The notes beneath the pieces are model-generated. The model was not told the origin of the DNA, did no database searches, and was given only the letters and a program-made list of their open reading frames with translations. From contig CAZLLE010000011.1 of assembly GCA_964560425.1 (NCBI GenBank), positions 17,626 to 81,625 on the forward strand: a stretch of 64,000 nucleotides of DNA, read 5' to 3'. Positions 1 to 64,000 of this stretch are shown here, piece by piece. A program made the translations under genes and the position numbers. The stretch comes from an uncultured Campylobacterales bacterium (GTDB taxonomy: Bacteria; Campylobacterota; Campylobacteria; Campylobacterales; QNZT01). Within the stretch, counting starts at the first letter, position 1, and every line of letters starts with the position of its first letter.

Positions 1-1
1 T

Positions 2-1495
2 CTTCCACAAATTGATGCACTAGAGAGTATTAATATATCAGATATTAAAAAAGGATTAAAAGCCCAACTCCTTTTTGGAGAGACAAAAAATCTAAATAGA
101 CAAGTAAGACATACCAAAATTGCATCTATGACACTTGATAACTTTCTCAAACGAATAGAAGAGGGAGACCTAATTATAGTTCCGGGGGATAGAAGTGATA
201 TTATTGTGGGCTCTCTTGTAGCAGTACATGCCAAAAGCACACCTACTATCTCAGGGATATTACTTACAGGTGGGCTAAGACCAAAAAAGATCATTGCGAA
301 ACTTTTACATGGATTTGATAATCTCTCTATTCCTATTTTGGCAATTGATACAGATACATATACTTCAGCTATGGATGTAAGCCATATTAGACCTACAATT
401 GAAGCAAAAAGTTATACAAAAATCGCAATTGCACTAGGAGCTTTTTGTAAATATATAAACAAATCAGAGATAACAGATAGATTACATATGGAGTCAACCT
501 CCATAATGACACCATTAATGTTTCAATATAATCTTTTTGAAAAAGCTAGAAAAAAGAGAAAAAATATTGTACTGCCAGAAAGCAATGATAATCGAATATT
601 AAGAGCAGCAGAAAATCTTCTAAATTGTAAGGCTGTAGATATTACACTCATTGGAAATAAAAAAGAGATATATCATAGAGCGGCTCTTCTTGGATTAAAT
701 ATAAAAAAAGCAACTATTATTAATCCTCAAACTTCAAATCTTACAGAAGAGTTTATTGAAACACTATACAATCTTAGAAAACATAAAGGCATGACAAAAG
801 AACAAGCAAGAGATGTCATGACGCATAATGAAAACTATTTTGCAACAATGCTTGTACATCTGGGATATGTAGATGGAATGGTTAGTGGAGCAATTCATAC
901 TACAGCCCAAACAGTAAGACCAGCCTTTCAGATTATCAAAACACAACCAAATACATCAATTATCTCTAGCCTATTCTTCATGTGCTTAGATACAAAAGTA
1001 CTAGTATATGCAGATTGTGCAATCAACCAATCCCCAAATAGTGAGGAGTTGGCACAAATTGCTATTAGCTCCGCAAAGAGTGCATCATCTTTTGGAATTG
1101 ACCCCAAAATCGCAATGTTATCTTACTCTAGTGGAGATTCAGGCTCAGGTGAAGAGGTAGAGGAGGTAAGAGAAGCAACACAAATAATCAAACAAAGAGA
1201 ACCATCTCTTGAGGTAGAAGGACCAATACAATATGATGCTGCAATTGATGAGGGTGTAGCCAAAACAAAACTACCAGATAGTCTAGTAGCAGGAAATGCA
1301 ACTGTATTAATATTTCCTGATCTAAACACAGGAAACAACACATACAAAGCAGTCCAAAGAAGTAGTGGAGCTGTTGCAATTGGTCCAATACTGCAAGGAT
1401 TAAACAAACCTGTCAATGATCTAAGCCGCGGAGCAAAAGTAGCAGATATCATAAATACTATTCTAATTACAGCAATTCAGGCACAATCATCATGA
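2..1495 (+). CDS. pta: phosphate acetyltransferase, 5' end cut by window edge (DRTGG + PTA_PTB regions)
   Basis: Frame is open from base 2, with no stop before the listed Met at 128. PGDRSD segment, then PTA motifs YADCAINQ, SYSSGDSGSG, FPDLNTGNNTYKAVQRS and KPVNDLSRGA. 4-nt overlap with ackA. Confidence 0.9.
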   Translation, partial: LPQIDALESINISDIKKGLKAQLLFGETKNLNRQVRHTKIASMTLDNFLKRIEEGDLIIVPGDRSDIIVGSLVAVHAKSTPTISGILLTGGLRPKKIIAKLLHGFDNLSIPILAIDTDTYTSAMDVSHIRPTIEAKSYTKIAIALGAFCKYINKSEITDRLHMESTSIMTPLMFQYNLFEKARKKRKNIVLPESNDNRILRAAENLLNCKAVDITLIGNKKEIYHRAALLGLNIKKATIINPQTSNLTEEFIETLYNLRKHKGMTKEQARDVMTHNENYFATMLVHLGYVDGMVSGAIHTTAQTVRPAFQIIKTQPNTSIISSLFFMCLDTKVLVYADCAINQSPNSEELAQIAISSAKSASSFGIDPKIAMLSYSSGDSGSGEEVEEVREATQIIKQREPSLEVEGPIQYDAAIDEGVAKTKLPDSLVAGNATVLIFPDLNTGNNTYKAVQRSSGAVAIGPILQGLNKPVNDLSRGAKVADIINTILITAIQAQSS

Positions 1496-2571
1496 AAATT
1501 TTGGTACTGAATGTAGGTAGTTCATCAATCAAATATAAACTTTTTGATATGCCATCTCAAAAAGTGATAAAGAGCAAAACTCTAGCAGAAGTAAAAGATT
1601 ATGCAAAAGAGCTAAAAAATATATTAGAATCAATAGATGAAAATATAGACGCTTATGGTCACAGAGTAGTTCATGGCGGTGAAAAGTTTCACTCCCCCAC
1701 CCTAATCACCAATGAAGTTATAAAAGAGATAGAGGAGCTAATACCACTAGCCCCCCTTCATAATAGAGCAAACTTAGAAGGAATAAAAATCTCAATAGCA
1801 CATGATCTAGATAAACCTCAAATTGCTATTTTTGATACGGCATTTCACCAAAGTATGCCCCCATCATCTTTTATATATCCCCTTCCCTATGATCTATATA
1901 CAAAACACAATATCAGAAGATATGGCTTTCATGGAACATCTCACCATTTTGTAGCAAAAGAGGCATCTAAATATCTAAAAAAAGATCTAAACACCCTAAA
2001 CCTAATAACCCTACATCTAGGAAATGGAGCAAGTGCCACAGCAATCCAAAATGGCAAAAGCATAGATACATCAATGGGATTCACTCCACTAGAAGGACTC
2101 ATGATGGGAACAAGATCAGGAGATATAGACCCTGCCATCATCTTTTATCTTCACTCTTTAGGCTTTGGCATAGAACAAATAAATACTATACTACACAAAG
2201 AGAGCGGATTAAAAGGAGTTTGTGGAGAGAGTGATCTAAGAAAAATCTTAGATCAAAATAGCCCCAAATCAAAACTAGCAATAGAGATTTTTACAAACAA
2301 AATCAAAAAATATATAGGAGCCTACAGCGTAGAACTAAGCAAAGTCGATGCCATAATCTTCACAGGTGGAATAGGAGAAAATAGCCCAATAATCAGAGAA
2401 AAAGTATGCCAAAACCTTGATATAAGTATCGATGCAACTTTGGATATAGAAAGAAATAACCAAAATATACAAGAGATCAATACAACCAAAAGCAAAATAA
2501 AAATTTTGGTCATCAAAACAGATGAAGAGCTTGAAATTGCAAGAGAGAGTATGAAGGTTTTAAATTTTTAG
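1492..2571 (+). CDS. ackA: acetate kinase
   Basis: MKILVLNVGSSSIKYKLF N-terminus plus GHRVVHGG, FDTAFHQSMP, YGFHGTSH, LHLGNGAS, GTRSGDIDP and FTGGIGENS motifs. Somewhat short at 359 aa. Confidence 0.9.
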   Translation: MKILVLNVGSSSIKYKLFDMPSQKVIKSKTLAEVKDYAKELKNILESIDENIDAYGHRVVHGGEKFHSPTLITNEVIKEIEELIPLAPLHNRANLEGIKISIAHDLDKPQIAIFDTAFHQSMPPSSFIYPLPYDLYTKHNIRRYGFHGTSHHFVAKEASKYLKKDLNTLNLITLHLGNGASATAIQNGKSIDTSMGFTPLEGLMMGTRSGDIDPAIIFYLHSLGFGIEQINTILHKESGLKGVCGESDLRKILDQNSPKSKLAIEIFTNKIKKYIGAYSVELSKVDAIIFTGGIGENSPIIREKVCQNLDISIDATLDIERNNQNIQEINTTKSKIKILVIKTDEELEIARESMKVLNF

Positions 2572-2640
2572 ATTGGAGACTATACTCTCCAATCTAACGC
2601 AACAATAACTTCATAATATAATAAAATTATTATTGCGTTA
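2571..2640. terminator. two hairpins between convergent ackA and the HipA-like gene
   Basis: GATTGGAGA-ctatac-TCTCCAATC (2571-2594) and TAACGCAA...TTGCGTTA (2595-2640). Neither is followed by a clear T-run on either strand. Confidence 0.3.
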
Positions 2641-2644
2641 GTAG

Positions 2645-4153
2645 TTAAATACCCAAATCTTTCAAAAATTTTCTCTGTTTCAATCTCTCTATCCTTCTAT
2701 TATAAAACTTTTCAAGATGAGAAGAAAAATCAGTAAAGCCATATCTACTCTTTTGTACTTTTAGATTATCAAAGGCTGTAATCTTAGAGCTAATATCAAT
2801 ATAGTAGGGAAATTTATCTATAAAAATTTCTATCACTCTTTTTGCAATTTTTTTGGTTTGTAACTTACTGATGCCTAATCTAGCTGAAAGCATATAAAAA
2901 GAGTTGAGTGAAATATTTTGTCTCTTACCATCTAAGGCTAAGCCAAGCTCATCACTATCTCCTCTATATACACCATTTGAGATAAGATCATATAGAGGGG
3001 AGAGTCTATATTTATTTCGACCGATATTAATAATGGATATATTTTTGAGATGCAAATCGGCATGTTCAATCACAAAAGAGAATAGATAAAACTCCAAAAA
3101 TCTAATTTTTTCTTCTTTACCTTTTACAACCTCTCCAATGGAATCAAAAAGCTTTTCACTTGTAGTAAAATATTTCTGGTCACTTTTGATATTCATGATC
3201 TGAGCAAAATCTTTCTGTTCATATTTATAACCATCATATCTATCATATCGCTTGACCATATAATGAAAATCTATCTCTCCTACTACAAGACCACTCCAAG
3301 GGACATCAAACCCATAGGCATTTTTGGCAAAGCTCATAAAAAGATGTTCATTTAGTCCTAAATATGGTAGATACATCTGATCCTTGGCTCTAAAATTATA
3401 AATAGCACTCCCTTCATTGTAGGGCTTAAGCATATAAAGAGCATTGTTACTTTGTTCTATCTTTTTGGATTCAAAATCTATATTAACATCTATTTTATTT
3501 TGATAGCCACTAAGAGAGGAGTGTTTACCCTTGTCTTTAAGAATTTCATTATCTATATCTAGTTTTAGATCCAAAATATTGACAAAACTTTGCTTCTCTA
3601 AAATATTCTCTTTTACCAAAACCCAATTTTTACGATCACTATAATCATTTTTGTAAGCATAAAGTTTATCTGCGAAGATAAAATCAAAATCTCCATGACT
3701 ATTTTCAAGCTCCAACAATATCTCTGCCAAATTTTTACCTTCACTAATATAAGCATCTCGCCTATCACTCTCAGGAATCAAATTTTCAAAAATAGGAAAT
3801 AGAGAAGAAGATATAAAAATACCATCTTTTATTAAGCCATCTAATTTTTTACCTTTATAGTTTTTATCATATTCAAAAAGATAACGCCCCTCCTCTTTAT
3901 CTAAAAAACCAACTAATTCACCACTTTTTAAAACAGCTATATGGTTTATTTTTGGCTTTGAAATTCGCTGATAATATCTACCTCTACCCTCCCCTATAGC
4001 CTCAATTTCACCACTATTAATCAATAACTTAAGATAACGATTTAGTGTCCGTTTTGGTATATTTGTATGAATAAAAAGTTCAGAAATACTCTGCTGATAA
4101 TTTTGCTCAAAACTCTCTACAATAATCTTTTCATATCTATTCAAAAAATCCAC
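2645..4153 (-). CDS. HipA-family Ser/Thr kinase with fused N-terminal winged-helix HTH (YjjJ/HipH-like), no HipB partner
   Basis: N-terminus ISELFIHTNIPKRTLNRYLKLLINSGEIEAIGEGRGRYY is HTH-like. Kinase core has LSGYQNKIDV (the SGxQxK-type motif) and HADLHLKNISII (catalytic loop). Start is GTG at 4153, or more likely TTG at 4144, which is better spaced from AAAGGTGG. Confidence 0.7.
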   Translation of the reverse strand: MDFLNRYEKIIVESFEQNYQQSISELFIHTNIPKRTLNRYLKLLINSGEIEAIGEGRGRYYQRISKPKINHIAVLKSGELVGFLDKEEGRYLFEYDKNYKGKKLDGLIKDGIFISSSLFPIFENLIPESDRRDAYISEGKNLAEILLELENSHGDFDFIFADKLYAYKNDYSDRKNWVLVKENILEKQSFVNILDLKLDIDNEILKDKGKHSSLSGYQNKIDVNIDFESKKIEQSNNALYMLKPYNEGSAIYNFRAKDQMYLPYLGLNEHLFMSFAKNAYGFDVPWSGLVVGEIDFHYMVKRYDRYDGYKYEQKDFAQIMNIKSDQKYFTTSEKLFDSIGEVVKGKEEKIRFLEFYLFSFVIEHADLHLKNISIINIGRNKYRLSPLYDLISNGVYRGDSDELGLALDGKRQNISLNSFYMLSARLGISKLQTKKIAKRVIEIFIDKFPYYIDISSKITAFDNLKVQKSRYGFTDFSSHLEKFYNRRIERLKQRKFLKDLGI

Positions 4154-4156
4154 CTT

Positions 4157-4174
4157 TCACGCCAAATCACGCCA
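4157..4174 (-). promoter_or_regulatory. GC-rich direct repeat TCACGCCA-N2-TCACGCCA abutting the HipA-like start
   Basis: Exact 8-mers at 4157-4164 and 4167-4174 (10-bp period) in an otherwise AT-rich leader. Read on the gene strand: TGGCGTGA tt TGGCGTGA. Confidence 0.35.
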
Positions 4175-4343
4175 TTTTTATATTTTTAAGATATTTTTTA
4201 TAATTATAGCTCAATTAATAGAAATTTACATTAAGGAGATAAAAATTTTAAATTTTGATTAATCTTTTTGGATACAATAGAGAAAAAGAGTTCCTAATAA
4301 TTAAAAATATATTAAAATAAAAAATCACTTTCAAGGAAACCGC

Positions 4344-5114
4344 ATGACAAAAACTTCAATTATTTTACTATTATCTACAATCTCAATTTTTGCTAATAGT
4401 GCAAAAGATATTTTTGATTCCAAATGTCTTTCATGTCACTCTCACTATATTGATAAACAAAAACTAAATGAAAATTTTGATAAAAACAACACTATATTAT
4501 CACTCAAAGCACCAACACTAAATCAACTCTCATTTATTCTAAAAGATCAAGTTGGAGATCGAATGATTGACCAAGAGGCTCATCGAATGGAGCTTGAAGA
4601 GTTTATCGAAGAGTATATCAAAAATCCCGATCCCAAAAAGAGTAAAATCACCAAACATATTTATAAATTTTTTAGAGATAGCCCATGTTTTGATGGAAAT
4701 ATAAGTGATGAAGAGATTGAACTGATATCTAACTATATTTATGATTATGGTGAAGAGGTGATTGTCAAACATAGTGTAGAGCGATTTAGTTATGAAGAGG
4801 CTCTCAAAAAAGCTCAAAAAGAGAATAAAATTATTTTGATTGAGGGATTTATACCATATTGTCGAGGTTGCATCAAAATGGATCAAGAGGTTATGGTAAA
4901 TCCAAAAGTCAAAGAGAGACTAAATAAAAATTTTGTTTTTGTCAAAAAAAATGCGATCCTTGAAAAGTTTCCATTAGGAATTAAATCTTTGGGAACTCCA
5001 GCTTTCTACTTTATAGATGCAAATGGTTCAAAAGTGTTAAAAAAGGTACAAGGCACAGGCAATGTAGAGGAATTTTTGGAATTATTAAATTCACTCATCA
5101 AAAAAAAGAGGTAA
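4344..5114 (+). CDS. secreted c-type cytochrome domain fused to a thioredoxin-like (CxxC) domain
   Basis: Signal peptide, a heme site CLSCH near the N-terminus, and a C-terminal thioredoxin-fold-like segment with YCRGC. Confidence 0.6.
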   Translation: MTKTSIILLLSTISIFANSAKDIFDSKCLSCHSHYIDKQKLNENFDKNNTILSLKAPTLNQLSFILKDQVGDRMIDQEAHRMELEEFIEEYIKNPDPKKSKITKHIYKFFRDSPCFDGNISDEEIELISNYIYDYGEEVIVKHSVERFSYEEALKKAQKENKIILIEGFIPYCRGCIKMDQEVMVNPKVKERLNKNFVFVKKNAILEKFPLGIKSLGTPAFYFIDANGSKVLKKVQGTGNVEEFLELLNSLIKKKR

Positions 5115-5173
5115 AATACCAAAACATAATAAAATCTCCATTATAATACGCCATTATAAGGAGATTTATTATC

Positions 5174-6265
5174 GTGAAAAAAATTTTATCAATTATATTA
5201 CTATTTAGTTTTTCGCTTTATGCTACAGAAACTATAAAAGTAGGTATCAAATATACAGAACCTTGGGTTATGTATGATAAAAATGTATCAGAAGAGAAAA
5301 GAGTACCAAGAGGATTTAGTATTGATTTATGGAATGCCATAGCCCAGAACCTTGGACTCAAAACTCAATGGCTCTACTATAATAATACAACAGAACTTGT
5401 AAATGCTACAAAAAATAGAGAAGTTAATAGCTCTATAGCAGCTATTACTATTAATTCTAATCGAGAAAAAACAATAGATTTTTCTGCTTCTATGTATGAA
5501 CTTGGTCTACAAGTAATGGTAAATACCCAAAACTCATCTTCTAGTGTTTTATCAATTATGGCAAAAGAGGTAAAAAAACTTATTACTACACAAACCATAT
5601 TACTTTTTATTCTTTTTCTTCTAATTACTATTCATCTAAGGTGGTTTGTAGATAGACAAGATAAAAACTCAAATCTTTTTCCAAAAAATTATTTTAAAGG
5701 TATTTATGAATCTTTTTGGTGGGGTATTACAATGCTTGTAACTTGGGAAACACCTAGAAGTAAAGGTCTTGCTAGAACAATAGATCTACTCTGGCATATC
5801 ACAGGTCTTATCTCTCTAAGTATTCTTACGGCAATTGTTACAGCTTCTCTCACGGCAAATGCTGTTGGTGGTTCCATCAAAAGTCACAAAGATTTAGCAG
5901 GAAAATATGTAGCAGCTGTCGCCACCGATGCACCAAGAAAATATCTTGAAAAATTGGGTGCAAATGTAATACCTGTAAAAACACTTCAAGATGGAATTGA
6001 TCTAATATTAAATGGCAAAGCTGAAGCTCTAGTACATGATGGACCTAGAATTGTATATCTTGCAAACAAACTAAACAAAGAGCAAAAAAAGAGAGTTGTA
6101 ACTGTTTTTCCATTTCAATTCAACCCACAAAACTATGGTATTATCTTCCCAACAGGAGATAAACTAAGAGAGAGAGTAAATCAAGAACTTTTAAAATTAA
6201 GAGAACCAAATGGCATCAACAAAAGTTATCATGACGAACTAAAAGAGAAGTGGATTAAAAATTGA
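5174..6265 (+). CDS. prokaryotic ionotropic-glutamate-receptor-like ligand-gated channel (split SBP type 3 domain with 2 TM + pore loop)
   Basis: GTG start after AAGGAG. Order is signal peptide, SBP lobe 1, TM (TILLFILFLLITIHL), pore-loop-like SFWWGITMLVTWETPRS, TM ending ILTAIVTASLTA, then SBP lobe 2. No TxGYG potassium filter. Confidence 0.65.
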   Translation: MKKILSIILLFSFSLYATETIKVGIKYTEPWVMYDKNVSEEKRVPRGFSIDLWNAIAQNLGLKTQWLYYNNTTELVNATKNREVNSSIAAITINSNREKTIDFSASMYELGLQVMVNTQNSSSSVLSIMAKEVKKLITTQTILLFILFLLITIHLRWFVDRQDKNSNLFPKNYFKGIYESFWWGITMLVTWETPRSKGLARTIDLLWHITGLISLSILTAIVTASLTANAVGGSIKSHKDLAGKYVAAVATDAPRKYLEKLGANVIPVKTLQDGIDLILNGKAEALVHDGPRIVYLANKLNKEQKKRVVTVFPFQFNPQNYGIIFPTGDKLRERVNQELLKLREPNGINKSYHDELKEKWIKN

Positions 6266-6321
6266 TGAATTACAACCATAAAAACCTAACAGACAAACCA
6301 ATTTTTTAAAATCTCTTGATT

Positions 6322-7206
6322 TTATGAAGTCGTTATGAAGCGGGTCTCTATATATTTTTGAAATGCTTTAAATAGTATGGTTTTATACTTATTTTTGTGA
6401 TAGATAATATATAGTTTTCGCTCTAAGCTGATATTTTTTAACTTTACTTCAAAGAGCTCTTCTCTTTTTAGCTCTTTGGAGACTACAAATTTTGATATGC
6501 ATGTGATGACATCTCTATTTTTTTCAAGAAGAGTTTTCATCTCTTCAAACTCTGTAAACTCCATAAAAATATTTAGATCTTTGGCTATATTATCAAGAGA
6601 ATTGAGAAAGATACCTCTAGTACCTGAACCTTTCTCTCTTAATATCCACTTTTTTGAAAATAACTGATCAATATAGAGTTCTCTATTTTTAAGTTTTTTA
6701 TCGCTTGAAACCACAACAAGTTTATCTTCTCCTAGCTCCTCTTTTATGATATTTGGATCATCACACTCTATCTCTATGATACCCATATCTATATCACCAT
6801 TAAGAAGCATTTGAATAATTTGTGAAGAGTTTTTAATATTTTTATTTATAGTTGCATTTGGATGTTCAACCAAAAAATCAAAAATGATTTGAGGCATGAT
6901 AAATTCACCTATAGTTTTACTAGAGGCAATTTTCAAAATACCAGAGAGTTTATCTTTCCTAAAAAAATCTTCAGCATCTTTTAGAGCCAAAAAGTGTTTA
7001 TAAGTTTTATCTTTAAAAAGCCTACCTCTCTCATTTAGTACCAATCTTTTACCAAGTCTATCAAATAGAGGTTCTGAAAGTTTTTTTTCAAGAGATTTAA
7101 TAGCCAAAGATATAGCCGATTGACTTATCGACACTTTTTGGGCAAGTTGAGATATATGTGGACTCTCAGATAGTGCATAAAACAGTTCTAGTTCTCTCAA
7201 TGTCAT
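6322..7206 (-). CDS. LysR-family transcriptional regulator
   Basis: N-terminal HTH (LRELELFYALSESPHISQLAQKVSISQSAISLAIKSLEKKL) plus a LysR substrate-binding-type C-terminus. Confidence 0.85.
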   Translation of the reverse strand: MTLRELELFYALSESPHISQLAQKVSISQSAISLAIKSLEKKLSEPLFDRLGKRLVLNERGRLFKDKTYKHFLALKDAEDFFRKDKLSGILKIASSKTIGEFIMPQIIFDFLVEHPNATINKNIKNSSQIIQMLLNGDIDMGIIEIECDDPNIIKEELGEDKLVVVSSDKKLKNRELYIDQLFSKKWILREKGSGTRGIFLNSLDNIAKDLNIFMEFTEFEEMKTLLEKNRDVITCISKFVVSKELKREELFEVKLKNISLERKLYIIYHKNKYKTILFKAFQKYIETRFITTS

Positions 7207-7237
7207 AATAAAAGATTATACTAGAATTTCTTATAAA

Positions 7238-7263
7238 ATATAGCATGTTATGACATGCTATAT
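7238..7263 (-). terminator. 10-bp perfect hairpin after the YeiH-like gene; could double as an operator for the LysR gene
   Basis: ATATAGCATG-ttatga-CATGCTATAT. On the minus strand it is followed by TTTTATAAG. Confidence 0.5.
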
Positions 7264-7270
7264 TCTCATT

Positions 7271-8335
7271 TTAAAAGGTTGCTACTACTATTTTGGTAAC
7301 TACAAATCCACCAACTACCAACCATACAAACATAGATAAAGCGGTATAAATAGGAGCCAATCCTAAACCTCTAAATTTAGAAAAAATTGTACCCATACCA
7401 AGAGCAGTCATCGCCATAGTTAGTAAAAATGTATCTATTTCATTGATGATATTTACAATATTTTCAGGTACAAGATGAAGAGAATTAAATCCTGCCATAC
7501 CTACAAAATAGACTGCAAACCAAGGAATTACCAATTTTACACCACCGCCAACTGTACCACTCTTTTTGGCTTGATAAGAAAGATAAAGTCCCAAAATAAT
7601 AAGTAATGGTGCAATCATAATAACTCTTGTCATCTTTACAATTACAGCAGAGTTTGCCATATCAGTAGGAGCTCCAGCTATAGAAGCGGGAACAGCTACC
7701 ACTTGAGCCACTTCATGAATAGTTCCACCCACATAAATACCAAACTCTTGAGTACTCATATGCAAAAAACCAGTTGCAGGTTCTATAATAGCAGCATAAA
7801 GAATAGGATATAAAAACATAGAAATAGTACCAAAAAGAACAACCATAGAGACAGCAATAGCCGCTTTATGCTCTTCAGCTTTCAATACAGGCTCTGTTGC
7901 CAAAACAGCAGCCGCACCACAAACAGAAGCACCCGCAGCTGTAAGCATTGAAGTATCTCTATCCATTTTAAAAATTTTCATACCAAGATAACTACCCAAT
8001 AAAAATGTAGAGGAGAGCATAATCAGAGAGACCATGAATCCGTCCATGCCAACATCTGCAATCTGTTGAAAAGTTATTCTAAAACCATAAAAAACAATCG
8101 CAAATCTAAGTATCTTTTTGGCTGAAAATGTAATACCCGTTCCCCATTCACTAGGTATTTGATTATGAAGAGTATTTGCATAAAATATACCCATTACAAT
8201 ACCAATAACCAAAGGAGAGATTCCAAGTGCCTTAACAGCTCCAATATCTGATATCATAGTTGCCGCTGCTGCAAAAATCGCTACAAAGATAATACCACTA
8301 ATAGTGCCTTTACGATTTTGAGGTGAAAATGCCAT
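7271..8335 (-). CDS. YeiH/UPF0324-family integral membrane protein (putative sulfate-exporter family)
   Basis: About 10 TM segments with family-typical glycine-rich helices. A LysR gene is adjacent, as with E. coli yeiE/yeiH. Confidence 0.6.
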   Translation of the reverse strand: MAFSPQNRKGTISGIIFVAIFAAAATMISDIGAVKALGISPLVIGIVMGIFYANTLHNQIPSEWGTGITFSAKKILRFAIVFYGFRITFQQIADVGMDGFMVSLIMLSSTFLLGSYLGMKIFKMDRDTSMLTAAGASVCGAAAVLATEPVLKAEEHKAAIAVSMVVLFGTISMFLYPILYAAIIEPATGFLHMSTQEFGIYVGGTIHEVAQVVAVPASIAGAPTDMANSAVIVKMTRVIMIAPLLIILGLYLSYQAKKSGTVGGGVKLVIPWFAVYFVGMAGFNSLHLVPENIVNIINEIDTFLLTMAMTALGMGTIFSKFRGLGLAPIYTALSMFVWLVVGGFVVTKIVVATF

Positions 8336-8427
8336 ATAAATCCTTTTTTATTTATAATAGCAAGATTTTTGTAGATTATTAATTATTTGACTTATTTGTT
8401 TTTTTTATGATTATGTAGAGTTTTATT

Positions 8428-8458
8428 AAACAATTCAGCACTAAATGCTGAATTGTTT
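8428..8458 (-). terminator. 13-bp perfect hairpin immediately after acs
   Basis: AAACAATTCAGCA-ctaaa-TGCTGAATTGTTT, 10 nt from the acs stop codon. Confidence 0.5.
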
Positions 8459-8467
8459 TTAATCTAT

Positions 8468-10414
8468 TTATAGTAAACAGCTTTGAATTTTTTGTACAAT
8501 TGAAGGATCTTCAAGAGTAGAGATATCTTGGGTAATTGGTTCACCTTTTGCAATTGATCTCAAAATTCTTCTCATGATCTTTCCTGATCTTGTTTTTGGA
8601 AGACCTGGAACAAATTTGATATCATCACACTTAGCAATAGCACCAATCTCTTGAACAATAAGTTTATTGATCTCTTGCACCATCTCAACCTCTTCAGCCA
8701 TAGTATCTTCACCTTTTAAAACAATATAAGCAAAAATTCCCTCACCTTTTATATCATGAGGTTTTCCTACAACTGCTACTTCAGCAACATGAGAATGTTT
8801 ATTTACTGCTGCTTCTACTTCAGCTGTACCCATTCTATGACCTGATACATTGATGACATCATCTGTACGACCTGTAATAGTAATATAACCATCTTCATCT
8901 ATCATTGCACCATCGCCAGTAAAATATACAGGTTGACCATCTTTTTTACAGTCACCAAAATATGATTTTTCAAATCTTTCAGGATCACCCCAAATAGTTC
9001 TGATCATACTAGGCCATGGTTTAGTAATACACATAAAACCTTTTTCACCAATAGGAGTAGGAGTACCATCCTCTTCTATTACCTCAGCAATAATTCCTGG
9101 TAGTGGGAATGTAGCACATCCCGGTTTGATAGGAGTAGCAAAAGGAAGAGGACTTATCATATGTCCACCTGTTTCAGTTTGCCAATATGTATCAACAATA
9201 GCACAATTATTATTTCCAATATCCTCATAATACCATTTCCATGCAGGAGGATCAATAGGCTCACCAACTGTTCCAAGAACTTTAAGTGAACTTAGATCAT
9301 ATTTTGCTGGTTCATCTGCACCAAGCTTATGAAGAAGTCTAATAGCTGTAGGAGCTGTATAAAATTGATTAATCTGATACTCTTCTACCATTTTCCAACA
9401 TCTTCCTGCATCAGGGAAAGTAGGAACACCCTCAAATATAACAGTAGTAGCACCCATTGCAAGAGGACCATAAACAATATAAGTATGACCTGTAATCCAA
9501 CCTACATCAGCTGTACACCAATAGGTATCATTATCTTTTACATCAAATACCCACTCCATTGTCATTTGAGCCCACAAAATATATCCAGCTGAACTATGTT
9601 GAACACCTTTTGGTTTTCCTGTACTTCCAGATGTATATAGTAAAAATAGAGGATCTTCACTATCCATTACTTCAGGCTCACATTTATTTGACTCATCTTT
9701 GATTAATTCATTATAACTATAATCTCGTCCAGATACCCACTCAATATCTTCACCATTTCGCTCAACAACACACACCTTCTTGACACATTCACAACCCTCT
9801 TCTAGTGCTTTATCAACTACAGGTTTGAGCATATATGGTTTGCCTTTTCTATAAGCTCCATCAGCTGTAACAACTAATTTTGCCTCTGCATCAATAATCC
9901 TATCTCTAAGAGCTTCAGAAGAGAAACCACCAAATACAATAGAGTGAATAGCACCTAATCTTGCACAAGCCAACATTGTGATAGCTGCTTCAGGAATCAT
10001 AGGCATATAGAGAACAACTCTATCACCTTTTTTGATATCAAATTTATTTTTAAATAGATTTGCCATTTTATTGACTTCATAACTTAGCTCTCGATAAGTT
10101 AAAATTCTCTGATCACCATTATCACCCTCAAAAATAATTGCTGCTTTATTCTTTTTGGTATCTAAATGTCTATCTACACATTGAGTAGAAACATTTAATT
10201 TTCCATCTATAAACCATTTATAAAAAGGTGCATTGCTCTCATCCAAAACTTTTGTATATGGAGATATCCAATCAATCTTTTCATTGGCGTAGTCACCCCA
10301 AAAACCTTCATAATCATCATTAGCTTTTTGCATCAAGGCATGATACTCATCCATACTCTTAATTCTTGCATCTTTAGCAAACTCTGCATTTGGTTGAAAA
10401 ATTTGTTTTTTCAT
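8468..10414 (-). CDS. acs: acetyl-CoA synthetase
   Basis: 648 aa with [31 protein letters not shown] and the C-terminal [11 protein letters not shown] motif. Confidence 0.95.
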
Positions 10415-10427
10415 ATATTCTCCTTAG

Positions 10428-11030
10428 TTAGTTTTGTTTTAATTTTAAAAATATCATTGCACTCATGATAGCATCATTTATTGCATCATGTTTACCCATC
10501 ATAGGTAGCTTTAACTCTCTCATAATCGTATCAAACCTCAAATCTACATGACCTTGAGGAATGCGTCCAATTTTAAAATCATAATAGAGTGCTGAAACCT
10601 CTATCTCTCTGTTTGGCAATGTAATCCCAAAACGAGGCTTGATATATTTATTAATCATTGCTACATCAAATTCTAGATAATAACCTACCAATTTTCGATT
10701 ACCTATAAAATCCAAAAAATCTTCAATAACATTATCTATATCGGATGCCTCTTCAAGATCACAAGCTCTAATTTGGTGAATTTTAATACTTGTTGCATCT
10801 AAACTCTTCTTGGGTTTTACAAACCGCTCAAACTTTTGACTAATTAAAATTTTATTATCTTTAATCTTAAGTGCACCAATAGAGATAATATCATCAACTT
10901 TAGGATCTAATCCCGTTGTTTCAACATCAAAACAGACATATTCATCATCAATAGGAGTATCAAAGAGATAACGATACCTCTCATCAGATAGGGACTTTTG
11001 ATTAAAATATTGTCTGATTCTATTGAACAT
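10428..11030 (-). CDS. DnaQ/DEDDh-type 3'-5' exonuclease
   Basis: CFDVETTGL (Exo I), the conserved His motif region HDAINDA near the C-terminus, and 200 aa length. Confidence 0.75.
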   Translation of the reverse strand: MFNRIRQYFNQKSLSDERYRYLFDTPIDDEYVCFDVETTGLDPKVDDIISIGALKIKDNKILISQKFERFVKPKKSLDATSIKIHQIRACDLEEASDIDNVIEDFLDFIGNRKLVGYYLEFDVAMINKYIKPRFGITLPNREIEVSALYYDFKIGRIPQGHVDLRFDTIMRELKLPMMGKHDAINDAIMSAMIFLKLKQN

Positions 11031-11038
11031 GACTAATT

Positions 11039-12862
11039 TTATCCTAATAAGTTTAACTTATAATGATAAGTTAAAAATTTCTTAAACTGATCCACAATTT
11101 TAAGTGCATCTTTGAGTAAATCTTTCTCAATTTTTGATAATTTTTTGGGATCAATATAGTTACTTGTATCTTCACCTCTTCCCAAATGATTCAAATTACT
11201 ACTCAACCTCAAATTTAAAAAGAAGGTAAAAGACTCAATTAAATCACCACTTAACTCTCTATCTATAACCCCTAAATCATTAAGTTTTTTTAATCTAATT
11301 ACTGTATTTGTCTCTAAAATCTTATGCTCAATACTTAAACTTCGCACACCATGAACAATAGCGAAAAGACCGCCCTTTTTAATATCTAATCCATTTTCGT
11401 CTGATACAAAATCACTAAATAGACCAAGAGGTGTCTCAAAACTAAGAGATGCTCTAGCAAAATGTGAAAAAAATACATTTGAAGGCTCTATATGTTTCAA
11501 AAGATAACTTTTTATATTCTCTAACAATCTACTATCTCCAGCTACACTCATCGCATCATAAATAATAGCCAAATTCATAAAACCATCACTATTTTGCAGA
11601 TCAACCCAATATGAAATTTTCTTTTGAAAGTCAGATTCACTCATTACCCATTTAGGATTGCTAATCATAATATTACCATCACACTTTGGATACCCAAAAG
11701 ATATTAAAGTCTCTGTAAAACTTATTGTAAAACTCTCCAAATCCTCTTTGTCTATCTGAAGATTATCTGATAATATCAAAGCATTGTCTTGATCTGTTTT
11801 TAGAATCTGCTCTTCTCTTCCTTCACTTCCCATAACAATAAGTGCGGAATACTCTAATAACTGTTTTGGAGCAGTAAGCAAAAAAAGCTTTTGAAAAATT
11901 TTACTATTTAATTGACTAATCAATTTAGAGATATACCTAACTTTTACACCTTTGGCAAATAGTGCTTTAGTGACTCTAATCAACTTTTCACTCACTTTTC
12001 TTAGATCATCAATATTTTGAGCTACCTCTATCTCATTTGAAATAGCATAAGTGTGTGAAGCAAAAAAACTTGATAAAGAGATTTGATCCAAAACTCCTAC
12101 CAAATTTTGTTCACTATCTTTTACAATTAATCTCTTAATATTATGTTTTGTCATTGTAAGTTGAGCATTAAAAAGAAACTCATTTGCATCAACCCCAATT
12201 AAACCAAAAGAGGCAAGTTTTCCTATATTTTCATCTGCCGATAATCTTTGCAAAATAAACTTTTCTCTAAAATCACTATCTGTAACGATACCAATATCAC
12301 CATCTTTATCCACAAGCAAACTATCTATAGACTCATCTTTCATAAGGAGTACACAATTATAAATAGAGAGTTTACAATCGACAATCAAAGGCTTTTGAAG
12401 ATAAGCATCTTTGACTCGTGAGACCATAAAATTTATAAGCTCTTGATTTTGTTCATCTGCTTTGTTTGTACTCAATTTTTGAGAAATAGATTGAAAAAAG
12501 TATTGTTCAAATGAAACATCCTCATGTAGTATCTCTATAAAAATATCTCTAGGAAGTATATAACAGATGCTCTCATCAATTGCTATAAAATCATGTTTGA
12601 GATGGTTTTCAATAAGAGAGACTGCATCAAAAAATTCATGATGACAAAAAAGAGAGATAACTTCATCTTCATCTCTCTCTTGAACTTTCCCTTTGATAAT
12701 AAAATATAGAAATAAAGGAGTATCAGCTTTTGACATTAAAACTTCATCTTTTTTAAAGTATGCAATATCAAGATTTGCAACTACTTTATCTAAAATTATC
12801 TGATTAATTTTATCAAAGGGAGGGATCCCTTTGATAAAACTTTTCTGCTCTAAAAGTTGCAT
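11039..12862 (-). CDS. cNMP-binding + CBS pair + DUF294-type putative nucleotidyltransferase
   Basis: N-terminal cyclic-nucleotide-binding-like fold, central CBS-like repeats, then GSEGREEQILKTDQDNAL (NTase G[SG]-x-D-x-D-like). Stop/start is shared with actP at 12862. Confidence 0.7.
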   Translation of the reverse strand: MQLLEQKSFIKGIPPFDKINQIILDKVVANLDIAYFKKDEVLMSKADTPLFLYFIIKGKVQERDEDEVISLFCHHEFFDAVSLIENHLKHDFIAIDESICYILPRDIFIEILHEDVSFEQYFFQSISQKLSTNKADEQNQELINFMVSRVKDAYLQKPLIVDCKLSIYNCVLLMKDESIDSLLVDKDGDIGIVTDSDFREKFILQRLSADENIGKLASFGLIGVDANEFLFNAQLTMTKHNIKRLIVKDSEQNLVGVLDQISLSSFFASHTYAISNEIEVAQNIDDLRKVSEKLIRVTKALFAKGVKVRYISKLISQLNSKIFQKLFLLTAPKQLLEYSALIVMGSEGREEQILKTDQDNALILSDNLQIDKEDLESFTISFTETLISFGYPKCDGNIMISNPKWVMSESDFQKKISYWVDLQNSDGFMNLAIIYDAMSVAGDSRLLENIKSYLLKHIEPSNVFFSHFARASLSFETPLGLFSDFVSDENGLDIKKGGLFAIVHGVRSLSIEHKILETNTVIRLKKLNDLGVIDRELSGDLIESFTFFLNLRLSSNLNHLGRGEDTSNYIDPKKLSKIEKDLLKDALKIVDQFKKFLTYHYKLNLLG

Positions 12863-14514
12863 TAGTGAGAAGATGCTCCCTCAGCACCAATACCCGTTTG
12901 ACATCTAATATCTTGAATATCAAATGCTTCTCTCTCTTTTTTGGCTTCATCACTATTATCAGTAATAGAGAAAAACCAAATACCAATAAATGATACTGTT
13001 ACAGAAAATAGAGCTGGATATTTATATGGGAAGATTGCTTCTGCATTACCCAAAATTTGAACCCAAACAATAGGACCTAAAATAACCAACATAATCGCTG
13101 TCGCAAGTCCTAAAGTACCACCAATTACAGCACCTCTTGTAGTCAATTTTTTCCAATAAATTGAAAGAAAAAGAATTGGAAAGTTTGCCGAAGCAGCAAT
13201 AGCAAATGCTAGACCCACCATAAATGCAATATTTTGTTTCTCAAATGTAATACCAAGAATAATAGCAATAATACCCAAACCAACTGTTGCCATTTTTGAT
13301 ACTCTCATCTCTTTTTGCTCATCCACTTTTCCAGATGTAAAAGCATTTGCATATAGATCATGACTCACTGCCGAAGCACCTGCAAGTGTAAGACCCGAAA
13401 CAACTGCTAAAATTGTTGCAAATGCAACAGCAGAGATAAACCCAAGAAATAGATCACCACCAACAGCATGACTTAGATGAATAGCTGCCATATTATTACC
13501 ACCAAAGAGCGTACCTTTTGCTACATCTAAATATTCTGGATTTTGAGATACTAAAACAATCGCACCAAAACCAATAATAAAAGTAAGAATATAGAAATAC
13601 CCTATAAAACCAGTTGCATAAAATACTGATTTTCTAGCCTCTTTTGCATCTGCTACAGTAAAAAATCTCATCAAAATATGAGGAAGCCCAGCCGTACCAA
13701 ACATAAGAGCAATACCAAGAGATATAGCCGAAACAGGATCACTCACAAGTCCACCGGGACTCATAATATCTAAACCATTTTTATGTACTTCCGTTGCACC
13801 TTTGAATAACTCTTCAAAACTAAATCCAAAGTGATAAAGTACAGCAATAGCCATAAATGTTGCACCTGAGAGAAGAAGAAATGCTTTAATAATTTGAACC
13901 CAAGTCGTAGCCAACATTCCTCCAAAAGTTACATAAGCAATCATGAGAAGTCCAACCAAAATAACGGCAAACTCATAAGGAAGACCAAAAAGAACCTGAA
14001 TTAACTTTCCAGAACCAACCATTTGAGCAATCAAATATAAAATAACGGTTGCAATAGAACCAAATGCTGCCAAAATTCTAATAGGTTTTTGTCGTAAACG
14101 ATATGAAGCAACATCAGCAAAAGTATATTTACCCAAATTTCTAAGCTGTTCTGCAATCATAAAAAGAATAACGGGCCAACCTACCAAAAATCCAATAGAG
14201 TAGATAAGACCATCATAACCTTTTAAATATACAAGCCCTGAAATACCAAGAAATGATGCCGCAGACATATAATCACCTGCAATTGCCAAACCATTTTGAA
14301 AACCAGTAATTCCTCCACCAGCAGTATAAAAATCTTTTGCTGTTTTTGTTCTTTTGGCTGCCCAATAGGTGATAAATAGTGTAGCACCAACAAAAATTAG
14401 AAACATCACAACAGCAGCAACATTTAGATCTCTCTGCCCTGAAACTCCAGCATCTCCACCAGAGGCAACCAAAGATAAAGAAGATAGTAAAAATAGAATA
14501 ATTAACCTTTTCAT
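12862..14514 (-). CDS. actP: cation/acetate symporter (SSS family)
   Basis: 550 aa, about 13-14 TM. Preceded by a DUF485 gene with a 4-nt overlap, and lies in the same operon as acs. Confidence 0.85.
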
Positions 14515-14828
14515 GACTCCAAATCTCCTCTTAAATCTTCTTTTACTTTTCTTGTCAAATCATCAAATTCACCATTGGCTCTTTTTGTATATATACCAGC
14601 CATAATAAATGAGAATAGAATAATTATAATTCCAATAGGAATACCTATTGTCGTAACACCACCCATACTAGTACCTAGTGTTTCAGGACTAAATGCTATT
14701 GTTAATATAAAGGCATAATATACAACCAATATAATAATAGTCATCTTCCATGCAAAAGAGCTTCTTTTTGTAACCAACTCTTGATAAGAAGGATTATTTT
14801 TAATTTTTTCAACCATATTTTTATCCAT
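14511..14828 (-). CDS. DUF485 (YjcH-like) small inner-membrane protein
   Basis: 105 aa with 2 TM, in the canonical position directly upstream of actP. Confidence 0.8.
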
Positions 14829-14872
14829 GTTTCTCTCCTTTTAATATTTTTTGTTTGGCAATGCCAAATCTT

Positions 14873-16180
14873 CTAGAAATTATAATTTACAATAAATCTA
14901 TATTCACTCCAGTCAAGCCCCTCTACAAAATCTGTTGGGAAGTTTCCTCTAAGTCTAAGTTGCAAGTTTTTCACACTTGAAGGGTAATATTGAAGATCAA
15001 AGCCAAACTCATTTTCAGTCCAATCTACACCATTTTTAACACCATTATCAGCCCCAACATCATAATTTACATAATATAGTGCAGATTTTACCTTACCTGT
15101 GGCAATTGAAGTATTATAACTAGTCGCTACCTTCCAAGCAGAAGTATCAGCAAAAAACATATGTCTTGTAACCATACCTTGCGTAAATGCTGGCATACCA
15201 CCCCATGGAGTAATAATACCACCATTTGTAGCACTACCTACACTAGAATCTGTTTGTGAGTAAGCTCCATATAGACTAAACGAATTATATTTACCACCTA
15301 TTTTAAAGCCATAATATGTACTATCAACATCACCTGCAAATTTATCACCAATATCACTCTCTGAAATTAGTTGAAAAGATGCAAATGGTTTAAGAGTATC
15401 AGAGTATATACATTTCCATTTTATATCAGCTTGAGCATAAATAGCATTCAAAATATCATGAGCATAATAGTCCCAAAGTTGTATAGTTGTATTTTGAACA
15501 CCATTATAAATCATAGCTGCCACAGTTACTCCAGCAGTATCTTCTCCAACAGCATAAGTTCCCATATTTTTAAATTTTCCACTTATATTATTGAGTCCAT
15601 AGCCTGAATGTAAAGATAGAGTGTTGCTTCCATATTGATTTGAAAATGTACCCGCTGCCATTTTTGCAACATGTCCCAATACTAAAGTAGTATCAATAAG
15701 ATCACTATTTGTCAAAACAGCTGCTTCAAAAAGATTTGGCAACATTCGAGCATCATCAGCAGAAGCTAATGGAGTATTTAGTTTTTGACGACCAATAGTC
15801 AAGGTGGTAGTACCGCCAACATATTTCATATATGCCTCACCCAAAATATGATAACTCTCTTTTCCTTCACCAAAAAGAGATGGATTTACCTTATCTTCAG
15901 TATCACTATTGACTCCAATATCTTGAGTAGTATAAAAAGCCGCACCAAAACTTACACCCTCAATAGGTGCAGTCTCTATTTTTAAATGCCCACCAAGAGC
16001 AAAAGCACTTCTATCTGTTTGAGTATCACCGATAGTACCACTTCTATCTCTTGTAATATAAAATGCCCTAATTTGACCACTTGTTTTTGCATTTGCAAAA
16101 GCCTCCTCCAAACTATCTGCACCACTAGCACCAATCGCACTTGCCAATAGTAGAGATAAACCAACATTAAAATATTTCAT
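14873..16180 (-). CDS. outer-membrane porin (OprD-like beta-barrel)
   Basis: Signal peptide, alternating beta-strand pattern and a C-terminal VNYNF. First gene of the acetate block. Confidence 0.6.
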   Translation of the reverse strand: MKYFNVGLSLLLASAIGASGADSLEEAFANAKTSGQIRAFYITRDRSGTIGDTQTDRSAFALGGHLKIETAPIEGVSFGAAFYTTQDIGVNSDTEDKVNPSLFGEGKESYHILGEAYMKYVGGTTTLTIGRQKLNTPLASADDARMLPNLFEAAVLTNSDLIDTTLVLGHVAKMAAGTFSNQYGSNTLSLHSGYGLNNISGKFKNMGTYAVGEDTAGVTVAAMIYNGVQNTTIQLWDYYAHDILNAIYAQADIKWKCIYSDTLKPFASFQLISESDIGDKFAGDVDSTYYGFKIGGKYNSFSLYGAYSQTDSSVGSATNGGIITPWGGMPAFTQGMVTRHMFFADTSAWKVATSYNTSIATGKVKSALYYVNYDVGADNGVKNGVDWTENEFGFDLQYYPSSVKNLQLRLRGNFPTDFVEGLDWSEYRFIVNYNF

Positions 16181-16343
16181 AAAACTTCCTCCTTAATATA
16201 AAAGCCTTATAAAAAGTTTAGATAAGAAGTGTAGCATTAGCATAGCAAAAGAGAAAAAGTTAAAAATATTATAAGTTTTAACTATAATATGTGTAGTTTT
16301 GAAACATATTTGTCTATTGGATATATTAATTAAGTAAAAGTAT

Positions 16344-17012
16344 TTAAACTTTTGTATATCGTTCAACCCTATAGCCAACACCCTTAATATTTTGAATAAA
16401 GTCCTCTTTGAGAGTTCTTCTAAGACGACTTATTTCAGCACGAATTGTTGCATTATCTACAGGTTCATGATTCCAAGCAAATGCACGAAATTGATCAAAG
16501 CTTACATTCATGCCAATGTTTTTACATAAAAGTTCCAATATCAAAGATTGTTTTTTTGTAAGTGTTTGTACTTTGGCATAATAATAAACCTCGTTTTTAT
16601 CTCTAAAATAACTATAATTTTTACTAATCATAATATGATACTTACTTTGAAATGGAAGTTGTCTAATAATTTTATTGATTCTAAGTCCCAACTCTTTTAG
16701 ATGAAAAGGCTTTTTTAGATAATCAGAAGCACCTAGCTCAAATGCCCTACTAATATCTTCAATATCTAATAATGCACTAATAAAAATTACTGGTGTAAAA
16801 TTTTGTCTACTACTCAATATTTCCAAAAGTTCAAATCCATCAATATGAGGAACATTAATATCAAGTACCAAAATATCAAAAGTCTCCTCTTCTAATATTT
16901 TTACAGCTTTTTTACCACTACTAAAACTTTTGACAATATGACCTAGTGCATTTAAATACTCCTCTATTGAGCTTTGCAACATTAATTCATCTTCAAGAAG
17001 TAGTATTTTCAC
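16344..17012 (-). CDS. OmpR/PhoB-family response regulator
   Basis: Receiver (MKILLLEDE, DILVLDINVP, KKPF) plus a winged-helix output domain ending KGVGYRV. Confidence 0.9.
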   Translation of the reverse strand: MKILLLEDELMLQSSIEEYLNALGHIVKSFSSGKKAVKILEEETFDILVLDINVPHIDGFELLEILSSRQNFTPVIFISALLDIEDISRAFELGASDYLKKPFHLKELGLRINKIIRQLPFQSKYHIMISKNYSYFRDKNEVYYYAKVQTLTKKQSLILELLCKNIGMNVSFDQFRAFAWNHEPVDNATIRAEISRLRRTLKEDFIQNIKGVGYRVERYTKV

Positions 17013-18609
17013 TCAAATCCTTAAAAAAATATCTAAAACTATTTTGTCCATTTTGTGATAATATTTCAATATCTACACTATTTTTATTACAAATCTCTTT
17101 GACAATATGTAAACCTATACCAAAACCACCTCTAGAACTATTTTCTCTATAAAATCTCTCAAATAGATGATTAGGATTGTGAATCTCATCTCCCATACTT
17201 ACCACTTCCAAAACTATTTTTTCATGCTTGTTAAAAAGCTTGACTTTTACCGTCGAATCTTCAAAACCATATTTTATCGCATTTGATATATTATTATCAC
17301 AAATGCGTTGGAGTTCAACTTCATTAAACTCTATTTTTATATCTGGTTCAATATCAGCATAGAGTGTAATATGATTTCCAAATGCAACTTCGTAAAAAAA
17401 ATCAACTCTCTCTTTAAGTATTTTTGAAAAATCCAAAAGACTTTTTTTATACTCTAAATGATCTTTTTTAGCAAGAAAGCTTAGATCATTATAGATATTA
17501 TGGATAATTTTTACAGCAGCTTCTATCTTTGAAAGATAACGATTCTTTGGATTATTCATATTGTAAAGATCAATATTTGTCATGATAATACTGAGTGGAG
17601 TATTGATCTCATGAGTAGCATTTTTGATAAATTTATCCTGCTTTTCCACTAAAACTTCAGCAAACTCTTTTGCATTTTGGAGTTTTTTAGTCTTTACTTC
17701 TACTCTAAATTCAAGATTTTTATTAAGCTCTTCAAGAGCAACTTTTTGATCTTTGATCTCCTCTACCATATTATTAATATCTTTGGAAATCTTAATAAAT
17801 TCATCATACCGAAGCTCATCTAAATCAAGCTTTTTGTAGGTTGAAGAGATTGTTTTTAGATTGTTTTGTATATATCCTATATCTTTAGTAATTGTAGAGG
17901 CAAAATATCTATATATAGCCATGCCTATAAAAAAAAGAATTGTCGAAAGAGATAAAATACCCACAATATATTTTGAGACTCTATTATTATAAGCCAATTT
18001 TTTCTTCTTTATTGCAGCATATACATCATCCAAATATACCCCCGAACCAACCATCCAATGCCAAGGAGCATAAGATGAGGCATAAGATATTTTTGGTGAA
18101 GAGGTATTTACAAGGGGTTTATTCCAAACATATTCTACAAATCCACCACCATCTTGTTTGGATACTTTAATAAGTTCAGAAATCACCTCTTTACCATTTG
18201 AATCTTTTACATGCAAGAGATTTTTACCAGCATTCTCTTTTAGTATAGGATCAGCAATATTAATACCATCAAAAGTATATATAAAAATATACCCTGAACC
18301 ATCTCTCTCATTACGCATCTGTTCAATAGCATCAACTATTTCAGATTGTAACTCTTTTAATGGTTTATTATTACTATTTTGATGTTTATAAGCTATATAG
18401 TTCAAAGCTCTATTTGTCTCTTGTTTTATAAGCTCTTTTTGATTTTGAATATACTCTTTTTCAATATTTTCAATCTCTATTTTATTATCATTATGAAGAT
18501 TATATATAATAAAAACAAGTACAAAAATAGTAAGCATTGCAACCAAAAAGACACTTAAGGCATTTGCTTGATTAATCCCTTTATGATAAAAAATTCTTTT
18601 CATAATCAA
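16993..18609 (-). CDS. sensor histidine kinase with periplasmic Cache-type domain
   Basis: TM, a Cache-like region (GSGYIFIYTFDG...), TM, coiled coil, H-box HEINTPLS, and an ATPase region with GGFGIGL. 20-nt overlap with the regulator gene. Confidence 0.85.
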   Translation of the reverse strand: MIMKRIFYHKGINQANALSVFLVAMLTIFVLVFIIYNLHNDNKIEIENIEKEYIQNQKELIKQETNRALNYIAYKHQNSNNKPLKELQSEIVDAIEQMRNERDGSGYIFIYTFDGINIADPILKENAGKNLLHVKDSNGKEVISELIKVSKQDGGGFVEYVWNKPLVNTSSPKISYASSYAPWHWMVGSGVYLDDVYAAIKKKKLAYNNRVSKYIVGILSLSTILFFIGMAIYRYFASTITKDIGYIQNNLKTISSTYKKLDLDELRYDEFIKISKDINNMVEEIKDQKVALEELNKNLEFRVEVKTKKLQNAKEFAEVLVEKQDKFIKNATHEINTPLSIIMTNIDLYNMNNPKNRYLSKIEAAVKIIHNIYNDLSFLAKKDHLEYKKSLLDFSKILKERVDFFYEVAFGNHITLYADIEPDIKIEFNEVELQRICDNNISNAIKYGFEDSTVKVKLFNKHEKIVLEVVSMGDEIHNPNHLFERFYRENSSRGGFGIGLHIVKEICNKNSVDIEILSQNGQNSFRYFFKDLSENTTS

Positions 18610-18623
18610 CTTAAATTTGGGAT

Positions 18624-19778
18624 TTATACTACCCCCTTACATACTGTATTTAATATTTTTGCCTCTTTAGGATCAAAAATTACTAAATCAGCTATATATC
18701 CCTCTTCTACTTTTCCAATATTTTTCAAACCTAAAATTTTAGCAGGATTAAAACTAATCATCTCACTAAGTTTAGACAAGGAGATAATTCCACTCTCAAC
18801 CAAAGATCTATAACATATAGATAAAAAGTTTTCCATAGCATCAATACCATAAGCCGCATCAGCAAAAGGTACATCTTTATATACTATTGATTTAGGAGAG
18901 TGTAAAGATGTGATTGTATCAATCTTTCCACTTTTAAGATCTTCTATTAACATTAATCTCTCTTTTTCATCTCTCAATGGTGGATGAATTTTTGATGTAG
19001 TATTAAAATCTAAACATGCACTATCATTTAATATTAGATGATGAATTGAAACTTCTGTATAAAGATTGGGGTTATTACTTTTTGCTTTATTGATAATATC
19101 CAAAGATTTACTAAGCGAGAGTGATTGAAAAAGCACTTTTGATTGATAATATTCAGCCATTGCACAAACACGAGCAACTGAACTAATCTCTCCAACTTTA
19201 CTTATCCCCAAAAGCCCCAACTTTGCAGAAATATCTCCCTCATTCATAACTCCATCATCATTGAGAGAGGGATCATCACAAAAACAGAAAAATGGAACAC
19301 TCTTCATATTTGAATATTGTAAAATTCTTCGTATCAAATTACTACTAATAGATGAACTCTCTTGGATAAACTCAGCACCCTTATTAATCAATCTAGAGAT
19401 ATTATATAATCTATCTTCATCTACTGCCTTTACACCCAATACAACAGGAGAGGAGCTCTCTATAATCTCATTTAAAAGCTCCATAAATGTTGCATTATTT
19501 GCCATTGGCTCAAAATTAGGCATTAGAGCAAAAGAGGTAATACCACTTCTAAGAGCTTTTTGTTGCAATCGACTTATATGTGACATACTCAACATATTAT
19601 CTTTAAGTGATACATTTAGATCAACAATACCAGCTAAAACATAAGCTTCATTAACATCAATAACACTACTCACATCAGAACAATCTATATTTTTAACAAT
19701 CTGTATAATCTTTGAATCTTCTATTTTTATATCATACACTTCATCATTAGCTAATCTACAATTTTTTAGTACTAACAC
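18624..19778 (-). CDS. dihydroorotase-like protein, probably non-catalytic (PyrC'-type)
   Basis: Amidohydrolase-fold-like sequence. Where the metal-binding DxHxH would sit, it reads GIVDLNVSLKD, with no His pair. Confidence 0.6.
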   Translation of the reverse strand: MLVLKNCRLANDEVYDIKIEDSKIIQIVKNIDCSDVSSVIDVNEAYVLAGIVDLNVSLKDNMLSMSHISRLQQKALRSGITSFALMPNFEPMANNATFMELLNEIIESSSPVVLGVKAVDEDRLYNISRLINKGAEFIQESSSISSNLIRRILQYSNMKSVPFFCFCDDPSLNDDGVMNEGDISAKLGLLGISKVGEISSVARVCAMAEYYQSKVLFQSLSLSKSLDIINKAKSNNPNLYTEVSIHHLILNDSACLDFNTTSKIHPPLRDEKERLMLIEDLKSGKIDTITSLHSPKSIVYKDVPFADAAYGIDAMENFLSICYRSLVESGIISLSKLSEMISFNPAKILGLKNIGKVEEGYIADLVIFDPKEAKILNTVCKGVV

Positions 19779-19863
19779 ATCTAACTCCTTAAAAAAACAT
19801 GTTATCCAAAAAGATAATTAAATTTCGATATAATGCTCCCCAAATTTTTAAAAAGGTAATTTA

Positions 19864-20355
19864 ATGTCATTAAAAGTATATGATTATTCACAAGAAGAGT
19901 TAAATAAGTTTCAATATGCAGTTGTTCATACAAATAAAGGAGATATTACTCTAAAACTATATGTAGATGAAGTAGCTAATACTGTTGCAAACTTTGCAAC
20001 TTTGGCAAACGATGGTTTTTACAATGATAAAATATTTCATAGAGTAATCCCTGGATTTATGGCTCAAGGCGGTTGCCCTCTTGGTACTGGTACAGGAGGA
20101 CCTGATTGGTCAATTGCATGTGAATGTGATAAAAATACACATAAACATGTAAAAGGTACTATATCAATGGCTCATGCAGGACCAAATACGGGTGGAAGTC
20201 AATTTTTTATCTGTTTTGTAAATTGTCCTCATCTTGATGGTGTTCATACAGTTTTTGGTGGAATTGAGAGTGATGATAGTGAAAGCTTCAAAGTTTTAGA
20301 CTCTATTGAAGGTCATGATACTATTAAATCTATTGAGATTAAAGAGAGTAAATAA
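19864..20355 (+). CDS. ppiB: cyclophilin-type peptidyl-prolyl cis-trans isomerase
   Basis: FHRVIPGFMAQGG, GTISMAHAGPNTGGSQFFI and HTVFG motifs. Confidence 0.9.
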   Translation: MSLKVYDYSQEELNKFQYAVVHTNKGDITLKLYVDEVANTVANFATLANDGFYNDKIFHRVIPGFMAQGGCPLGTGTGGPDWSIACECDKNTHKHVKGTISMAHAGPNTGGSQFFICFVNCPHLDGVHTVFGGIESDDSESFKVLDSIEGHDTIKSIEIKESK

Positions 20356-20356
20356 T

Positions 20357-20887
20357 TTATCTCATCATATTGGACTTTGCTCCAATATGATCTTCCATTA
20401 TATCTATAGTTTGTCTCAAAAATTCTTCTCTCTTTTGCATACCCAATAACCTCTTTTTTGTAAGATCAGGATAATTTCCATTTAACCCTTTACCATCATC
20501 TCCATGACACCCTCCACAAATACTTGTATAGAACATTTGAGCATCTTTAGGATACTCTTCATCACACTTTTGATTAGAGAGAGTAAGTACAAAACATGCT
20601 ATTTTGGGAGCATCTTCTGCTGATGCAAAACCAGTTTGCATCACTCCGCCTCTAAATCCAAGAGTTTTTGATCCATGATTGATAATATCTATAATATAAT
20701 TTTTTTTATACAAAGGAGTATCTATTTTTGAAAGTTCATCTTTGAGAGAGGGGAGTTTTTCTAATTCTCGTTGACAAACTTCACATTTAGTTTTCTCTTG
20801 TCCATTGTCATGTATATTTTTTTTCTGAGAATTATATATACCATAAAATATAATCAAGAGAAAAACTAAAAAGAAAAGTTTATGCAT
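20357..20887 (-). CDS. membrane-anchored c-type cytochrome
   Basis: N-terminal TM anchor, a CEVC pair, and a C-terminal heme site CGGCHGDDGKG. 9-nt gap from the TonB-dependent receptor gene upstream. Confidence 0.65.
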   Translation of the reverse strand: MHKLFFLVFLLIIFYGIYNSQKKNIHDNGQEKTKCEVCQRELEKLPSLKDELSKIDTPLYKKNYIIDIINHGSKTLGFRGGVMQTGFASAEDAPKIACFVLTLSNQKCDEEYPKDAQMFYTSICGGCHGDDGKGLNGNYPDLTKKRLLGMQKREEFLRQTIDIMEDHIGAKSNMMR

Positions 20888-20896
20888 AATACTCCA

Positions 20897-22972
20897 CTAA
20901 AATTTATAACTTCCATTGATATAAAAATATCTACCTGGTTCATTAAAGAGCATAATATTATCAATAGCACTTCCTGTAGTAATAAGTGTTAAATCTTTGT
21001 AAGTATTGGTCGTTGTGTATGTCTCATCTAATATATTATCCACACCAAAAACTAGACTAAGACCATTATCAAAATCTTTATTTACTTTTAGATTAAATGT
21101 TGTATATCCATCCAATGCTTGTTCGCCATTGTCACTATCAAAATCTTCCCAATCAGCAACAGAAGTCATAGTAAGTTTAGAAGATAGTGTATCATCATAA
21201 TCATAATTAAGCCCTATAATCGCTTTTAGTGGTGAGATATCTGCCAAATCTTTATCACTTAATCCTTGTTGTAGATCATCTTTCTCTCCCTTTTTATAAG
21301 ATATTCCATAATCTATATAAAAGCTATCTGTTGCCAAATAGGCACCACTAATCTCTGCACCATAAATAGTAGCATCAATATTTTCAAATATATTTTTATT
21401 TTTAGAGCTATTTATATAAATATAATCTTCCAACATTGAATAGAATAGTTTTGTTTTGATACTAAAACTATCATAAACTTTTTCAAATCCCAAATCAATT
21501 TCATAGTTTGTTGTCTGATCAAGAGAGGGTGTCCCAATAAGCGTATTTTCATCTGGTGACATAGATGACATAAAATATAACTCTCTAGGATCTGGAACTC
21601 TTGAAGATTTACCAACTCCAACAAAATATCTCAAATCATTACCCATATTGATAGTAGCAAAGACATTTGCACTCAAAGCATTATAATCATTCTCTTGATA
21701 ATTTCCACCATTTTCGATGGTTGTATCATCATATCTAGCACCAAAATCAATATCTATATTATCAATGGAGTAGTTCGATTTTAAGAAGATTGCCATATTA
21801 TCTGTGATGACATCATTTAAACTTCTTTTTATTTGACCTTTACTTCCTCCTGCTGGAAATTTCATATAATCTCCACCTACATCTTTATAATATTGACCAT
21901 CCCACTCTCTCTTGCTTCCATCAAGTCCTATAGTAAAATTTGCATATAGAGCATCAAAACTATTTTTGATCTTTACTCCTTGAATTTTTGTAGTTAAATG
22001 GTTAGTAATATTTCCATAAGGTTTACCTGTTTTGGGATTTGTAGCTACCGCTTTTTTACGATACTCTATGGACATAGGATGATCTACCTCAGAATCATAG
22101 TATTGAAAGTCTAATACTTTAGAAAAAGCGGATAAATTTCTAATCTGATACTCAACATTGATAAGATCAGAGTCATCATAAATAGCATCCATTTTAGAAG
22201 ATGGATATAGTACATCATCACTTCTATTTCCTGTAAAACTGAGCTTTATATCTTGATCTTCTGTAATAGCAGCAACTATTTTTGCCATAAAAGTTGTTTT
22301 TTCAAAAGCATCTTTGGAGGCATATCTAGATTGATATTGAGTTCCCTCACTCGTTGTTCCTACTGTTGCATTTATAAGTTGTTGATTAAAATCGTTACCA
22401 TCTCCATCCTCATACTGCTCACCCTTCTCTTTTGCTCCACTAATAAGGAGTTTAATTTTTTCATTACCTCCACTCAAAGTAACTGAAGCTTTTTGATATC
22501 CAAAACTACCAAGACTCAACCCAATTTTACCACCAAATCCCTCTTGTGGTTCTTGAGTAATGATATTTACAACCCCACTCAAAGTTCCAAAATTCTCTAC
22601 ATCAAAAGGTCCCTCTTGAACTTGTACATTATCGACTAAATTTGTAGCAACATGAGAAGTTGGCGGATCCATTCTATTTACACATGCACCACATACTTTA
22701 GTACCATCAATGATAATATTAATGTTATCTCTCTTCTGTCCTCGAAGAATAATATCATTAGCAATACCACTTCTTCTAATCAATGTAACACTCGGTATAT
22801 TTTTACCCAACGCCTCTGCTAAATCAGCAGATTTTATCTCTTGGGCACTTACATCTTTGACACTAATAGTATTAACTCTCTCCTCGATAGTAACCTTATC
22901 CATACTGATACTATCACTTCCAAAAGCGATACTACTCATTGCAAACAGAAGTACTGCACTATATTTAAACAT
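20897..22972 (-). CDS. TonB-dependent receptor, OprC/NosA-like (copper-type)
   Basis: Signal peptide, plug, barrel and terminal SYKF. The plug carries CGACVNRMDPPTSH (CxxxM), and DHPM (HxM) lies about 200 residues later, matching the metal-site motifs described for OprC (recalled, not aligned). Confidence 0.6.
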   Translation of the reverse strand: MFKYSAVLLFAMSSIAFGSDSISMDKVTIEERVNTISVKDVSAQEIKSADLAEALGKNIPSVTLIRRSGIANDIILRGQKRDNINIIIDGTKVCGACVNRMDPPTSHVATNLVDNVQVQEGPFDVENFGTLSGVVNIITQEPQEGFGGKIGLSLGSFGYQKASVTLSGGNEKIKLLISGAKEKGEQYEDGDGNDFNQQLINATVGTTSEGTQYQSRYASKDAFEKTTFMAKIVAAITEDQDIKLSFTGNRSDDVLYPSSKMDAIYDDSDLINVEYQIRNLSAFSKVLDFQYYDSEVDHPMSIEYRKKAVATNPKTGKPYGNITNHLTTKIQGVKIKNSFDALYANFTIGLDGSKREWDGQYYKDVGGDYMKFPAGGSKGQIKRSLNDVITDNMAIFLKSNYSIDNIDIDFGARYDDTTIENGGNYQENDYNALSANVFATINMGNDLRYFVGVGKSSRVPDPRELYFMSSMSPDENTLIGTPSLDQTTNYEIDLGFEKVYDSFSIKTKLFYSMLEDYIYINSSKNKNIFENIDATIYGAEISGAYLATDSFYIDYGISYKKGEKDDLQQGLSDKDLADISPLKAIIGLNYDYDDTLSSKLTMTSVADWEDFDSDNGEQALDGYTTFNLKVNKDFDNGLSLVFGVDNILDETYTTTNTYKDLTLITTGSAIDNIMLFNEPGRYFYINGSYKF

Positions 22973-22995
22973 TTCATTCCTCCTAAAAGAGAAAT

Positions 22996-23025
22996 AGTAT
23001 AAAAAATCTGTTAATTATCTGTTAA
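22996..23025 (-). promoter_or_regulatory. TTAACA-N5-TTAACA direct repeat plus TATACT -10-like box upstream of the TonB receptor
   Basis: Gene-strand reading is TTAACAgataaTTAACAgattttTTATACT. The hexamers (plus-strand TGTTAA) are at 23009-23014 and 23020-23025, an 11-bp period. Confidence 0.4.
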
Positions 23026-23094
23026 TTTTTGAAGAGTAAGTAAAAAAAAATTAAATATTTGTATTGAGACTAGCAAACGAAGAGTAGAAAAATT

Positions 23095-23120
23095 AAACAG
23101 CACCTAAAAAGGCACTGTTT
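23095..23120 (-). terminator. hpf terminator
   Basis: The minus-strand RNA AAACAGUGCC-UUUUUA-GGUGCUGUUU forms 10 bp (two G.U pairs), followed by AAUUUUUCU. Confidence 0.6.
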
Positions 23121-23126
23121 AAACTA

Positions 23127-23669
23127 TTAATAAAGACCGTATTTATTATCGTTTCTTTTGTGAAGAACTCGAAGTTGATCATCTTTATCATTAAAAACAA
23201 AAAATTGTTTATTACTATCTTTTAGCATCTCTAATGCCTCTTCAATAGACATAGGTTTATAAATCTCCAATTCCATTGGTACAATTTCATCAGCCTCACC
23301 TTCAGCATCAAAAGATTGCTCAGCCTCAACAATAGCCAACTCAGCAACTTCGCTAAGTTTTGTAGCTTTGTGTCCTTTTATTTTATCATGGTGCCTTCTT
23401 AAGACTTTTTGAGCTCTATCACTTGCAATATCAATTGCCGCGTACATATCTTTATCGTTTTGTTTTATAACTATCGTATCTTTATGAGGAAGATTAATAG
23501 TAAATTCAACACTAAAACCTTTCTTGCCCCCTCTATCATTACCCGAAACAACGACTCTTGTAGAGATAATATCCAAATTATATTTCTTTAATCCCTCTAC
23601 TACACCTTCGATATGCGTTTTAATCGCATCTGTTAAATCAAGTTGTCTTCCGACTAGACTTAAGTTCAT
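23127..23669 (-). CDS. hpf: ribosome hibernation promoting factor (long form)
   Basis: N-terminal RaiA/HPF fold (MNLSLVGRQLDLTDAIKTHIE...) plus a C-terminal dimerisation-domain-like tail. 180 aa. Confidence 0.85.
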   Translation of the reverse strand: MNLSLVGRQLDLTDAIKTHIEGVVEGLKKYNLDIISTRVVVSGNDRGGKKGFSVEFTINLPHKDTIVIKQNDKDMYAAIDIASDRAQKVLRRHHDKIKGHKATKLSEVAELAIVEAEQSFDAEGEADEIVPMELEIYKPMSIEEALEMLKDSNKQFFVFNDKDDQLRVLHKRNDNKYGLY

Positions 23670-23770
23670 ATCTTTCTCCTTCTGGAATAAATATACTTAA
23701 CATTATATCAAGTAAACATTTTAACATTTGTTAAAAAGGCATTATAGTTATTTATGTCTTTAATTTAAAA

Positions 23771-24223
23771 TTATGGTTTTTGAATAGTTCTTCTATGTAA
23801 TCTAATTGGCTCACTAATTTGTGTATAGAGTTGATTAACTTGTACAATAGTATCCATAATAACTGTGAGATTTGATTCAGGTGTACTCAAATTATTATCA
23901 TCCCCCGAAGCACCACATGAGGCAGGTAAATTGGTACCTAAATATGAAATAGTAATATTTGCTTCATGAGTATGATTTGGTGGAGCTACAGGATAAGCTA
24001 TATTAATTTTTTGTATACAATCCACACTATTATCATGAGCAGAAATTGCCAAAAGAGCATACTCTGTAGCACTTCTTAATAGTAATGATGCCTGTTCTTT
24101 TAGATAGATATCTGTCGTACTCTTTACAGAAGTTGAAGATAGAGACATCATCATAGCCATCAAAGATGAAACCACCACCAAAATAATGATTGCCGTAATA
24201 AGACCAAAACCTTTTCTCATCAA
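23771..24223 (-). CDS. pseudopilin-like protein lacking Glu5
   Basis: N-terminus RKGFGLITAIIILVVVSSLM is prepilin-like, but Thr sits at the E5 position. 4-nt overlap with the upstream pseudopilin gene. Confidence 0.5.
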   Translation of the reverse strand: MMRKGFGLITAIIILVVVSSLMAMMMSLSSTSVKSTTDIYLKEQASLLLRSATEYALLAISAHDNSVDCIQKINIAYPVAPPNHTHEANITISYLGTNLPASCGASGDDNNLSTPESNLTVIMDTIVQVNQLYTQISEPIRLHRRTIQKP

Positions 24224-25125
24224 AAAACCGCCTTCTCTTTACAAAATCCAACTGGTTCTCCTGTAAGATTTCCATCTCTCATACAGAGTTTTATTCTCAA
24301 AGTTTTTCCAATTTGTAAAAATCTAAAAGTACTTACATGTTCTGCCAATACTGATTTACTTATATTAACATCACGAAACTCTTCACCCTCCCATGGCTGA
24401 TAATTATAATATAGTGTCAAATTAAAATCATCAGAACTCCCTTCTGGTCTAATAGCATAGGCACTCCAAGCCAAATAATATTGTTCACAAATATCTTTTT
24501 TACCTTGTTGAATAGGATTAAACTCCAAAATATCATTTGAACCAGTTTGAGAAGAGACCATCAATGTATTATTAAAATCGACAAGATTTTTTACATTATA
24601 ATCCAGACCATATTTACTAATATTAAGATCTCTTTTACATTTAAAAATGAGAGTAGGTTTATCTTTTGTACTATCATTTAGATCAACTTCACCATAAGAG
24701 AGAGCAGATATTATAGAAGATGCCACCCCCAAAGATGAACCTTGTGTCTTTACCTGAGATCCATTTGTATCAGAATTTTCTACATCTATAAAACCACTCC
24801 ACCCATTACTATCAAAACTCTCATTATCATAACCTATCCACTCCAAGACACTGTAGGCCCCTGTAATATCAGTATCTGATAAATTTTTGACACTATTACT
24901 AGTATCAATTCTAGCAATGGCTGTATCCTTAATACGATATTGCAATCTTTTGGTAATCTGATCCAAAACTAACTCTGTTTTTTGTTGCAAATCATTAACC
25001 AATTTAGATCTTATATAGCCACTATACATATGAGATAGTATATCAGTTCCAATCATCCCAACAATACCCAAAATGATAATAACCATCACAATTTCAACAA
25101 GGGTAAAAGCTGCTCTTTTTTTCAT
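24220..25125 (-). CDS. prepilin-type N-terminal cleavage/methylation domain protein (minor pilin/pseudopilin)
   Basis: KKRAAFTLVEIVMVIIILGIVGMIG: a class III signal with Glu5. Confidence 0.7.
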   Translation of the reverse strand: MKKRAAFTLVEIVMVIIILGIVGMIGTDILSHMYSGYIRSKLVNDLQQKTELVLDQITKRLQYRIKDTAIARIDTSNSVKNLSDTDITGAYSVLEWIGYDNESFDSNGWSGFIDVENSDTNGSQVKTQGSSLGVASSIISALSYGEVDLNDSTKDKPTLIFKCKRDLNISKYGLDYNVKNLVDFNNTLMVSSQTGSNDILEFNPIQQGKKDICEQYYLAWSAYAIRPEGSSDDFNLTLYYNYQPWEGEEFRDVNISKSVLAEHVSTFRFLQIGKTLRIKLCMRDGNLTGEPVGFCKEKAVF

Positions 25126-25817
25126 TACTTCTCCCTCTCATAAAGCCTAGATTGACCAATATTACATGTAAATGATCTAAAAAGAAAAGATTGATTTCGT
25201 CCACCACTAGCTGTAGCTGTAAGCTCTATCATTTTAATATTTGTACTTTTTAAAGAAGAGAGAAGAAATTTTTGAGTTACATCAAAAGTAACATTTATCT
25301 CTGTATTATTATAATCTACTGAGTTAATATTTAAATAACTTACTTGTGTACTTAAATTCAAATCCACATCCAAATAATCTAATGAAGATAAGGTTGAACC
25401 AACAGTAGCACTAACTACTACACTCTGTCCATGAAAATCATCAACATCATCTAATCCACCCTCTATTGCAGAAGTAGGATAAACAGGAGTATCAAACATT
25501 CTTCTTCTAAGATTTGCAAAAACATGCCCTCTTCGTCTAATGCCACTACCACTTCTATTAAGATCACTCGCCCCATTGGTCACATCCAATGCTCTAATAA
25601 CACTCATAGAGCCTATAGTATCTGTAGAGTTTTCATCCCACTTAAATGACAATATATTCCCCATTTTAGTTCGTGCAGCAAGGATTGATTCTTGAACAAG
25701 TGCAAAAGAGTCACTTTTTGAGCTTTGTTGTAACATCAGAGGAATACTCATAAGAGAAATTGCAATAATCACAATCGCCAATACAAGTTCAATAAGACTA
25801 AAACCTTCTCTTTTCAT
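25125..25817 (-). CDS. prepilin-type N-terminal cleavage/methylation domain protein
   Basis: MKREGFSLIELVLAIVIIAISL. I place the start at the ATG at 25817 (AAGGG lies 8 nt upstream) rather than the ORF-track Met at 25850. Confidence 0.7.
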   Translation of the reverse strand: MKREGFSLIELVLAIVIIAISLMSIPLMLQQSSKSDSFALVQESILAARTKMGNILSFKWDENSTDTIGSMSVIRALDVTNGASDLNRSGSGIRRRGHVFANLRRRMFDTPVYPTSAIEGGLDDVDDFHGQSVVVSATVGSTLSSLDYLDVDLNLSTQVSYLNINSVDYNNTEINVTFDVTQKFLLSSLKSTNIKMIELTATASGGRNQSFLFRSFTCNIGQSRLYEREK

Positions 25818-25867
25818 ACATGCACCCTTTATTAGGGTGTATATCGACAAAAAAGAGAGTTATTTAA

Positions 25868-27073
25868 CTACTCATTTCTTAATGTAGACAAAACATCAAT
25901 ATCTGTAGCTTTTTTGGCAGGGTAAAATGATGAAAGCAGAACTATAACAATAGCCCCAATCATAATAGATACAAAATCATAAGTCGATAGATCAAGTGGT
26001 AATTTGGAAGTACCATATACATCAGCAGGAAGAGAGATAATATCAAATCTAGTAAGCAAAAACATTCCTAAAAATCCCAAAAATGTACCAAAAAGTATAC
26101 CAGCACCACCAATAACAGAACCTAAAGTAAAAAATGCCTTTTTAATCTCATCTTTACTTGTACCCAAAGATAATAAAAGAGCAATTTCTCTTCTTCTATT
26201 CATAACCGTCATCAATAAAGAGCTAATAATATTCAAAGAAGCCACTAAAATAATCAACATCAATACTACAAAAAGAGCCTTTTTTTCCATCTCCATAGCT
26301 GAAAAAAGATTGCCATTTTGTTGCCACCAACCAACAACACCTAAATATTGAGGTAAAAATGCTTTTATCTCCTCAATATCTTGAAGAGGATTGGCACTAC
26401 TCACATGAATACCATCATAAACACCCTTATCCATTTTCAAAACTTTTGATAGGGCTTCTATATCGGTATATAAGTAGGCTTGATCATAAGCTTGCATACC
26501 AGAAGTAAAATAGCCTTTGTATTTGAATCGCTTCATAATAGGGATCAAAGAGAAACCAGAGGGTTGAGATTGTGTAAAAATAAGAGTTACTTTATCATTC
26601 AACTCAAGAAGGTAATTATCACTAATACCTTTTCCTGTAATTATCTCAAACCTACTAACCTCTTTATCGACCATTGCCTCTTTGATAATATAGTTAATAC
26701 GACTCTCTTTCTCAAAATTCACACCAAATATCATTCCCCCATCCATTTTATCACCCTTTTTTAGGATAACTTGAGAAGATATATAGGGGCTAAATATATA
26801 ATTGGGAAATTTCTCTTCTAATGCACTCAAAGAGTAACGATCAACTTTTTGATCTCCTCTTGGTAAAATAGTCATAGGATAACTCATGGTTGATATTTTT
26901 GTTTTAAACTCTTTGGCTGAACCATTCATGACAGCCATAGCAATAATCAAGACCATCAACCCAATAGATACCCCTAAAAATGCCAAAATGGCACTAATAG
27001 AGATAAAAGGTTGGCTTTTATCAAAGCGTAAATATTTTTTAACTAAGTAGGTTACTAAACTTTTATTTTTCAC
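25868..27073 (-). CDS. LolC/E-family (FtsX-type) lipoprotein-release ABC permease
   Basis: GTG start. TM1, a large periplasmic domain, then three C-terminal TM segments (FtsX-like). Sits next to secA/lolA as in Helicobacter. Confidence 0.75.
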   Translation of the reverse strand: MKNKSLVTYLVKKYLRFDKSQPFISISAILAFLGVSIGLMVLIIAMAVMNGSAKEFKTKISTMSYPMTILPRGDQKVDRYSLSALEEKFPNYIFSPYISSQVILKKGDKMDGGMIFGVNFEKESRINYIIKEAMVDKEVSRFEIITGKGISDNYLLELNDKVTLIFTQSQPSGFSLIPIMKRFKYKGYFTSGMQAYDQAYLYTDIEALSKVLKMDKGVYDGIHVSSANPLQDIEEIKAFLPQYLGVVGWWQQNGNLFSAMEMEKKALFVVLMLIILVASLNIISSLLMTVMNRRREIALLLSLGTSKDEIKKAFFTLGSVIGGAGILFGTFLGFLGMFLLTRFDIISLPADVYGTSKLPLDLSTYDFVSIMIGAIVIVLLSSFYPAKKATDIDVLSTLRNE

Positions 27074-27087
27074 ATTTTACCTATTGT

Positions 27088-29721
27088 TTATGAAGAGGCT
27101 AAAAGACCTTTTTTAGGGCCACTCTTGCCACAACAATTTTTATATTTTAGACCACTTCCACATGGGCATGGCTCATTTCTTGCAATTTTTTTCTCAATCT
27201 CTATAGCAGGACTCTGGGCTTCACTAGAGCCACCATGCTTCTCTACTAGATTTTCAGAAACACTCTCTTGCATCTCATTCATCATTTTTTCAAGAACAGC
27301 TTCTCTCTCTTTTTCATCTCGATCTTCTCTAAGTTGAATAATATGAAGAGTCTTAATACTCTCTGCTTTGATAAGTTGAATAAGCTCCATAAATAACTCA
27401 TAACTCTCTCTCTTATACTCTGAAAGAGGATCTTTTTGATTATAACCTCTTAGACCAATTCCCGTTTTGAGGATATCCATCTGATAAAGATGATCTCTCC
27501 ATGCATTATCCACAACTTGAAGATATACAACTCTCTCAATTTCATTTCTCTGTTTAGTATCAACTTGAGACATTTTTTGTTCATAATGTGAAGCAACAAT
27601 ACCAACAGTTTTTTTGGTAATCTGCTCCATATCCATATTTGCAAAAAATTCAGGCTTAAGAGAAATTTGTATCTCCTCTTTCAAAATAGTAACAAATCTA
27701 TCTAAATCATACTCATCCTCAGAGATACCCTCATAGATATCTGCACGATTAAGTAGTTGAATAATATAATCTTCTCTATTACTTTTTACTTTTTTATCAA
27801 TATTATACTCTGGATTTAAGAGATCAGCTCTATAACTATAGACAACTTTTCTCTGTTGATTTGCAACATCATCATACTCTAAAATATGTTTTCTAGACTC
27901 ATAGTGAAGATTTTCTACTTTCTTCTGTGCATTTTCAACTGCCCTTGTAACCATTCTTGATTCAATATGTTCACCCTCTTCAATACCAAGTCTCTCCATA
28001 ATACCTTTGATTTTATCACTACCAAAAATACGAAGTAGACTATCTTCAAGACTAAGATAAAATTGACTAGCTCCGGGATCACCCTGACGACCAGAACGAC
28101 CTCTTAACTGATTATCAATCCGCCTACTCTCATGTCTCTCTGTACCAACTATATATAATCCACCAAGCTCTTTAACCTCTTGATTGATCTTAATATCAAC
28201 ACCACGACCAGCCATGTTAGTAGCTACAGTAACAGCACCTTTAACACCAGCATTTTCAATAATTTTTGCCTCTTGTTCATGATGTTTTGCATTTAAAACT
28301 GAGTGAGGTATCTTCTCTTTTTTCATAATGGAGTGTAATAATTCACTCTTTTCAATAGAAGCAGTACCGACAAGTACAGGTTGACCCTTTTTTTGTAGCT
28401 CTTTGATCTTCTCTACAACAGCAATAAATTTTTCTCTTTCACTCTTATAGATAAGATCATTCTTATCCTCTCTAATAACAGGTACATTTGTAGGAATTGA
28501 TATAACATCCAATTTATAGATCTGTTCAAACTCTGTCGCTTCAGTTTGAGCAGTACCAGTCATTCCTGCCAAACCTTCATACATTCTAAAATAGTTTTGG
28601 AAAGTAATATCTGCTAAAGTTTGCGACTCTTCTTGAACAGTTACACCCTCTTTTGCCTCTAATGCTTGATGAAGACCTTCACTATATCTTCTACCCTCAC
28701 TAAGTCTTCCTGTAAACTCATCAACAATGATAATTTCACCATTTTTGACAACATAATCTACATCTTTCTCAAAAATATAGTTCGCTTTAAGGGCTTGATC
28801 CATATGATGAGACAAAATAGCATTCTCTAAATCATATAAATTACCTACACCAAATGCCTTCTCAGCCTTTTCAACACCACTATCAGTAATAATAACTGAT
28901 CTATTTTTTTCATCTACGACAAAATCACCACTACTTTGGTCAATCTCATTTTTCTCATTTTTCTTTTTTGCTTCTACTAAAGTTTTTGCAATTTTATCAG
29001 CTTGAATATAGTAATCTGATTTATTATTAGTAGGTCCAGAGATAATTAGAGGAGTTCTAGCTTCATCAATAAGAATAGAATCCACCTCATCCACGATAAC
29101 ATAATTGTGTGCTCTTTGAACCTTCTCATCTAAAGAGTACTTCATGTTATCTCTAAGATAATCAAATCCAAACTCATTATTTGTTCCATAAGTGATATCT
29201 GCTGAATATTGTGCTTTTCTTTCACTATCATCATGGATATCATTGGTAATTACACCAATGCTATATCCCAAAAATTCATAAATTTTACCCATATCTTTAG
29301 CATCTCTTTGTGCTAGATAATCATTTACTGTTACAAGGTGTACGCCATCACCTGTCATTGCATTTAGTACGATAGGAAGTGAAGCAACAAGTGTTTTACC
29401 CTCACCTGTCTTCATCTCTGCAATTTTACCTTCATGAAGCACTAAACCACCCACCATTTGAACATCATAATGACGAAGACCAAGTGTTCTCTTGCTTACC
29501 TCTCTAGTAATAGCAAAAGATTCAACCAAAACCTCATTTAAAGTTTTTTCACCATTTTGAACCTGCTCTTTAAGTGCATTAAACTCCGCCTTAATCTCAT
29601 AATCACTAAATTTTTCATATTTTGGCTCAAGCTTATTAATCACTTCTACCATTTTGAGGTAAGTTTTTACAATCTTATCATTTTTAGTTCCGAAAATTTT
29701 TCTGGTAATAGAGGATATCAT
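27088..29721 (-). CDS. secA: preprotein translocase ATPase SecA
   Basis: Full-length SecA with [37 protein letters not shown] and the C-terminal zinc motif [14 protein letters not shown]. The start is likely the ATG at 29721 ([11 protein letters not shown]), properly spaced from AGAAGGA. Confidence 0.95.
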
Positions 29722-29865
29722 CCACATCATCCTTCTAAGTTATTTTGTTGATTTTAACAAATATTTAATTTTGATTTGCTAAAGTTATGTAGTATAGTCT
29801 ATATTGCTTACAATACTATAAAACAAGTTAAGAGCAAAAACTATTCCGTTAAATTAAGGAAACAA

Positions 29866-30396
29866 ATGAAGATAAAAAAACTACTCTCAACAGCCCTATT
29901 TTTGGCAATAAGCCTACAAGCAAATATATATAATTTAAGCTCTTTGGAATCTAATTTTAGCCAAAGCATCACAAATGATCAAAATGCCAAAATTGTATAT
30001 CATGGCAAAATGTATGCTAAAAGAGAGAATAATCAAGCACTTTGGAGATATACATCACCAATTAATAAAGATATATATTACAAAGGTGGAAAACTTATTA
30101 TTATTGAACCTGATTTAGAGCAGGTAATATATGCAAAGATGGATAAAATTCCAAATATTTTGACAATTTTAGATAATGCTGTGCAAATTGGAGAGAATCG
30201 TCTTCAAACTTCATTTAATAATATTAACTACAATATCACAATGAATGGTAATAAAATTGATAAAATAGAGTATAAAGATGAGATGGAAAATAGAGTAAAG
30301 ATTACATTTACAAATGAAAATGTAAATCATAAAATAAACAACAGTGTATTTAACTTTATCATACCTGAAGATTATGATATTTTAGAGCAAAATTAA
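29866..30396 (+). CDS. lolA: LolA-like periplasmic lipoprotein carrier
   Basis: Start at the internal ATG at 29866 (AAGGAAACAA upstream) gives the signal peptide MKIKKLLSTALFLAISLQA. Size, and divergent position to secA, fit epsilonproteobacterial lolA. Confidence 0.65.
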   Translation: MKIKKLLSTALFLAISLQANIYNLSSLESNFSQSITNDQNAKIVYHGKMYAKRENNQALWRYTSPINKDIYYKGGKLIIIEPDLEQVIYAKMDKIPNILTILDNAVQIGENRLQTSFNNINYNITMNGNKIDKIEYKDEMENRVKITFTNENVNHKINNSVFNFIIPEDYDILEQN

Positions 30397-30417
30397 ATAG
30401 TCAACAACGGAGGTTTT

Positions 30418-31014
30418 TTACCCTCCCCATGTACGAATTGGACCGACATCTACATGAACAAAATTTGACCTTGGATAATATCCAACACCACCTTTTCCAA
30501 GTCCAATAGCAATATCTCTAACTTTACGCAAAGAGACATTAGGAACAAATATATCTACTGCTTGTCCTTTGGTATGAAAACTATTTTTGGCAACACCACT
30601 ATGAGTTCGTCTCAACATACTATTAGTCCTAGGTGTTCTATAACCAGAGACAATATTAAACTGACTATCAACACCCAAATTTTGCTTAATCTCATATAGA
30701 AGATTTACAAGCTTCACATCTACCCTAGTAATCTCTCTTTGACGATAATCCGCAAAAGCCTTATTTATCTCAAAAAGACCACTTAACTTATAATAATTTC
30801 TCTCAAAAAATGGTGCATAAAAAGTTTTCCCAATATGAACATTGTATAACTTTAAAACCTTCTTCTCTCCTGCACTAGCCAAAAGTTCACTTTGACTCAT
30901 CATAGCAGCCCCTGCCAAAAATGTACTCTTTCTCAAAAAGCCTCTTCTTGAAATAGCCACACTCTTCGCATTAACAATAATATCTGTTTCCAAACTCAAA
31001 CCTTCTTCTCCCAA
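30418..31014 (-). CDS. DUF882/peptidase M15A-like protein with Tat signal (MepK/YcbK-like)
   Basis: Twin-arginine motif SRRGFLRKSTFLAGAAMM, plus SGYRTP..N, HTKGQAVD and FVHVD metal-site-like motifs. The true start is uncertain. Confidence 0.7.
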   Translation of the reverse strand: MGEEGLSLETDIIVNAKSVAISRRGFLRKSTFLAGAAMMSQSELLASAGEKKVLKLYNVHIGKTFYAPFFERNYYKLSGLFEINKAFADYRQREITRVDVKLVNLLYEIKQNLGVDSQFNIVSGYRTPRTNSMLRRTHSGVAKNSFHTKGQAVDIFVPNVSLRKVRDIAIGLGKGGVGYYPRSNFVHVDVGPIRTWGG

Positions 31015-31117
31015 TTCACTAAAAAAATTAATAAATTAAATTCCAAGTTTTATAAATAACAGTAAATTTTAGCGGAGAAAAGTAAACGAATCAATCAAAA
31101 AGTAAATAAATATTATA

Positions 31118-32827
31118 TTAGTTCAGTATTTTGTATTGTAAAGCATCATAACCATAAATATCGTTACGAAAAGAAACATTTCCATTCTCATCTGACCATG
31201 CAGTATAATAACGGATATAGACTGGTATTTTATCACTTAATGGAATTGATTTGTTTTCAGCACTCTTTTGAATCTTCTTTATATTGGCATAATCTAAATC
31301 CGTAAAATTATTAGATAAAAGCTCAAGAAGTTTTTGAGGCTGGGCCAAACGAATACAACCATGACTAAAAGCACGGATATTTCTCTTAAAATACTTTTTG
31401 CTTGGAGTATCATGCATATAAACGGCATGTCTATTTGGAAAAATAAATTTCACACTTCCAAGAGGATTTCCTTTCCCAGGTTCTCTTACAAAACTGTAAG
31501 GCAATTTACTATCTTCCGTATATGCATACCAATCAATATCAAAACTATCAATCTCTTTTCTATCTTTTGACCAATCACTATACATCTTAAATTTTCTTGT
31601 AGATAGATAATCTGGATCATCTTGAAGTTTTGTAAGCATCTCTTTTAGTACAATTGAGCTAGGAACTGTCCATGTAGGATTTACAACAAAATATGACATT
31701 TTAGATTGAAAAATAGGTGTTGGATTTTTTTTAGTACCAACTACAACACGCATTGATAATTCAGAATTTTCATTTCTTATAAAATTCATTCTAAAATCAG
31801 GGATATTAATAAGGATATAGTTATCACCAAAATTTTGACTCTCCCAACGACTCCGTTCAAGATTCAATTTAATCTGTCTTAATCTAACTTCAACAGGAAT
31901 ATTTAGAGCATTTCGTGTTGATCTATTTAAGACACCAGAAGGTCTTAACCCTACTCTTTTTTGAAAATTTTTAATCGCATCAGAGACTTCTGGAGTTACT
32001 TTAATCAAAAATGGATCATATTGCAATAGATCTCCAGTTTTATAAAGTCTCTCAGTCAAAATAGGAACTCTATTACCATCAACTACACCAAGTTTAAGTG
32101 TTTTTCCATCAGGTATTTTTTGCCAACCGCCACTAGCTTCAATAGCTTGATATTTAATATAGGCATTTTTAAGTTTTTGATAAATTTGATTATCAGGTTG
32201 AAGTGAATAGATAGCTTTTTTCATATCATTCATAGATACTGCTTTATCCAAAAATGAGATATAGTCCATCTTTTTTTTAGATGTTGTCCAAGTATAGTTA
32301 ACCTCTTCAGCTTCAGACTTGTTTTTAAGCATTCTATTAAATTTATAATAATCTAAAGAACCCTCTCTTACATCTTTTGATAGTGTAAAAAATAGATCTG
32401 TTAATAGAATATCCAATTTACCAATGGCTAGATTTTTATCTTTTTTTGTAAAAAGATTTCTATTTTTAATATCTGATAAAATTTCAGAAATTTCACTCTG
32501 ATGATAACTGCGACTATCCAAACCAATTTTATAAGCATCATCAATAGCATCAATCAAACCAAAAAGGTTACTATTAAGATCAAAATTACCAGTAATCCAA
32601 TATGTTTCATAATCACGCTTTTTATAAAACTCTTTTACAAGAGATGGCGAATAGAGGGAATCTACAGAGTACTTTCCGTAACTTTGTCCCGAGAGTATTC
32701 CTGCAAGATAGCTCTTTTTTAATACATTTGTAGACTGCATAGACTGAAAATCATTCAGCCAATTTTTACTAGCTTCAGCCCCAAGAACACCAACGCATAA
32801 AAAAATAAAAAAGAGTGTTTTTTTCAT
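31118..32827 (-). CDS. L,D-transpeptidase (YcbB/LdtD-like) with peptidoglycan-binding domain
   Basis: Signal peptide, a PG-binding-like FQKRVGLRPSGVL, and a YkuD catalytic region ending SHGCIRL. Adjacent to a ycbK-like gene as in E. coli. Confidence 0.8.
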   Translation of the reverse strand: MKKTLFFIFLCVGVLGAEASKNWLNDFQSMQSTNVLKKSYLAGILSGQSYGKYSVDSLYSPSLVKEFYKKRDYETYWITGNFDLNSNLFGLIDAIDDAYKIGLDSRSYHQSEISEILSDIKNRNLFTKKDKNLAIGKLDILLTDLFFTLSKDVREGSLDYYKFNRMLKNKSEAEEVNYTWTTSKKKMDYISFLDKAVSMNDMKKAIYSLQPDNQIYQKLKNAYIKYQAIEASGGWQKIPDGKTLKLGVVDGNRVPILTERLYKTGDLLQYDPFLIKVTPEVSDAIKNFQKRVGLRPSGVLNRSTRNALNIPVEVRLRQIKLNLERSRWESQNFGDNYILINIPDFRMNFIRNENSELSMRVVVGTKKNPTPIFQSKMSYFVVNPTWTVPSSIVLKEMLTKLQDDPDYLSTRKFKMYSDWSKDRKEIDSFDIDWYAYTEDSKLPYSFVREPGKGNPLGSVKFIFPNRHAVYMHDTPSKKYFKRNIRAFSHGCIRLAQPQKLLELLSNNFTDLDYANIKKIQKSAENKSIPLSDKIPVYIRYYTAWSDENGNVSFRNDIYGYDALQYKILN

Positions 32828-32977
32828 AGTTATCCTAATTAAAAAAAATAATGAATAGTATATATGGATTAAATTAAATTGTTAAAGTATATAATAATCT
32901 TTTTTGATATAAAAAAAGCTTAATTTTCACTATAAAAGTATAATATAAAAATATAAAAATATTTTAAGGATATCAGA

Positions 32978-33760
32978 ATGTTACTTGGAGTTAATATAGA
33001 CCACATAGCAGTACTAAGAGAAGCTAGAAAAATTAACGATCCTGATCCTCTAGATGCAATCTCTTTAGCCGCTAGAGCAGGTGCAAATCAGATCACTATT
33101 CATCTAAGAGAAGATCGAAGACATATCAATGATTATGATACAAAAAGAGTTATAGAGAACTCTCCCTTACCTGTAAATTTAGAGTGTTCAGTCAATCCAG
33201 ACATTATTGAAATAGTAGCCGAGCTTAAACCTCATCGTGCAACTTTCGTACCAGAAAAGAGAGAAGAGGTAACAACAGAAGGTGGAATAAGCTTTGATAA
33301 TGCAAATTATGCAAACTTAGATAAAGCTATACATTTTCTCAAAGCAAGAGAGATAGAGACTTCACTATTTATTGATCCTACAATAGAAGCAATTCGTGCG
33401 GCTAAAGGTTTGGGTGTGGAGTGGGTAGAACTGCATACTGGTCTATATGCCAATATTCATGCAATGTTATATACTAATCTAAGATATACACCTCACTCAA
33501 TAAAAGAGTTAGATTTGGAGAGAAGTAAACTTCAAAAAATGTTACAAAATAGTATTCAAACATTGAGCCAAACAGCAGATGAAGCAGAAGATTATGGGCT
33601 AAAAGTAGCCGCGGGACATGGATTAAACTACCAAAATGTAGAAGCTATTGCCAAAATAGATAACATTAGAGAACTAAATATTGGTCAGAGCATTATCGCA
33701 AGAAGTGTTTTTAGTGGATTTGAAAAAGCACTTATAGAGATGATTGCCCTAATAAAATGA
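32978..33760 (+). CDS. pdxJ: pyridoxine 5'-phosphate synthase
   Basis: LGVNIDHIAVLREAR, ITIHLREDRRHI and GHGLNYQNV motifs. Confidence 0.95.
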   Translation: MLLGVNIDHIAVLREARKINDPDPLDAISLAARAGANQITIHLREDRRHINDYDTKRVIENSPLPVNLECSVNPDIIEIVAELKPHRATFVPEKREEVTTEGGISFDNANYANLDKAIHFLKAREIETSLFIDPTIEAIRAAKGLGVEWVELHTGLYANIHAMLYTNLRYTPHSIKELDLERSKLQKMLQNSIQTLSQTADEAEDYGLKVAAGHGLNYQNVEAIAKIDNIRELNIGQSIIARSVFSGFEKALIEMIALIK

Positions 33761-34689
33761 AAATAGCAATAAGTGTTGGCGATCTCAATGGCATAGGTAT
33801 AGAGATTGCATTAAGAGCACATGAAGAGATTTCTAAACTTTGTACACCTATATATGTAATTGATCAAGAGATGTTAAAACAGGCAGTAAAAATTTTGAAT
33901 ATAGAGATACCTCCAAATTTTAATACTCTGCCATGTCATGATATATTTCAAATCACTCCATCTTTGGCAACTAAAGAGAGTGGAACATATAGCTATAACT
34001 CATTTCTTAGAGCCGTAGAGTTGGCAAAAGAGGGAAAAGTTAATGCCATCTCAACACTACCCATAAATAAAGAGGCATGGAATAAAGCAGAAATACTACA
34101 TAAAGGTCACACCGATACATTGACTGATATATTTAACCAAGAGGCAATCATGATGATTGGTTGCCAAAAACTTTTTGTAGCACTATTTACTCATCATATT
34201 CCACTTAAAGATGTAGCTTCACGCATAAAGGCAGAACCTCTTAAAAATTTTATGCTCAATCTATATAAAGAGATCAAAGAGGAGAAGATAGGAGTATTAG
34301 GATTAAACCCTCATGCAGGAGATAATGGTGTCATAGGAGATGAAGAGATAGAGATTCAAAAAGCTATAAAAGAGGCAAATAAAGAGATAGGAAAAGAGAT
34401 CTTCATAGGAACACTTGTACCTGACACAGCATTTACCCCCTCTATGAGAGAGGAGTTTCAATATTTTGTCTGTATGTATCATGACCAAGGACTTATAGCA
34501 GCCAAAGCCCTATATTTTGAAGAGGGGATAAATGTCTCTCTAAATCTTCCAATTATTCGTACCTCTGTAGATCATGGCACAGCTTATGATAAAGCATATA
34601 AAAATCAAAACCCATCTACCAAAAGCTATGTCAATTCGATAAAAGAGGCTATACGACTAATAACAAAGAGAGCCGATGCAGAGTCATAA
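33757..34689 (+). CDS. pdxA: 4-hydroxythreonine-4-phosphate dehydrogenase
   Basis: GDLNGIGIEI, GHTD, GLNPHAGDNG and IRTSVDHGTA motifs. 4-nt overlap with pdxJ. Confidence 0.9.
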   Translation: MKIAISVGDLNGIGIEIALRAHEEISKLCTPIYVIDQEMLKQAVKILNIEIPPNFNTLPCHDIFQITPSLATKESGTYSYNSFLRAVELAKEGKVNAISTLPINKEAWNKAEILHKGHTDTLTDIFNQEAIMMIGCQKLFVALFTHHIPLKDVASRIKAEPLKNFMLNLYKEIKEEKIGVLGLNPHAGDNGVIGDEEIEIQKAIKEANKEIGKEIFIGTLVPDTAFTPSMREEFQYFVCMYHDQGLIAAKALYFEEGINVSLNLPIIRTSVDHGTAYDKAYKNQNPSTKSYVNSIKEAIRLITKRADAES

Positions 34690-35437
34690 AGAGGATAAAA
34701 ATAGCCTAAATCCAGAACTAAATCCAAAATCAACAGATTTTAGTATGTTAGATTATCCTTGTGCATATATTCCGGGAAATAATGTAAGAATGAGCTATAA
34801 ATATATCAAAAAAGCATCTAAACAATTTAACTCCGAAGTGATAAAAAGAGGATGGAGAAGGTTTGGAAACTACTACTTTCACCCTATATGCAATGGATGC
34901 AATGAGTGTAAAAGTATCCGTATAAATGTAAATAATTTCAGACACTCTTCATCACAAAAGCGGACTATTAAAAGAAATATAGATACAAGAATAGTTGTCC
35001 AAAAACCGACACTAACACAATCACATGCTGATCTTTACAATAAATATCACCAATTCAAAAGCCAAAAAGATGGCTGGAAACATAAAGATATTTCAATTTC
35101 AGAGTACAATGAAAATTTTGTTTCAGGAGCCCATAATTTTGGAAAAGAGGTTTTATATATCAGAGATGATAAATTAGTAGGAGTAGATCTAATAGATATT
35201 TTGGACGATGGCATTAGCTCTATATACTTTTTTTATGACCCAAATTATCAAAAAATTTCACTCGGTACTTTTTCTCTTCTGTATCAAATCAAACTAGCCA
35301 AAATATTAGACCTAGAGTGGATATATCTAGGATATTGGGTAGATGGTTGCAAAGCATTTGCATATAAACCAAACTTCAAACCAAATGAGTTTTTAGATGG
35401 TTTTCCCCCACTTGATCAAAAACCAAAGTGGGAATAG
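34676..35437 (+). CDS. bpt: arginyl-tRNA-protein transferase family protein (bacterial Bpt-type aminoacyl transferase)
   Basis: CxYxP...RRxG...CxxCxxC N-domain pattern (CAYIPG, GWRRFGNYYFHPICNGCNEC) and a C-domain with SSIYFFYDP and YLGYW. Confidence 0.8.
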   Translation: MQSHKEDKNSLNPELNPKSTDFSMLDYPCAYIPGNNVRMSYKYIKKASKQFNSEVIKRGWRRFGNYYFHPICNGCNECKSIRINVNNFRHSSSQKRTIKRNIDTRIVVQKPTLTQSHADLYNKYHQFKSQKDGWKHKDISISEYNENFVSGAHNFGKEVLYIRDDKLVGVDLIDILDDGISSIYFFYDPNYQKISLGTFSLLYQIKLAKILDLEWIYLGYWVDGCKAFAYKPNFKPNEFLDGFPPLDQKPKWE

Positions 35438-35438
35438 A

Positions 35439-36260
35439 TCAAAGAATGATAGTTTTATGCGATGTTTTCAAGTTTGGATTGACCATCAAAGAGGTTGAAT
35501 AAACTCCACTTTCCACACATGAAGAGGAGATAACAGTTACAGATTGAGGAGCATCTTTCATACTATTTTTGGAAAAAATATGTGAATGAGTCTCATCTTC
35601 AATCTGATAAAATCTCTCATAAGATGCCGAGGTAGTAAGAGCTTCATCACAAATATCTACAAATAGTTTTTTCTTCTCTCTATCTTCAGGATCAACAATC
35701 CCAACTCTAAATTTTTCTCCATTTGGTTTTTTACCAATAGCATAGATATCTCCACCAAAATTGATAAGAGCCGATCTAATTTTATATTTTTTGATGATAG
35801 AAACAGCTCTATCCACTGCATACTCTTTGACAAAACCACCCAAATCAATCTTGGTATAGGAGTTATCAAAATTAATTTTATCTCTTTTGATTGTAAAATG
35901 TTCACACCCTACAAAAGGCAATAGTTTATCTTTTTGAGTTTGTAAATTTTTTTTTGATAATTTTTGAGTATATAGAGGTTTGAAAGTTGCTACTGTAATA
36001 TCAAATACTTTTTCTGTTTTTTTATAATATTGCTTGGCTCTTTGGAGTAGATTTTTACTCTCACTATCCAAAATAGAGACCTCTCTACTATTGAGTAGAG
36101 ATAAAAAAGAGTCATCTCTATAATAACTATATTTTTTCTCTAATCTCTTAGCCTCTTCAAGCACTAGCTTTGCTATAGCATCAACTTTTGGTTTGCTATT
36201 GTGATAAAGATGAAGCTCACATGGTGTACTCATAGCTTCAAATTTATATATATAGTGCAT
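35439..36260 (-). CDS. apbE: FAD:protein FMN transferase (ApbE family), no signal peptide
   Basis: FEAMSTPCEL, IDLGGFVKEYAVD, ALINFGGDIYAIG, FRVGIVDP, LTTSASYER and SVTVISSSC motifs. An in-frame stop lies two codons upstream of the ATG, so no leader is possible. Confidence 0.85.
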   Translation of the reverse strand: MHYIYKFEAMSTPCELHLYHNSKPKVDAIAKLVLEEAKRLEKKYSYYRDDSFLSLLNSREVSILDSESKNLLQRAKQYYKKTEKVFDITVATFKPLYTQKLSKKNLQTQKDKLLPFVGCEHFTIKRDKINFDNSYTKIDLGGFVKEYAVDRAVSIIKKYKIRSALINFGGDIYAIGKKPNGEKFRVGIVDPEDREKKKLFVDICDEALTTSASYERFYQIEDETHSHIFSKNSMKDAPQSVTVISSSCVESGVYSTSLMVNPNLKTSHKTIIL

Positions 36261-37450
36261 TAAAATTTATATTTTTGTCCAGCAATCATGAGCATTGCTG
36301 TTTTGCCATGCTCTTTATCATATAGAGCAAACATCAAATTTTGACTCAATTTTTTACTAAGATGCTGAGTAACCCCTAGAGAGATTGAAGCAGATCGCAC
36401 ATCTCCAATTCGCCAATCACTAGAAGCATACTTCTCATCTGTAAAATAATCTTTTTTTCCACTATAAAAATCTGCTTTGGATTGGGAGTGATAACGCAAA
36501 GAGCCATCAAAAGTCAATTTATCACTATATTTATAAAATATCTTACTCTCAACAGTATGAGCTGAGATATCCCAACTATCTCTATAATAACGGTAATTTC
36601 CATGCCATACAACATCTTCTCGCAATGCCTTTGCCAAAGATAATTTCACTCCATAACCATTTCTACTATCTGGTCTATTCTCATTTAAAATAATAGGATT
36701 AGTATAATAATCCCTCACTACATTCATATAAGGGTTACTCAATTCACCAGATTCAAAATTTCCAAACAGAGAGATTTTACCAATTGTATTTTTATCAATA
36801 TTTTGAGCATAAGTTATTTGTGTATCAAAAATCTTCTGATAAAAATTTTTACTTCCACCACTTTTGGTATCACAATGAGTATTATTAATACACCACATAT
36901 TTAGTTGAGCATATTGATATGAGGCTGAAAACTCCAAAGAGTTATTTTTATATTTATCCAAGTAGTGCAAATATGAAAATGAAACTTCAGGAATTCTAAA
37001 TTCATGCTCATTTGAAAAAGAGAATCCCATCGAAGCTTCATCTTTATCTACAAACTCTTTTGTAATAGTAACTCCCCCAATATAACGAAGATCACGATAA
37101 TCAACACTACCATGTCCTATATCCTCTTGTGCAAGATGAGAACCACGCCCATAAGCACTAGGAGAGTGTGTACCATGGCTATATGGTGATGCCTCAGTTA
37201 CAGAATCATAAGTTTTATCATAATATGTAGGCGATGCACCACTTACAATATCAGTAAGCAAATTTGCATTTAGTGTATATCCACCACCTATACCCATATT
37301 CAATTCAATAGAAGGAGCAACAACCGTCGCCTCCTCTTCTGTTTCACTATAGTGCATCACCTGAATATTAACATAATCCTCCGCACTTAAAGAAGATGAA
37401 TAAAGAGCAATGATTGCCAAAAGGGAGAGTTTTTTTATCGACATCCACAA
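36260..37450 (-). CDS. DUF3570-type predicted beta-barrel protein carrying a DIVSGAS flavinylation-type motif
   Basis: Signal peptide (LLAIIALYSSSLSA), beta-strand periodicity and a terminal KYKF. The stop overlaps the apbE start (TAATG). The family call is from recall of the DUF4266/DUF3570/ApbE gene neighbourhood. Confidence 0.6.
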   Translation of the reverse strand: MWMSIKKLSLLAIIALYSSSLSAEDYVNIQVMHYSETEEEATVVAPSIELNMGIGGGYTLNANLLTDIVSGASPTYYDKTYDSVTEASPYSHGTHSPSAYGRGSHLAQEDIGHGSVDYRDLRYIGGVTITKEFVDKDEASMGFSFSNEHEFRIPEVSFSYLHYLDKYKNNSLEFSASYQYAQLNMWCINNTHCDTKSGGSKNFYQKIFDTQITYAQNIDKNTIGKISLFGNFESGELSNPYMNVVRDYYTNPIILNENRPDSRNGYGVKLSLAKALREDVVWHGNYRYYRDSWDISAHTVESKIFYKYSDKLTFDGSLRYHSQSKADFYSGKKDYFTDEKYASSDWRIGDVRSASISLGVTQHLSKKLSQNLMFALYDKEHGKTAMLMIAGQKYKF

Positions 37451-37647
37451 CCCCCACCACCAGCTCTCTCTCCACCACGAACAGCCTCTTTGGAGATATA
37501 CATGTGATTGACAAAACCCATAGACAAAGAGTTTTCATTATCAAATTGCATAATACTTTTTGAAAGTTGCTCTTTCTCCCAAGGCTTAACATGCGAGGAA
37601 CAACCAATCAATACAAACAAAAGAGTAAAAACAGATAAAAACTTCAA
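37435..37647 (-). CDS. DUF4266-type small lipoprotein with C-terminal GGGGCGC tail
   Basis: Lipobox LLFVLIGC, 70 aa, C-terminus ...GGERAGGGGCGCR. 16-nt overlap with the next gene. Confidence 0.6.
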   Translation of the reverse strand: MKFLSVFTLLFVLIGCSSHVKPWEKEQLSKSIMQFDNENSLSMGFVNHMYISKEAVRGGERAGGGGCGCR

Positions 37648-37737
37648 AATATCTCCCTTAAAATAGAAAATGATTATATTTATATAAAACTTTAATGTTA
37701 ATTATAGGGATTTTTTTGTTTAGACTTTGCAAATCCA

Positions 37738-37749
37738 CCTTTTTATAAT
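37738..37749. repeat. left copy of the 12-bp direct repeat CCTTTTTATAAT flanking the R-M gene
   Basis: Exact 12-mer ending 1 nt before the R-M stop codon. The second copy is at 39786-39797. Confidence 0.6.
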
Positions 37750-37750
37750 A

Positions 37751-39772
37751 TTAAAATCTTAATTGAAGATTCAGTTTGAAATAATTTTTTGTTTTATCTT
37801 GAATGATAGTTCCAAATTTATGTCGGGAAGATGATGGAGTATCTAATCTAATATTTTCAAATAGATAATCTTTTAAACTTTCTATATCAATTACATGGAA
37901 TGTAACTAAATCACCACTCTCTTTTACGACTATTGTTCCATTGCTCTCATAAGAACCGTCCCATCTTTTACCTGCAAAAAAGCCTAATAAAATAGCTACA
38001 AGAAATTTTTTCAATTTATCAATCAACATTGATTTATCATCAATATCCAAATCATTTAGGATATCTGTTTTATCACACAGATAATCTATAATATTACTCA
38101 ATTTAGAAATTCTAGCATGATAGAAAGAGAGTAAAAGATAACCTACTATTTGAGGTAAAACACTATCTACCATTTTTAAATTATAATTCATAGTATCTTT
38201 TTCAGCTTTTAGATAGTGAAATTTACCACCATTTTTAATTATAGCTTCTATTCTATCTTTGATTTTAGTTTTAGTAGAGATTTTATTAATTTCAGAAACT
38301 TTGCTATTGTCTAAATCTTCAATTTCAAACATAAAATTACTATTTCCAGAAGCATTGAGTAGAGTTGGTTTACTACCTAAGTATGATTTTATACCAAACC
38401 CCTCATTTTCTCTAACAAATGTGCTATGCTCTATATCAAGAACAATATCTGCTTTTTGAGAACTATTACCACCTTTTATAGCACTAAACCCCAAGGCTGT
38501 TTGAATAATCTCAAAATCACCTATTTCAAAAGTCCCTTTTCCCTCTTTAATTCGATTTAAAATATTCGATATTGATTTATCAGTTATAATTTTACCTATA
38601 TCTATTTTATTTTCTATACCATTTTTTGTATTTACTGATTTAATTGTAAATTCACTCAAAGGAATAAACTCTAAATCTAAATTTTCAGTAGTTATTTTAT
38701 TGACTTTAAAATAATCTCCTGTTGGGTTTAGGTTCTTATCAGATAAGAGTAATTTTTGCTCTAATAATATTTTTACAAATGCGAATAGTTCTGTCCACTC
38801 TCCCTTATTTTTACTCTTTTTCACTATTTTGCCTTTTTTATCAAGATGATTCATATAAGATATAATATTTTTACCCACTTCTCTAACTGCATCAATAGCA
38901 ACACTATTACCTAATTGTTTCATAGCTTGAGTAGCACAAACAGGAAAATGAAAATTATCAGGAAAACCTTGCATTTTTTGTGCCTCTTTAAATGATAACT
39001 TTTTAACCTCCCCATCAACCAAATAAGAGTCCCAATTTCTTCTATCATTAATATTAGAACCCCTACCACCAACACGAAGTGTAAAACCTAACTCTCTACT
39101 ACATTTACCACCCCATACATCACTCATAGTAAATTTCAGAGGCTTTTTAGGTGGAAAAGTGAATCCTTGAAGTATATCTTCATCTCTAAAACCAACCATA
39201 AATGTTCTTGGTCTTAGTTGTGGCAATCCATAATCGGAAGCTTTAATGATTTGATAGTAAAATGAGTAACCTAACTCCTCTGTAAGTATATATTGTATTG
39301 TTTTAAAGGTATTGCCATTGTCATGATTAACTAATCCCCTAACATTCTCTAAAAAAAATGCTTTTGGTTGTTTCACTCTTATTATTTCAGCTATATCAAA
39401 AAATAGGTTTCCTCTTTCAGATTTATGATTATCTTCAAAACCATATTTTTTACCTACTTGACTAAATGGCTGACAAGGAAATCCAGCACATAATAGATCA
39501 AAATCAGGAATTTCTTCAGGCATAATGGTTTTTATATCTTCATGAAAGAGTCCATTTTCAAATAGATTGGGAGAATACTTTTTAAAATTATATTCATAAG
39601 TTTTTCTAGCATTTTTATCAATTTCAGAAGCAAATAGACACTCTCCCCCTAATTCATGCATTGCCTGATGAAAGCCACCAATTCCAGCAAATAGATCTAT
39701 AAAAGTAAAATTTACATTAGAAATATTGTCACCAATTAAATCAAATGATTTTTTTGAAACCTGTTTTGTCAT
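37751..39772 (-). CDS. fused DNA (cytosine-5) methyltransferase / HpaII-family-like restriction endonuclease
   Basis: The N-terminal half has C5-MTase motifs FIDLFAGIGGF (I), GFPCQPFS (IV), ENV (VI), QLRPR (VIII) and QLGNSVA (X). The roughly 340-aa C-terminal half begins KNKGEWTELFAFVKILLEQ, which resembles HpaII-type endonucleases from memory. Confidence 0.6.
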   Translation of the reverse strand: MTKQVSKKSFDLIGDNISNVNFTFIDLFAGIGGFHQAMHELGGECLFASEIDKNARKTYEYNFKKYSPNLFENGLFHEDIKTIMPEEIPDFDLLCAGFPCQPFSQVGKKYGFEDNHKSERGNLFFDIAEIIRVKQPKAFFLENVRGLVNHDNGNTFKTIQYILTEELGYSFYYQIIKASDYGLPQLRPRTFMVGFRDEDILQGFTFPPKKPLKFTMSDVWGGKCSRELGFTLRVGGRGSNINDRRNWDSYLVDGEVKKLSFKEAQKMQGFPDNFHFPVCATQAMKQLGNSVAIDAVREVGKNIISYMNHLDKKGKIVKKSKNKGEWTELFAFVKILLEQKLLLSDKNLNPTGDYFKVNKITTENLDLEFIPLSEFTIKSVNTKNGIENKIDIGKIITDKSISNILNRIKEGKGTFEIGDFEIIQTALGFSAIKGGNSSQKADIVLDIEHSTFVRENEGFGIKSYLGSKPTLLNASGNSNFMFEIEDLDNSKVSEINKISTKTKIKDRIEAIIKNGGKFHYLKAEKDTMNYNLKMVDSVLPQIVGYLLLSFYHARISKLSNIIDYLCDKTDILNDLDIDDKSMLIDKLKKFLVAILLGFFAGKRWDGSYESNGTIVVKESGDLVTFHVIDIESLKDYLFENIRLDTPSSSRHKFGTIIQDKTKNYFKLNLQLRF

Positions 39773-39785
39773 AGTATTCTTTAAT

Positions 39786-39797
39786 CCTTTTTATAAT
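39786..39797. repeat. right copy of the 12-bp direct repeat CCTTTTTATAAT
   Basis: Exact 12-mer 13 nt upstream of the R-M start codon. Confidence 0.6.
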
Positions 39798-40009
39798 TCT
39801 ATCCAAAGTATTTAAGAAACCTATTTAATGGACTAAACTAAGTACTAAGGCAAAAATAAGCTTTATCAATATAAAAGATATATTATATTTAAAATATTTT
39901 TTACTAAAACAAATTAATAAATATTTTTAATTTTTTATTAATTAATAAGCTCCTTATATCTAATTTTTCGATAGAATTCTCCCCTATTTTTTAACATAAG
40001 GAAATATCA

Positions 40010-41341
40010 ATGAATGAAGAACTAATCTTTGATACTCCTATGTTGGTCTCAGCCATAATTATGACTCTCACTTTCATAGGTATCTTTACAGAAGGTTTAC
40101 ATGGTTTTCATAGAACTAAATTTGCAATGCTAGGTGCATTATCAATGATTTTAGCAGGGCAATATTTTGGTTTTTACTCACCAGAACTTGCACTTGAAGC
40201 AATTGATTGGAATGTTGTTCTGCTATTGGGTGCTATGATGACTATTGTTGCTATTATGATTCCAACGGGTGGATTTGAAGTAATTGCATATAAAGTCGCA
40301 CAACTTAGTAAAGGAAAGCTATTTACACTTATGCTGCTCATGGGTACAGCTGTAACTGTTATATCTCTTTTACTAGATAATGTTACAACTGTGGTTATAT
40401 TTGGACCATTAATTGTATTAATTGCACAAGCTCTAAAAGTAAGTCCTATCCCCTATCTTTTAGCCGCAGCACTGCTCTCTGATACAGGTGGAGTAGCTAC
40501 ATTGGTAGGTGATCCTCCTAATCTTATGATTGGATCAGCTGCAAACATTGACTTTAATACTTTTCTTCTTCATATGGGCGGTATTGTATTTTTTGCATGG
40601 CTTAGTGTTATATTTGCTCTAAAATATCTTTTTAAGAAGGAGCTGAGTGTAATACCATTCAAACCAGATTTTTCAAAAATAGCAAAAATTAAAGATAGAG
40701 CTACATGGAATGCATCTTTAATTGTTCTTGGGATAATGGTTGTACTATTTATTTTTCACCACCATTTTGGATGGGATGCATGGGTAGTATCAGCAATTGG
40801 TTTTACTATCTTACTATTTCTTGCCCCAACAATTGAGCTTGATTCGGTATTTCAGAGTGTTGAAATTACACTTTTGACCTTTTTTATTGCACTATTTGTT
40901 CTTGTCGGTGGTGTACATAATAGTCATTTTTTAGAGTACTTAGGAACAATGATATTGCCATTTGTAGAAAAAGATCTAATGACATCAGCACTTCTTTTGA
41001 TGTGGATTGCCGCATTTTTATCAGCAATGATTGATAATATTCCTTTTACAGCGGCAATGATTCCTGTTATTATGGGACTTGAAGCACAAGGTATTAATAT
41101 TACACCATTATGGTGGTCTCTTGCTATTGGAGTAGGTTTAGGGGGTAATGGTTCACATCTAGGATCAACTGCAAATGTATATATTGTAACACTCTCTGAG
41201 AGAGTAGCAAAAGAGAGAAATGATCCATCTTTGGCAATTACACCGGGAGTTTGGTTTAAAAAAGGGACTCCAGCAATGTTAGCAACACTACTTTCCGCCT
41301 CATTGATTATGTGGATATTTTTTGACTTTTTTTCAAAATAA
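40010..41341 (+). CDS. ArsB/NhaD-superfamily permease
   Basis: 443 aa, about 11-12 TM, with the duplicated LLDNVTTVVIF / MIDNIPFTAAMIP motifs typical of this superfamily. Confidence 0.55.
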   Translation: MNEELIFDTPMLVSAIIMTLTFIGIFTEGLHGFHRTKFAMLGALSMILAGQYFGFYSPELALEAIDWNVVLLLGAMMTIVAIMIPTGGFEVIAYKVAQLSKGKLFTLMLLMGTAVTVISLLLDNVTTVVIFGPLIVLIAQALKVSPIPYLLAAALLSDTGGVATLVGDPPNLMIGSAANIDFNTFLLHMGGIVFFAWLSVIFALKYLFKKELSVIPFKPDFSKIAKIKDRATWNASLIVLGIMVVLFIFHHHFGWDAWVVSAIGFTILLFLAPTIELDSVFQSVEITLLTFFIALFVLVGGVHNSHFLEYLGTMILPFVEKDLMTSALLLMWIAAFLSAMIDNIPFTAAMIPVIMGLEAQGINITPLWWSLAIGVGLGGNGSHLGSTANVYIVTLSERVAKERNDPSLAITPGVWFKKGTPAMLATLLSASLIMWIFFDFFSK

Positions 41342-41374
41342 TTAAATTAGATGGGGGATAAATTCCCTATCTGT

Positions 41375-42175
41375 TTACCAATCAAGAATAAGAAATATTG
41401 AAGATAAAAAATAGTCCATTACAAAAACAATAACAGAAGCAGCAACAACAGCTCTTGTAGTAGCTTCACCAACACCTCTTGCTCCACCTTTTGTAAAATA
41501 ACCTACATAAGTTCCAATAGAACCTACAAAAAAGCCAAAAATAAACCCTTTTAAAACACCTGTAAAGATATCGTCAAACTGTAGATACATATTTATAGTA
41601 TTAAGATATACAGTCTCATTTACACTAAGCATACTTACAGAGATTAGATAAGCACTCAAATTTGCTAAAAAATCAAAAAGAATTACCAAAATAGGAAGAG
41701 CAAATGTAGTGGCAATAATACGAGGGATAAGAAGATATTTTTTGGAATCTACTGCCAAAGTATCTAAAGCATCAATCTGCTCTGTTACTCTCATAGTACC
41801 AAGCTCAGCTGCCATTGCACTAATAGCCCTAGAAGTTATCATCAATCCAGCAAAAACAGGACCTAACTCTCTACATATAGATATGAAAATAGGAAATCCC
41901 ATCATACCCTCTGCCCCAAATTGATGAAATCCTTGATAGAGTTGTACTGCTGTTACCATTCCAGTAAATGTACCTGTAAGAACAATCAAACCAATAGAAC
42001 CTATACCAATAATTTCCATCTGTTTAAAAATTTCTTTAATTCTGTAAGGAGGTTTAAAAAAAAGTTTAAAAAGCTTTGCATTAAAGACAAAAAACCGTCC
42101 AAGCTCCTCTAGAAGATCTAAAAAGAAGAAAAAACCTTTACCAAAAAAAGAAAAAAAACTCTCTAAAAGCCCCAT
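41375..42175 (-). CDS. mlaE: MlaE-family ABC transporter permease (no adjacent MlaF/MlaD)
   Basis: Family-typical sequence (GIGSIGLIVLTG, RELGPVFAGLMITSR, GTMRVTEQIDAL). I prefer the ATG at 42175 (MGLLESFF) over the ORF-track Met at 42226. Confidence 0.75.
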   Translation of the reverse strand: MGLLESFFSFFGKGFFFFLDLLEELGRFFVFNAKLFKLFFKPPYRIKEIFKQMEIIGIGSIGLIVLTGTFTGMVTAVQLYQGFHQFGAEGMMGFPIFISICRELGPVFAGLMITSRAISAMAAELGTMRVTEQIDALDTLAVDSKKYLLIPRIIATTFALPILVILFDFLANLSAYLISVSMLSVNETVYLNTINMYLQFDDIFTGVLKGFIFGFFVGSIGTYVGYFTKGGARGVGEATTRAVVAASVIVFVMDYFLSSIFLILDW

Positions 42176-42300
42176 ATAATCTACTCTTCTCCTATTTTTA
42201 TAAAAATAAATCTTACTTTTTGCCAAAAATACTAAACTTTTTTTTCTAAAATACGATTTAGTTAGTGAGTTAAACCAAAAGTATCAAAACTATGCAAGCA

Positions 42301-42315
42301 GGAATGTTTATTGCA
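42301..42315 (+). promoter_or_regulatory. candidate sigma-54 (RpoN) promoter upstream of fliL
   Basis: GGAATgtttaTTGCA has exact GG-N10-GC spacing and GGAA/TTGC cores. It lies 55 nt upstream of the fliL ATG. Confidence 0.4.
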
Positions 42316-42369
42316 TAGTCAGGATTTATTACTTAATTTAACAAAATCATAACACAAGGAAGGAAAATC

Positions 42370-42936
42370 ATGGCTGAAGCAACAGAAAAAACTGAAGTGG
42401 TAGCAAAACAACAAGGTGGTTCTAATGTTCTTTTAATCATTGTAGTTGTTATGCTATTTCTAATTTTGATAGGCGGAGCAGCGGCAGCATATTTTATGCT
42501 AAGCGAAGACACAGCAGTGATAGAGGAGGCAAATAAAGTAGAGAAGAGTGCACCCGTAGCTCAACAGACTCAAAGTGCAAATCCTATGCAACAATCGTCT
42601 GCACCACAAAAAAGAGTAACAAATTATGCAGAGATAGGACCAATGTATCCTATGGATAAATTTATTGTAAATCTATATACAGAGGGAAGTGATAGATATA
42701 TTAAAACTTCTATAAATTTTGAACTAGGAAGTGAAGAATTAAGTGCAGAATTAGATTTAAAACAGCCATTAATAAGAGATATTGTTATTAAAACATTATC
42801 AGCAAAAACTTATGAGGAGATTAGTACAATCAGAGGCAAAGAAAACCTTAAAGATGATATCGTTATGCAAGTTAATCAAGTTTTATCAGATGGTCAAGTT
42901 AACAATATATTTTTCACGGATTTTGTAATCCAATGA
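42370..42936 (+). CDS. fliL: flagellar basal-body-associated protein FliL
   Basis: Single TM, then a FliL-type C-domain (FIVNLYTEGSDRYIKTSINFEL ... IFFTDFVIQ). Confidence 0.8.
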   Translation: MAEATEKTEVVAKQQGGSNVLLIIVVVMLFLILIGGAAAAYFMLSEDTAVIEEANKVEKSAPVAQQTQSANPMQQSSAPQKRVTNYAEIGPMYPMDKFIVNLYTEGSDRYIKTSINFELGSEELSAELDLKQPLIRDIVIKTLSAKTYEEISTIRGKENLKDDIVMQVNQVLSDGQVNNIFFTDFVIQ

Positions 42937-43304
42937 TAGGTATTGATATTGTCAATATTGAAAGATTTGAAAAATTTCTCAAAAGAAAAAATGCTCTAAA
43001 AAAGTATTTATCAGAAGATGAAATGAAATTAATCAAATCACCTTCCACGGCTGCAGGATTTTTTGCAGCCAAAGAGGCAATATCAAAAGCACTAAAAACA
43101 GGAATTGGAACAAGTTGTAGCTTTCATGATATTAGAATATATAAAACAGAAAAAAATGCACCATACTTCACACTAACTAAAAATATAATTAAAAGATTTA
43201 ATATTACAGAAACTTCTCTATCTATTACTCATGATGGAGGCTTTGCAATTGCTGTTGCAATTATTATTCATAAAAATGAAATATCCTTACCTATATCACA
43301 CTAG
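42933..43304 (+). CDS. acpS: holo-[acyl-carrier-protein] synthase
   Basis: MIGIDIVNIERF, FAAKEAISKAL and SLSITHDGGFAIAVAII motifs. 4-nt overlap with fliL. Confidence 0.85.
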   Translation: MIGIDIVNIERFEKFLKRKNALKKYLSEDEMKLIKSPSTAAGFFAAKEAISKALKTGIGTSCSFHDIRIYKTEKNAPYFTLTKNIIKRFNITETSLSITHDGGFAIAVAIIIHKNEISLPISH

Positions 43305-43470
43305 CTAAAAAAATAAAATTAATATATTTATCATTGTAGTTATAAAGTCAAACATTTTATATAATAAAATAGTCTTAATTTGAACTGCTACAAGTTTTTT
43401 TAGTAAATATAAACGCTATTAAGACGATATAGCTTATGAACAACGAAATGTTGCTTAAAAGGAGCATACT

Positions 43471-43659
43471 ATGAATAGAGAAAAAAATAGTAGTCTCATA
43501 GTAGCTTTTCTATTTGCATTTGTAGGGATTTTACTCTCAATAGGTGCAGTAGGAGAACTAATCGGTGATCTACTCAAAAAAGCTAAAACATTCTCTTTAG
43601 CTAAACTTTTTCAAGAAGAAAAGGTAAAACAAGCATCTTTGGTCTCAACTAAAGATTAA
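43471..43659 (+). CDS. hypothetical small membrane protein
   Basis: AAAGGAG RBS 7 nt upstream and one TM segment (LIVAFLFAFVGILLSIGAV). No recognisable family. Confidence 0.4.
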   Translation: MNREKNSSLIVAFLFAFVGILLSIGAVGELIGDLLKKAKTFSLAKLFQEEKVKQASLVSTKD

Positions 43660-43822
43660 AAAAGTCTTGAATTGTTTCCATTTTGGTTTCAAATTCATCA
43701 TATCCATGAGATCCACCCTCTTCTATTAAGAGAGTGGAATCCTCAAATTTTTTCTTCGCATATCTATTTATACTTATCAGCAAGATAAGTAGCATAATAC
43801 CCCCCCAAAAAAAAGAGCCATT
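43649..43822 (-). pseudogene. short open frame ending LLIEEGGSHGYDEF...: possible 3' remnant of an alpha/beta-hydrolase (YqiA-like esterase) gene, or a phase-switchable mini-ORF
   Basis: Below the ORF-track length cutoff. The ATG at 43821 is out of frame by one nucleotide across the T8G7 run (minus strand). Confidence 0.3.
43800..43814. repeat. C7A8 composite homopolymer tract
   Basis: ccccccc (43800-43806) then aaaaaaaa (43807-43814). This is the longest G/C run I found in the window and the only long one outside a conserved gene. Confidence 0.9.
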
Positions 43823-43941
43823 TTAATTATCTCTTCTAGTGTTAAGTACCTAAGCAATATTGACATAATAACGAATATAAATTAATCAAAGTAAAACTTT
43901 ATTTATAGTATTATTATAAAAAATTATACAAAGGATTTAAA

Positions 43942-44715
43942 ATGGATTTACCATTACCACCAATAAGCGTACCATTTACGCTTCCAATAGATATACCTCT
44001 TTTGGCACACCCACCACTTGTACATTTTGCAATTGTTTTACCACTAATTGTATTAGTATTAGAGATTATCAACAGTTTTGCAAAGAAGAAGACTCTATCT
44101 GTCATTAATATAGGCATGTTATTTATGATTATGGTTATCATGGTTGGTGCTTTTTTCACAGGAAAAACAGATGCAACAGAGGCTTTTGAACTACTCTCTA
44201 AAGCGGGTAAAGAGACACTAGGTGAACATAAACTAATTGGAGCATATCTTTTATACTTCTCAATTGCACTATTTGTTATAAAACTAATATCTGCATCAAT
44301 TAGAAAAGGCTGGTTGAGAATGCTCTACATCCTCCTACTTGCTGGTTTTGTTGCATTTACATTTTATCAAGGTAAAGAGGGTGGAGAGCTTGTATTTAAA
44401 CATGGTACAAGTGTAGCCGCTTTAGCTACAGCTGAAGAGACTATATTTGATCTAAAAGATGAGATGGGCGATCTTCAAGAAGAGTTAAAAGAGTATACAG
44501 ATGAAGCAGAAGAGAGTGCAACTCCAACAGAAGAAAAAGCTGAGGAAACTGTAACTCCAACAGAAGAAGCAACTGAAGTGAAATCTGAAGAGACTACAAC
44601 TTCATCAGAAGAGGCAACTGAAGTAAAATCTAAAGAGACTACAACTCCAACAGAGGAACTAGATGTGGAAGAGACTGAATCTATAAAAGAAGAAGTGGCA
44701 ATACCAAAAAATTAA
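43942..44715 (+). CDS. DUF2231-like membrane protein with acidic Thr/Glu-rich repeat tail
   Basis: HPPLVHFAIVLPL motif, four TM segments, then a C-terminal TPTEE/EEATEVKS repeat region. Confidence 0.55.
   Translation: MDLPLPPISVPFTLPIDIPLLAHPPLVHFAIVLPLIVLVLEIINSFAKKKTLSVINIGMLFMIMVIMVGAFFTGKTDATEAFELLSKAGKETLGEHKLIGAYLLYFSIALFVIKLISASIRKGWLRMLYILLLAGFVAFTFYQGKEGGELVFKHGTSVAALATAEETIFDLKDEMGDLQEELKEYTDEAEESATPTEEKAEETVTPTEEATEVKSEETTTSSEEATEVKSKETTTPTEELDVEETESIKEEVAIPKN
44563..44652 (+). repeat. two tandem 45-bp in-frame coding repeats
   Basis: gaagaagcaactgaagtgaaatctgaagagactacaacttcatca versus gaagaggcaactgaagtaaaatctaaagagactacaactccaaca. Confidence 0.85.
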
Positions 44716-44718
44716 GAA

Positions 44719-44746
44719 AGTCACTCCGACTCAAATCGGAGTGACT
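44719..44746. terminator. bidirectional terminator between convergent genes
   Basis: AGTCACTCCGA-ctcaaa-TCGGAGTGACT: an 11-bp perfect stem with an A-run before it and a T-run after it on the minus strand. Confidence 0.7.
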
Positions 44747-44857
44747 AAATAAACACTCCCTATTTAGAGGTAGGTTGTGACAGGCCTAAATCTAAATATG
44801 GAGGAGAAATATATCATAAAAAATAGAATTTTTCTACTATATTTTTAATAAAAATTA

Positions 44858-45886
44858 TTAATTTTGAAATATTAAATTTATTGTAAAAATATTTTGATTT
44901 ACTTCAATATTTTTTTTAATATTTAGCTCATCTGATAGCTTTTGAACTATATGAAGACCTATTCCCAAACCTCTTTGACTCTCTTTATAAAATCTATTAA
45001 ACAGTTTTGAGGGATTTTTTATTCCATAGCTATCATTGCGAATAGTTAATTTTCCATCCTTAGCAATAATCTCTATAAAACCAGTAGATTTATTGTATTT
45101 ACAAGCATTACTAAGTAGATTATAAATAATACGGCTTAAAGCATTTCTATCAGATTTGATACTAAAATCTTCAATATCAATCTTCCAATCCAAATAATCA
45201 TACATAGAGGAGAAAAATTTTACTTGCTCTTGCACAACATCTTTAATAAAAAGTGGCTCCTTCTTAAACTTCATATCTCTCAAATAAGTATCCAAATTTT
45301 TATGCAACATAGAGATTGCTTTAGCACTTATGGCGATACTTTCTACCTCTTCACCTCTTTGGGGCATCATTTTTAGATTAAGTAAAATAGAGGTGATAGG
45401 GGTATTTAGATCATGAATAATATCACGAATAAACTCCTCAAGAAGTTTCAAAGAGTCTCTCATCGGACGAAGAGCATAAAAAGAGAATAGAAGCGAAATT
45501 AAAATAGCTACAAGAGAGAGCATAAAAAAATATAAAAAGGTAGTATCTCTAACTTTTGCAAGAGTCTTGTTATAAGAGGATATAGGATAGTAAACTTTTA
45601 GAAGATCATTATCTTCTTTGGAAAATGGAACCAAAATATAGAGACTCTCCTCATCTTTGTAAAGCTCATAAAGTTTACTATCTTTTTTCTTATCTACAAT
45701 ATCAATATCAAAACGATCATCATCAAAAAAGAGACTATAATTTTTCATCTCCAAAAAAAGGTTTTCACCCAAATGTTCATCTTCAAGCTGATAGTGTCTA
45801 TATAAAATTACTATTAAAAAAAGTTCAATCACTATAAAAAAGAGTAAAAACCCCTTTATTAAAGACTCTTTTTCATAAACTTTCAA
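44858..45886 (-). CDS. sensor histidine kinase
   Basis: Two TM segments around a roughly 100-aa periplasmic loop, H-box IHDLNTPITS, and an ATPase region with GLGIGLHIV. 14-nt overlap with the regulator gene. Confidence 0.85.
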   Translation of the reverse strand: MKVYEKESLIKGFLLFFIVIELFLIVILYRHYQLEDEHLGENLFLEMKNYSLFFDDDRFDIDIVDKKKDSKLYELYKDEESLYILVPFSKEDNDLLKVYYPISSYNKTLAKVRDTTFLYFFMLSLVAILISLLFSFYALRPMRDSLKLLEEFIRDIIHDLNTPITSILLNLKMMPQRGEEVESIAISAKAISMLHKNLDTYLRDMKFKKEPLFIKDVVQEQVKFFSSMYDYLDWKIDIEDFSIKSDRNALSRIIYNLLSNACKYNKSTGFIEIIAKDGKLTIRNDSYGIKNPSKLFNRFYKESQRGLGIGLHIVQKLSDELNIKKNIEVNQNIFTINLIFQN

Positions 45887-46520
45887 TTTTATACCCTACT
45901 CCTCTCACATTTTTGATATCCACATTCAACGATTTTTTTAGTTTATTTATATTAACACGAAGTGCTAAATCAGTAGGTTTTTCCAAAAGCATCAAAAGAT
46001 CCTCTTTTACTACAGGATTTGGATATTCACGAATGAGAGCCATAAAAATATGTTTTTGTACATCACCAATATTAATAAGCTGATTATCTCGATAGATCTC
46101 CCCTTTATCCAAATCAATCATCAAATCTTTATATTTTGTTCTACTTTTTAAAGATGCTGTTTTAGCTTTGATTCTAATAAGTAACTCATCAGGATCAAAT
46201 GGCTTTTTTACATAATCATCTGCCCCTGCAATAAACCCCCTACTTACAGACTCAATATCTATCAAAGCACTAATAATAATAGTAGGTGTAAAATCATCAG
46301 CATCTCTAAGTAAACTCAAAAGATCAATACCATTAATCAATGGTACATTGATATCAAAAAGATAGAGATCATATCTATTTTCATAAGAGAGATCAACCGC
46401 CTCTTCACCATTTTTTGCCCAATCCACACTAAAACCATTTATACTTAGATACTTTATCAAGCTTTTTGAGAGAAGAGGATCATCCTCTAGTAATAATATT
46501 TTAATCAAAACGAACTCCAA
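45873..46520 (-). CDS. OmpR/PhoB-family response regulator
   Basis: ILLLEDDP, DLYLFDINVP and KKPF, plus a winged helix ending VRGVGYKIE. Confidence 0.9.
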   Translation of the reverse strand: MEFVLIKILLLEDDPLLSKSLIKYLSINGFSVDWAKNGEEAVDLSYENRYDLYLFDINVPLINGIDLLSLLRDADDFTPTIIISALIDIESVSRGFIAGADDYVKKPFDPDELLIRIKAKTASLKSRTKYKDLMIDLDKGEIYRDNQLINIGDVQKHIFMALIREYPNPVVKEDLLMLLEKPTDLALRVNINKLKKSLNVDIKNVRGVGYKIESL

Positions 46521-47286
46521 ACCTCAGAGATAGAGAGTTATCATAAGATAAATCATCTAATGCATGAGAGTAATTGAGACTCATAAAATATCTATCTGAA
46601 AATTCATAACTATTAAACCAAGAGATAGCACTATAAGAGTCGCTATCTTGATATATAGATTGGCTATAATCATAAGAGAGGGAACTATACCATTTATTAT
46701 TTATTTCACATCCAAAACCAGCAGAAAATGAACTACTATTTTGGTAATCTACCTCATCACTATCACCATTAAGACTAAATCCATAATATAAAAATATATC
46801 CCATCCATCATCCAAATAATAATCAAGATTGATAGAAGATAGATAATCATTCTCTCCACTACCTATATCCTCATCACCTGTGGCAAATTTAATTCCAAGG
46901 CTGATATAAGTGTTTAAATTTTTATAGTAGTAATTATATCCTCCACTCAAATACAAGTCACCCATCCCTGAGACACTATTTTCAAAAGTATCATAATAGT
47001 TATAGTTTGAAAGTGAAACATCAAAATTATTTTTTGAGTATGAACCAAAAAAGTTAAAACTAGAACTACCATTATCACTATCATCAAAATTAAAATCAGA
47101 GCCAATTTTTAGAAGGATTTTACCTCCACTTCCACCACCAATAGGACAACCACTCTCATCAACCAAAAGATCAAAAGGGGTATTAAGACACTGATCAATA
47201 GTATCATCTACCCCATCAATATCATAATCTTCATAAGCAAAAAGTGAAATTTGAGCTAAAAGAAATATTACATATAAATTTTTCAT
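46501..47286 (-). CDS. outer-membrane beta-barrel protein with N-terminal thrombospondin type-3-like Ca-binding repeat
   Basis: Start taken at the ATG at 47286 (MKNLYVIFLLAQISLFA signal). DIDGVDDTIDQCLNTP...DESGCP, then a Tyr/Ser/Asp-rich strand pattern. Confidence 0.55.
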   Translation of the reverse strand: MKNLYVIFLLAQISLFAYEDYDIDGVDDTIDQCLNTPFDLLVDESGCPIGGGSGGKILLKIGSDFNFDDSDNGSSSFNFFGSYSKNNFDVSLSNYNYYDTFENSVSGMGDLYLSGGYNYYYKNLNTYISLGIKFATGDEDIGSGENDYLSSINLDYYLDDGWDIFLYYGFSLNGDSDEVDYQNSSSFSAGFGCEINNKWYSSLSYDYSQSIYQDSDSYSAISWFNSYEFSDRYFMSLNYSHALDDLSYDNSLSLRFGVRFD

Positions 47287-47287
47287 C

Positions 47288-47680
47288 TTAAGACTTTGGT
47301 GAATGCTGTTTATTTGGTCTATTTTTATGCTTACCATGCTCTTTTTGCTTCTCTTGTGGTAGCTTATTATGAATTTTATTTGCTGGATTTTCTATTTTTT
47401 GAGACTTATTTTTACAATTTTGTCCCGCTTTATTTTGTAAGTGAAGACCTTTATTTTTAGAAAATGATTTTTTCAAATCCATCATAACGGCTCTTCTTGA
47501 CTCTCTATTCATAGATCGAAGTTTCATTTTTAGAGCATTCATCTCTACTCTTCTCTGCGATGCAGGAGCTGATTTCACCTTCTCAATTAAATTTTTTATC
47601 TCTGTATCATGAGGTTCATCACTATAAACAATAGTACCCCTACCAATAAAAAGTATTAAAATTAAAATATATCTATACAC
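47288..47680 (-). CDS. small secreted basic helical protein (unknown family)
   Basis: GTG start 6 nt after AAAGGAG. Signal peptide, a helical Arg/Met-rich core and a Lys/Asn/His-rich tail. TAA-g-ATG junction with the next gene. Confidence 0.55.
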   Translation of the reverse strand: MYRYILILILFIGRGTIVYSDEPHDTEIKNLIEKVKSAPASQRRVEMNALKMKLRSMNRESRRAVMMDLKKSFSKNKGLHLQNKAGQNCKNKSQKIENPANKIHNKLPQEKQKEHGKHKNRPNKQHSPKS

Positions 47681-47704
47681 AGCAAACTCCTTTTCATTTT
47701 AAAG

Positions 47705-47722
47705 GTGTGGTGAGAACACCAC
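47705..47722 (-). terminator. weak hairpin after the RND gene (possible attenuating terminator)
   Basis: TGTGGTG-agaa-CACCACA, with a poor U-run. Confidence 0.3.
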
Positions 47723-47744
47723 AGCTTACGGATTAATTTAAATG

Positions 47745-47776
47745 GATTATAGAATATATTTGTTAGTAAAATGTTA
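47745..47776 (-). promoter_or_regulatory. GTAACA-N5-CTAACA-N9-TATAAT promoter/regulator box
   Basis: Gene-strand reading is GTAACAttttaCTAACAaatatattcTATAAT. The hexamers sit at 47771-47776 and 47760-47765, and the -10 at 47745-47750. Confidence 0.6.
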
Positions 47777-47784
47777 CCTTCACT

Positions 47785-50700
47785 CTATTTACTCTTTTTT
47801 TTATAACTCCAAACAAATACTAACGGAATAAATACTAGAGTCAAAAATGTACCTACAATCAATCCACCAATGGCAACAGCACCAAGAGGAGCTAATCTCT
47901 CCAATCCTATAGCCCAACCAAGAGCTACGGGGATCATTCCTGCTGATACAGCAAGAGCAGTCATTAGAACAGGTCTAGTTCTTATCATAAGACTCTCTTT
48001 CATAGCTTCTATAGCATCTAGCCCCGATTCCATTCTCTCAATAGCAAAGTGTATTAATAAAATTGCATTATTCACAATAATTCCACTAAGAAGCATAAAT
48101 CCCATCATTGCAGGCATAGAAGTATGATAATTCAATATAAGCATAATCCATGCTGCCCCTATAATAGTCAGTGGTATAGAGACAATAACAAGAAATGAAA
48201 TTTTTACAGAATTAAACATTGGTACAAGTGTAAAAAAGATTAAAATAACAGCAAAACCAATAGCACTAACCATTCTTCCTGCTGAATTTTTAAACTGTGC
48301 TTCATCCCCTAGCCTTGTAAGTTCTACATCTTCAGGAAGAGTCATATTTTTTGAAACTTCATCATAATTTGCCATGATATGTGAAATAGCGGCCTTTTCT
48401 CTAAAACCATAAACATCTAGTGTATATTTAAGATTCTCTCTTGTGATAACATTTGGCTCATAAACCTCATTTAAAGATACAAATGTTTTTAGTGGTACTT
48501 TTCCTTTTGGAGTATCAATCAAAACGGAGTTTAGACTATTTAATGAATCAAACCCTTTAAACCAAACTCTTACATTAAAATCTTGAGCATTTTGAAGAGG
48601 AAAATATGAGACTTTTGCTCCTCGAAGTAAAAGTTGTAAATTTTTACTGATATCTCCAGAGCTAACACCATATTGAGAAGCCAACTTTTCATCAATACTA
48701 TAAGCATATACTTTTTTATCTTTATCCCAAGTTTTAGCTAATGAGACAATCCCTTTGGTATTATGAATAACATCTTCTAAAACCTCTCCAGCTTTTTGTA
48801 ATTTATCAAAACTATCACTCGATAACATAATATCAATATTACCTCTAATACTTGAGAGTGCTGAAGCTCCAGAGTCAAATACAAGCATATATTTAATATT
48901 TGGCAAAGATGAAAGATCAACCCTAAGCTTTCGCTGTATCTCCCAAATACTCTGCTCTCTCTCAAATCTATTAACATAATTTGCTGTAATAGAAATATGA
49001 TCAATTCCACTACCACTTCCAATACTCAAAATCCCCGCTTCACTACCAACAGAAGCTGAAACTTTTCGTATATGTTCATCTCTATAGAGAATCTCATTAA
49101 TCTGCAAAACCAACTCTTCGCTTTTAGAGATAGGTAAATTTGGATCAGTAGTAATATTAATTTTGATCGTACCTGTATCCATTGCAGGCATCAACTCTTG
49201 TCCTACAATTGGCATAACAAGTCGAACACTCACCACAAAAAGAGCAATAAGAAGAATAAAATAGCCAAAAGCTACCTTTTTACTATCCAATGCCTTTGTC
49301 ACAACTCCTACAAAAAAATCTCTTAAAGCATTATTTACTGAGTTTGTAATTTTCTGAAAAAAATCTTCAGATTTAATAATCCATGGAGAGTTTATTGTCA
49401 AAATTTTCATAGACAAAAGGGGAACAGCGGTAATAGATATAACATAAGAGGCTGCCAATGCAATCAAGAGTGTACCCACAAGTGGTTGGAAAATTGTCTG
49501 AGGATATCCACCCACAAAGAGCATAGGAGCAAGAGCGATCATAGTTGTAATTGTTCCTGAAAAATCGGCAAACATAATCTCTTTGGTTCCACCCATTACA
49601 GCATCATATATATTATCATGCTCCTCTCTATAGTGCCTCTCTATATTTTCCAATACAACAACCGTATCATCAAGCAAAAGACCAAGAGCCAAAATAATTG
49701 CGGTCAATCCAACAACTGAAAACTCCATGCCAATTCCCCACATAATAGCAATTGTAGTAGCATATACAAGTGGGATAGTAAGAGTCACTATAAGAACTTG
49801 TCTAAAAGATGCCAAAAAGAAAAATACTACAATTGTAGACATAATAATTGCATCTCTCAAAGACTCAAACATATTTGAAATACTCTGCTCTATAATCTCT
49901 TTTTGAGTATCAGTTGTCTCAAAAGATATATTTGGATACTTTTGTGAAAGCTCTGCAATTTTTGCCTCTGCATTTTCAATAGTTTTAACCACATCGGCAC
50001 TAATACCTCTTTGTACTGATATAGCTATCGCTTTTTTACCATTACCATAATAGAGAGCTGAATTTTTATAGTGTTCAAATTTAACTTTGGCTACATCTTT
50101 TAATTTAATATCAGCAGATATAGGTAGATTCAAAAGAGATTTTATATTATCTCTTTTACCAATATTTTTTACCAAAAAGCTACTATCTTTAGAATCCAAA
50201 AAGCCAATAGCATAATCTTTATTATTTGATCTTAAGGCATTAATCACAGCATTAATAGGCAAATGATAACGATCAAGTAGACTCTTATCAATCTCTACAC
50301 GAACCTCTTTTTTATATCCACCAAAAATATCAACATTTGCAACACCTTCTACAGTAAGAAGAGAGTTTTTCACCTCATTTTCGGCAATCTCTTTGATATC
50401 TTGCAAAGATAACTTATCACTACTTGCACCAAATACAATTACAGGTGGAGTTGCCGCTGATATTTTATGAATTTGTGGTTCTAATAGATCACTTGGCAGT
50501 GATGATTTTATCTTGTTAATAGAGTTAGCAACATCATTTGCCGCTTCTGATAGATCTTTACCATACTCAAATTCAACTCTTACAACACTAACTTCATCAA
50601 TTGTATTTGAGTATACTCGTCTAACTTTATCTATACTATAAAACTCTTTTTCACTAGGTACAGCTACATTTGAAGCTATATCTTTGGCAGAAGCTCCTGG

Positions 50701-50868
50701 TTCTATCATGACAACAGCAATCTCTGGACGATTAGAATCAGGAAAAAGCTTACGATCTATTTTGCCATATCCAATAATTCCCAAAAATACAAATAGCGTC
50801 AAAAATGAGTAGATAAACGCTGGTCGATTTAAGACCTTTTCTATAAAAGAGTCACTATTTTTCATCAA
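47785..50868 (-). CDS. RND efflux transporter permease (AcrB/HAE1-like)
   Basis: 1027 aa with 12-TM/2-loop architecture. The TM4 motif GLLLDDTVVVLENIERH is of the AcrB DD type rather than the heavy-metal type. Confidence 0.85.
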   Translation of the reverse strand: MMKNSDSFIEKVLNRPAFIYSFLTLFVFLGIIGYGKIDRKLFPDSNRPEIAVVMIEPGASAKDIASNVAVPSEKEFYSIDKVRRVYSNTIDEVSVVRVEFEYGKDLSEAANDVANSINKIKSSLPSDLLEPQIHKISAATPPVIVFGASSDKLSLQDIKEIAENEVKNSLLTVEGVANVDIFGGYKKEVRVEIDKSLLDRYHLPINAVINALRSNNKDYAIGFLDSKDSSFLVKNIGKRDNIKSLLNLPISADIKLKDVAKVKFEHYKNSALYYGNGKKAIAISVQRGISADVVKTIENAEAKIAELSQKYPNISFETTDTQKEIIEQSISNMFESLRDAIIMSTIVVFFFLASFRQVLIVTLTIPLVYATTIAIMWGIGMEFSVVGLTAIILALGLLLDDTVVVLENIERHYREEHDNIYDAVMGGTKEIMFADFSGTITTMIALAPMLFVGGYPQTIFQPLVGTLLIALAASYVISITAVPLLSMKILTINSPWIIKSEDFFQKITNSVNNALRDFFVGVVTKALDSKKVAFGYFILLIALFVVSVRLVMPIVGQELMPAMDTGTIKINITTDPNLPISKSEELVLQINEILYRDEHIRKVSASVGSEAGILSIGSGSGIDHISITANYVNRFEREQSIWEIQRKLRVDLSSLPNIKYMLVFDSGASALSSIRGNIDIMLSSDSFDKLQKAGEVLEDVIHNTKGIVSLAKTWDKDKKVYAYSIDEKLASQYGVSSGDISKNLQLLLRGAKVSYFPLQNAQDFNVRVWFKGFDSLNSLNSVLIDTPKGKVPLKTFVSLNEVYEPNVITRENLKYTLDVYGFREKAAISHIMANYDEVSKNMTLPEDVELTRLGDEAQFKNSAGRMVSAIGFAVILIFFTLVPMFNSVKISFLVIVSIPLTIIGAAWIMLILNYHTSMPAMMGFMLLSGIIVNNAILLIHFAIERMESGLDAIEAMKESLMIRTRPVLMTALAVSAGMIPVALGWAIGLERLAPLGAVAIGGLIVGTFLTLVFIPLVFVWSYKKKSK

Positions 50869-51994
50869 AAACTACTCTAATATTTTGTAATGCTAAAAGA
50901 GAAGATAATTTTGATTCACTCCCTACTGCAACTGGTTTAGATATAGAAGGAGAGATAACTGCAAAATTATCATCTTCTACAACAACATCTACTCTCTGTT
51001 TCTCAAACATATCACCGTTATAAACCATAACACTCACATCCTCATCATGCAACAGAGCATTTAGAGGAACAGCCACACCTTTTGCACTTTTAAACAAAAC
51101 TTTAATATTTACAGATGAACCAATAGGCATTTTAATATCATTTTTCAAAGCTATCTCTGCTGTTGTTAATCCATTTTTACTATTATCATAGATAGCAGTA
51201 ATCTCTTCGCTAAACCCCTCTATTTCTACTTTTTGACCTATTTTTATAGGAGTATTTGGAGCATAAGAAAAAATAACTCTCTTTTTATTACTTATAATAT
51301 TCATAATAGGTTTTCCGGGAGCCGAGAGTGAACCCTCTTTGATAAAGATATCACCAACCACACCATCTATAGGAGATACAATTTGAGCATAAGTAGCTTG
51401 ATTTTGTTTTACTTTTAATGCCTCTTTAAGAGAAGAGATCTCTTTTTGTTTTGCTTCAATAGCCTTTTTAGATGCTAATACTTTGGCTTTTTTACTCTGT
51501 AACATTACTAAAGAGTTATCATAAGACTCTTTTGCAATACCACCAATTTCATAGAGTGCTCTGTTTCGCTCAACACTCTCTTTTGCCAAATTTAGATCAG
51601 CTACAGCCACAGAGAAATTCGCTTTTAAAGACTCTTTAGAAAAAATTGAAGCATCAAGTGCATTTTGTTGTTGATTAATGGCAGCTTTGACATCTACAAG
51701 ATCAAGTTCAGCTAAAAGATCACCTTTTTTTACAGCATCTGACTCTCTTACATAGATTTTTTTCAAATATCCACTAAGTTTTGAGCTAATTTGAGGTTGA
51801 TTCATAGCTTGAAGATTTGCCAAAAAAGATTCACTCTCACTAATCTTTTTTACTATTGGCTTATAAACCACAACTGTACTCGACATAGCTTTTGCACTAG
51901 GGGCATTCTCTACAGACTCTTTTCTCTTTTTTACAAGTGTTACTGCACCTATAATTATCAAGATAATTACAAGTAATCCTATAATTTTTTTCAT
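50855..51994 (-). CDS. RND efflux periplasmic adaptor (membrane fusion protein)
   Basis: N-terminal anchor, lipoyl/hairpin/beta-barrel-like organisation, and overlaps with both neighbours. Confidence 0.8.
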   Translation of the reverse strand: MKKIIGLLVIILIIIGAVTLVKKRKESVENAPSAKAMSSTVVVYKPIVKKISESESFLANLQAMNQPQISSKLSGYLKKIYVRESDAVKKGDLLAELDLVDVKAAINQQQNALDASIFSKESLKANFSVAVADLNLAKESVERNRALYEIGGIAKESYDNSLVMLQSKKAKVLASKKAIEAKQKEISSLKEALKVKQNQATYAQIVSPIDGVVGDIFIKEGSLSAPGKPIMNIISNKKRVIFSYAPNTPIKIGQKVEIEGFSEEITAIYDNSKNGLTTAEIALKNDIKMPIGSSVNIKVLFKSAKGVAVPLNALLHDEDVSVMVYNGDMFEKQRVDVVVEDDNFAVISPSISKPVAVGSESKLSSLLALQNIRVVFDEK

Positions 51995-53238
51995 TTTGTA
52001 TCCCCATTTTCTGTAATATATTTGTAGTAATAGATGGCACTTTGAAGTGCATATTTGCTATTTATCTCTTTTGAGAGAGTATTTTGGTGTCTACTTTTGG
52101 CAAAAAGTAGATCATAAATGGTCCCAACCCCTTGATCATAACGCATCTGCTCAATCTTAAGAGTCTCTTCAACCAAAGCCAATTCAGATTTTGCACTTTG
52201 GAGTTTATCTGCTGCAATATCTACTCTTTTTTTTGCCTCTTCTATATCTCTTTTGAGTGTAAGCTCTATTTTTTTACTCTGCAAAGATGATTGCAACTTC
52301 TCTATTTTGGCTTTTTGAACAAGAGATGAACGAGTACCAAAATCAAATAAAACCCAATTCAGTCCAACACCAACTTGCCAAATATCATCACTCTCGCCCT
52401 CACCATAATTATTTCCATAATATCCATTTAGGGATAAGTTTGGATAGTATGAACTATTTGCATTTTGTAATTTCTTATCACTCTTTTTCTCTTCTATTAA
52501 ACTCATTTTATATCTATTAAGAGATTTTATATCTTGATCTTCTAAATCAGCTTTTGATGAAGTTGAAATATCTTCAATATCAGATAGCTCATCTACACCA
52601 ATAATAGATGCCAAAGAGGAGTGTAATATCTCAATATTTGATCTCAACTCTTTGACGCCCACATTTGCACTCTCTAAATCTGCTTTTACCTTCAAAAGAT
52701 CTACTTTTGGTCTTTTACCAATCTCTACACCCAAAGCAACTATCTCTTCAAGCTTTACTAAGGCATCTCTATAAGAGATAGCCCCATTTTCTTGAGATTT
52801 CAGTGATAAAATTTTGAGATAGACAGAGCGAATATTATATATTAACTGTTCACGAGATAGATTTAGAGCCATTTGAGAGATATTTTCTGAAAGTGAAGCA
52901 ATCTCTATATCTCGCATACTTGAAAAACCACTAAAAAGAGAGACATCATAAGCAACACCCAAACTTCCTATCTCTTGGCTTGTTAAAATATTGGATGTAA
53001 TTGGCGGAACAATAGGGGTAAGTGTTCTTGGAATATTATATTTGGTATAACTACCACGCATGCTGATTTTCCCATAATTTGATGCCTTTTTAATATTGAG
53101 TGCTTCATGAGAGAGCAATATTTTATTTTTTTGCATCAAAAAATCTGGACTATTTTTCAGACCTATCTCTATAGCTTGTTCAAGAGTTATAGCATGAATA
53201 GTTATAGCAGATAGAATCAATAACAATGATTTTTTCAT
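51991..53238 (-). CDS. TolC-family outer-membrane efflux protein
   Basis: Signal peptide, a duplicated OEP-type repeat pattern, 415 aa. First gene of the efflux operon. Confidence 0.8.
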   Translation of the reverse strand: MKKSLLLILSAITIHAITLEQAIEIGLKNSPDFLMQKNKILLSHEALNIKKASNYGKISMRGSYTKYNIPRTLTPIVPPITSNILTSQEIGSLGVAYDVSLFSGFSSMRDIEIASLSENISQMALNLSREQLIYNIRSVYLKILSLKSQENGAISYRDALVKLEEIVALGVEIGKRPKVDLLKVKADLESANVGVKELRSNIEILHSSLASIIGVDELSDIEDISTSSKADLEDQDIKSLNRYKMSLIEEKKSDKKLQNANSSYYPNLSLNGYYGNNYGEGESDDIWQVGVGLNWVLFDFGTRSSLVQKAKIEKLQSSLQSKKIELTLKRDIEEAKKRVDIAADKLQSAKSELALVEETLKIEQMRYDQGVGTIYDLLFAKSRHQNTLSKEINSKYALQSAIYYYKYITENGDTK

Positions 53239-53332
53239 ATATATCCTAATTTTTTTAATAAATTTAATATTACCGATTAAATATAAATTATAGATATATA
53301 ATCGGATAAATTATTATATTTTGTAATAAAAG

Positions 53333-53364
53333 AGTATATAGAAGATTTGTTACTTAAGTGTTAC
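53333..53364 (-). promoter_or_regulatory. GTAACA-N5-GTAACA-N9-TATACT promoter/regulator box upstream of the efflux operon
   Basis: Gene-strand reading is GTAACActtaaGTAACAaatcttctaTATACT. The hexamers sit at 53359-53364 and 53348-53353, and the -10 at 53333-53338. Confidence 0.6.
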
Positions 53365-53375
53365 TTTCAGATAAA

Positions 53376-53400
53376 ATAGCCTGATAAAGCATCAGGCTAT
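53376..53400 (-). terminator. rho-independent terminator of the 127-aa gene
   Basis: ATAGCCTGAT-aaagc-ATCAGGCTAT: a 10-bp perfect stem followed on the minus strand by TTTTATCT. Confidence 0.7.
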
Positions 53401-53412
53401 TAAAATTATGGA

Positions 53413-53796
53413 CTATTTACCAGAGCCTGAGCCATCTTTAAGTTTTTGTTGTCTCTTTCCTTGGTTTTGTTGCTTTTGGACACGATCAACACCTTGATTC
53501 ATCTTACCAGCACCTGAACCATCTCTAAGTCTCTGATGAACTCCTTGAGAATAACCTTGTCCTTCACCTCTATTTGCTCCTTTATTCTTCCCCATTCCTC
53601 TACTTGCTCTATATTTTGCTCTCTCTTGTGGGGTCATCGCCTGCATTCTACTTTGCATCTCTGATCTAAAGGCTTCTCTATTTTCAATAGGAACACTACC
53701 TCTCAAAGAGGTTAACTCATCAGTTGTCATTTGTGAATAATCTGCTGCCAATAAACTAATACTAACTAAACTCATTGCTATAATTATATTTCTCAT
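53413..53796 (-). CDS. small secreted helical protein with Gly/Gln/Lys-rich tail (DUF1104-like?)
   Basis: Signal peptide, a helical core (MTTDELTSLRGSVPIENREAFRSEMQSRMQAMTPQERAKYR), and repeated (R/K)L(R/K)DGSG(A/S)GK near the C-terminus. Confidence 0.55.
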   Translation of the reverse strand: MRNIIIAMSLVSISLLAADYSQMTTDELTSLRGSVPIENREAFRSEMQSRMQAMTPQERAKYRASRGMGKNKGANRGEGQGYSQGVHQRLRDGSGAGKMNQGVDRVQKQQNQGKRQQKLKDGSGSGK

Positions 53797-53845
53797 CTTT
53801 TATCCTTTTTTTAAATCTGACATATCAAACTTTATTGATAATGAA

Positions 53846-53877
53846 AGTATAAAAAAAAATTGTTACCTAATTGTTAC
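53846..53877 (-). promoter_or_regulatory. GTAACA-N5-GTAACA-N9-TATACT promoter/regulator box upstream of the 127-aa gene
   Basis: Gene-strand reading is GTAACAattagGTAACAattttttttTATACT. It overlaps the hemerythrin stop codon. The distal hexamer also forms the palindrome GTTACtagaaGTAAC (53873-53887). Confidence 0.6.
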
Positions 53878-54274
53878 TAGAAGTAACTAGAAATTCAGCA
53901 GCAGGAGTATCCATAGCTTTAATGTGTTGATCAAGCCACTCAATAAGCTCTTCTTTGAAATATTCACTCAAAGAGTCCCTATCTTTAGATGAACGCCAAT
54001 CCATCATGGCATATCTAGTGGCATTCAAAACTTTATTATGATCAGCTTGATGAATGCTATACATGGGATAGTTTTTATCCCTCATAAGGTTCTCTTCGTA
54101 AGAGAAATGTTGTTGCATATGTTCAACCAAAACTTGAATCTGTGCAGTTATCTCACTAGCATCATCACAACTCTCAATTAACTTCCAAAGAGTATTTAAA
54201 ATATCTATCTCTTCAAAATGTATCTCATTCATCTTATCAATACAAACAAGTGGAATACTCTCTTTATCTATCAT
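53867..54274 (-). CDS. hemerythrin-like metal-binding protein (bacteriohemerythrin)
   Basis: Spaced His/Glu/Asp ligand pattern: HFEEID, HFSYEENLM, HQADHNKVL and LDQHIKAMD. 135 aa. Confidence 0.8.
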   Translation of the reverse strand: MIDKESIPLVCIDKMNEIHFEEIDILNTLWKLIESCDDASEITAQIQVLVEHMQQHFSYEENLMRDKNYPMYSIHQADHNKVLNATRYAMMDWRSSKDRDSLSEYFKEELIEWLDQHIKAMDTPAAEFLVTSSNN

Positions 54275-55278
54275 TTAAAACCCTTTTTTTTAAAAATTCC
54301 TGCAATCTTATTATGACATGAAGGACAACATCCATCTATGAGATAATTTTTTTGTACAAAGAAATGATCTCTTTGAATTAATATTTCACCACACTTTGGA
54401 CAAATGGTAGGATTCTCATGTCCAATATTACCCATGTATATATATTTTAATCCTGCATTTTTACCAATCTTATAAGCTCGTTGAAGTATTTGTAGTGAAG
54501 TAGCAGGAAGATTCTGTTGTTTATAGTCTGGATGAAAAGCTGAAATATGCCAAGGAACATCTTTACCTAGTTCATCAGCTATAAAGTGTGCTATTTTGGT
54601 TAACTCTTCATCACTATCATTTTTGGTTGGAATAATCAAAGTTGTAATCTCAATCCAAATACCATTTTCAACAAAAAGCTTTAGATTTTCCAAAATTTTA
54701 TCCAAATTTCCACCCAACTCTTTTTGATAATATTTATGATCAAAAGATTTAAGATCAATATTTGCAGCATCAATAATACCTCTCATATCATTGATTACTT
54801 CACTAGATTCAAATCCATTACTGACAAAAACATTTTTGATACCAAATTTTTGTGCCTCTAATGCAATATCTCTAGCATAAGGATAAAAAATAGTTGCTTC
54901 ATTGTATGTATAAGAGATAGATTCACACTCATTCTCTTTTGCTAATTTAACTATTAATTGAGGGGAGTAATAGTTACTTTTATCGATATTATGAGTCTGA
55001 GATATACTCCAGTTTTGACAAAATGGACAATGAAAATTACACCCAACAGTTCCAATAGAAAATGATTTAGAAGATGGCAAAAAGTGATAAAGTGGCTTCT
55101 TCTCTATAGGATCAATATTCATAGCTGATGGATATCCATAAACCAGACACTCAATAGAATCGCCAATATTTTTATTTACACCACAAATACCAACCTTACC
55201 CTCTTTAATTTTACAATAGTGTTGACACAATGTACAAATTAATCTATCTTCTTTATATTTTTTATAAAATTTAGACAA
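54271..55278 (-). CDS. AmmeMemoRadiSam-type radical SAM enzyme (PflA-like activase family)
   Basis: TTG start after a GGAGG RBS. N-terminal Cys pairs (CTLCQHYC, GICGV), DPIEKKPLYHF, the radical SAM cluster CNFHCPFCQNW, and a C-terminal CPKCG...CPSCH ribbon. Confidence 0.75.
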   Translation of the reverse strand: MSKFYKKYKEDRLICTLCQHYCKIKEGKVGICGVNKNIGDSIECLVYGYPSAMNIDPIEKKPLYHFLPSSKSFSIGTVGCNFHCPFCQNWSISQTHNIDKSNYYSPQLIVKLAKENECESISYTYNEATIFYPYARDIALEAQKFGIKNVFVSNGFESSEVINDMRGIIDAANIDLKSFDHKYYQKELGGNLDKILENLKLFVENGIWIEITTLIIPTKNDSDEELTKIAHFIADELGKDVPWHISAFHPDYKQQNLPATSLQILQRAYKIGKNAGLKYIYMGNIGHENPTICPKCGEILIQRDHFFVQKNYLIDGCCPSCHNKIAGIFKKKGFK

Positions 55279-55407
55279 CTGTTCCTCCTTTTTATGTGAT
55301 AAACACCCCTTTTTATTGAATCACAAAAAATAGTCCTCCCACTTTGAAATACTAAATTTTATACTTTCTCTACTTGTCATATAATGAAATTACTATTGCA
55401 TTAGTAC

Positions 55408-55986
55408 TTAATATCTAATAACTAACTCAATATAATGATCATTATCTTCCAACTTTATATCCAACTTAGTAGACATAGCAATTTTCTGCATACGAATAGT
55501 TGTATTTAACGACTCTAATACATGTAAATAGTTCATAGTAAAAGGTGTCTTAATATTCTCTATTTTTCTATCTTTTATTAATTTTACCGCACTATTTATA
55601 ATCTCTTCATAAACTAACTTATTAGTGGCTCTTTGAAGCCTATACTCTCTCATATATTGATAATTTTTGAGAAGTACATCTTTTTCGATATTATTTAAAT
55701 AACTAATTTTTTTAACTTTAGACTCTTCTAAATCAAGTTTGTGTCTATAATTCTCGATTTTTGTTTCATAAAATTTATCAAAATCGGGAATACAAGTGTA
55801 TAAAATATCTAAAACATCACTATTTTTTAAACTATCTTTTCTACCCAAGATTTTATTTAAAACTTGGATAGAGGGATTAATGAAGTTATATTTATCCTCT
55901 TTACCATCAAAACTTACACCACTAGAAGATATTCTTGGTTTACTTCCTACATATTCAATATTTACCATTTTATTATTTCCTTTCAA
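55408..55986 (-). CDS. hypothetical protein
   Basis: 192-aa ORF with coding-like composition and no motif I recognise. Confidence 0.45.
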   Translation of the reverse strand: MKGNNKMVNIEYVGSKPRISSSGVSFDGKEDKYNFINPSIQVLNKILGRKDSLKNSDVLDILYTCIPDFDKFYETKIENYRHKLDLEESKVKKISYLNNIEKDVLLKNYQYMREYRLQRATNKLVYEEIINSAVKLIKDRKIENIKTPFTMNYLHVLESLNTTIRMQKIAMSTKLDIKLEDNDHYIELVIRY

Positions 55987-56039
55987 ATATTTTAAAACTT
56001 ACTGCCTTAGTACTTATTACAAAAAAACTCATCTTAAAC

Positions 56040-56450
56040 CTAAAGTCTACCTCGCCCCATTCCTCTAAAATTTTTAGGAGGGAAATTAGCATATAGATAC
56101 TCAGCTACTTGTTGAAGTTCCTCTTTTGTAATACTATCTTTTAAAGAGGGCATAAGACCAAATTTTTCAAGTTTTTTTGGCATACATATCGATTTTTCTC
56201 GTGAAGGCTTAAGAACATAATCTACAATAAATTTTACAGCATCTTTTTGAGTGGAGAACTCTTTTTTGACATGACGCATCACACCCATAATTGCAGGTGC
56301 AACAATAGTTGTAAGCTGTTTTTGAGTTGGTTTAGTTGTCATGTGACAGCTTTCACATTTTTGTGAAAATAGTGCTTTGGCACTATCTTCTGCTAAAAGC
56401 GTACTATTTAACACTAATAGTAGCGTTGTTGATATTAATATTTTTTTCAT
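56040..56450 (-). CDS. periplasmic class I c-type cytochrome
   Basis: Signal peptide, heme site CESCH, and a distal Met candidate (GLMPSL). 136 aa. Confidence 0.75.
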   Translation of the reverse strand: MKKILISTTLLLVLNSTLLAEDSAKALFSQKCESCHMTTKPTQKQLTTIVAPAIMGVMRHVKKEFSTQKDAVKFIVDYVLKPSREKSICMPKKLEKFGLMPSLKDSITKEELQQVAEYLYANFPPKNFRGMGRGRL

Positions 56451-56502
56451 TTACAATCCTTTCTCTACTATACTAAATCGACCTATTCAAAATAAATAAG
56501 AT

Positions 56503-56523
56503 AGTATAGAACAGATTTGTTAA
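56503..56523 (-). promoter_or_regulatory. TTAACA-N9-TATACT promoter upstream of the cytochrome c gene (half-site only)
   Basis: Gene-strand TTAACAAATCTGTTCTATACT matches the efflux promoter core GTAACAAATCTTCTATATACT at 17 of 21 positions. There is no distal hexamer. Confidence 0.4.
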
Positions 56524-56532
56524 AATGAAAAT

Positions 56533-56811
56533 TTAGCCTATCTCACAATGACCAATATCTAATTTTTTTATTAAAGCTTCAAAAAATTTGCCACTCTCTT
56601 TATCATAATCATCATGAAACTCAACAGAATACTCACCAGCAAGATCTTTTTTTGGTGTAACTGTTATGGAAGGGGCAATACCGAACTCTTCAATTATTAT
56701 TCCTACAGTATCACAAATCAATTTTCTCTGAGAAGTTGAATTATACTCCAATACCAACCTAGAATATCTCTCCTCCATCTCATGATAAGCTTTGATACAA
56801 ACATCTGCCAT
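56533..56811 (-). CDS. hypothetical protein
   Basis: 92-aa acidic ORF between the kinase and cytochrome genes. No recognisable family. Confidence 0.4.
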   Translation of the reverse strand: MADVCIKAYHEMEERYSRLVLEYNSTSQRKLICDTVGIIIEEFGIAPSITVTPKKDLAGEYSVEFHDDYDKESGKFFEALIKKLDIGHCEIG

Positions 56812-56855
56812 ATTAACCCTTTATAATTTTTTCTAATTATATACTATTTTTTATT

Positions 56856-57797
56856 TTATTCAAAGTTAATAGTTGCCAATGTCCCTTTACTAGGAATAGA
56901 TTCAACTTTAATCTTAAAACCATAAAAATCTACCACATTTTTTACAATACTAAGACCAATACCAAAACCACCCTCACTTCTATTAGATCTATTAAATTGC
57001 TGAAATATATTTTTAAGTTGCTTAGAATCCATTCCAACGCCAGAATCTTTGACGCTAAATTTATGTTCATCAAGAGAGATAACAATCTCACCACCCTTCT
57101 TATTATATTTAATAGAATTGGATATTAGATTATCAATAAGTCTAATTGCATCATTTTTATCCAATTCACAAAAAACTTTTTCATCAATGGACTCTATTAA
57201 TTTGACTCTTTTTGATTTCATCATCGCTCCAAAATAGATTAATCTATCCTTTAGAAGTTTACTCAAATTAACACGCTCTATATCTCTCAAATGTTTATGA
57301 TTGAGTTGAATATATATTAAGTCCTCATATAATCTATTTAAAGTTTGTGAAGCAATAGAAATTCTTGTTAACTCCTTTTTATCTTGACAATCCTCTTTAT
57401 TCTCTAAGAGTTCAATATTCATTAATATTGCACTAATGGGGGTATTTAATTCATGTGTCGCATCTCTAATAAAATCATTTATAGCTTTAAAAGAGGAGTG
57501 CATATGTGTATTAAAAAGTTTTCCAAAAAAATAACCAAAAAGTATAATAAAGAACAATGAAACCAGAAATATTGTAATAACTATCTCTTCTAAACTAATA
57601 ATATTTGGCTCTTCATGACTTCCCAACATATCTGCTTGTAGCTGTTGTCCAATAAAAATAGTCTGATTACCTCTCACTCCTCCTCCATCTAAATAAGAGT
57701 AAAATGCAAATAATACACTACCCACAAAAAATGTAGTAGAGATAACATATGTAATATAAAATTTAATCATTCTTCTTTTATCATCAGATTCCATCAA
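56856..57797 (-). CDS. sensor histidine kinase (short periplasmic loop)
   Basis: Two TM segments, H-box THELNTPISA, and an ATPase region with DSGVGM and GGFGIGLSIV. Confidence 0.85.
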   Translation of the reverse strand: MMESDDKRRMIKFYITYVISTTFFVGSVLFAFYSYLDGGGVRGNQTIFIGQQLQADMLGSHEEPNIISLEEIVITIFLVSLFFIILFGYFFGKLFNTHMHSSFKAINDFIRDATHELNTPISAILMNIELLENKEDCQDKKELTRISIASQTLNRLYEDLIYIQLNHKHLRDIERVNLSKLLKDRLIYFGAMMKSKRVKLIESIDEKVFCELDKNDAIRLIDNLISNSIKYNKKGGEIVISLDEHKFSVKDSGVGMDSKQLKNIFQQFNRSNRSEGGFGIGLSIVKNVVDFYGFKIKVESIPSKGTLATINFE

Positions 57798-58155
57798 CTC
57801 TATTTTCCTTAGTTATATTTAATGTTTTAAAAATAAAAGCCAATAATGTTTGTAAAGTAAATGGTCTTGGCATATATTGCCCATGTAATACATTTTTTTC
57901 GCTTTTTTGAGAAAAAACCAAAGAACCAATCAAAATTGATGGTAAAATTTTTTTGGAATATAGATAAGAGAGGCTATAAAGAATTAAAAAATTTGTATTT
58001 ACAAGTATTAAGTCAACTTCCAATTTGCTAAGCATCTCTTTGGCAACCAACGCATCAAATGCTTGGATAACAAAAAATCCTTGTTCTGTCAAAAACTCAG
58101 TGAGTGTTTCACTAAAAACAATATCCTCTTCAAGTAACAAAATGGTGCCTGACAT
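57784..58155 (-). CDS. stand-alone receiver-like domain with degenerate phospho-acceptor site
   Basis: LLLEEDIVF start and overall receiver layout, but VDLILVNTNF has Asn where the acceptor Asp is expected and RPF replaces KPF. There is no output domain. 14-nt overlap with the kinase gene. Confidence 0.6.
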   Translation of the reverse strand: MSGTILLLEEDIVFSETLTEFLTEQGFFVIQAFDALVAKEMLSKLEVDLILVNTNFLILYSLSYLYSKKILPSILIGSLVFSQKSEKNVLHGQYMPRPFTLQTLLAFIFKTLNITKENRVDGI

Positions 58156-58185
58156 GATAGAACCTTTACTAAATTATTTATTAAA

Positions 58186-58217
58186 ATTATAGGAAGTAAA
58201 GGTGAAGTAAATGTGAA
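58186..58217 (-). promoter_or_regulatory. tandem 11-mer direct repeat plus TATAAT upstream of the receiver/kinase genes
   Basis: Gene-strand reading is TTCACATTTAC|TTCACCTTTAC-ttcc-TATAAT (10 of 11 identity between units). One arm, AGTAAAGGT, is also inverted at 58162-58170. Confidence 0.45.
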
Positions 58218-58286
58218 CTTAAGCATTTTTTAATTTTTACTGTTTTTATTGAAGCTATTTGTAAATTTTATGATAAAAATCAAATT

Positions 58287-58625
58287 TTACATAGAAATCA
58301 ACCACTCACTCATATTAAAGACATCTTTTGTTAACTGCATACTTTTCCACCCTGAAGGCTCTAAATACATCAATTTTGAGCCAAAATAACCCACACAATA
58401 ACTCTCTTTATATATCGCAAAAGAGCCACTCATAAGAGAGTCAAAAATATCAGAACCATCTTCTGGAGTTTTATACATATCAAATTGTAAAAGATGTAGA
58501 TCAATCAATGTTGATATAAAAATCTCATTCTCTCTTAGAGAGTGGCTTATACTGTAATATGTAGGATATGTCAAAAAAGGTTCATCTACTATTTCACTAA
58601 TATATAATCTCTCTTTTTTTCTCAT
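58287..58625 (-). CDS. hypothetical protein
   Basis: 112-aa ORF 27 nt downstream of the MCP gene. No recognisable family. Confidence 0.4.
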   Translation of the reverse strand: MRKKERLYISEIVDEPFLTYPTYYSISHSLRENEIFISTLIDLHLLQFDMYKTPEDGSDIFDSLMSGSFAIYKESYCVGYFGSKLMYLEPSGWKSMQLTKDVFNMSEWLISM

Positions 58626-58652
58626 AATATCACCTCATATATTTATACCAAT

Positions 58653-60701
58653 CTAAGTCTTAAAAAGTTCTAATTGAGTATTTAGATCTTCTGTCATTTT
58701 ATTAAGATATTTACTTGCCTCTGCAATCTCTTCAACATTTTTTGCACTAGAGGAGGAGATAATACTAACTTCCTCTATCTTTTTAATCATTCCATTTACA
58801 CTTTTTCCTGTTATTTCAAAATCATCAACAGTTTTTTGTGTTGCATTAGTTGCTTCATTAACAAGCCTCGTTGTTCCATTTATCTTCTCTTCAACTTCAC
58901 TTGCACTATTAGATAACTCTTGAATATCTTTAGAATTTCTACTCATCTGATCACTTGCATCTAATATTGATTGAACAATTACACCAATTGTTGCATTAAT
59001 TTCAGATAATGATTTTTGTGTCCTTTCAGCCAATTGCCTAACCTCATCTGCTACAACAGCAAAACCTCTTCCATGTTCCCCTGCTCTTGCTGCTTCTATT
59101 GCTGCGTTTAGGGCAAGTAAGTTTGTCTGATCAGCAATATCTGAAATAACTTCCAAAACACCTTTGACTTGCGCTGCATCTGATGAAAGTGCCTGCATCT
59201 GACTTGCTAACTCTACTTCAATATCTACACTCTGCTGAACTTGCTCTGTAAGCTTTATTATTTCATCTCTAGCCTCATTCAAATTATCACTAGCTTTTAC
59301 AATATCTTTTTTACTATCTATTGCTTCTCTTATAAAATTTTCAATCTCTCTCATTATATCTTGAGCCTGTAATGTTGTATCATTAATAATAGTTACAGAA
59401 TTTTCAACATTACTACCCACTTTTGCAGAAGTTGAGGAGAGTTGACTAGATATAGATGCATTTTCAAATGAAGATTTTTTGGATTTGGTAATCAATTGTC
59501 CTAATGAATCTAATAGAGAATTGACACTAACTGCCATCTCTCTAATCTCTTTAGTTACATCTGTATTTACTTTAATACTCAAATCTCTATTTTCACTAAC
59601 ATCTTTAAGAGAATCTTTAAATTCATTAATTGGTTTAATAATATTTTTATTTACAAACAAAGATGCAAGTATAGCCACTATAAATAGAGTACTCAATGAC
59701 CAAAAAATCATATGATTTCTCATACTATTGGGAACAATCATCACCTCTTCTTCATCTATCTCTGACATTAATGCCCAAGTGAAATCATCATTAATCTTAA
59801 TTGTTGTAAATGCTGAAAGGACTGGATTCCCATTGTAATCTATAATAATTTTTGAGTTCTCTTTTCCCTCAAAAGCTTCTTTTGTAGCCTCAGTATCAAC
59901 AGATCCTTTTGAAGGATTTTTAAAAGAGTTTACAACTGAGTGGTTGATAGGATCCAAAAAGCTATCACTTCTCATTAACTTATCTGATCCAACCAAATAA
60001 TCTTCCTGAGATTTACCATATCCCTTTCTAAATTTCATAATATCATTGATAGCTTTATTACTCATTTGAAGAACTAAAACAGATCTGAATTCTCCATCTA
60101 TATAAATAGGAGATCCAAAAAACATCACAGGGATATCATCCCTAGGAGCATAAGGAGCCATATCTACAAATAGACCCTTTTTTTTCGTTTGAACAACCTT
60201 TCTCCACACTTCTGCCAATCCACTCTCTTTTAAAACCCCATTAGAAAGGTTAGTTCCATAATCAGATTTTTTACTAGCAGAATATATAACTACACCTTTT
60301 TCTTTTGTAATAATAAAAGCATCCATATAACCATTATCTTTGATATATCCCTTTAAAAGTTTTTCATGAGCTTTGGTCTTATTAATAATTTCTAGATTAG
60401 AAAGGGGAAACTTATCACCATCTTTAATAGATAATTTCTTATAAATAGACATTATACTTGTAGTTAGAGAATAGACATTTGCACTTCTAGATAAAACCCG
60501 AATATCTTTGATTACTTTATTAAAAAATGTCTCTATTTGATGCTTCTTTATATCTCTAGATGTTTTTAATCTATCATAACTCACATTCATAAGAGCATCT
60601 GTACTCTCATTTACAGCAACCATTCTAGTAACGAATGAAACAATCATAATAGATATAATAATTATCCCTATCAATTGTACCTTTAGGCTAAATCTATTCA
60701 T
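58653..60701 (-). CDS. methyl-accepting chemotaxis protein with periplasmic double-Cache-type sensor
   Basis: TM, a roughly 300-aa Cache-like ectodomain, TM, a HAMP-like segment, and the signalling domain with [37 protein letters not shown]. Confidence 0.9.
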
Positions 60702-60820
60702 AAAAAAACCCTTTCTTAAAATTCCTACCAGATAAGATCGACTTTTTTGATAAAAATTTAACCTCTAAATTAGAACTTGATACAATAAAAAAATTAAATA
60801 GTTTACCTTATGGAGAGTAT

Positions 60821-63574
60821 GTGTTAGAGATTTTTAAACAACAAAATAGTTTTTTGACAAGAGCCAAGGAGAATAGTAGTCTAAAATATGTATTAAATTT
60901 TGATCAAAATGGTGCTTTTATTGAAGTGTGTGATAAAAAATTAAAGCCAATCAAACAGATTGATTTTCGTGTATATAATGGACTTGATAGAGAGATTTTA
61001 CAACTTATCCAAAAGAGTGAAAAAGATGATTTTTTTCAAATTAGTTGGGAGGAAGAGAGTTCAGAAATTTATCTTCACAAACATTTAAGATTAGTTGAGC
61101 TTTTGAGATTGAGTGATAAATTTTTTACAAGTGATGATAAACAAATTTTATTTGAAAATGGTATATTTGAAATTGATCTTAAAATATTAAAAAGTAAAGA
61201 CAATAAGCTTCTTATTTCACCATCAATTGGTAAAGATGATGATTTTAAATTTTTGAGTCCTAGCTATGTAATGATAGGTCATGTTATAAAACAGATCAAA
61301 AATGTAGGTGAGAATTTTGATAAGCTCTCTAGTTTTGACACCATTATAGAGATAGATAAACTAGAGGAGTTTTTGACAATATTTGTTACCCATTTTGAAA
61401 ATATAGATATTAAATATGAAAATTTTGGAACAATAATTAAGGATGAAAAAAAGATTATCAAACCAGCTGTAATTTTTGAAAAAGTAACAGTTGATAATGA
61501 ATTAGTATTAAGAGTTACTGCCACTATAGGGAAACTTAGTCCTGAATTTTTCAATGATTTTAATATTACCAAGATTGTACTAATCAATGAGATAGAGAAC
61601 TCTTTTATGATATATGAGTGTGATTTTAGTGAAGTATTTGAGATGTACAGTTATATTTTCAAAAATCTCACCTCTCTCAAAAGAGCTATCAAAAATGTAA
61701 ATTTTAGTGAAGAGGATGGTCTCTTTATTATAGAAGAGAAATTAGCAGGTGAATTTATACTCAAAAATTTACAGACTATTATCACCAACTCTCAACTTTT
61801 TGGAAGTGATAAACTAAAAGCATATAAATATTCAACAAATAAACCTACCCTAAATATCTCATTTAAAGATAAAATAGACTTTTTTGACTCCAATGAAATA
61901 ACTGTATCAATAGGAGAAGAAAAATTTAATATTTTTGATATGATCAATCTATACAAAAAACACTCCTATATTCCACTAAGCAGTGGTGAAAAATCTATTA
62001 TTGACAAATCATATATCTCAAAACTAGAGAGAATTTTCAAGAAAGATGGTAAAAAGATAAAAGTCTCATTTTTTGATTTGCCAGAGATAGAGGAGTTGAT
62101 ATCTCAAAAAAGCCAAAAAGTATTTCATGATTCACGAGAGTTTTATGAAGGGTTTAATAGTCTCAAATCTTCAAAAACAAGATTGCCAAAACTAAAAAAT
62201 GTAACTTTGAGAGATTATCAAAAGTATGGAGTCAAATGGCTAAAATATCTTTATGATAATAATTTAGGGGGATGTTTAGCAGATGATATGGGGCTTGGTA
62301 AAACACTTCAAGCTATCTCACTTCTATCTTTTATATATCCAAAGACCAAAGTACCTTCACTAATTATTATGCCTAAAAGTCTACTCACCAATTGGCAAAA
62401 TGAGATTAAAAAATTTAGTCCAAATCTATCATTTAAACTTTACTATGGAGTGAATAGAGATCTTGAAAAACTAAATAATTACAATATTATTATAACAACT
62501 TATGCAATAGTAAGAAATGATATTGAAAAACTTAAAGAGTATACATTTGACACTATTATTTTGGATGAGTCTCAAAATATCAAAAATATAGAGTCCAAAA
62601 TATCAAAAGCTATTATGTTATTAAATGCCAAACATAAATTTGCATTGAGTGGAACACCAATTGAAAATTCTCTTTTTGAACTCTACTCACTCTTTAGATT
62701 TATCAATAATGGCATGTTTTCAACTGCAAATGACTTCAAAAAACATTTTGCTTTGCCAATTCAAGGTGAGGCAGATGAAAATATTGCAAAAATATTAAAA
62801 GCAAAAATATCTCCATTTTTATTAAGACGACTAAAAGCAGATGTATTAAAAGATCTACCACCAAAACAAGAACAAGTTATATATGTAGATATGGAAGAGA
62901 AACACAAAACATTTTATAATCAAAAGAAGGCATATTACAAAGAGATATTAAATAATCAAGTTGCAGTTAATGGGATAGAAAAATCAAAATTTGCTATTTT
63001 TCAAGCCTTTAATGATCTTCGACAAATCGCTTCAGCACCAGAATTAAAGAGTGAAAATCATATCCCTTCATCAAAGATAGAGAATCTTTTTGAAATGTTA
63101 AGTGATATTATAGGCAACAACCACAAAGTTTTAATATTTGCAAACTATTTAGGTTCATTAGATCTTATAGCAAATAGAGCAGAATCGGAAGGATATGAAT
63201 ATCTCATGATGACAGGAAGCACAAGAGATAGACAAACTCTAGTAGACAAATTTCAAAATGATAAAAAATATTCACTCTTTTTAATGACTCTAAAAGTAGG
63301 AGGAGTAGGACTAAATTTAACAGCAGCTGATTATGTATTTATCTTTGATCCATGGTGGAACAGAGCAGCTGAAAATCAAGCTATAGATAGAACACATAGA
63401 ATGGGACAAAAAAATACTGTTTTTAGCTATAGAATGATTACAAAAGATAGTATTGAAGAGAAAATTTTGGAGCTACAAAATCAAAAACAGGATTTGACGG
63501 ACATGATTATAAGTGGTGATGAGAGTGGTTTAAAACAGCTTACAAGTTCTGATTTAGAATTTATATTGGGGTAG
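60821..63574 (+). CDS. SNF2-family helicase with a long bacterial SNF2-associated N-terminal region
   Basis: GTG start after GGAGAG. LADDMGLGKT (I), DESQNIKN (II), LSGTPIEN (III) and QAIDRTHRMGQ (VI). About 460 aa of N-terminal extension. Confidence 0.85.
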   Translation: MLEIFKQQNSFLTRAKENSSLKYVLNFDQNGAFIEVCDKKLKPIKQIDFRVYNGLDREILQLIQKSEKDDFFQISWEEESSEIYLHKHLRLVELLRLSDKFFTSDDKQILFENGIFEIDLKILKSKDNKLLISPSIGKDDDFKFLSPSYVMIGHVIKQIKNVGENFDKLSSFDTIIEIDKLEEFLTIFVTHFENIDIKYENFGTIIKDEKKIIKPAVIFEKVTVDNELVLRVTATIGKLSPEFFNDFNITKIVLINEIENSFMIYECDFSEVFEMYSYIFKNLTSLKRAIKNVNFSEEDGLFIIEEKLAGEFILKNLQTIITNSQLFGSDKLKAYKYSTNKPTLNISFKDKIDFFDSNEITVSIGEEKFNIFDMINLYKKHSYIPLSSGEKSIIDKSYISKLERIFKKDGKKIKVSFFDLPEIEELISQKSQKVFHDSREFYEGFNSLKSSKTRLPKLKNVTLRDYQKYGVKWLKYLYDNNLGGCLADDMGLGKTLQAISLLSFIYPKTKVPSLIIMPKSLLTNWQNEIKKFSPNLSFKLYYGVNRDLEKLNNYNIIITTYAIVRNDIEKLKEYTFDTIILDESQNIKNIESKISKAIMLLNAKHKFALSGTPIENSLFELYSLFRFINNGMFSTANDFKKHFALPIQGEADENIAKILKAKISPFLLRRLKADVLKDLPPKQEQVIYVDMEEKHKTFYNQKKAYYKEILNNQVAVNGIEKSKFAIFQAFNDLRQIASAPELKSENHIPSSKIENLFEMLSDIIGNNHKVLIFANYLGSLDLIANRAESEGYEYLMMTGSTRDRQTLVDKFQNDKKYSLFLMTLKVGGVGLNLTAADYVFIFDPWWNRAAENQAIDRTHRMGQKNTVFSYRMITKDSIEEKILELQNQKQDLTDMIISGDESGLKQLTSSDLEFILG

Positions 63575-64000
63575 ATGATGAAATTTATGCAAATCAACAA
63601 AAATAAATTAAAAATACTTTTGGAAAAAAATACCAAAGATGAACTCATTAGGCTCTTAACTTTTAGTCTTGATATTATAGATAATATAGATATGCAAATC
63701 CCACCATTTGTTAAAAATAGAAGATTTAAAGCAACCACAAAAAATCATTTTGTAAATTTTCTTTTAAATCTTTTTGAAAATCCAATATTTAAAACTAAGC
63801 TTTATGAAAAATTAGCACAAAACCAAATATCAAGAACCATATATAATCTTTTAATATGGGAAACTCCCATAATTAATAGCTCTGATGTAGCAGAGACACT
63901 AAACTTAAAAAAAGTGATAAAGGTAAACAACTATGGAATAGAAGAGCATATACTAGAAGGGAATTTAGCTCTAATAAATAGAGATATCGAATTTTCGTGG
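63575..64000 (+). CDS. hypothetical protein, 3' end beyond window
   Basis: An ATGATG start immediately follows the SNF2 stop (TAG ATG ATG). The frame stays open for 142 codons to the window edge. It is absent from the ORF track because no stop is reached. Confidence 0.5.
   Translation, partial: MMKFMQINKNKLKILLEKNTKDELIRLLTFSLDIIDNIDMQIPPFVKNRRFKATTKNHFVNFLLNLFENPIFKTKLYEKLAQNQISRTIYNLLIWETPIINSSDVAETLNLKKVIKVNNYGIEEHILEGNLALINRDIEFSW

Follow-up and report, generated by a model that had tools for sequence, protein, structure and literature searches.

A three-gene ApbE/DUF3570/DUF4266 operon of an uncultured Campylobacterales bacterium as a probable minimal member of a known flavinylation cluster

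Gene clusters combining ApbE with DUF3570, a thioredoxin-like protein and a DUF4266 protein carrying a CXC motif, with or without DsbD, were described by Méheust et al. (2021, eLife 10:e66878, PMC8238504), who came upon DUF3570 via genomes in which ApbE lacked any other substrate. In the example tested, from Chlorobium luteolum (ABB24424.1/ABB24423.1), the DUF3570 protein gave a UV-fluorescent signal on SDS-PAGE only if its cognate ApbE was expressed alongside it, and this signal was lost only after both [S/T]GA[S/T] serines had been mutated (PMC8238504). ApbE acts on a linear tag of seven residues, and its conserved catalytic residues are Ser241, His257 and Asp285 in V. cholerae numbering (2025 review, PMC12052999). 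Canonical periplasmic members of the family (ApbE, Ftp and FmnB) are known from V. cholerae (6nxi), E. coli (4xgw), T. pallidum (4xdt) and Listeria (7esa), and a cytosolic ApbE from Klebsiella pneumoniae flavinylates a soluble fumarate reductase (PMC12052999).

The 64-kb stretch of DNA analysed here, referred to as the window, contains the same three Pfam families in one operon. Three overlapping genes on the minus strand, lying behind one promoter-like site, encode a DUF4266 lipoprotein of 70 aa (37435-37647; PF14086, E=2.7e-16), a DUF3570 barrel protein (36260-37450; PF12094, E=1.2e-46) and an ApbE-family FAD:protein FMN transferase homologue of 273 aa (35439-36260; PF02424, E=2.7e-53). A first-pass annotation had named these three families and described the genes as coupled, and both statements were borne out by the Pfam profile search and by the positions of the open reading frames, including the TAATG shared by the DUF3570 stop and the apbE start (36258-36262). 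It had further given the overlap between the DUF4266 and DUF3570 genes as 16 nt (37435-37450), which holds for a DUF3570 start at TTG 37450 (396 aa), but not for the ATG at 37444, which corresponds to the recorded protein of 394 aa (P0122) and leaves 10 nt; the two genes overlap under either start choice. The DUF4266 gene starts with TTG (37647), preceded by a Shine-Dalgarno-like AAGGGAG, and just upstream lies the promoter-like site TTAACA-17-TATAAT (37673-37701, minus strand, read 37701-37673), a consensus match only, with 11 of 12 matching positions and the top score of the promoter scan. Two terminator-like matches inside genes were regarded as chance.

As in the cluster of Méheust et al., the DUF3570 protein is secreted and carries [S/T]GA[S/T], and the DUF4266 protein ends in CXC. 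In contrast to that cluster, neither a thioredoxin-like gene (PF13899) nor DsbD (PF02683) is present in the three-gene operon, the ApbE lacks a signal peptide and carries a Gly at the position of Asp285, and the second common motif of DUF3570 is degenerate while an extra third motif is accompanied by a Cys pair. The best explanation of the whole operon is that it belongs, in a minimal form of three genes, to the published flavinylation cluster of ApbE, DUF3570 and DUF4266, an assignment that we regard as probable.

The DUF3570 protein matched PF12094 with 159.8 bits (cut-off 25), residues 20-391 covering profile positions 27-414 of 427. Its predicted signal peptide (residues 1-23, 37382-37450) ends in ...SSLSA before EDY; those of the homologues end in A-x-A, followed by [EQ]DY. 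The C-terminus reads ...KYKF, with an aromatic last residue. An AlphaFold2 model (pLDDT 84.7, pTM 0.81) displayed 16 strands, and the best 50 matches listed by Foldseek in the PDB were all outer-membrane barrels, such as PelB (TM 0.54) and BcsC (TM 0.53). Signal peptide, even strand number, C-terminal aromatic residue and fold similarity of the model all point to the outer membrane, and we are confident in predicting a 16-strand outer-membrane barrel, the type of fold that the annotation had suggested. Its topology was deduced from the secondary structure together with rules for outer-membrane proteins. Under this topology, conservation reached 0.63-0.82 in the outward loops L4-L7 versus 0.32-0.47 in the periplasmic turns T4-T7.

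The pattern D..[ST]G[AG][ST] was found twice among the 150 open reading frames of the window with at least 50 aa (26,025 residues), both times in the DUF3570 protein. The canonical site A, D67-I-V-S-G-A-S73 (37232-37252), shows invariant D67 and G71 in 121/121 aligned sequences, its acceptor position 73 being Ser in 119 and Thr in 2; this conservation and the specificity within the window rule out a chance occurrence. Site B, D82-S-V-T-E-A-S88 (37187-37207), corresponds, in degenerate form, to the second of the widely conserved motifs, which reads [ST]-G-A-[ST] in homologues and keeps its Gly in 115/121, the Gly being replaced by E, K or L in our sequence and its two closest relatives. Site C is preceded by a Cys pair, C187-x5-C193-D194-T-K-S-G-G-S200 (36851-36892), and is restricted to closer Campylobacterota relatives; C187 is conserved in 118/121, C193 in 112/121, and D194 and S200 in 121/121 sequences. 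Its Ala position is Gly solely in the clade of our sequence, all three members of which keep SGGS. The motif tally of the protein is one canonical (SGAS, 70-73), one variant (SGGS) and one degenerate copy (TEAS). The annotation had recognised the conserved DIVSGAS at residues 67-73 but missed DTKSGGS (194-200) and the degenerate DSVTEAS (82-88).

The model also bears on the question, raised in the annotation, of where Ser73 lies: site A falls within the long strand beta3, in its outer half and in polar register. Site B falls in the low-confidence loop L2, and site C in L4, reaching into the start of beta8. Since standard topology places termini and short turns in the periplasm and long loops outside, we infer that every motif site of the modelled barrel is on the outward side, that of the long loops. 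Ser73 is the predicted acceptor to which FMN would be linked as a phosphoester; FMN is probably also carried by Ser200, and probably not by Ser88. These acceptors are Ser, unlike the Thr preferred in canonical ApbE/Ftp/FmnB systems. That the adjacent ApbE flavinylates the DUF3570 protein, the central idea of the first-pass annotation, is supported but was already established in 2021; it was demonstrated for the C. luteolum homologue (PMC8238504) and would apply here by analogy. The accompanying remark that the partner families have no assigned function, and with it the novelty of the idea, fell because the 2021 paper had been overlooked (PMC8238504). In this respect, the locus mainly confirms that real biology can be rediscovered from sequence alone.

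The ApbE homologue revealed a less expected picture. Its homology to the canonical enzymes is nearly full-domain, PDB homologues of the ApbE/FmnB type matching at E=4e-18 to 1e-12 (7esa, 1vrm, 6nxi and 4xgw at 4e-18 to 3e-13), while its score against the NCBIfam equivalog PRK10461 (69.6 bits) is far below the cut-off of 498, so that it is not an E. coli-type equivalog. The codons before its start read TAA-ATT-TTA-ATG in frame, and because of this in-frame stop just upstream of the ATG the protein cannot be extended N-terminally. The N-terminus reads MHYIYKFEA-MSTPCE, relatives are conserved from the first Met, and position 1 of the PF02424 profile aligns to residue 10, with nine non-hydrophobic residues preceding the domain. 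A mis-called start is ruled out by the in-frame stop, the conserved Met1 N-terminus and the same pattern in 36-37 loci, and the earlier observation that there is no room for a signal peptide stands. Alignment to V. cholerae ApbE (6nxi) pairs S211 with Ser241 and H227 with His257 but sets G252 (35505-35507) opposite Asp285, so that two of the three conserved catalytic residues are retained; the equivalent of FmnB Arg262 and the GG/GGD motifs of the FAD pocket are kept as well. Ser241, His257 and the FAD-pocket motifs are thus common to this enzyme and the canonical ones, whereas the exchange of Asp285 for Gly, the change of KGY to KEY, the missing lipoprotein signal and an N-terminal M-[ST]-[ST]-P-C-E, conserved in most of its signal-less relatives, set it apart.

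These relatives, referred to here as type-II ApbEs and found in 36-37 related loci, have no signal peptide and a Gly at the Asp285 position in every one. Because of the exchange of the Asp, the linked ApbE may be inactive or may work differently. It shares the missing signal peptide with the cytosolic ApbE of K. pneumoniae, whose substrate is cytosolic, whereas the only plausible substrate here is destined for the outer membrane. We found no discussion in the literature consulted of a signal-less, Asp-less ApbE paired with an exported substrate.

The DUF4266 protein carries the lipobox LIGC with Cys16 (37600-37602) and a Gly-rich tail ending in GGGGCGCR, with C67-G-C69-R at 37438-37449, which agrees with the annotated 70-aa lipoprotein. 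All 73 small DUF4266 homologues of related loci have a C-x-C-x end, which is CGC in 72, and none of the 73 shows an Asp at lipobox position +2. Natural fusions of thioredoxin with DUF4266 occur in three loci (L035, L050 and L071). Erv2 offers a precedent for a C-terminal CXC whose shuttle disulfide feeds a flavin (PMC4019985).

Among 84 related loci, DUF3570 and DUF4266 were present in 81 each, DUF4266 being encoded next to DUF3570, and ApbE in 65. Type-II ApbE co-occurs with an [ST]-G-x-[ST] site A in 36/36 loci. Several Campylobacterota loci encode DUF4266 and DUF3570 as a pair with no ApbE beside it, and some loci lacking an adjacent ApbE retain all three motifs. In most related loci the gene directly upstream codes for a secreted TlpA-like protein, and the partner thioredoxins of type-II loci are of TlpA/Redoxin type, not PF13899. 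In the window, Pfam annotation of 56 of the larger open reading frames gave no DsbD, CcdA, FMN_bind, Nqr, Rnf or NosR, a BLAST search with the dihaem cytochromes of related loci gave no match, and there is no second ApbE; a recurrent DsbD was likewise missing among the 84 related loci. An HMM of the cluster-linked thioredoxins gave a single weak match in the window (ORF 4344-5114, E=1e-7), a fusion of cytochrome c and Thioredoxin_7 that lies 30 kb from the operon and holds the sole thioredoxin-like domain of the window, and it was rejected as a partner since the match is too weak and the distance too great. Being missing from the operon, the thioredoxin-like donor would have to be encoded elsewhere in the genome.

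In MtrCAB-type porin-cytochrome conduits, an outer-membrane barrel and a redox partner move electrons across the outer membrane. The locus described here resembles them in that an outer-membrane barrel is paired with a redox partner that is periplasmic or a lipoprotein, its conduction being only proposed, but MtrCAB has 26 strands and haems, whereas the DUF3570 model has 16 strands and no haems, and the barrel itself would bear the cofactor. Another parallel is offered by the ERV/ALR and QSOX sulfhydryl oxidases, which work on the same principle with a thioredoxin-type partner, a CXC in a flexible terminal tail, and a flavin that has a Cys pair close to it (PMC4019985). They show no homology to the proteins of this locus, however, whose parts are separate proteins with a predicted covalent FMN on an outer-membrane barrel.

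The puzzle of the locus is a predicted cytosolic, Asp-less ApbE whose sole evident substrate is an exported barrel with outward sites. With the sites on the outward half, the folded barrel would be out of reach of a periplasmic enzyme, and recognition of a linear tag by a cytosolic ApbE makes flavinylation most likely on the unfolded chain in the cytoplasm. The proposed order is cytoplasmic flavinylation, then Sec export and then insertion by BAM, after which Ser73 would sit in a lumen-facing register of the barrel. DUF4266, as an outer-membrane lipoprotein, would serve as a thiol/disulfide shuttle by means of its CGC tail, which is flexible and rich in Gly, and carry electrons between thioredoxin-type proteins of the periplasm and the barrel flavins, the C187/C193 pair beside site C possibly relaying electrons here. 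The barrel could in this way couple the thiol redox chemistry of the periplasm to a cell-surface acceptor, for which iron is one candidate, electrons likely moving outward. Type-II ApbE may represent a distinct cytosolic subtype that flavinylates a Sec pre-protein, from which SecYEG and BAM would yield a barrel with flavins in the outward vestibule, fed by the CGC of DUF4266; we offer this as a tentative possibility. We found no precedent in the literature consulted for SecYEG export of an FMN-bearing chain. If the proposal is true, electrons would have a haem-free flavin/thiol path through the outer membrane, and flavoproteins a 'modify first, export later' route. Solving the puzzle would show where and when flavinylation occurs, whether Sec and BAM handle a flavin-bearing chain, and whether bacteria own a flavin-based counterpart of porin-cytochrome conduits.

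The missing Asp allows another division of labour, in which the linked ApbE does not modify DUF3570 but is a cytosolic flavin or FAD helper or serves another target, while a canonical periplasmic ApbE encoded elsewhere flavinylates the unfolded precursor. Asp285 belongs, with Ser241 and His257, to the conserved catalytic residues (PMC12052999), its replacement by Gly and the lack of a signal peptide extend to all 36-37 type-II enzymes, and a cytosolic ApbE failed to complement in Salmonella, as noted in a review; loci in which all three motifs persist although no ApbE is adjacent fit this reading too. Against this stand the translational coupling of apbE and DUF3570 through TAATG, the strict co-inheritance of type-II ApbE with site A, the retained equivalents of Ser241, His257 and Arg262 together with the FAD-pocket motifs, the lack of a second ApbE in the 64-kb window, and the discovery of DUF3570 in genomes that offered their ApbE no other substrate (PMC8238504). 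On balance, we consider a separate modifying enzyme unlikely. Even less probable, indeed very unlikely, is a decay or repurposing of the system in this lineage, by which the barrel would mainly be a channel or structural protein and its remaining motifs unflavinylated. The site B Gly is lost to three different residues in three close relatives, site C is a rare SGGS variant, thioredoxin and cytochrome partners are missing, and some DUF3570 homologues gave weak Pfam matches to FadL, porin and TonB barrel families. Site A is fully canonical, however, the three open reading frames are intact and coupled, ApbE and DUF4266 have the same lengths as in relatives, and SGGS is maintained throughout its clade. 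Motif changes from Gly to Ala and from Ala to Val still leave about 50% flavinylation (PMC12052999), SGGS being an Ala-to-Gly and hence a different change.

If the barrel is flavinylated, the relay could also serve oxidation, periplasmic dithiols passing electrons through a thioredoxin-like protein and the DUF4266 CGC to the Cys pair and FMN, and from there to O2 or an external acceptor, so that disulfides are made instead of reducing equivalents being sent out from DsbD. The layout parallels ERV/ALR and QSOX, with a terminal CXC and the flavin-proximal pair C187/C193 near S200, but this pair is limited to part of the Campylobacterota. The thioredoxins that accompany type-II ApbEs also speak against an oxidising role, as TlpA/Redoxin-type thioredoxins in characterised systems are reductants fed by CcdA or DsbD. 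The distribution of DsbD points both ways: it is neither recurrent in the 84 loci nor present in the window, and 316 published clusters are without it, yet it is co-localised in 227 others (PMC8238504). We regard the oxidising relay as conceivable but rather doubtful.

Returning to the cytosolic subtype proposed for type-II ApbE, about two thirds of the DUF3570-linked ApbEs in our sample are predicted to be cytosolic and are without the catalytic Asp. The Asp/Gly residue of ApbE and a Ser/Gly residue of site A covary perfectly (27 vs 36 loci), which we did not count as independent co-evolution because it reflects one deep split between two cluster types. The proposed cytosolic ApbE subtype linked to DUF3570 would be that of Campylobacterota, Proteobacteria and Acidobacteria.

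The three minus-strand genes that the first-pass annotation had described as coupled were recovered at 37435-37647, 36260-37450 and 35439-36260, and Pfam profile searches confirmed their families as DUF4266 (PF14086, E=2.7e-16), DUF3570 (PF12094, E=1.2e-46) and the flavin transferase ApbE (PF02424, E=2.7e-53), respectively. The best-scoring promoter-like site in our scan, TTAACA-17-TATAAT (37701-37673, minus strand), lies directly 5' of the DUF4266 gene. The 16-nt overlap claimed for DUF4266 and DUF3570 holds only from the TTG at 37450; the ATG at 37444 gives 10 nt, and the 394-aa record of the same DUF3570 protein (P0122) agrees with the ATG start. The TAATG junction of DUF3570 and ApbE was found as described, as was the GGGGCGCR tail of DUF4266, which also has a lipobox (LIGC). 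DUF3570 has a signal peptide ending in SSLSA, followed by EDY, and a C-terminal KYKF. ApbE begins with MHYIYKFEA-MSTPCE, and position 1 of the Pfam profile matches residue 10. The codons leading to its start read TAA-ATT-TTA-ATG, and this in-frame stop makes an N-terminal extension impossible, so ApbE indeed has no space for a signal peptide. The ApbE gene and a convergent arginyl/leucyl-tRNA-protein transferase homologue (ATE_N/ATE_C, 34676-35437, plus strand) stop one base apart (35435-35441), leaving no space for a terminator between them.

The central proposal of the first-pass annotation, that DUF3570 is an ApbE substrate, is correct, but has been public at abstract level since 2021. Méheust et al. 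(eLife, PMC8238504) reported that 'orphan' apbE genes cluster with DUF3570, identified two conserved [S/T]GA[S/T] motifs in DUF3570, and showed that the C. luteolum homologue is flavinylated on co-expression with its cognate ApbE, the signal being abolished only when both serines were changed to alanine. The tested proteins were cloned without signal peptides; DUF3570 received its flavin in the cytoplasm of E. coli and was obtained from inclusion bodies. In their typical cluster, ApbE and DUF3570 are accompanied by DUF4266 and a thioredoxin-like protein of family PF13899; DsbD was part of the cluster in 227 cases and missing from 316, and the VIT1 iron transporter occurs in 25 clusters. Our locus is a minimal further member of this system. 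What remains of interest is a signal-less ApbE lacking a catalytic Asp, together with an exported barrel that has its predicted flavin sites on the outward side, a combination for which we found no discussion in the papers we consulted.

The pattern D..[ST]G[AG][ST] has two matches in the 26,025 residues of the window ORFs, both within DUF3570, and aligning this protein with 120 homologues (mostly Campylobacterota, 36-93% identity) made three motif positions visible. Site A, D67-x-x-S-G-A-S73-P-T-Y-Y-D, is the DIVSGAS already noticed at residues 67-73; its D and G are invariant in all 121 sequences. Site B (residues 82-88) follows shortly after and reads [ST]-G-A-[ST] in homologues, with Gly in 115 of 121, while the query has T-E-A-S, a 93% relative T-K-A-S and an 85% relative T-L-A-S. 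That such close sequences each have a different residue here points to a loss of constraint. Site C, C187-x5-C193-D194-x-x-S-G-A-S200, is present in the query clade as a rare SGGS variant, and together with its Cys pair it is limited to closer Campylobacterota relatives, some of which carry a poly-Asp tract in place of the cysteines. The widespread pair is A and B (80 loci, many phyla), which are probably the two sites of Méheust et al. As the motif is a linear tag of 7 residues, and changes of Gly to Ala or Ala to Val still allow about 50% flavinylation (2025 ApbE review, PMC12052999), we expect Ser73 to carry FMN, Ser200 probably to do so as well, and Ser88 probably not. Tracts of 5-19 Asp residues in a row adjoin the motifs in loop L4 at five of the related loci (L017, L018, L019, L020 and L024) and in the homologous proteins P0060 and P0116, either replacing the Cys pair or separating site A from site B, and cation binding close to the flavin is a possible role for them. 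Instead of such a tract, the window DUF3570 has a His-rich loop L2 (SHGTHSPSAYGRGSHLAQEDIGHG).

The barrel reading of DUF3570 was supported by an AlphaFold2 model built from a 33-sequence alignment (pLDDT 84.7, pTM 0.81), which has 16 strands. All listed Foldseek PDB matches were outer-membrane barrels, the best being the 16-strand PelB (TM 0.54) and BcsC (0.53), followed by FadL, TodX, OccD and AlgE. Seven connections are short (2-6 residues), and the four long ones all fall in the alternate set: L2 (78-109), L4 (186-198), L5 (235-260) and L7 (323-349; model numbering, ORF residue minus 1). In outer-membrane proteins the termini and short turns are periplasmic, and this rule puts the long loops on the outward side. 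Site A then belongs to the outer half of beta3, a strand of 21 residues, where it falls in the polar register; site B lies in L2, and the Cys pair with site C in L4 and the beginning of beta8, all side-chain orientations being predictions. Conservation is higher in loops L4-L7 (0.63-0.82) than in turns T4-T7 (0.32-0.47), which suggests a structured, functional cap; outward loops that are better conserved than periplasmic turns are unusual among outer-membrane proteins. This architecture is not described in Méheust et al. (PMC8238504) or the 2024 mSystems follow-up (PMC11334425).

DUF3570-linked ApbEs fall into two types. Type I (27 loci, mainly Bacteroidota) has a KGY motif, Asp at the position of V. 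cholerae Asp285, a hydrophobic signal peptide in 19 of 27, and a DUF3570 site A of the form [ST]-[SA]-A-S. Type II (36-37 loci including the window; Campylobacterota, Proteobacteria, Acidobacteria-like, Nitrospinota) has KEY, Gly instead of Asp (35505-35507 in the window), no signal peptide, and site A as [ST]-G-x-[ST] (window residue at 37238-37240). In the alignment to V. cholerae ApbE (6nxi), S211, H227 and G252 correspond to Ser241, His257 and Asp285, exactly the three that the 2025 review names as conserved catalytic residues (PMC12052999). Most type II proteins carry M-[ST]-[ST]-P-C-E near the N-terminus (window residues 10-14, 36219-36233), with a conserved Cys in the place of the MGT motif of canonical ApbEs. 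The Asp/Gly difference splits perfectly with the site A residue in 63 of the compared loci (L001-L083; 27 Asp, 36 Gly), and it also follows gene order, thioredoxin type and signal-peptide presence; it is, however, one deep phylogenetic division and hence not independent evidence of co-evolution. The C. luteolum system is probably, if on a weak inference, type I, since the cluster description of Méheust et al. includes PF13899 and signal peptides were removed in cloning (PMC8238504).

Clustering of ORFs from 84 loci found DUF3570 in 81, DUF4266 in 81 and ApbE in 65. Most Campylobacterota and proteobacterial loci encode a secreted TlpA/Redoxin-type thioredoxin (FFASWCxSCKKE) immediately 5' of DUF4266, and Bacteroidota have a PF13899 thioredoxin in the order Trx-ApbE-DUF4266-DUF3570. 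At three loci (L035, 6061-6951; L050, 2719-3426; L071, 368-1135) a WCxxC thioredoxin domain is naturally fused to a DUF4266 domain ending in GGGCGCN, which supports a direct relay from thioredoxin to CGC. Ten loci from Campylobacterota and Aquificae (L007, 4318-6303; L009, 100-1509; L010, 4475-6355; L013, L014, L015, L026, L041, L052 and L080) carry a dihaem c-type cytochrome lipoprotein with two CxxCH motifs and no Pfam match, directly preceding the thioredoxin-DUF4266-DUF3570-ApbE genes. Both this cytochrome and the cluster thioredoxin are missing from the window and its closest clade, and a 49% relative has the DUF4266-DUF3570 pair only. Pfam found no DsbD, CcdA, TlpA, FMN_bind, Nqr, Rnf or NosR among 56 of the larger window ORFs. 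A secreted 256-aa protein (4344-5114, plus strand), 30 kb from the operon, contains both a c-type haem motif (CLSCH) and a Thioredoxin_7 domain bearing CRGC, of the PF13899 family listed for DUF3570 clusters (PMC8238504), but is only weakly similar to cluster-linked thioredoxins (E about 1e-5 to 1e-7).

With operon, families, motifs, export signals, barrel model and flavinylation of a homologue established, we propose that the DUF3570 chain would be modified while unfolded, because its acceptor sites are on the outward side and a linear tag is all that ApbE requires. Flavinylation most likely precedes Sec export, with cytosolic ApbE using cytoplasmic FAD, consistent with the cytoplasmic modification and inclusion-body recovery in E. 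coli (PMC8238504). The 2025 review describes cytosolic ApbEs for cytosolic substrates only (PMC12052999). It is conceivable, if unlikely, that a periplasmic ApbE from another locus modifies DUF3570 and that the type II protein has no part as the transferase. The window lineage has a divergent site B and retains site A; a flavinylation system in decay there strikes us as very improbable.

DUF4266 probably has its anchor in the outer membrane, as Asp is missing at lipobox +2, and its Gly-rich CGC tail, which resembles the C-terminal CXC of Erv2 (PMC4019985), would serve as a shuttle disulfide that connects the flavins with periplasmic thioredoxins, with C187/C193 as a possible flavin-proximal disulfide. 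The TlpA- and DsbD-type partners favour outward reducing flow as the putative direction, and metal reduction is a candidate reaction, hinted at by the VIT1 link and by the loops rich in His or poly-Asp. A relay in the oxidising, sulfhydryl-oxidase direction is compatible with family membership, and we regard it as the less probable direction, though a serious one.

Between the operon and a CitMHS/ArsB transporter gene lies one 673-aa ORF (37751-39772, minus strand) in which a C-5 cytosine DNA methylase (PF00145) is joined to an HpaII-type restriction endonuclease (PF09561). The closest relative, L001 (93%), has the three-gene operon and flanks as in the window but lacks this ORF, which therefore appears to have been inserted recently.

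Follow-up and report, generated by a model that had tools for sequence, protein, structure and literature searches.

A probable single-gene restriction-modification enzyme that joins a cytosine-5 methyltransferase to an HpaII-family endonuclease, and the empty site of its insertion

Restriction and modification functions are carried by one polypeptide, one gene being enough, in the Type IIC/IIG enzymes such as MmeI, BcgI, Eco57I, TstI and AloI (PMC3039593, PMC12707154). The proven single-chain (type IIC) enzymes listed in a 2011 survey all have m6A methyltransferases (PMC3039593). Those Type IIC/IIG enzymes combine an N-terminal nuclease with a gamma-class N6-adenine methyltransferase and a shared recognition module; they are AdoMet-dependent, and their cuts fall at a distance from recognition sites that are asymmetric or bipartite. 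In the engineered RM.Eco29kI, a Type IIP GIY-YIG endonuclease has been fused to its m5C methyltransferase by removal of the stop and start codons between the head-to-tail genes; the product methylates and restricts, 100-fold less well than the wild type (PMC3039593). In the canonical HpaII system (Haemophilus parainfluenzae type, vsr - hpaIIM - hpaIIR; locus L095 in our comparisons) the methyltransferase (M) and endonuclease (R) are two separate 358-aa proteins, and their genes overlap by 8 nt. We analysed a 64-kb stretch of DNA (the window) that carries both functions in one 673-aa open reading frame. We consider it probable that this gene encodes a self-contained single-gene Type II restriction-modification (R-M) enzyme of the HpaII lineage and CCGG type, which arose from an ordinary gene pair and reached its present locus as a small insertion.

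The ORF is intact and lies between spacers of 103 and 237 nt with 18-19% GC (Table 1). The first-pass annotation had read it, from the letters alone, as a complete C5-methyltransferase followed by an HpaII-like endonuclease, and profile searches of both halves bore this out. The N-terminal part matched PF00145 DNA_methylase (E 1.1e-75, 255.5 bits against a cut-off of 22) and TIGR00675 dcm (256.6 bits, cut-off 100.65), and the C-terminal part matched PF09561 RE_HpaII over the full model (positions 1-359 of 359, E 4.8e-107, 358.8 bits, cut-off 25). PADLOC labelled the ORF as MTase_II plus REase_II (REase_II E 5e-59). The methyltransferase motif set was complete, as had been claimed, and all 43 fused homologues compared have its residues unchanged: motif I (F24/D26-G33), motif IV (G97-F-P-C100-Q, with the catalytic C100), motif VI (E142-N-V, 142-144), motif VIII (Q185-x-R-x-R189) and motif X (G288-N-S, 288-290). 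The closest solved structure to this domain was M.HhaI (E 9e-60; Foldseek E 1e-24).

In the endonuclease domain, D442, K462, S463, G466, T470 and N473 are kept and were invariant in an alignment of 41 fused and stand-alone HpaII-family members reaching down to 29% identity, and E325, E328 and K440 are kept and were at least 90% conserved. Judged by this conservation, the invariant residues are candidates for a PD-(D/E)XK-type active site. The AF2 model of the domain was confident (pLDDT 94.5), while residues 313-319 of the linker fell below a pLDDT of 50. A fold search with the whole model returned methyltransferases only, a Foldseek search with the endonuclease domain alone gave no solved structural relative (all E above 0.7), and an HpaII-family profile search against the PDB gave no match at E up to 10. 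The nuclease fold is therefore proposed from family membership together with a published remote-homology assignment (PMC3424549).

Table 1. Features of the fused gene and its surroundings, in window coordinates.
Feature	Position	Strand	Details
Promoter-like site of the DUF4266-DUF3570-ApbE operon	37673..37701	-	TTAACA, 17 nt spacer, TATAAT; 11/12 matches
Window-specific inserted block	37705..39886		2,182 bp: ORF, 46 bp 3' flank and 114 bp 5' flank
Downstream 12-mer CCTTTTTATAAT	37738..37749	+	1 nt beyond the stop codon; 34 nt from the left boundary of the block
Whole fused R-M ORF	37751..39772	-	673 aa; stop codon 37751-37753, ATG 39770-39772
HpaII-family restriction endonuclease domain	37754..38808	-	Residues 322-673; PF09561
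Lys-rich linker KGKIVKKSK	38809..38835	-	~Residues 313-321
SD-like AAAGG, then in-frame GTG 7 nt later (V317)	38821-38823 (GTG)	-	Inside the linker
C5 cytosine methyltransferase domain	38836..39709	-	~Residues 22-312; PF00145, TIGR00675
Variable/target-recognition region, short			~Residues 196-272, within the methyltransferase domain
Upstream 12-mer CCTTTTTATAAT	39786..39797	+	13 nt before the start codon; 89 nt from the end of the block

The most likely target of the N-terminal domain is the inner cytosine of CCGG on the host chromosome (C-m5C-GG), and the C-terminal domain would cut incoming unmethylated CCGG. The evidence for this site is indirect. Sulfurimonas denitrificans DSM1251 encodes a fused homologue (ABB45113.1) 82% identical to the window protein. 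Its genome has measured m5C at CCGG, assigned to M.SdeAORF1839P (PMC8112702, Table 7, S6 Table); FspEI detects 133 of the 157 CCGG sites and MspJI just a constrained subset (PMC8112702), a pattern that implies methylation at the inner C. The REBASE entry M.SdeAORF1839P is very probably ABB45113.1, the two being linked by genome position rather than by locus tag: the gene lies at 1.92 of 2.20 Mb, which fits a gene ordinal of ~1839. The variable/target-recognition (TRD) region is 84% identical between the window and S. denitrificans proteins, with no indels. Neither the inserted block nor any of the four other fused ORFs that were checked contains CCGG; the site occurs 7 times in the window against 15.9 expected, and is missing from the S. 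denitrificans locus (5.7 expected). We give this depletion little weight as non-specific, because L091, a close relative without the insertion, is depleted too (0 observed, 3.7 expected).

A recognition site related to CCGG but different from it, such as CCNGG, is unlikely, though several observations point that way. To judge from alignments, the methyltransferase half is about equally similar to CCNGG methyltransferases and to M.HpaII: its short-TRD sequence is colinear with an M.SsoII-type protein on pKPN2 (39.5% identical) and with M.SpyI (40.4%), while alignment to M.HpaII requires 58 gap positions and comparison with the M.HpaII-type protein P0391 gives 42% identity and ~45 fewer residues in the variable region. 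S. denitrificans, moreover, also methylates CCNGG. That activity, however, was assigned to a separate enzyme, M.SdeAII, and CCGG to ORF1839 (PMC8112702). The endonuclease half belongs to the HpaII family and not to the SsoII/Ecl18kI family, and the closest stand-alone HpaII-family endonuclease is partnered by an equally short methyltransferase of 317 aa.

On another reading the endonuclease half is catalytically dead or repurposed, and the protein would be either a lone CCGG methyltransferase that carries a further domain for binding DNA or an addiction remnant. Methylation alone has been measured, in S. denitrificans, and the literature that we searched showed no published endonuclease activity or other biochemical proof of cleavage for any member of the fused clade; nor did it contain a characterised natural C5-methyltransferase/HpaII fusion or any work on Suden_1839. 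The endonuclease half also evolves faster than its partner, with mean identities of 62% against 76% (20% for the linker). A loss of function is nevertheless quite improbable: D442, K462, S463 and N473 are all retained along with E325 and E328, the 359-position model is matched in full and untruncated, the domain has been kept across phyla and across a divergence down to 45% identity, and CCGG is strongly depleted in S. denitrificans, at 157 sites per 2.2 Mb.

The gene had been proposed to be a one-gene defence insertion, and an empty syntenic site in L091 agreed with this. The site was located by a search for homologues of the DUF3570 protein followed by contig look-up. In L091 there is no R-M gene, the permease gene abuts the DUF4266 operon, and 60 unrelated bp stand in place of the 2,182-bp block. 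The alignment with L091 runs up to window position 37704, with 56 of 57 nt in agreement, breaks off there and is taken up again at 39887, with ~88% identity over 121 nt. An independent contig, L081, carries the block itself at 99.7% identity. These comparisons support a recent one-gene defence insertion: the 2.18-kb block, absent from the close relative, would have arrived where the permease gene meets the DUF4266 operon. The promoter-like site of that operon lies in host DNA; it adjoins the left boundary of the insertion, is intact, and its sequence is conserved in L091. No transposase, integrase or tRNA was found near the ORF. The junctions (37704/37705 and 39886/39887) share no repeat that would indicate a target-site duplication, and a search for inverted or direct repeats there gave just a weak GTTTAG(A/T)C inverted match, not above chance. 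Other look-ups added no further sites: a GTDB genome scan with the permease protein gave 80 loci (best 78% identical), none sharing another window gene, exact-sequence look-ups of the DUF3570 and DUF4266 proteins gave no match, and a metagenome scan with DUF3570 gave just two truncated contigs covering the wrong side of the locus.

The exact 12-mer that brackets the ORF was confirmed at both positions, with the distances to the stop and start codons that had been noted. It had been taken for a target-site duplication or recombination scar at the ends of a mobile one-gene cassette, and it does occur exactly twice in the 64-kb window, closely flanking the ORF, where 0.07 copies are expected. That figure covers one pre-specified word; by the fairer test of any exact word of at least 12 nt common to both flanks, 7% of dinucleotide-preserving shuffles shared one, and within the same AT-rich 2.45 kb other words recur exactly in direct orientation, one of 14 nt (37853/39554) and one of 13 nt (38764/38862). 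The comparison with L091 sets the junctions outside both copies, so that they are internal to the block, and its spacer contains no copy even with 2 mismatches; the word is likewise missing from either flank of three other cassettes (L082, L085 and L088). A duplication or scar is thus very improbable. The first-pass annotation had envisaged an unoccupied relative in which the DUF4266 operon abuts the permease gene with a single 12-mer copy; the abutment was found in L091, the copy was not. The upstream copy, ATTATAAAAAGG on the coding strand, overlaps two elements shortly before the start codon, a -10-like TATAAA and an AAAGG; the corresponding region in L085 and L088 reads GATAATATAAT..AAAAAAGG. 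The 12-mer is real, but it is a coincidence of AT-rich regulatory sequence and not statistically remarkable.

The fusion itself is widespread. Among the best 120 homologue clusters of the 673-aa protein (63-100% identity), all 120 are fused; their sources are Campylobacterota, Bacteroidota, Cyanobacteria and one Francisella plasmid, and they carry the NCBI name "HpaII family restriction endonuclease". A second fused clade aligns colinearly, at 45% identity. The identical protein was recovered in a JGI metagenome (P0001, on L081), an 89.9-kb contig carries a protein of 673 aa from the same 90%-identity cluster, and the same 673-aa ORF is present in three independent assemblies. Because of the uniformly fused best clusters, the colinear second clade, the identity profile of the three parts and the independent assemblies, we conclude that the fusion is genuine and that selection acts on it. 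That the ORF is an artefact of assembly or sequencing, or the product of a recent frameshift between normally separate genes, is effectively refuted: most HpaII-family endonucleases do stand alone at ~355 aa and a 1-nt error could fuse the overlapping canonical M and R genes, but independent assemblies carry the same ORF, more than 120 clusters are fused, with finished genomes and a plasmid among them, and the linker is a distinct insert of ~10 residues unlike an overlap read-through.

How uncommon such a fusion is depends on the comparison. The initial suggestion that it would be unusual holds in two senses: the proven type IIC enzymes have m6A methyltransferases, and among the best 150 representative clusters of the HpaII family just 2 are fused. 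It does not hold for the fused clade as such, a large and already annotated group from several phyla to which the ORF belongs. Both catalytic domains lie in one uninterrupted chain, an arrangement kept in more than 120 clusters; the typical type IIC traits (m6A methyltransferase, shared TRD, cleavage outside the site, AdoMet effect) are not those of this protein. With its m5C-class methyltransferase that has its own TRD, and an endonuclease homologous to stand-alone Type II enzymes, it is therefore type IIC by formal definition only.

The closest stand-alone endonuclease, P0241 (58% identical), suggests how the fusion may have come about. The gene for its methyltransferase partner lies 128 nt upstream on the same strand, and to judge from the sequences this locus shows the ancestral state before fusion, its methyltransferase being just as short. 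The ancestor would be an ordinary M-then-R gene pair in which the M stop codon was lost, so that translation would continue across a short Lys-rich linker into R. The former ribosome-binding site of R and its start codon would survive in frame, as the AAAGG followed after 7 nt by the GTG of V317, and the cell may therefore make the M-R fusion together with some free endonuclease. Translation may start internally at this GTG and give a free endonuclease of ~357 aa. Of 43 homologues, 32 (74%) have Met at position 317 and 10 have L, V or I, although the position lies in a 20%-conserved linker, and AAGAGG or AAAGG stands 7-8 nt ahead of ATG or GTG in the window, L082, L085 and L088. A broader and rather doubtful proposal is that the fused clade forms a natural, uncharacterised class of single-gene Type II R-M systems, with a palindrome-cutting endonuclease bound covalently to a whole m5C methyltransferase, and that a conserved ribosome-binding site and start codon inside the gene determine how much of the nuclease is tethered and how much is free. 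If this were true, the internal start would be a built-in means, needing neither a C-protein nor promoter timing, of safe establishment in a new host, and such control would explain why the gene travels alone between phyla.

For annotation, the protein should be named as a bifunctional R-M enzyme; current automatic names give a methyltransferase only or an HpaII endonuclease only. The filled sites (the window and L081) and the empty one (L091) make a clean natural example of a 2.2-kb single-gene defence insertion, set between two housekeeping operons, free of any mobility gene and with the neighbouring promoter undisturbed. The result is not surprising enough to overturn current views.

Compared with known systems, the window gene is closest to the fused homologues, among them ABB45113.1 (WP_011373453.1) and WP_052471093.1 from Francisella philomiragia plasmid pFPK_1 (57% identical to the window protein). 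They have the same M-linker-R architecture at 654-685 aa and, like the window gene, are solo genes with no separate methyltransferase or Vsr gene nearby; their genomic location differed in every genome examined, and their internal start candidate is ATG where the window has GTG. The canonical HpaII system has the same M-then-R order on one strand and an endonuclease of the same Pfam RE_HpaII family. Its proteins in L095 are 42% (M) and 33% (R) identical to the two halves of the window protein, R being colinear over its full length; L095 differs in its two separate chains and in the accompanying Vsr mismatch-repair gene. Unlike the Type IIC/IIG enzymes, the window protein consists of a complete C5-methyltransferase with its own TRD and then a complete Type IIP/IIE-like endonuclease, presumably cutting within its palindrome. 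No other abundant m5C single-chain R-M architecture was found in our searches. RM.Eco29kI is artificial, has the R-then-M order and an unrelated nuclease fold, and recognises CCGCGG; like the window protein, it joins an m5C methyltransferase and a palindrome-cutting endonuclease in a single chain, and so provides a proof of principle for the fused family, which is its natural counterpart.

The open reading frame (ORF) under study runs without interruption from an ATG start on the minus strand and encodes 673 residues. It is a genuine, intact and horizontally acquired single-gene restriction-modification (R-M) enzyme of the HpaII lineage, probably specific for CCGG. Pfam searches matched the C5 DNA methylase family (PF00145) from residue ~22 (E 1.1e-75), and residues 322-673 covered positions 1-359 of the 359-position HpaII restriction endonuclease model (PF09561, E 4.8e-107). 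NCBIfam TIGR00675 and PADLOC (MTase_II plus REase_II) concurred with these assignments. Modelled with AF2 (pLDDT 78.7, pTM 0.46), the complete protein has two well-folded domains with disordered residues 313-319 between them. The spacers beside the ORF, 103 nt and 237 nt long, are both 18-19% GC. The features described in the first-pass annotation (a C5-methyltransferase and an HpaII-like half in one ORF, and a flanking 12-mer) were thus all recovered by Pfam, NCBIfam, PADLOC and an exact word search.

The identical 673-aa protein recurs on an independently assembled JGI metagenome contig (L081) that matches window positions 37287-40002 at 99.7% identity, and an 89.9-kb contig carries a further 673-aa protein of the same 90%-identity cluster. 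When 5.8 billion protein clusters were searched, the best 120 matches were 63-100% identical and 652-685 aa long, with both Pfam domains in 120/120; their sources were Sulfurimonas, Sulfurovum, Chitinophagaceae, Arcicella, Aureispira, Pleurocapsa and Chondrocystis. The 8.8-kb mobilizable plasmid pFPK_1 of Francisella philomiragia also bears a fused gene, at 57% identity, and a deeper fused clade (P0267), 45% identical to the window protein, is colinear with it across the domain junction. Mean identity inside the fused clade was 76% for the methyltransferase half and 62% for the endonuclease half, but 20% for the Lys-rich linker, showing that both domains are under purifying selection and excluding an artefact or a pseudogene.

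The site of insertion was defined by comparison with a close relative (L091, assembly GCA_053992415.1), whose DUF3570 protein is 93% identical to that of the window. This locus is fully syntenic (acpS, fliL, mlaE, permease, 240-bp spacer, DUF4266, DUF3570, apbE, ate, pdxA, pdxJ) and contains no R-M gene. Homology runs to window position 37704 (56/57 nt identical) and restarts at 39887 (~88% over 121 nt), leaving 2,182 bp in the window versus 60 unrelated bp in L091, and these breakpoints set the limits of the insert. Its left end lies 3 nt away from the -35 hexamer belonging to a promoter-like site; as this site is conserved in L091, the insertion just spared it. The earlier proposal of a one-gene defence insertion is therefore confirmed by the empty site, and is reinforced by the different neighbours of the fused gene in every genome examined (a dinB-like gene in Sulfurimonas denitrificans, an IS110 transposase, IS elements), by its carriage on pFPK_1 and by slightly lower GC (28.4% vs 31.2%). 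The locus has neither a transposase or integrase gene nor a tRNA, and its junctions share no repeat. The gene may have entered by illegitimate recombination and then spread by homologous recombination among naturally competent hosts.

Coordinates of the insert and of features in and around it (window positions)
Feature	Position	Strand	Remarks
Promoter-like site of the DUF4266-DUF3570-ApbE operon	37673-37701	-	TTAACA, 17-nt spacer, TATAAT; near-consensus; kept in L091
Insert	37705-39886		ORF with flanks of 46 bp (3') and 114 bp (5'); from alignment to L091
12-mer, first copy	37738-37749		
Fused ORF	37751-39772	-	
Linker	38809-38835	-	
12-mer, second copy	39786-39797		
ArsB/CitMHS-type permease gene	40010-41341		
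ORF with DUF2231-type start	43942-44715	+	

Two genes outside the insert were also noted. The permease seems to be a transporter that is exchanged widely: in a search of 185,579 species genomes the top matches reached only 78% identity. They lay in MAGs with labels such as Gammaproteobacteria, Campylobacterales and Aquificaceae, and in 80/80 loci no neighbours were shared with the window. In L091 the gene is syntenic. The other ORF has a DUF2231-type membrane-protein-like start (its L091 neighbour carries PF09990) and an acidic, Thr/Glu-rich, repeated tail (TPTEE..., EEATEVKS...).

The repeat CCTTTTTATAAT, previously read as a target duplication or recombination scar, has two exact copies and no further one in the 64-kb window. 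Both lie inside the insert; the upstream one overlaps a stretch with -10-like and SD-like elements, which resembles the conserved upstream region of two other fused loci (L085 and L088). No copy was found in the L091 empty site with up to 2 mismatches allowed, nor in the flanks of the fused gene in S. denitrificans, L085 and L088. An exact word of at least 12 nt was common to both AT-rich flanks in 7% of shuffles, and exact 14-nt and 13-nt repeats occur within the same 2.45 kb. A target duplication is refuted by the internal position of the copies, the empty site without one and the comparable repeats arising by chance; the repeat is coincidental. Of the empty site that had been envisaged, the permease gene adjoining the DUF4266 operon was found in L091, but the 12-mer was not.

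Membership of the HpaII family points to CCGG recognition, and the methylation motif of the fused family has been measured in the host of a homologue. This is supported independently by experiment: MFRE-seq of S. denitrificans DSM1251 detected m5C at CGCG, CCNGG, GATC and CCGG (Anton et al. 2021, PMC8112702). CCGG was detected at 133/157 sites with FspEI, which requires C-m5C, and at only a constrained subset with MspJI, which requires m5C-N-N-R (PMC8112702); we reason that this is the pattern expected of inner-cytosine (HpaII-type) methylation. In S6 Table of that study, M.SdeAORF1839P is given as the enzyme for CCGG, and another enzyme, M.SdeAII, as the one for CCNGG (PMC8112702). The fused homologue ABB45113.1 occupies 1,921,538-1,923,511 of the 2,201,561-bp chromosome. 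This position corresponds to about gene 1,835 out of some 2,100, and no further methylase lies within 8 kb; ABB45113.1 is therefore very probably ORF1839, identified by genome position and not by locus tag. Its variable/TRD region is 84% identical to that of the window protein, with no indels. The CCGG reading has two caveats. The methyltransferase half is about as close to CCNGG enzymes (M.SsoII-type 39.5%, M.SpyI 40.4%) as to M.HpaII. CCGG occurs 7 times in the window against 15.9 expected, and is also depleted in L091, which lacks the fused gene. Other four-base palindromes are avoided much more strongly in the window (observed vs expected: ACGT 0 vs 23.8; GCGC 1 vs 19; GGCC 7 vs 42.8), with the same pattern in L091, suggesting long-standing pressure on the lineage from other R-M systems (MaeII/HpyCH4IV-, HhaI- and HaeIII-like specificities). 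We found no studies on the nuclease activity or regulation of the fused family in the literature searched.

When 41 endonuclease domains from fused as well as stand-alone proteins, some as little as 29% identical, were compared, D442, K462, S463, G466, T470 and N473 were invariant and E325, E328 and K440 nearly so; the window protein retains them all. This conservation fits the published assignment of the HpaII family to PD-(D/E)XK (PMC3424549). The domain model (residues 320-673) had very high confidence (pLDDT 94.5). Neither Foldseek nor sequence profiles detected a relative of solved structure, and HpaII endonucleases remain a restriction-enzyme family without structural characterisation.

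The linker is nearly unconserved in 43 aligned homologues. Met nevertheless occupies position 317, which lies four residues ahead of the invariant NKGEW, in 32/43; Leu, Val or Ile stands there in 10/43 and Ala in 1/43. Stand-alone HpaII-family endonucleases begin at the matching point. The window linker has AAAGG followed 7 nt on by GTG (V317), and three other Campylobacterota-type loci (L082, L085 and L088) have AAGAGG or AAAGG followed by ATG 7-8 nt on. The conservation of an in-frame start with an SD-like sequence in such a linker suggests a second translation product, a free endonuclease. The old initiation signals of the endonuclease gene would then still be in use, and the fused gene may yield a 77-kDa methyltransferase-endonuclease chain plus a free endonuclease of ~41 kDa. 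Alternatively, these signals could be a slowly decaying relic. The conserved internal start, and its bearing on the safe establishment of a tethered enzyme, is the most interesting thread of this work.

Public databases already contain many annotated members of the fused family; NCBI names them "HpaII family restriction endonuclease", and submitters annotated the S. denitrificans protein as both methyltransferase and deoxyribonuclease. The initial impression that the fusion is uncommon consequently fails for sequence databases, but stands for characterised enzymes and for the HpaII family as a whole. In a 2011 survey, proven single-chain (type IIC) enzymes were listed with m6A methyltransferases only, the m5C example RM.Eco29kI being an artificial construct by the survey's authors (PMC3039593). 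The fused form is a minority within its family: when 1.84 billion 50%-identity representatives were searched with the endonuclease half, 1,149 clusters passed E <= 1e-10, and among the best 150 just 2 were as long as a fused protein, the others being ~350-370 aa. Three small phage contigs from the human gut, recorded without annotation as 'Bacteriophage sp.' (MT839108.1, MT837540.1 and MT836809.1), encode split HpaII-type pairs ~35% identical to the window protein; the phage collection searched yielded no fused version.

Among close homologues of M.HpaII, many (76-80% identical) are instead PF00145 + PF03852 fusions of ~550-563 aa, joining the methyltransferase to a Vsr mismatch endonuclease (P0422, P0430, P0452, P0493 and others; hosts include Empedobacter and Dysgonomonas), so fusion within the HpaII operon has taken more than one form. 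The closest stand-alone endonuclease (P0241) is 58% identical to the window endonuclease half, and its gene follows a same-strand gene for a 317-aa methylase after 128 nt, an unfused layout with an equally short methyltransferase. A canonical HpaII-type locus (L095) was reached with an M.HpaII-like query that is 98% identical to a 358-aa database protein (P0391); 84%-identical relatives bear the JGI name "modification methylase hpaII". L095 has the order vsr, methyltransferase (358 aa), endonuclease (358 aa), the last two genes overlapping by 8 nt. Given both layouts, the fused gene is such a methyltransferase-then-endonuclease pair, with the methyltransferase stop codon lost. Compared with the L095 proteins, the methyltransferase half is 42% identical and the endonuclease half 33% identical and colinear all the way between the NKGEW motif and the C-terminal LRF. 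The variable region of M.HpaII is ~45 residues longer; the short variable region is older than the fusion.

Follow-up and report, generated by a model that had tools for sequence, protein, structure and literature searches.

A conserved tandem-repeat box and a putative OmpR/PhoB-type envelope regulon in Sulfurovum-clade Campylobacterota

In both E. coli (the PHO box of PhoB) and B. subtilis (the PhoP box), a regulator of the OmpR/PhoB family reads two direct repeats with an 11-bp period. The pho box replaces the −35 element and sits some 10 bp ahead of the −10 hexamer. The E. coli CpxR box has the form GTAAA-N5-GTAAA, and the Cpx envelope-stress system to which it belongs includes CpxP. In B. 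subtilis, the PhoP half-site follows the consensus TT(A/T/C)ACA with 11-bp periodicity and is recognized by an OmpR/PhoB-family protein (PMC11870197). The BqsRS (CarRS) system of P. aeruginosa, which responds to ferrous iron and calcium, uses the site TTAAG-N6-TTAAG, likewise with an 11-bp period (PMC4358008), and its regulon consists of secreted and envelope proteins that respond to extracytoplasmic cations. The CrdRS system of H. pylori is of the OmpR type and activates the gene for a small secreted protein followed by genes for TolC, membrane-fusion (MFP) and RND proteins (crdA-crdB-czcB-czcA) (PMC9696931). CrdR binds paired AC-rich motifs with the core AACACC-ATTT-CCACAA (bioRxiv 10.64898/2026.06.29.735229).

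We analyzed a 64-kb stretch of DNA (the window) from the same phylum as H. pylori, which shares with the CrdRS locus the order of a small secreted protein gene (here DUF1104) followed by TolC, MFP and RND genes. Unlike the CrdR motif, the box in the window is GTAACA-N5-GTAACA; the small protein is HP0721-like and the pump is a lineage-specific member. The half-site NTAACA fits inside the B. subtilis PhoP consensus, but it carries a purine-G prefix that distinguishes it from the PHO and PhoP boxes, and, unlike in the Pho systems, no phosphate-starvation gene follows any Sulfurovum-type box. BqsRS shares the tandem 11-bp repeat but differs in half-site sequence, and a metal signal for the system described here is suggested by regulon content. 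The half-site and spacing of the CpxR box are nearly those found here, and Cpx has a small helical protein of the periplasm among its main targets; the small proteins in the window are, unlike CpxP, of the DUF1104/HP0721 type.

Three sites on the gene (minus) strand of the window share one layout, in which a direct repeat with an 11-bp period ends 9 nt before a −10 hexamer (Table 1). All three sequences were present as quoted in the original prediction, and the genes that it had placed downstream of them were correctly assigned as judged by Pfam. It had located sites 1 and 2 exactly, while its span for site 3 (47745-47776) was one base off; the 17-mer of this site maps to 47761-47777. The pattern GTAACA-N5-STAACA matched three times in the 64 kb, against 0.02 matches expected from dinucleotide shuffles, none of which reached three, and every copy was noncoding and stood upstream of TATAMT. 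A 34-nt position weight matrix (PWM) trained on 114 sites, all from other genomes, gave scores of 38.4 for site 2 (the best in the window), 37.0 for site 1 and 33.0 for site 3, compared with 14.4 for the next-best match and a maximum of 14.9 over 20 shuffled windows. That a matrix trained elsewhere picks out the three sites supports the motif being real. The next-best match, TTAACAGATAATTAACA at 23026, was rejected as a fourth site because its score falls in the null range and its spacing to the −10 element is 7.

Table 1. Sites, genes and RNA elements of the locus (positions in the window)
Feature	Position	Strand	Description or basis
Site 1	53846..53877	-	Box GTAACAattagGTAACA (53861-53877), 9-nt spacer, −10 TATACT (53846-53851)
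Site 2	53333..53364	-	Box GTAACActtaaGTAACA, 9-nt spacer, −10 TATACT
Site 3	47746..47777	-	Box GTAACAttttaCTAACA, 9-nt spacer, −10 TATAAT
127-aa secreted DUF1104 (HP0721-like) protein, site-1 target	53413..53796	-	Pfam PF06518
Terminator-like hairpin	53371..53398	-	AGCCUGAU-GCUUU-AUCAGGCU + UUUUAU; −14.9 kcal/mol, z = −4.1
TolC-MFP-RND, site-2 target	47785..53238	-	Pfam
TolC-like OEP	51991-53238	-	Pfam
Membrane-fusion protein	50855-51994	-	Pfam
RND permease	47785-50868	-	Pfam; nearest NCBIfam model multidrug RND_permease_2, under model cutoff
Structured leader of site-3 transcript	47682..47729	-	GUGGUG-UUCU-CACCAC hairpin + helix; −17.3 kcal/mol, z = −3.3
130-aa secreted DUF1104-like protein, regulator operon gene 1	47288..47680	-	BLAST clustering with DUF1104 proteins; hhalign
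278-aa outer-membrane beta-barrel, N-terminal TSP3-like DxDxDG motif	46501..47337	-	Pfam Phenol_MetA_deg, 3e-8
OmpR/PhoB-type response regulator	45873..46520	-	Pfam + profile search
Sensor histidine kinase	44858..45886	-	Pfam HisKA + HATPase_c

Site 1 occupies the promoter position of the 127-aa DUF1104 gene and overlaps the TAG stop codon (53869-53867) of an upstream hemerythrin gene; a near-identical orthologous box follows the hemerythrin gene in the sister species (L200-L203). Site 2 lies at the promoter position for the TolC-MFP-RND genes, whose transcript would have a leader of roughly 88 nt, and the terminator-like hairpin sits between it and the DUF1104 gene. Site 3 heads the operon encoding the small protein, the barrel, the response regulator and the kinase. 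It begins 8 nt past the RND stop codon with no terminator in between and can thus be regarded as an internal promoter; in a related locus, L206, a box is found at the same position, directly after an RND gene. The helix in the leader of the site-3 transcript partly pairs with the Shine-Dalgarno sequence. In L203, the DUF1104 gene and the small-protein gene are separated by a similar hairpin. When the three sites were read directly, none had a −35-like hexamer or a TG extension, and at site 2 the 6 nt located 17 nt upstream of the −10 element (ACACTT) matched TTGACA at 0 of 6 positions, which fits an activator-dependent promoter. A sigma-70 consensus scan, uninformative in this AT-rich genome without −35 elements, called 59 promoter-like sites versus 60 expected, and the three boxes were not among them.

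Conservation was assessed in 43 orthologous Sulfurovum-clade loci totaling 523 kb. Pairs of TAACA at a hexamer gap of 5 occurred 86 times, compared with 0 to 8 pairs at each other gap within 0 to 16 and an expectation of 1.7. Most gap-5 pairs were on the strand of the regulator (78 of 86) and outside long open reading frames (83 of 86). The offset of the −10 element in these loci peaked at 9, and the spacer measured exactly 9 nt in 76 of 91 sites. Information content was limited to the hexamers, an AA after the second hexamer, and TAnAMT. Control loci holding unrelated paralogues (572 kb) yielded no box match. The motif was retained among genomes whose regulators are only 60 to 72% identical, with no retention of the surrounding intergenic DNA.

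Of 44 nonredundant loci, 39 carried a strict box ahead of the orthologous regulator operon, at a median distance of 1243 nt, and a relaxed pattern raised this to 42. A box ahead of the regulator's own operon in so many loci is a signature of autoregulation and supports the autoregulation that had been claimed from the window alone. At the regulator-operon promoters of other genomes the spacing to the −10 element varies (7, 9 or 12) and the second half-site is weaker; in many genomes a further copy comes immediately after the kinase gene. When metagenomes were scanned without an anchor, 35 of 55 purine-flanked boxes stood ahead of a DUF1104 or DUF2202 gene, and the regulator was also present at 15 loci with such boxes. 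Pyrimidine-flanked matches, which came from other phyla, preceded these genes in 1 of 67.

The regulator had been assigned to the OmpR/PhoB family, and a receiver domain (PF00072, 5e-25) and an OmpR-type winged helix were indeed found. The acidic pocket and the phospho-acceptor Asp, Ser and Lys of the receiver (D13, D14, D56, S84 and K106) are invariant in 28 orthologues, and the full-length protein aligns to DrrD and MtrA. As a single sequence, the effector domain alone reached 17 bits against a cutoff of 26 for Pfam Trans_reg_C, and E = 0.65 in the PDB. However, a profile of 20 orthologous effector domains matched OmpR-family DNA-binding domains from end to end (7e1d, 2.9e-7) and also matched AdeR, MtrA, DrrD, OmpR and CovR, and many orthologues carry a precomputed PF00486 match. 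The predicted architecture is that of the OmpR/PhoB family, with a divergent winged helix recognizable only by profile. Because a database homologue has 211 aa, the true start is probably 4 codons downstream.

The putative recognition helix, LALRVNIxKLKK, is nearly invariant, which parallels the invariant TAACA core. No clear case of helix-box covariation was seen among the orthologues. An altered helix accompanies a degenerate box in L034 and the box is degenerate in L035 too, yet L027 has the same helix variant as L035 together with canonical boxes; for this reason, and given the near-invariance of the helix, we do not claim covariation. The regulator did not score as an orthologue of a named system: it reached 78 to 82 bits against cutoffs of 270 to 296 for the PhoB models, 87 bits against 279 for the heavy-metal CusR/CopR/CzcR family (TIGR01387; residues 8-165 only), and 67 bits against 341 for CpxR (receiver domain only). 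Neither the regulator nor the kinase reached a named equivalog in NCBIfam, so that no signal can be assigned by orthology. Two transmembrane segments are predicted for the kinase, and its periplasmic domain, about 85 aa long, carries an acidic motif, FFFDDxRFDIDIV, that is conserved in an alignment of 35 orthologues.

The original prediction had set the regulon in an efflux locus, but its conserved content is not centered on efflux. Instead, the conserved putative regulon comprises DUF1104/HP0721-like secreted proteins, the TSP3 beta-barrel, the regulator, the kinase and DUF2202 lipoproteins. Proteins of the DUF1104 family represented by the 127-aa protein (25.8 bits to PF06518, cutoff 25) follow a box in 33 loci. 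The family of the 130-aa protein, which has no direct Pfam match, is encoded immediately downstream of a box or one gene further on in 41 loci and aligned with the DUF1104 family in hhalign (probability 87%, E = 4e-6). A merged profile of both small-protein families matched the structure of HP0721 (PDB 2xrh) over nearly its full length (E = 1.6e-5), and a kinship with CpxP/Spy/ZraP was rejected since the profile matches HP0721 instead. One Sulfurovum-type box (L146) precedes an LTXXQ (CpxP-family) protein. Conserved in second position in the operon, the barrel has 43 members across 41 loci, and ferritin-like DUF2202 lipoproteins are headed by the box across the clade; in some genomes the box also heads multicopper oxidases and NosL. 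A Pho regulon was rejected: no Pst or Pho genes follow Sulfurovum-type boxes, and the PstS-linked GTAACA repeats are pyrimidine-flanked and come from other phyla.

Only in the window did the RND operon have a box of its own, and homologous pumps in L206, L207 and L085 had no counterpart of site 2 ahead of them. Site 2 thus appears to be specific to the lineage of the window, which would make the locus an example of regulon turnover, the RND operon having its own copy of the box here and another promoter in a relative. By our reading of its sequence, the pump carries an AcrB-like DD pair and not a CusA/CzcA-type motif.

We infer from the sequence that the regulator binds the box, that it activates rather than represses, and what it may respond to. 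With a probability of roughly 0.7, the three sites are operator boxes of the OmpR/PhoB-type regulator encoded in the last operon and serve pho-box-type activation. The kinase would phosphorylate the regulator, whose head-to-tail dimer would occupy a pair of (A/G)GTAACA half-sites 11 bp apart and cover roughly positions −38 to −22. There it would substitute for the missing −35 element and recruit the housekeeping RNA polymerase to the TATAMT hexamer 9 nt downstream, as in the pho-box type of class II activation. The predicted targets in the window are the DUF1104 secreted protein, the TolC-MFP-RND pump and the regulator's own operon (small DUF1104-like protein, TSP3 barrel, regulator and kinase), whose control would amount to positive autoregulation.

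A bound regulator at −38 to −22 would overlap the region that RNA polymerase must contact, and it might equally repress by blocking polymerase until a signal removes it. The −10 hexamers are near consensus, so that the basal promoter could be active unaided, and a −35 element is generally dispensable for promoters in Campylobacterota. We nevertheless consider repression unlikely: the fixed distance to the −10 element and the co-orientation are the geometry of pho-box activation, whereas repressor sites tolerate variable positions, and positive autoregulation of a two-component operon is usual in the OmpR/PhoB family.

That the box is read by another DNA-binding protein, such as a paralogous OmpR-family regulator encoded elsewhere, with closeness reflecting a shared neighborhood, strikes us as quite improbable. 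The tie between box and regulator is genomic, and other OmpR-family regulators also read GTAACA-like repeats with this period; the B. subtilis PhoP box has an 11-bp period (PMC11870197), and pyrimidine-flanked GTAACA repeats lie upstream of PstS-like genes in other phyla. Against this stand the position of the box ahead of the regulator's own operon in 39 to 42 of the 44 loci, its recurrence after the kinase gene, and the co-occurrence of purine-flanked boxes with the regulator on short metagenome contigs. Among the neighboring genes examined there was no other DNA-binding regulator, and a nearby second kinase had no DNA-binding partner.

One GTAACA hexamer could instead serve as the −35 element for an ECF-type alternative sigma factor acting without a transcription factor, as ECF −35 elements often contain AAC. 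This is very unlikely: the distances from the hexamers to the −10-like box are 9 and 20 nt, compared with 16 to 18 nt for the spacer in promoters of the sigma-70 family; the TATAMT downstream is of the housekeeping type and not an ECF-type −10; and it would be left unexplained why two copies are equally conserved at an exact 11-bp period. A recent promoter-segment duplication, a mobile repeat or chance in AT-rich DNA is effectively refuted, since the 38-nt stretch shared by sites 2 and 3 (76% identity) is the motif plus a few bases with unrelated flanks, the chance expectation is 0.02, and the motif outlasts the surrounding intergenic DNA between diverged regulators. A known RNA was likewise rejected, with no match to any Rfam family.

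Under activation by the neighboring regulator, the regulon would most plausibly be an envelope response to a divalent metal or related envelope stress, a reading based on the same box heading DUF2202 lipoproteins and sometimes multicopper oxidases and NosL. The clues to the signal do not agree: copper would fit the multicopper oxidases and NosL, iron would fit DUF2202, calcium would fit the TSP3 and EF-hand motifs, and the pump has the AcrB-like DD pair noted above. Tentatively, and with considerable doubt, the invariant four-gene unit of DUF1104-like periplasmic protein, TSP3 barrel, regulator and acidic-patch kinase might be an undescribed trans-envelope sensing module, in which the kinase learns of a divalent metal outside the cell (Cu, Fe(II) or Ca) by way of the barrel and the small protein. 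In that case the box would mark a Sulfurovaceae-wide metal-defense regulon, one that would give the DUF1104 (HP0721) and DUF2202 families their first physiological role.

The mechanism proposed is a textbook one, with an OmpR/PhoB-type box, a class II position and autoregulation, and will not surprise a specialist. The set of secreted proteins under the predicted control of the box is previously undescribed, and our literature search turned up no functional studies of DUF1104, DUF2202 or two-component regulons in Sulfurovum. The PWM together with the fixed 9-nt distance to the −10 element provides a sharp, portable signature that defines a putative regulon in an ecologically important and genetically untouched clade of vent and sediment Campylobacterota. 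The box unites three functionally uncharacterized families, the DUF1104 proteins, the DUF2202 ferritin-like lipoproteins and the TSP3 barrel, and connects these with multicopper oxidases, with NosL and with an RND pump. For the DUF1104 member HP0721 of H. pylori, the structure is solved and a role is still unassigned; through a defined regulator, the function of these box-linked families becomes testable.

The three promoter boxes of the efflux locus share the layout originally noted, two hexamers followed after 9 nt by a TATAMT −10 box, and all were found on the minus strand; the earlier coordinates stood for sites 1 and 2, while those of site 3 were one base off. The window contains three matches to GTAACA-N5-STAACA; dinucleotide shuffles averaged 0.02 matches, and none had as many as three. 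When two mismatches were permitted, the additional matches in the window were scattered, and none was suitably spaced from a −10 box. Scored with a PWM built from 114 sites in other genomes, sites 2, 1, and 3 reached 38.4, 37.0, and 33.0, respectively, compared with 14.4 for the next match in the window and a maximum of 14.9 in shuffled sequence. All three sites are noncoding and lie on the gene strand, with neither a −35-like hexamer nor a TG extension. Pfam upheld the earlier gene assignments.

Features of the locus and related elements in the window
Feature	Coordinates	Strand	Description
Site 1	53877-53846	−	GTAACAattagGTAACAattttttttTATACT; overlaps stop codon of hemerythrin gene
Site 2	53364-53333	−	GTAACActtaaGTAACAaatcttctaTATACT; preceded by stable hairpin with U-run (z=−4.1)
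Site 3	47777-47746	−	GTAACAttttaCTAACAaatatattcTATAAT; starts 8 nt past RND stop codon
DUF1104 protein, 127 aa	53413-53796	−	Pfam
OEP	51991-53238	−	Pfam
MFP	50855-51994	−	Pfam
RND	47785-50868	−	Pfam
Small protein, 130 aa	47288-47680	−	no Pfam match
Phenol_MetA_deg-type barrel with TSP3-like motif	46501-47337	−	Pfam
Response regulator	45873-46520	−	Pfam
HisKA/HATPase kinase	44858-45886	−	Pfam
C-terminal motif of DUF1104 protein	53413-53540	−	two copies, RLRDGSGAGK and KLKDGSGSGK
Fold in site-3 transcript leader	47682-47729	−	−17.3 kcal/mol, z=−3.3
Second histidine kinase, 313 aa	56856-58155	−	HisKA and HATPase_c
Look-alike site	22993-23026	−	TTAACAGATAATTAACA, then TATACT after 7 nt
TonB-dependent receptor	20900-22975	−	Plug and barrel; downstream of look-alike site

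A scan of a genome collection with the regulator yielded 43 orthologous loci (45 to 72% identity) and another 37 that hold unrelated paralogues, the latter serving as controls. NTAACA-N5-NTAACA occurred 86 times in 523 kb of orthologous loci versus 0 times in 572 kb of controls; 83 of the 86 matches are outside long ORFs, and for most of them a gene on the same strand starts 50 to 90 nt downstream. Among TAACA pairs with hexamer gaps of 0 to 16, a gap of 5 accounted for 86 and every other gap for 0 to 8, with 1.7 predicted by independent placement. The regulator's strand carries 78 of these 86 pairs. The −10 offset is most often 9 (53 cases), and smaller peaks occur at 7 and 12; 76 of 91 sites have a −10 spacer of 9 nt. 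In an alignment of 49 sites, information content sits in (A/G)GTAACA, NTAACA-AA, and TAnAMT, and is almost nil in spacers and flanks. A strict box was present upstream of the regulator operon in 39 of 44 loci (nonredundant and with enough upstream sequence) and a relaxed one in three more. Overall, the original observation is confirmed, and its interpretation as an OmpR/PhoB-type box with autoregulation is supported. The median distance to the regulator is 1243 nt, so that the small-protein and barrel genes lie between box and regulator. The box is also present in a cultured relative, Sulfurovum sp. CS9 (CP180410.1), at L205 positions 8738, 11643, and 13047. Two loci carry degenerate boxes, TTAACA-N5-GTAATA-N9-TATCAT (L034, 6376-6410) and TTAATA-N5-CTAATA-N9-TAAACT (L035, 2185-2217); in the L034 regulator the putative recognition helix is changed as well (LTLRVHISKLKK), and two such loci are too few to establish covariation.

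The regulator has a strong receiver domain match in Pfam, and its Trans_reg_C match reached only 17 bits versus a cut-off of 26. Full-length alignment to DrrD and MtrA was obtained. As a single sequence, the effector domain gave E=0.65 against the PDB; a profile built from the effector domains of 20 orthologues gave an end-to-end OmpR-family winged-helix match (7e1d, 2.9e-7) and also matched AdeR, MtrA, DrrD, OmpR, and CovR. The family assignment thus stands and, judged from sequence, the regulator belongs to the OmpR family with a divergent DNA-binding domain, as the original prediction of an OmpR/PhoB-type regulator in the last operon had it. Its nearest homologues are from Sulfurovum-clade Campylobacterota (~70% identity); three sister sequences reach 90%. 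Neither regulator nor kinase reached an NCBIfam equivalog cut-off; an acidic motif, FFFDDxRFDIDIV, is conserved in the periplasmic part of the kinase. The window also encodes a second histidine kinase, preceded by a 123-aa ORF without a Pfam match and with no adjoining response regulator; this pair is kept in the sister species L200-L202.

Taking the −10 box as −12 to −7, the half-sites fall at about −38 to −33 and −27 to −22. Sites 1 to 3 are arranged like the E. coli PHO box, in which a pair of 11-bp repeats lies ~10 bp ahead of the −10 box. Because they combine this geometry with the lack of a −35 element and TG extension, we infer that they are class II activator sites for the locus-encoded regulator, with putative binding, direction of regulation, and transcription starts. 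The half-site fits inside the B. subtilis PhoP consensus TT(A/T/C)ACA, which has 11-bp periodicity (PMC11870197), and P. aeruginosa BqsR uses a tandem repeat, TTAAG-N6-TTAAG, in the same way (PMC4358008). The regulator would bind the two half-sites as a head-to-tail dimer and, through site 3, would activate its own operon; read-through from site 2 could add to this autoregulation, since no terminator lies between the RND stop codon and site 3. Repression by the regulator through the box, or reading of the box by a different protein, is possible at low probability. The spacings do not suit an ECF-type promoter, and the likeness of the sites is not due to duplication, to a mobile repeat, or to a known RNA family.

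When metagenomes were scanned for the full 32-nt pattern without an anchor, 119 loci were returned. Of 55 purine-flanked sites, 35 lay upstream of a DUF1104 or DUF2202 gene, and the regulator was also present in 15 loci. Pyrimidine-flanked sites (TGTAACA or CGTAACA), which sit on higher-GC contigs of other organisms, preceded a gene of these families in 1 of 67 cases. Several of them, of the form GTAACA-N5-GTAACAA-N8-TATAMT, precede PstS-like phosphate-binding genes (L097, L104, L109, L110) and so are likely Pho boxes of other phyla, which points to wide use of the hexamer by OmpR-family regulators. The look-alike site in the window has a PWM score in the null range (14.4) and is probably a distinct operator; its 17-mer, spacer included, also occurs upstream of a TonB-dependent receptor (L032) and a cytochrome c-like gene (L015), and its GATAAT core is reminiscent of Fur boxes.

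Regulon content was determined by clustering the genes downstream of boxes, with Pfam annotation. The conserved core operon, comprising box, small DUF1104-like protein, TSP3 barrel, regulator, and kinase, was found in ~41 loci. Boxes also head genes for DUF2202 ferritin-like lipoproteins, some with His-rich N termini (68 in 51 loci), DUF1104 proteins (41 in 33 loci), an unknown lipoprotein of ~411 aa (10), multicopper oxidases with Met-rich inserts (8 in 6 loci), NosL (2), an LTXXQ protein (1), and OEP, MFP, and RND components (5, 3, and 2, respectively). Nearly all members are secreted or envelope proteins. The 127-aa and 130-aa small proteins of the window form one superfamily: they fall in one BLAST cluster, hhalign joins the two families at 87% probability (E=4e-6), and their joint profile matches H. 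pylori HP0721 (PDB 2xrh, 1.6e-5). DUF1104 proteins of the window and of L008, L009, L018, L024, and L039 have a low-complexity motif in common in the C-terminal region, (R/K)L(R/K)DGSGxG(M)MHRGGG(K/R)G(K/R)R, replaced in some homologues by a canonical EF-hand loop, DADGDGKI.

As to the signal, the multicopper oxidases and NosL point to copper, DUF2202 to a di-metal ferritin-like centre, and the barrel's TSP3 motif with the EF-hand fusions on some DUF1104 proteins to calcium. The pump has an AcrB-like DD pair in its LLLDDTVVVLEN segment and not a CusA/CzcA-type motif. It is nearest to multidrug-type RND models in NCBIfam. Among characterised systems of the phylum, the nearest analogue is H. pylori CrdRS, a copper-responsive activator of crdA-crdB-czcBA (PMC9696931); the CrdR motif differs from the box, being AC-rich, AACACC-ATTT-CCACAA (bioRxiv 10.64898/2026.06.29.735229).

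Related loci bear on the history of the arrangement. In L200-L202, the hemerythrin gene is followed by a near-identical counterpart of site 1, which directly drives the small protein-barrel-regulator-kinase operon, with no DUF1104 gene or pump at the locus; in L203, also a sister species, the gene driven by the box encodes a DUF1104 protein and is followed by a hairpin and the small-protein operon with no second box. L085 (RND 88% identical) has one box, then DUF1104, a DUF234 gene, and the pump, again with no second box. In L206 (regulator 75% and RND 58% identical), the regulator operon comes immediately after the pump, which is also the arrangement of the window, and the only box follows the RND gene, like site 3. 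Judged from these layouts, the box behind the hemerythrin gene and that before the regulator operon are old; among the loci compared, a dedicated pump box (site 2) was found in the window only. In L206 (172-1969 and 3100-3212), the pump promoter region carries TTCACACACAGTTCA instead of a GTAACA box, and the homologous TolC-MFP-RND operon adjoins a different, OmpR-type two-component system, which suggests that the pump switched regulators between lineages. The fold in the site-3 leader comprises GUGGUG-UUCU-CACCAC and a helix partly pairing the Shine-Dalgarno sequence; L203 has a similar GUGGUG/CACCAC hairpin between its DUF1104 and small-protein genes, and the structure could serve as an attenuator or a processing site, or be what is left of a terminator.

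The mode of regulation is of a known kind; the regulon itself is undescribed. The main value of the box is that it defines a conserved regulon of envelope proteins of unknown function in Sulfurovum-clade bacteria.
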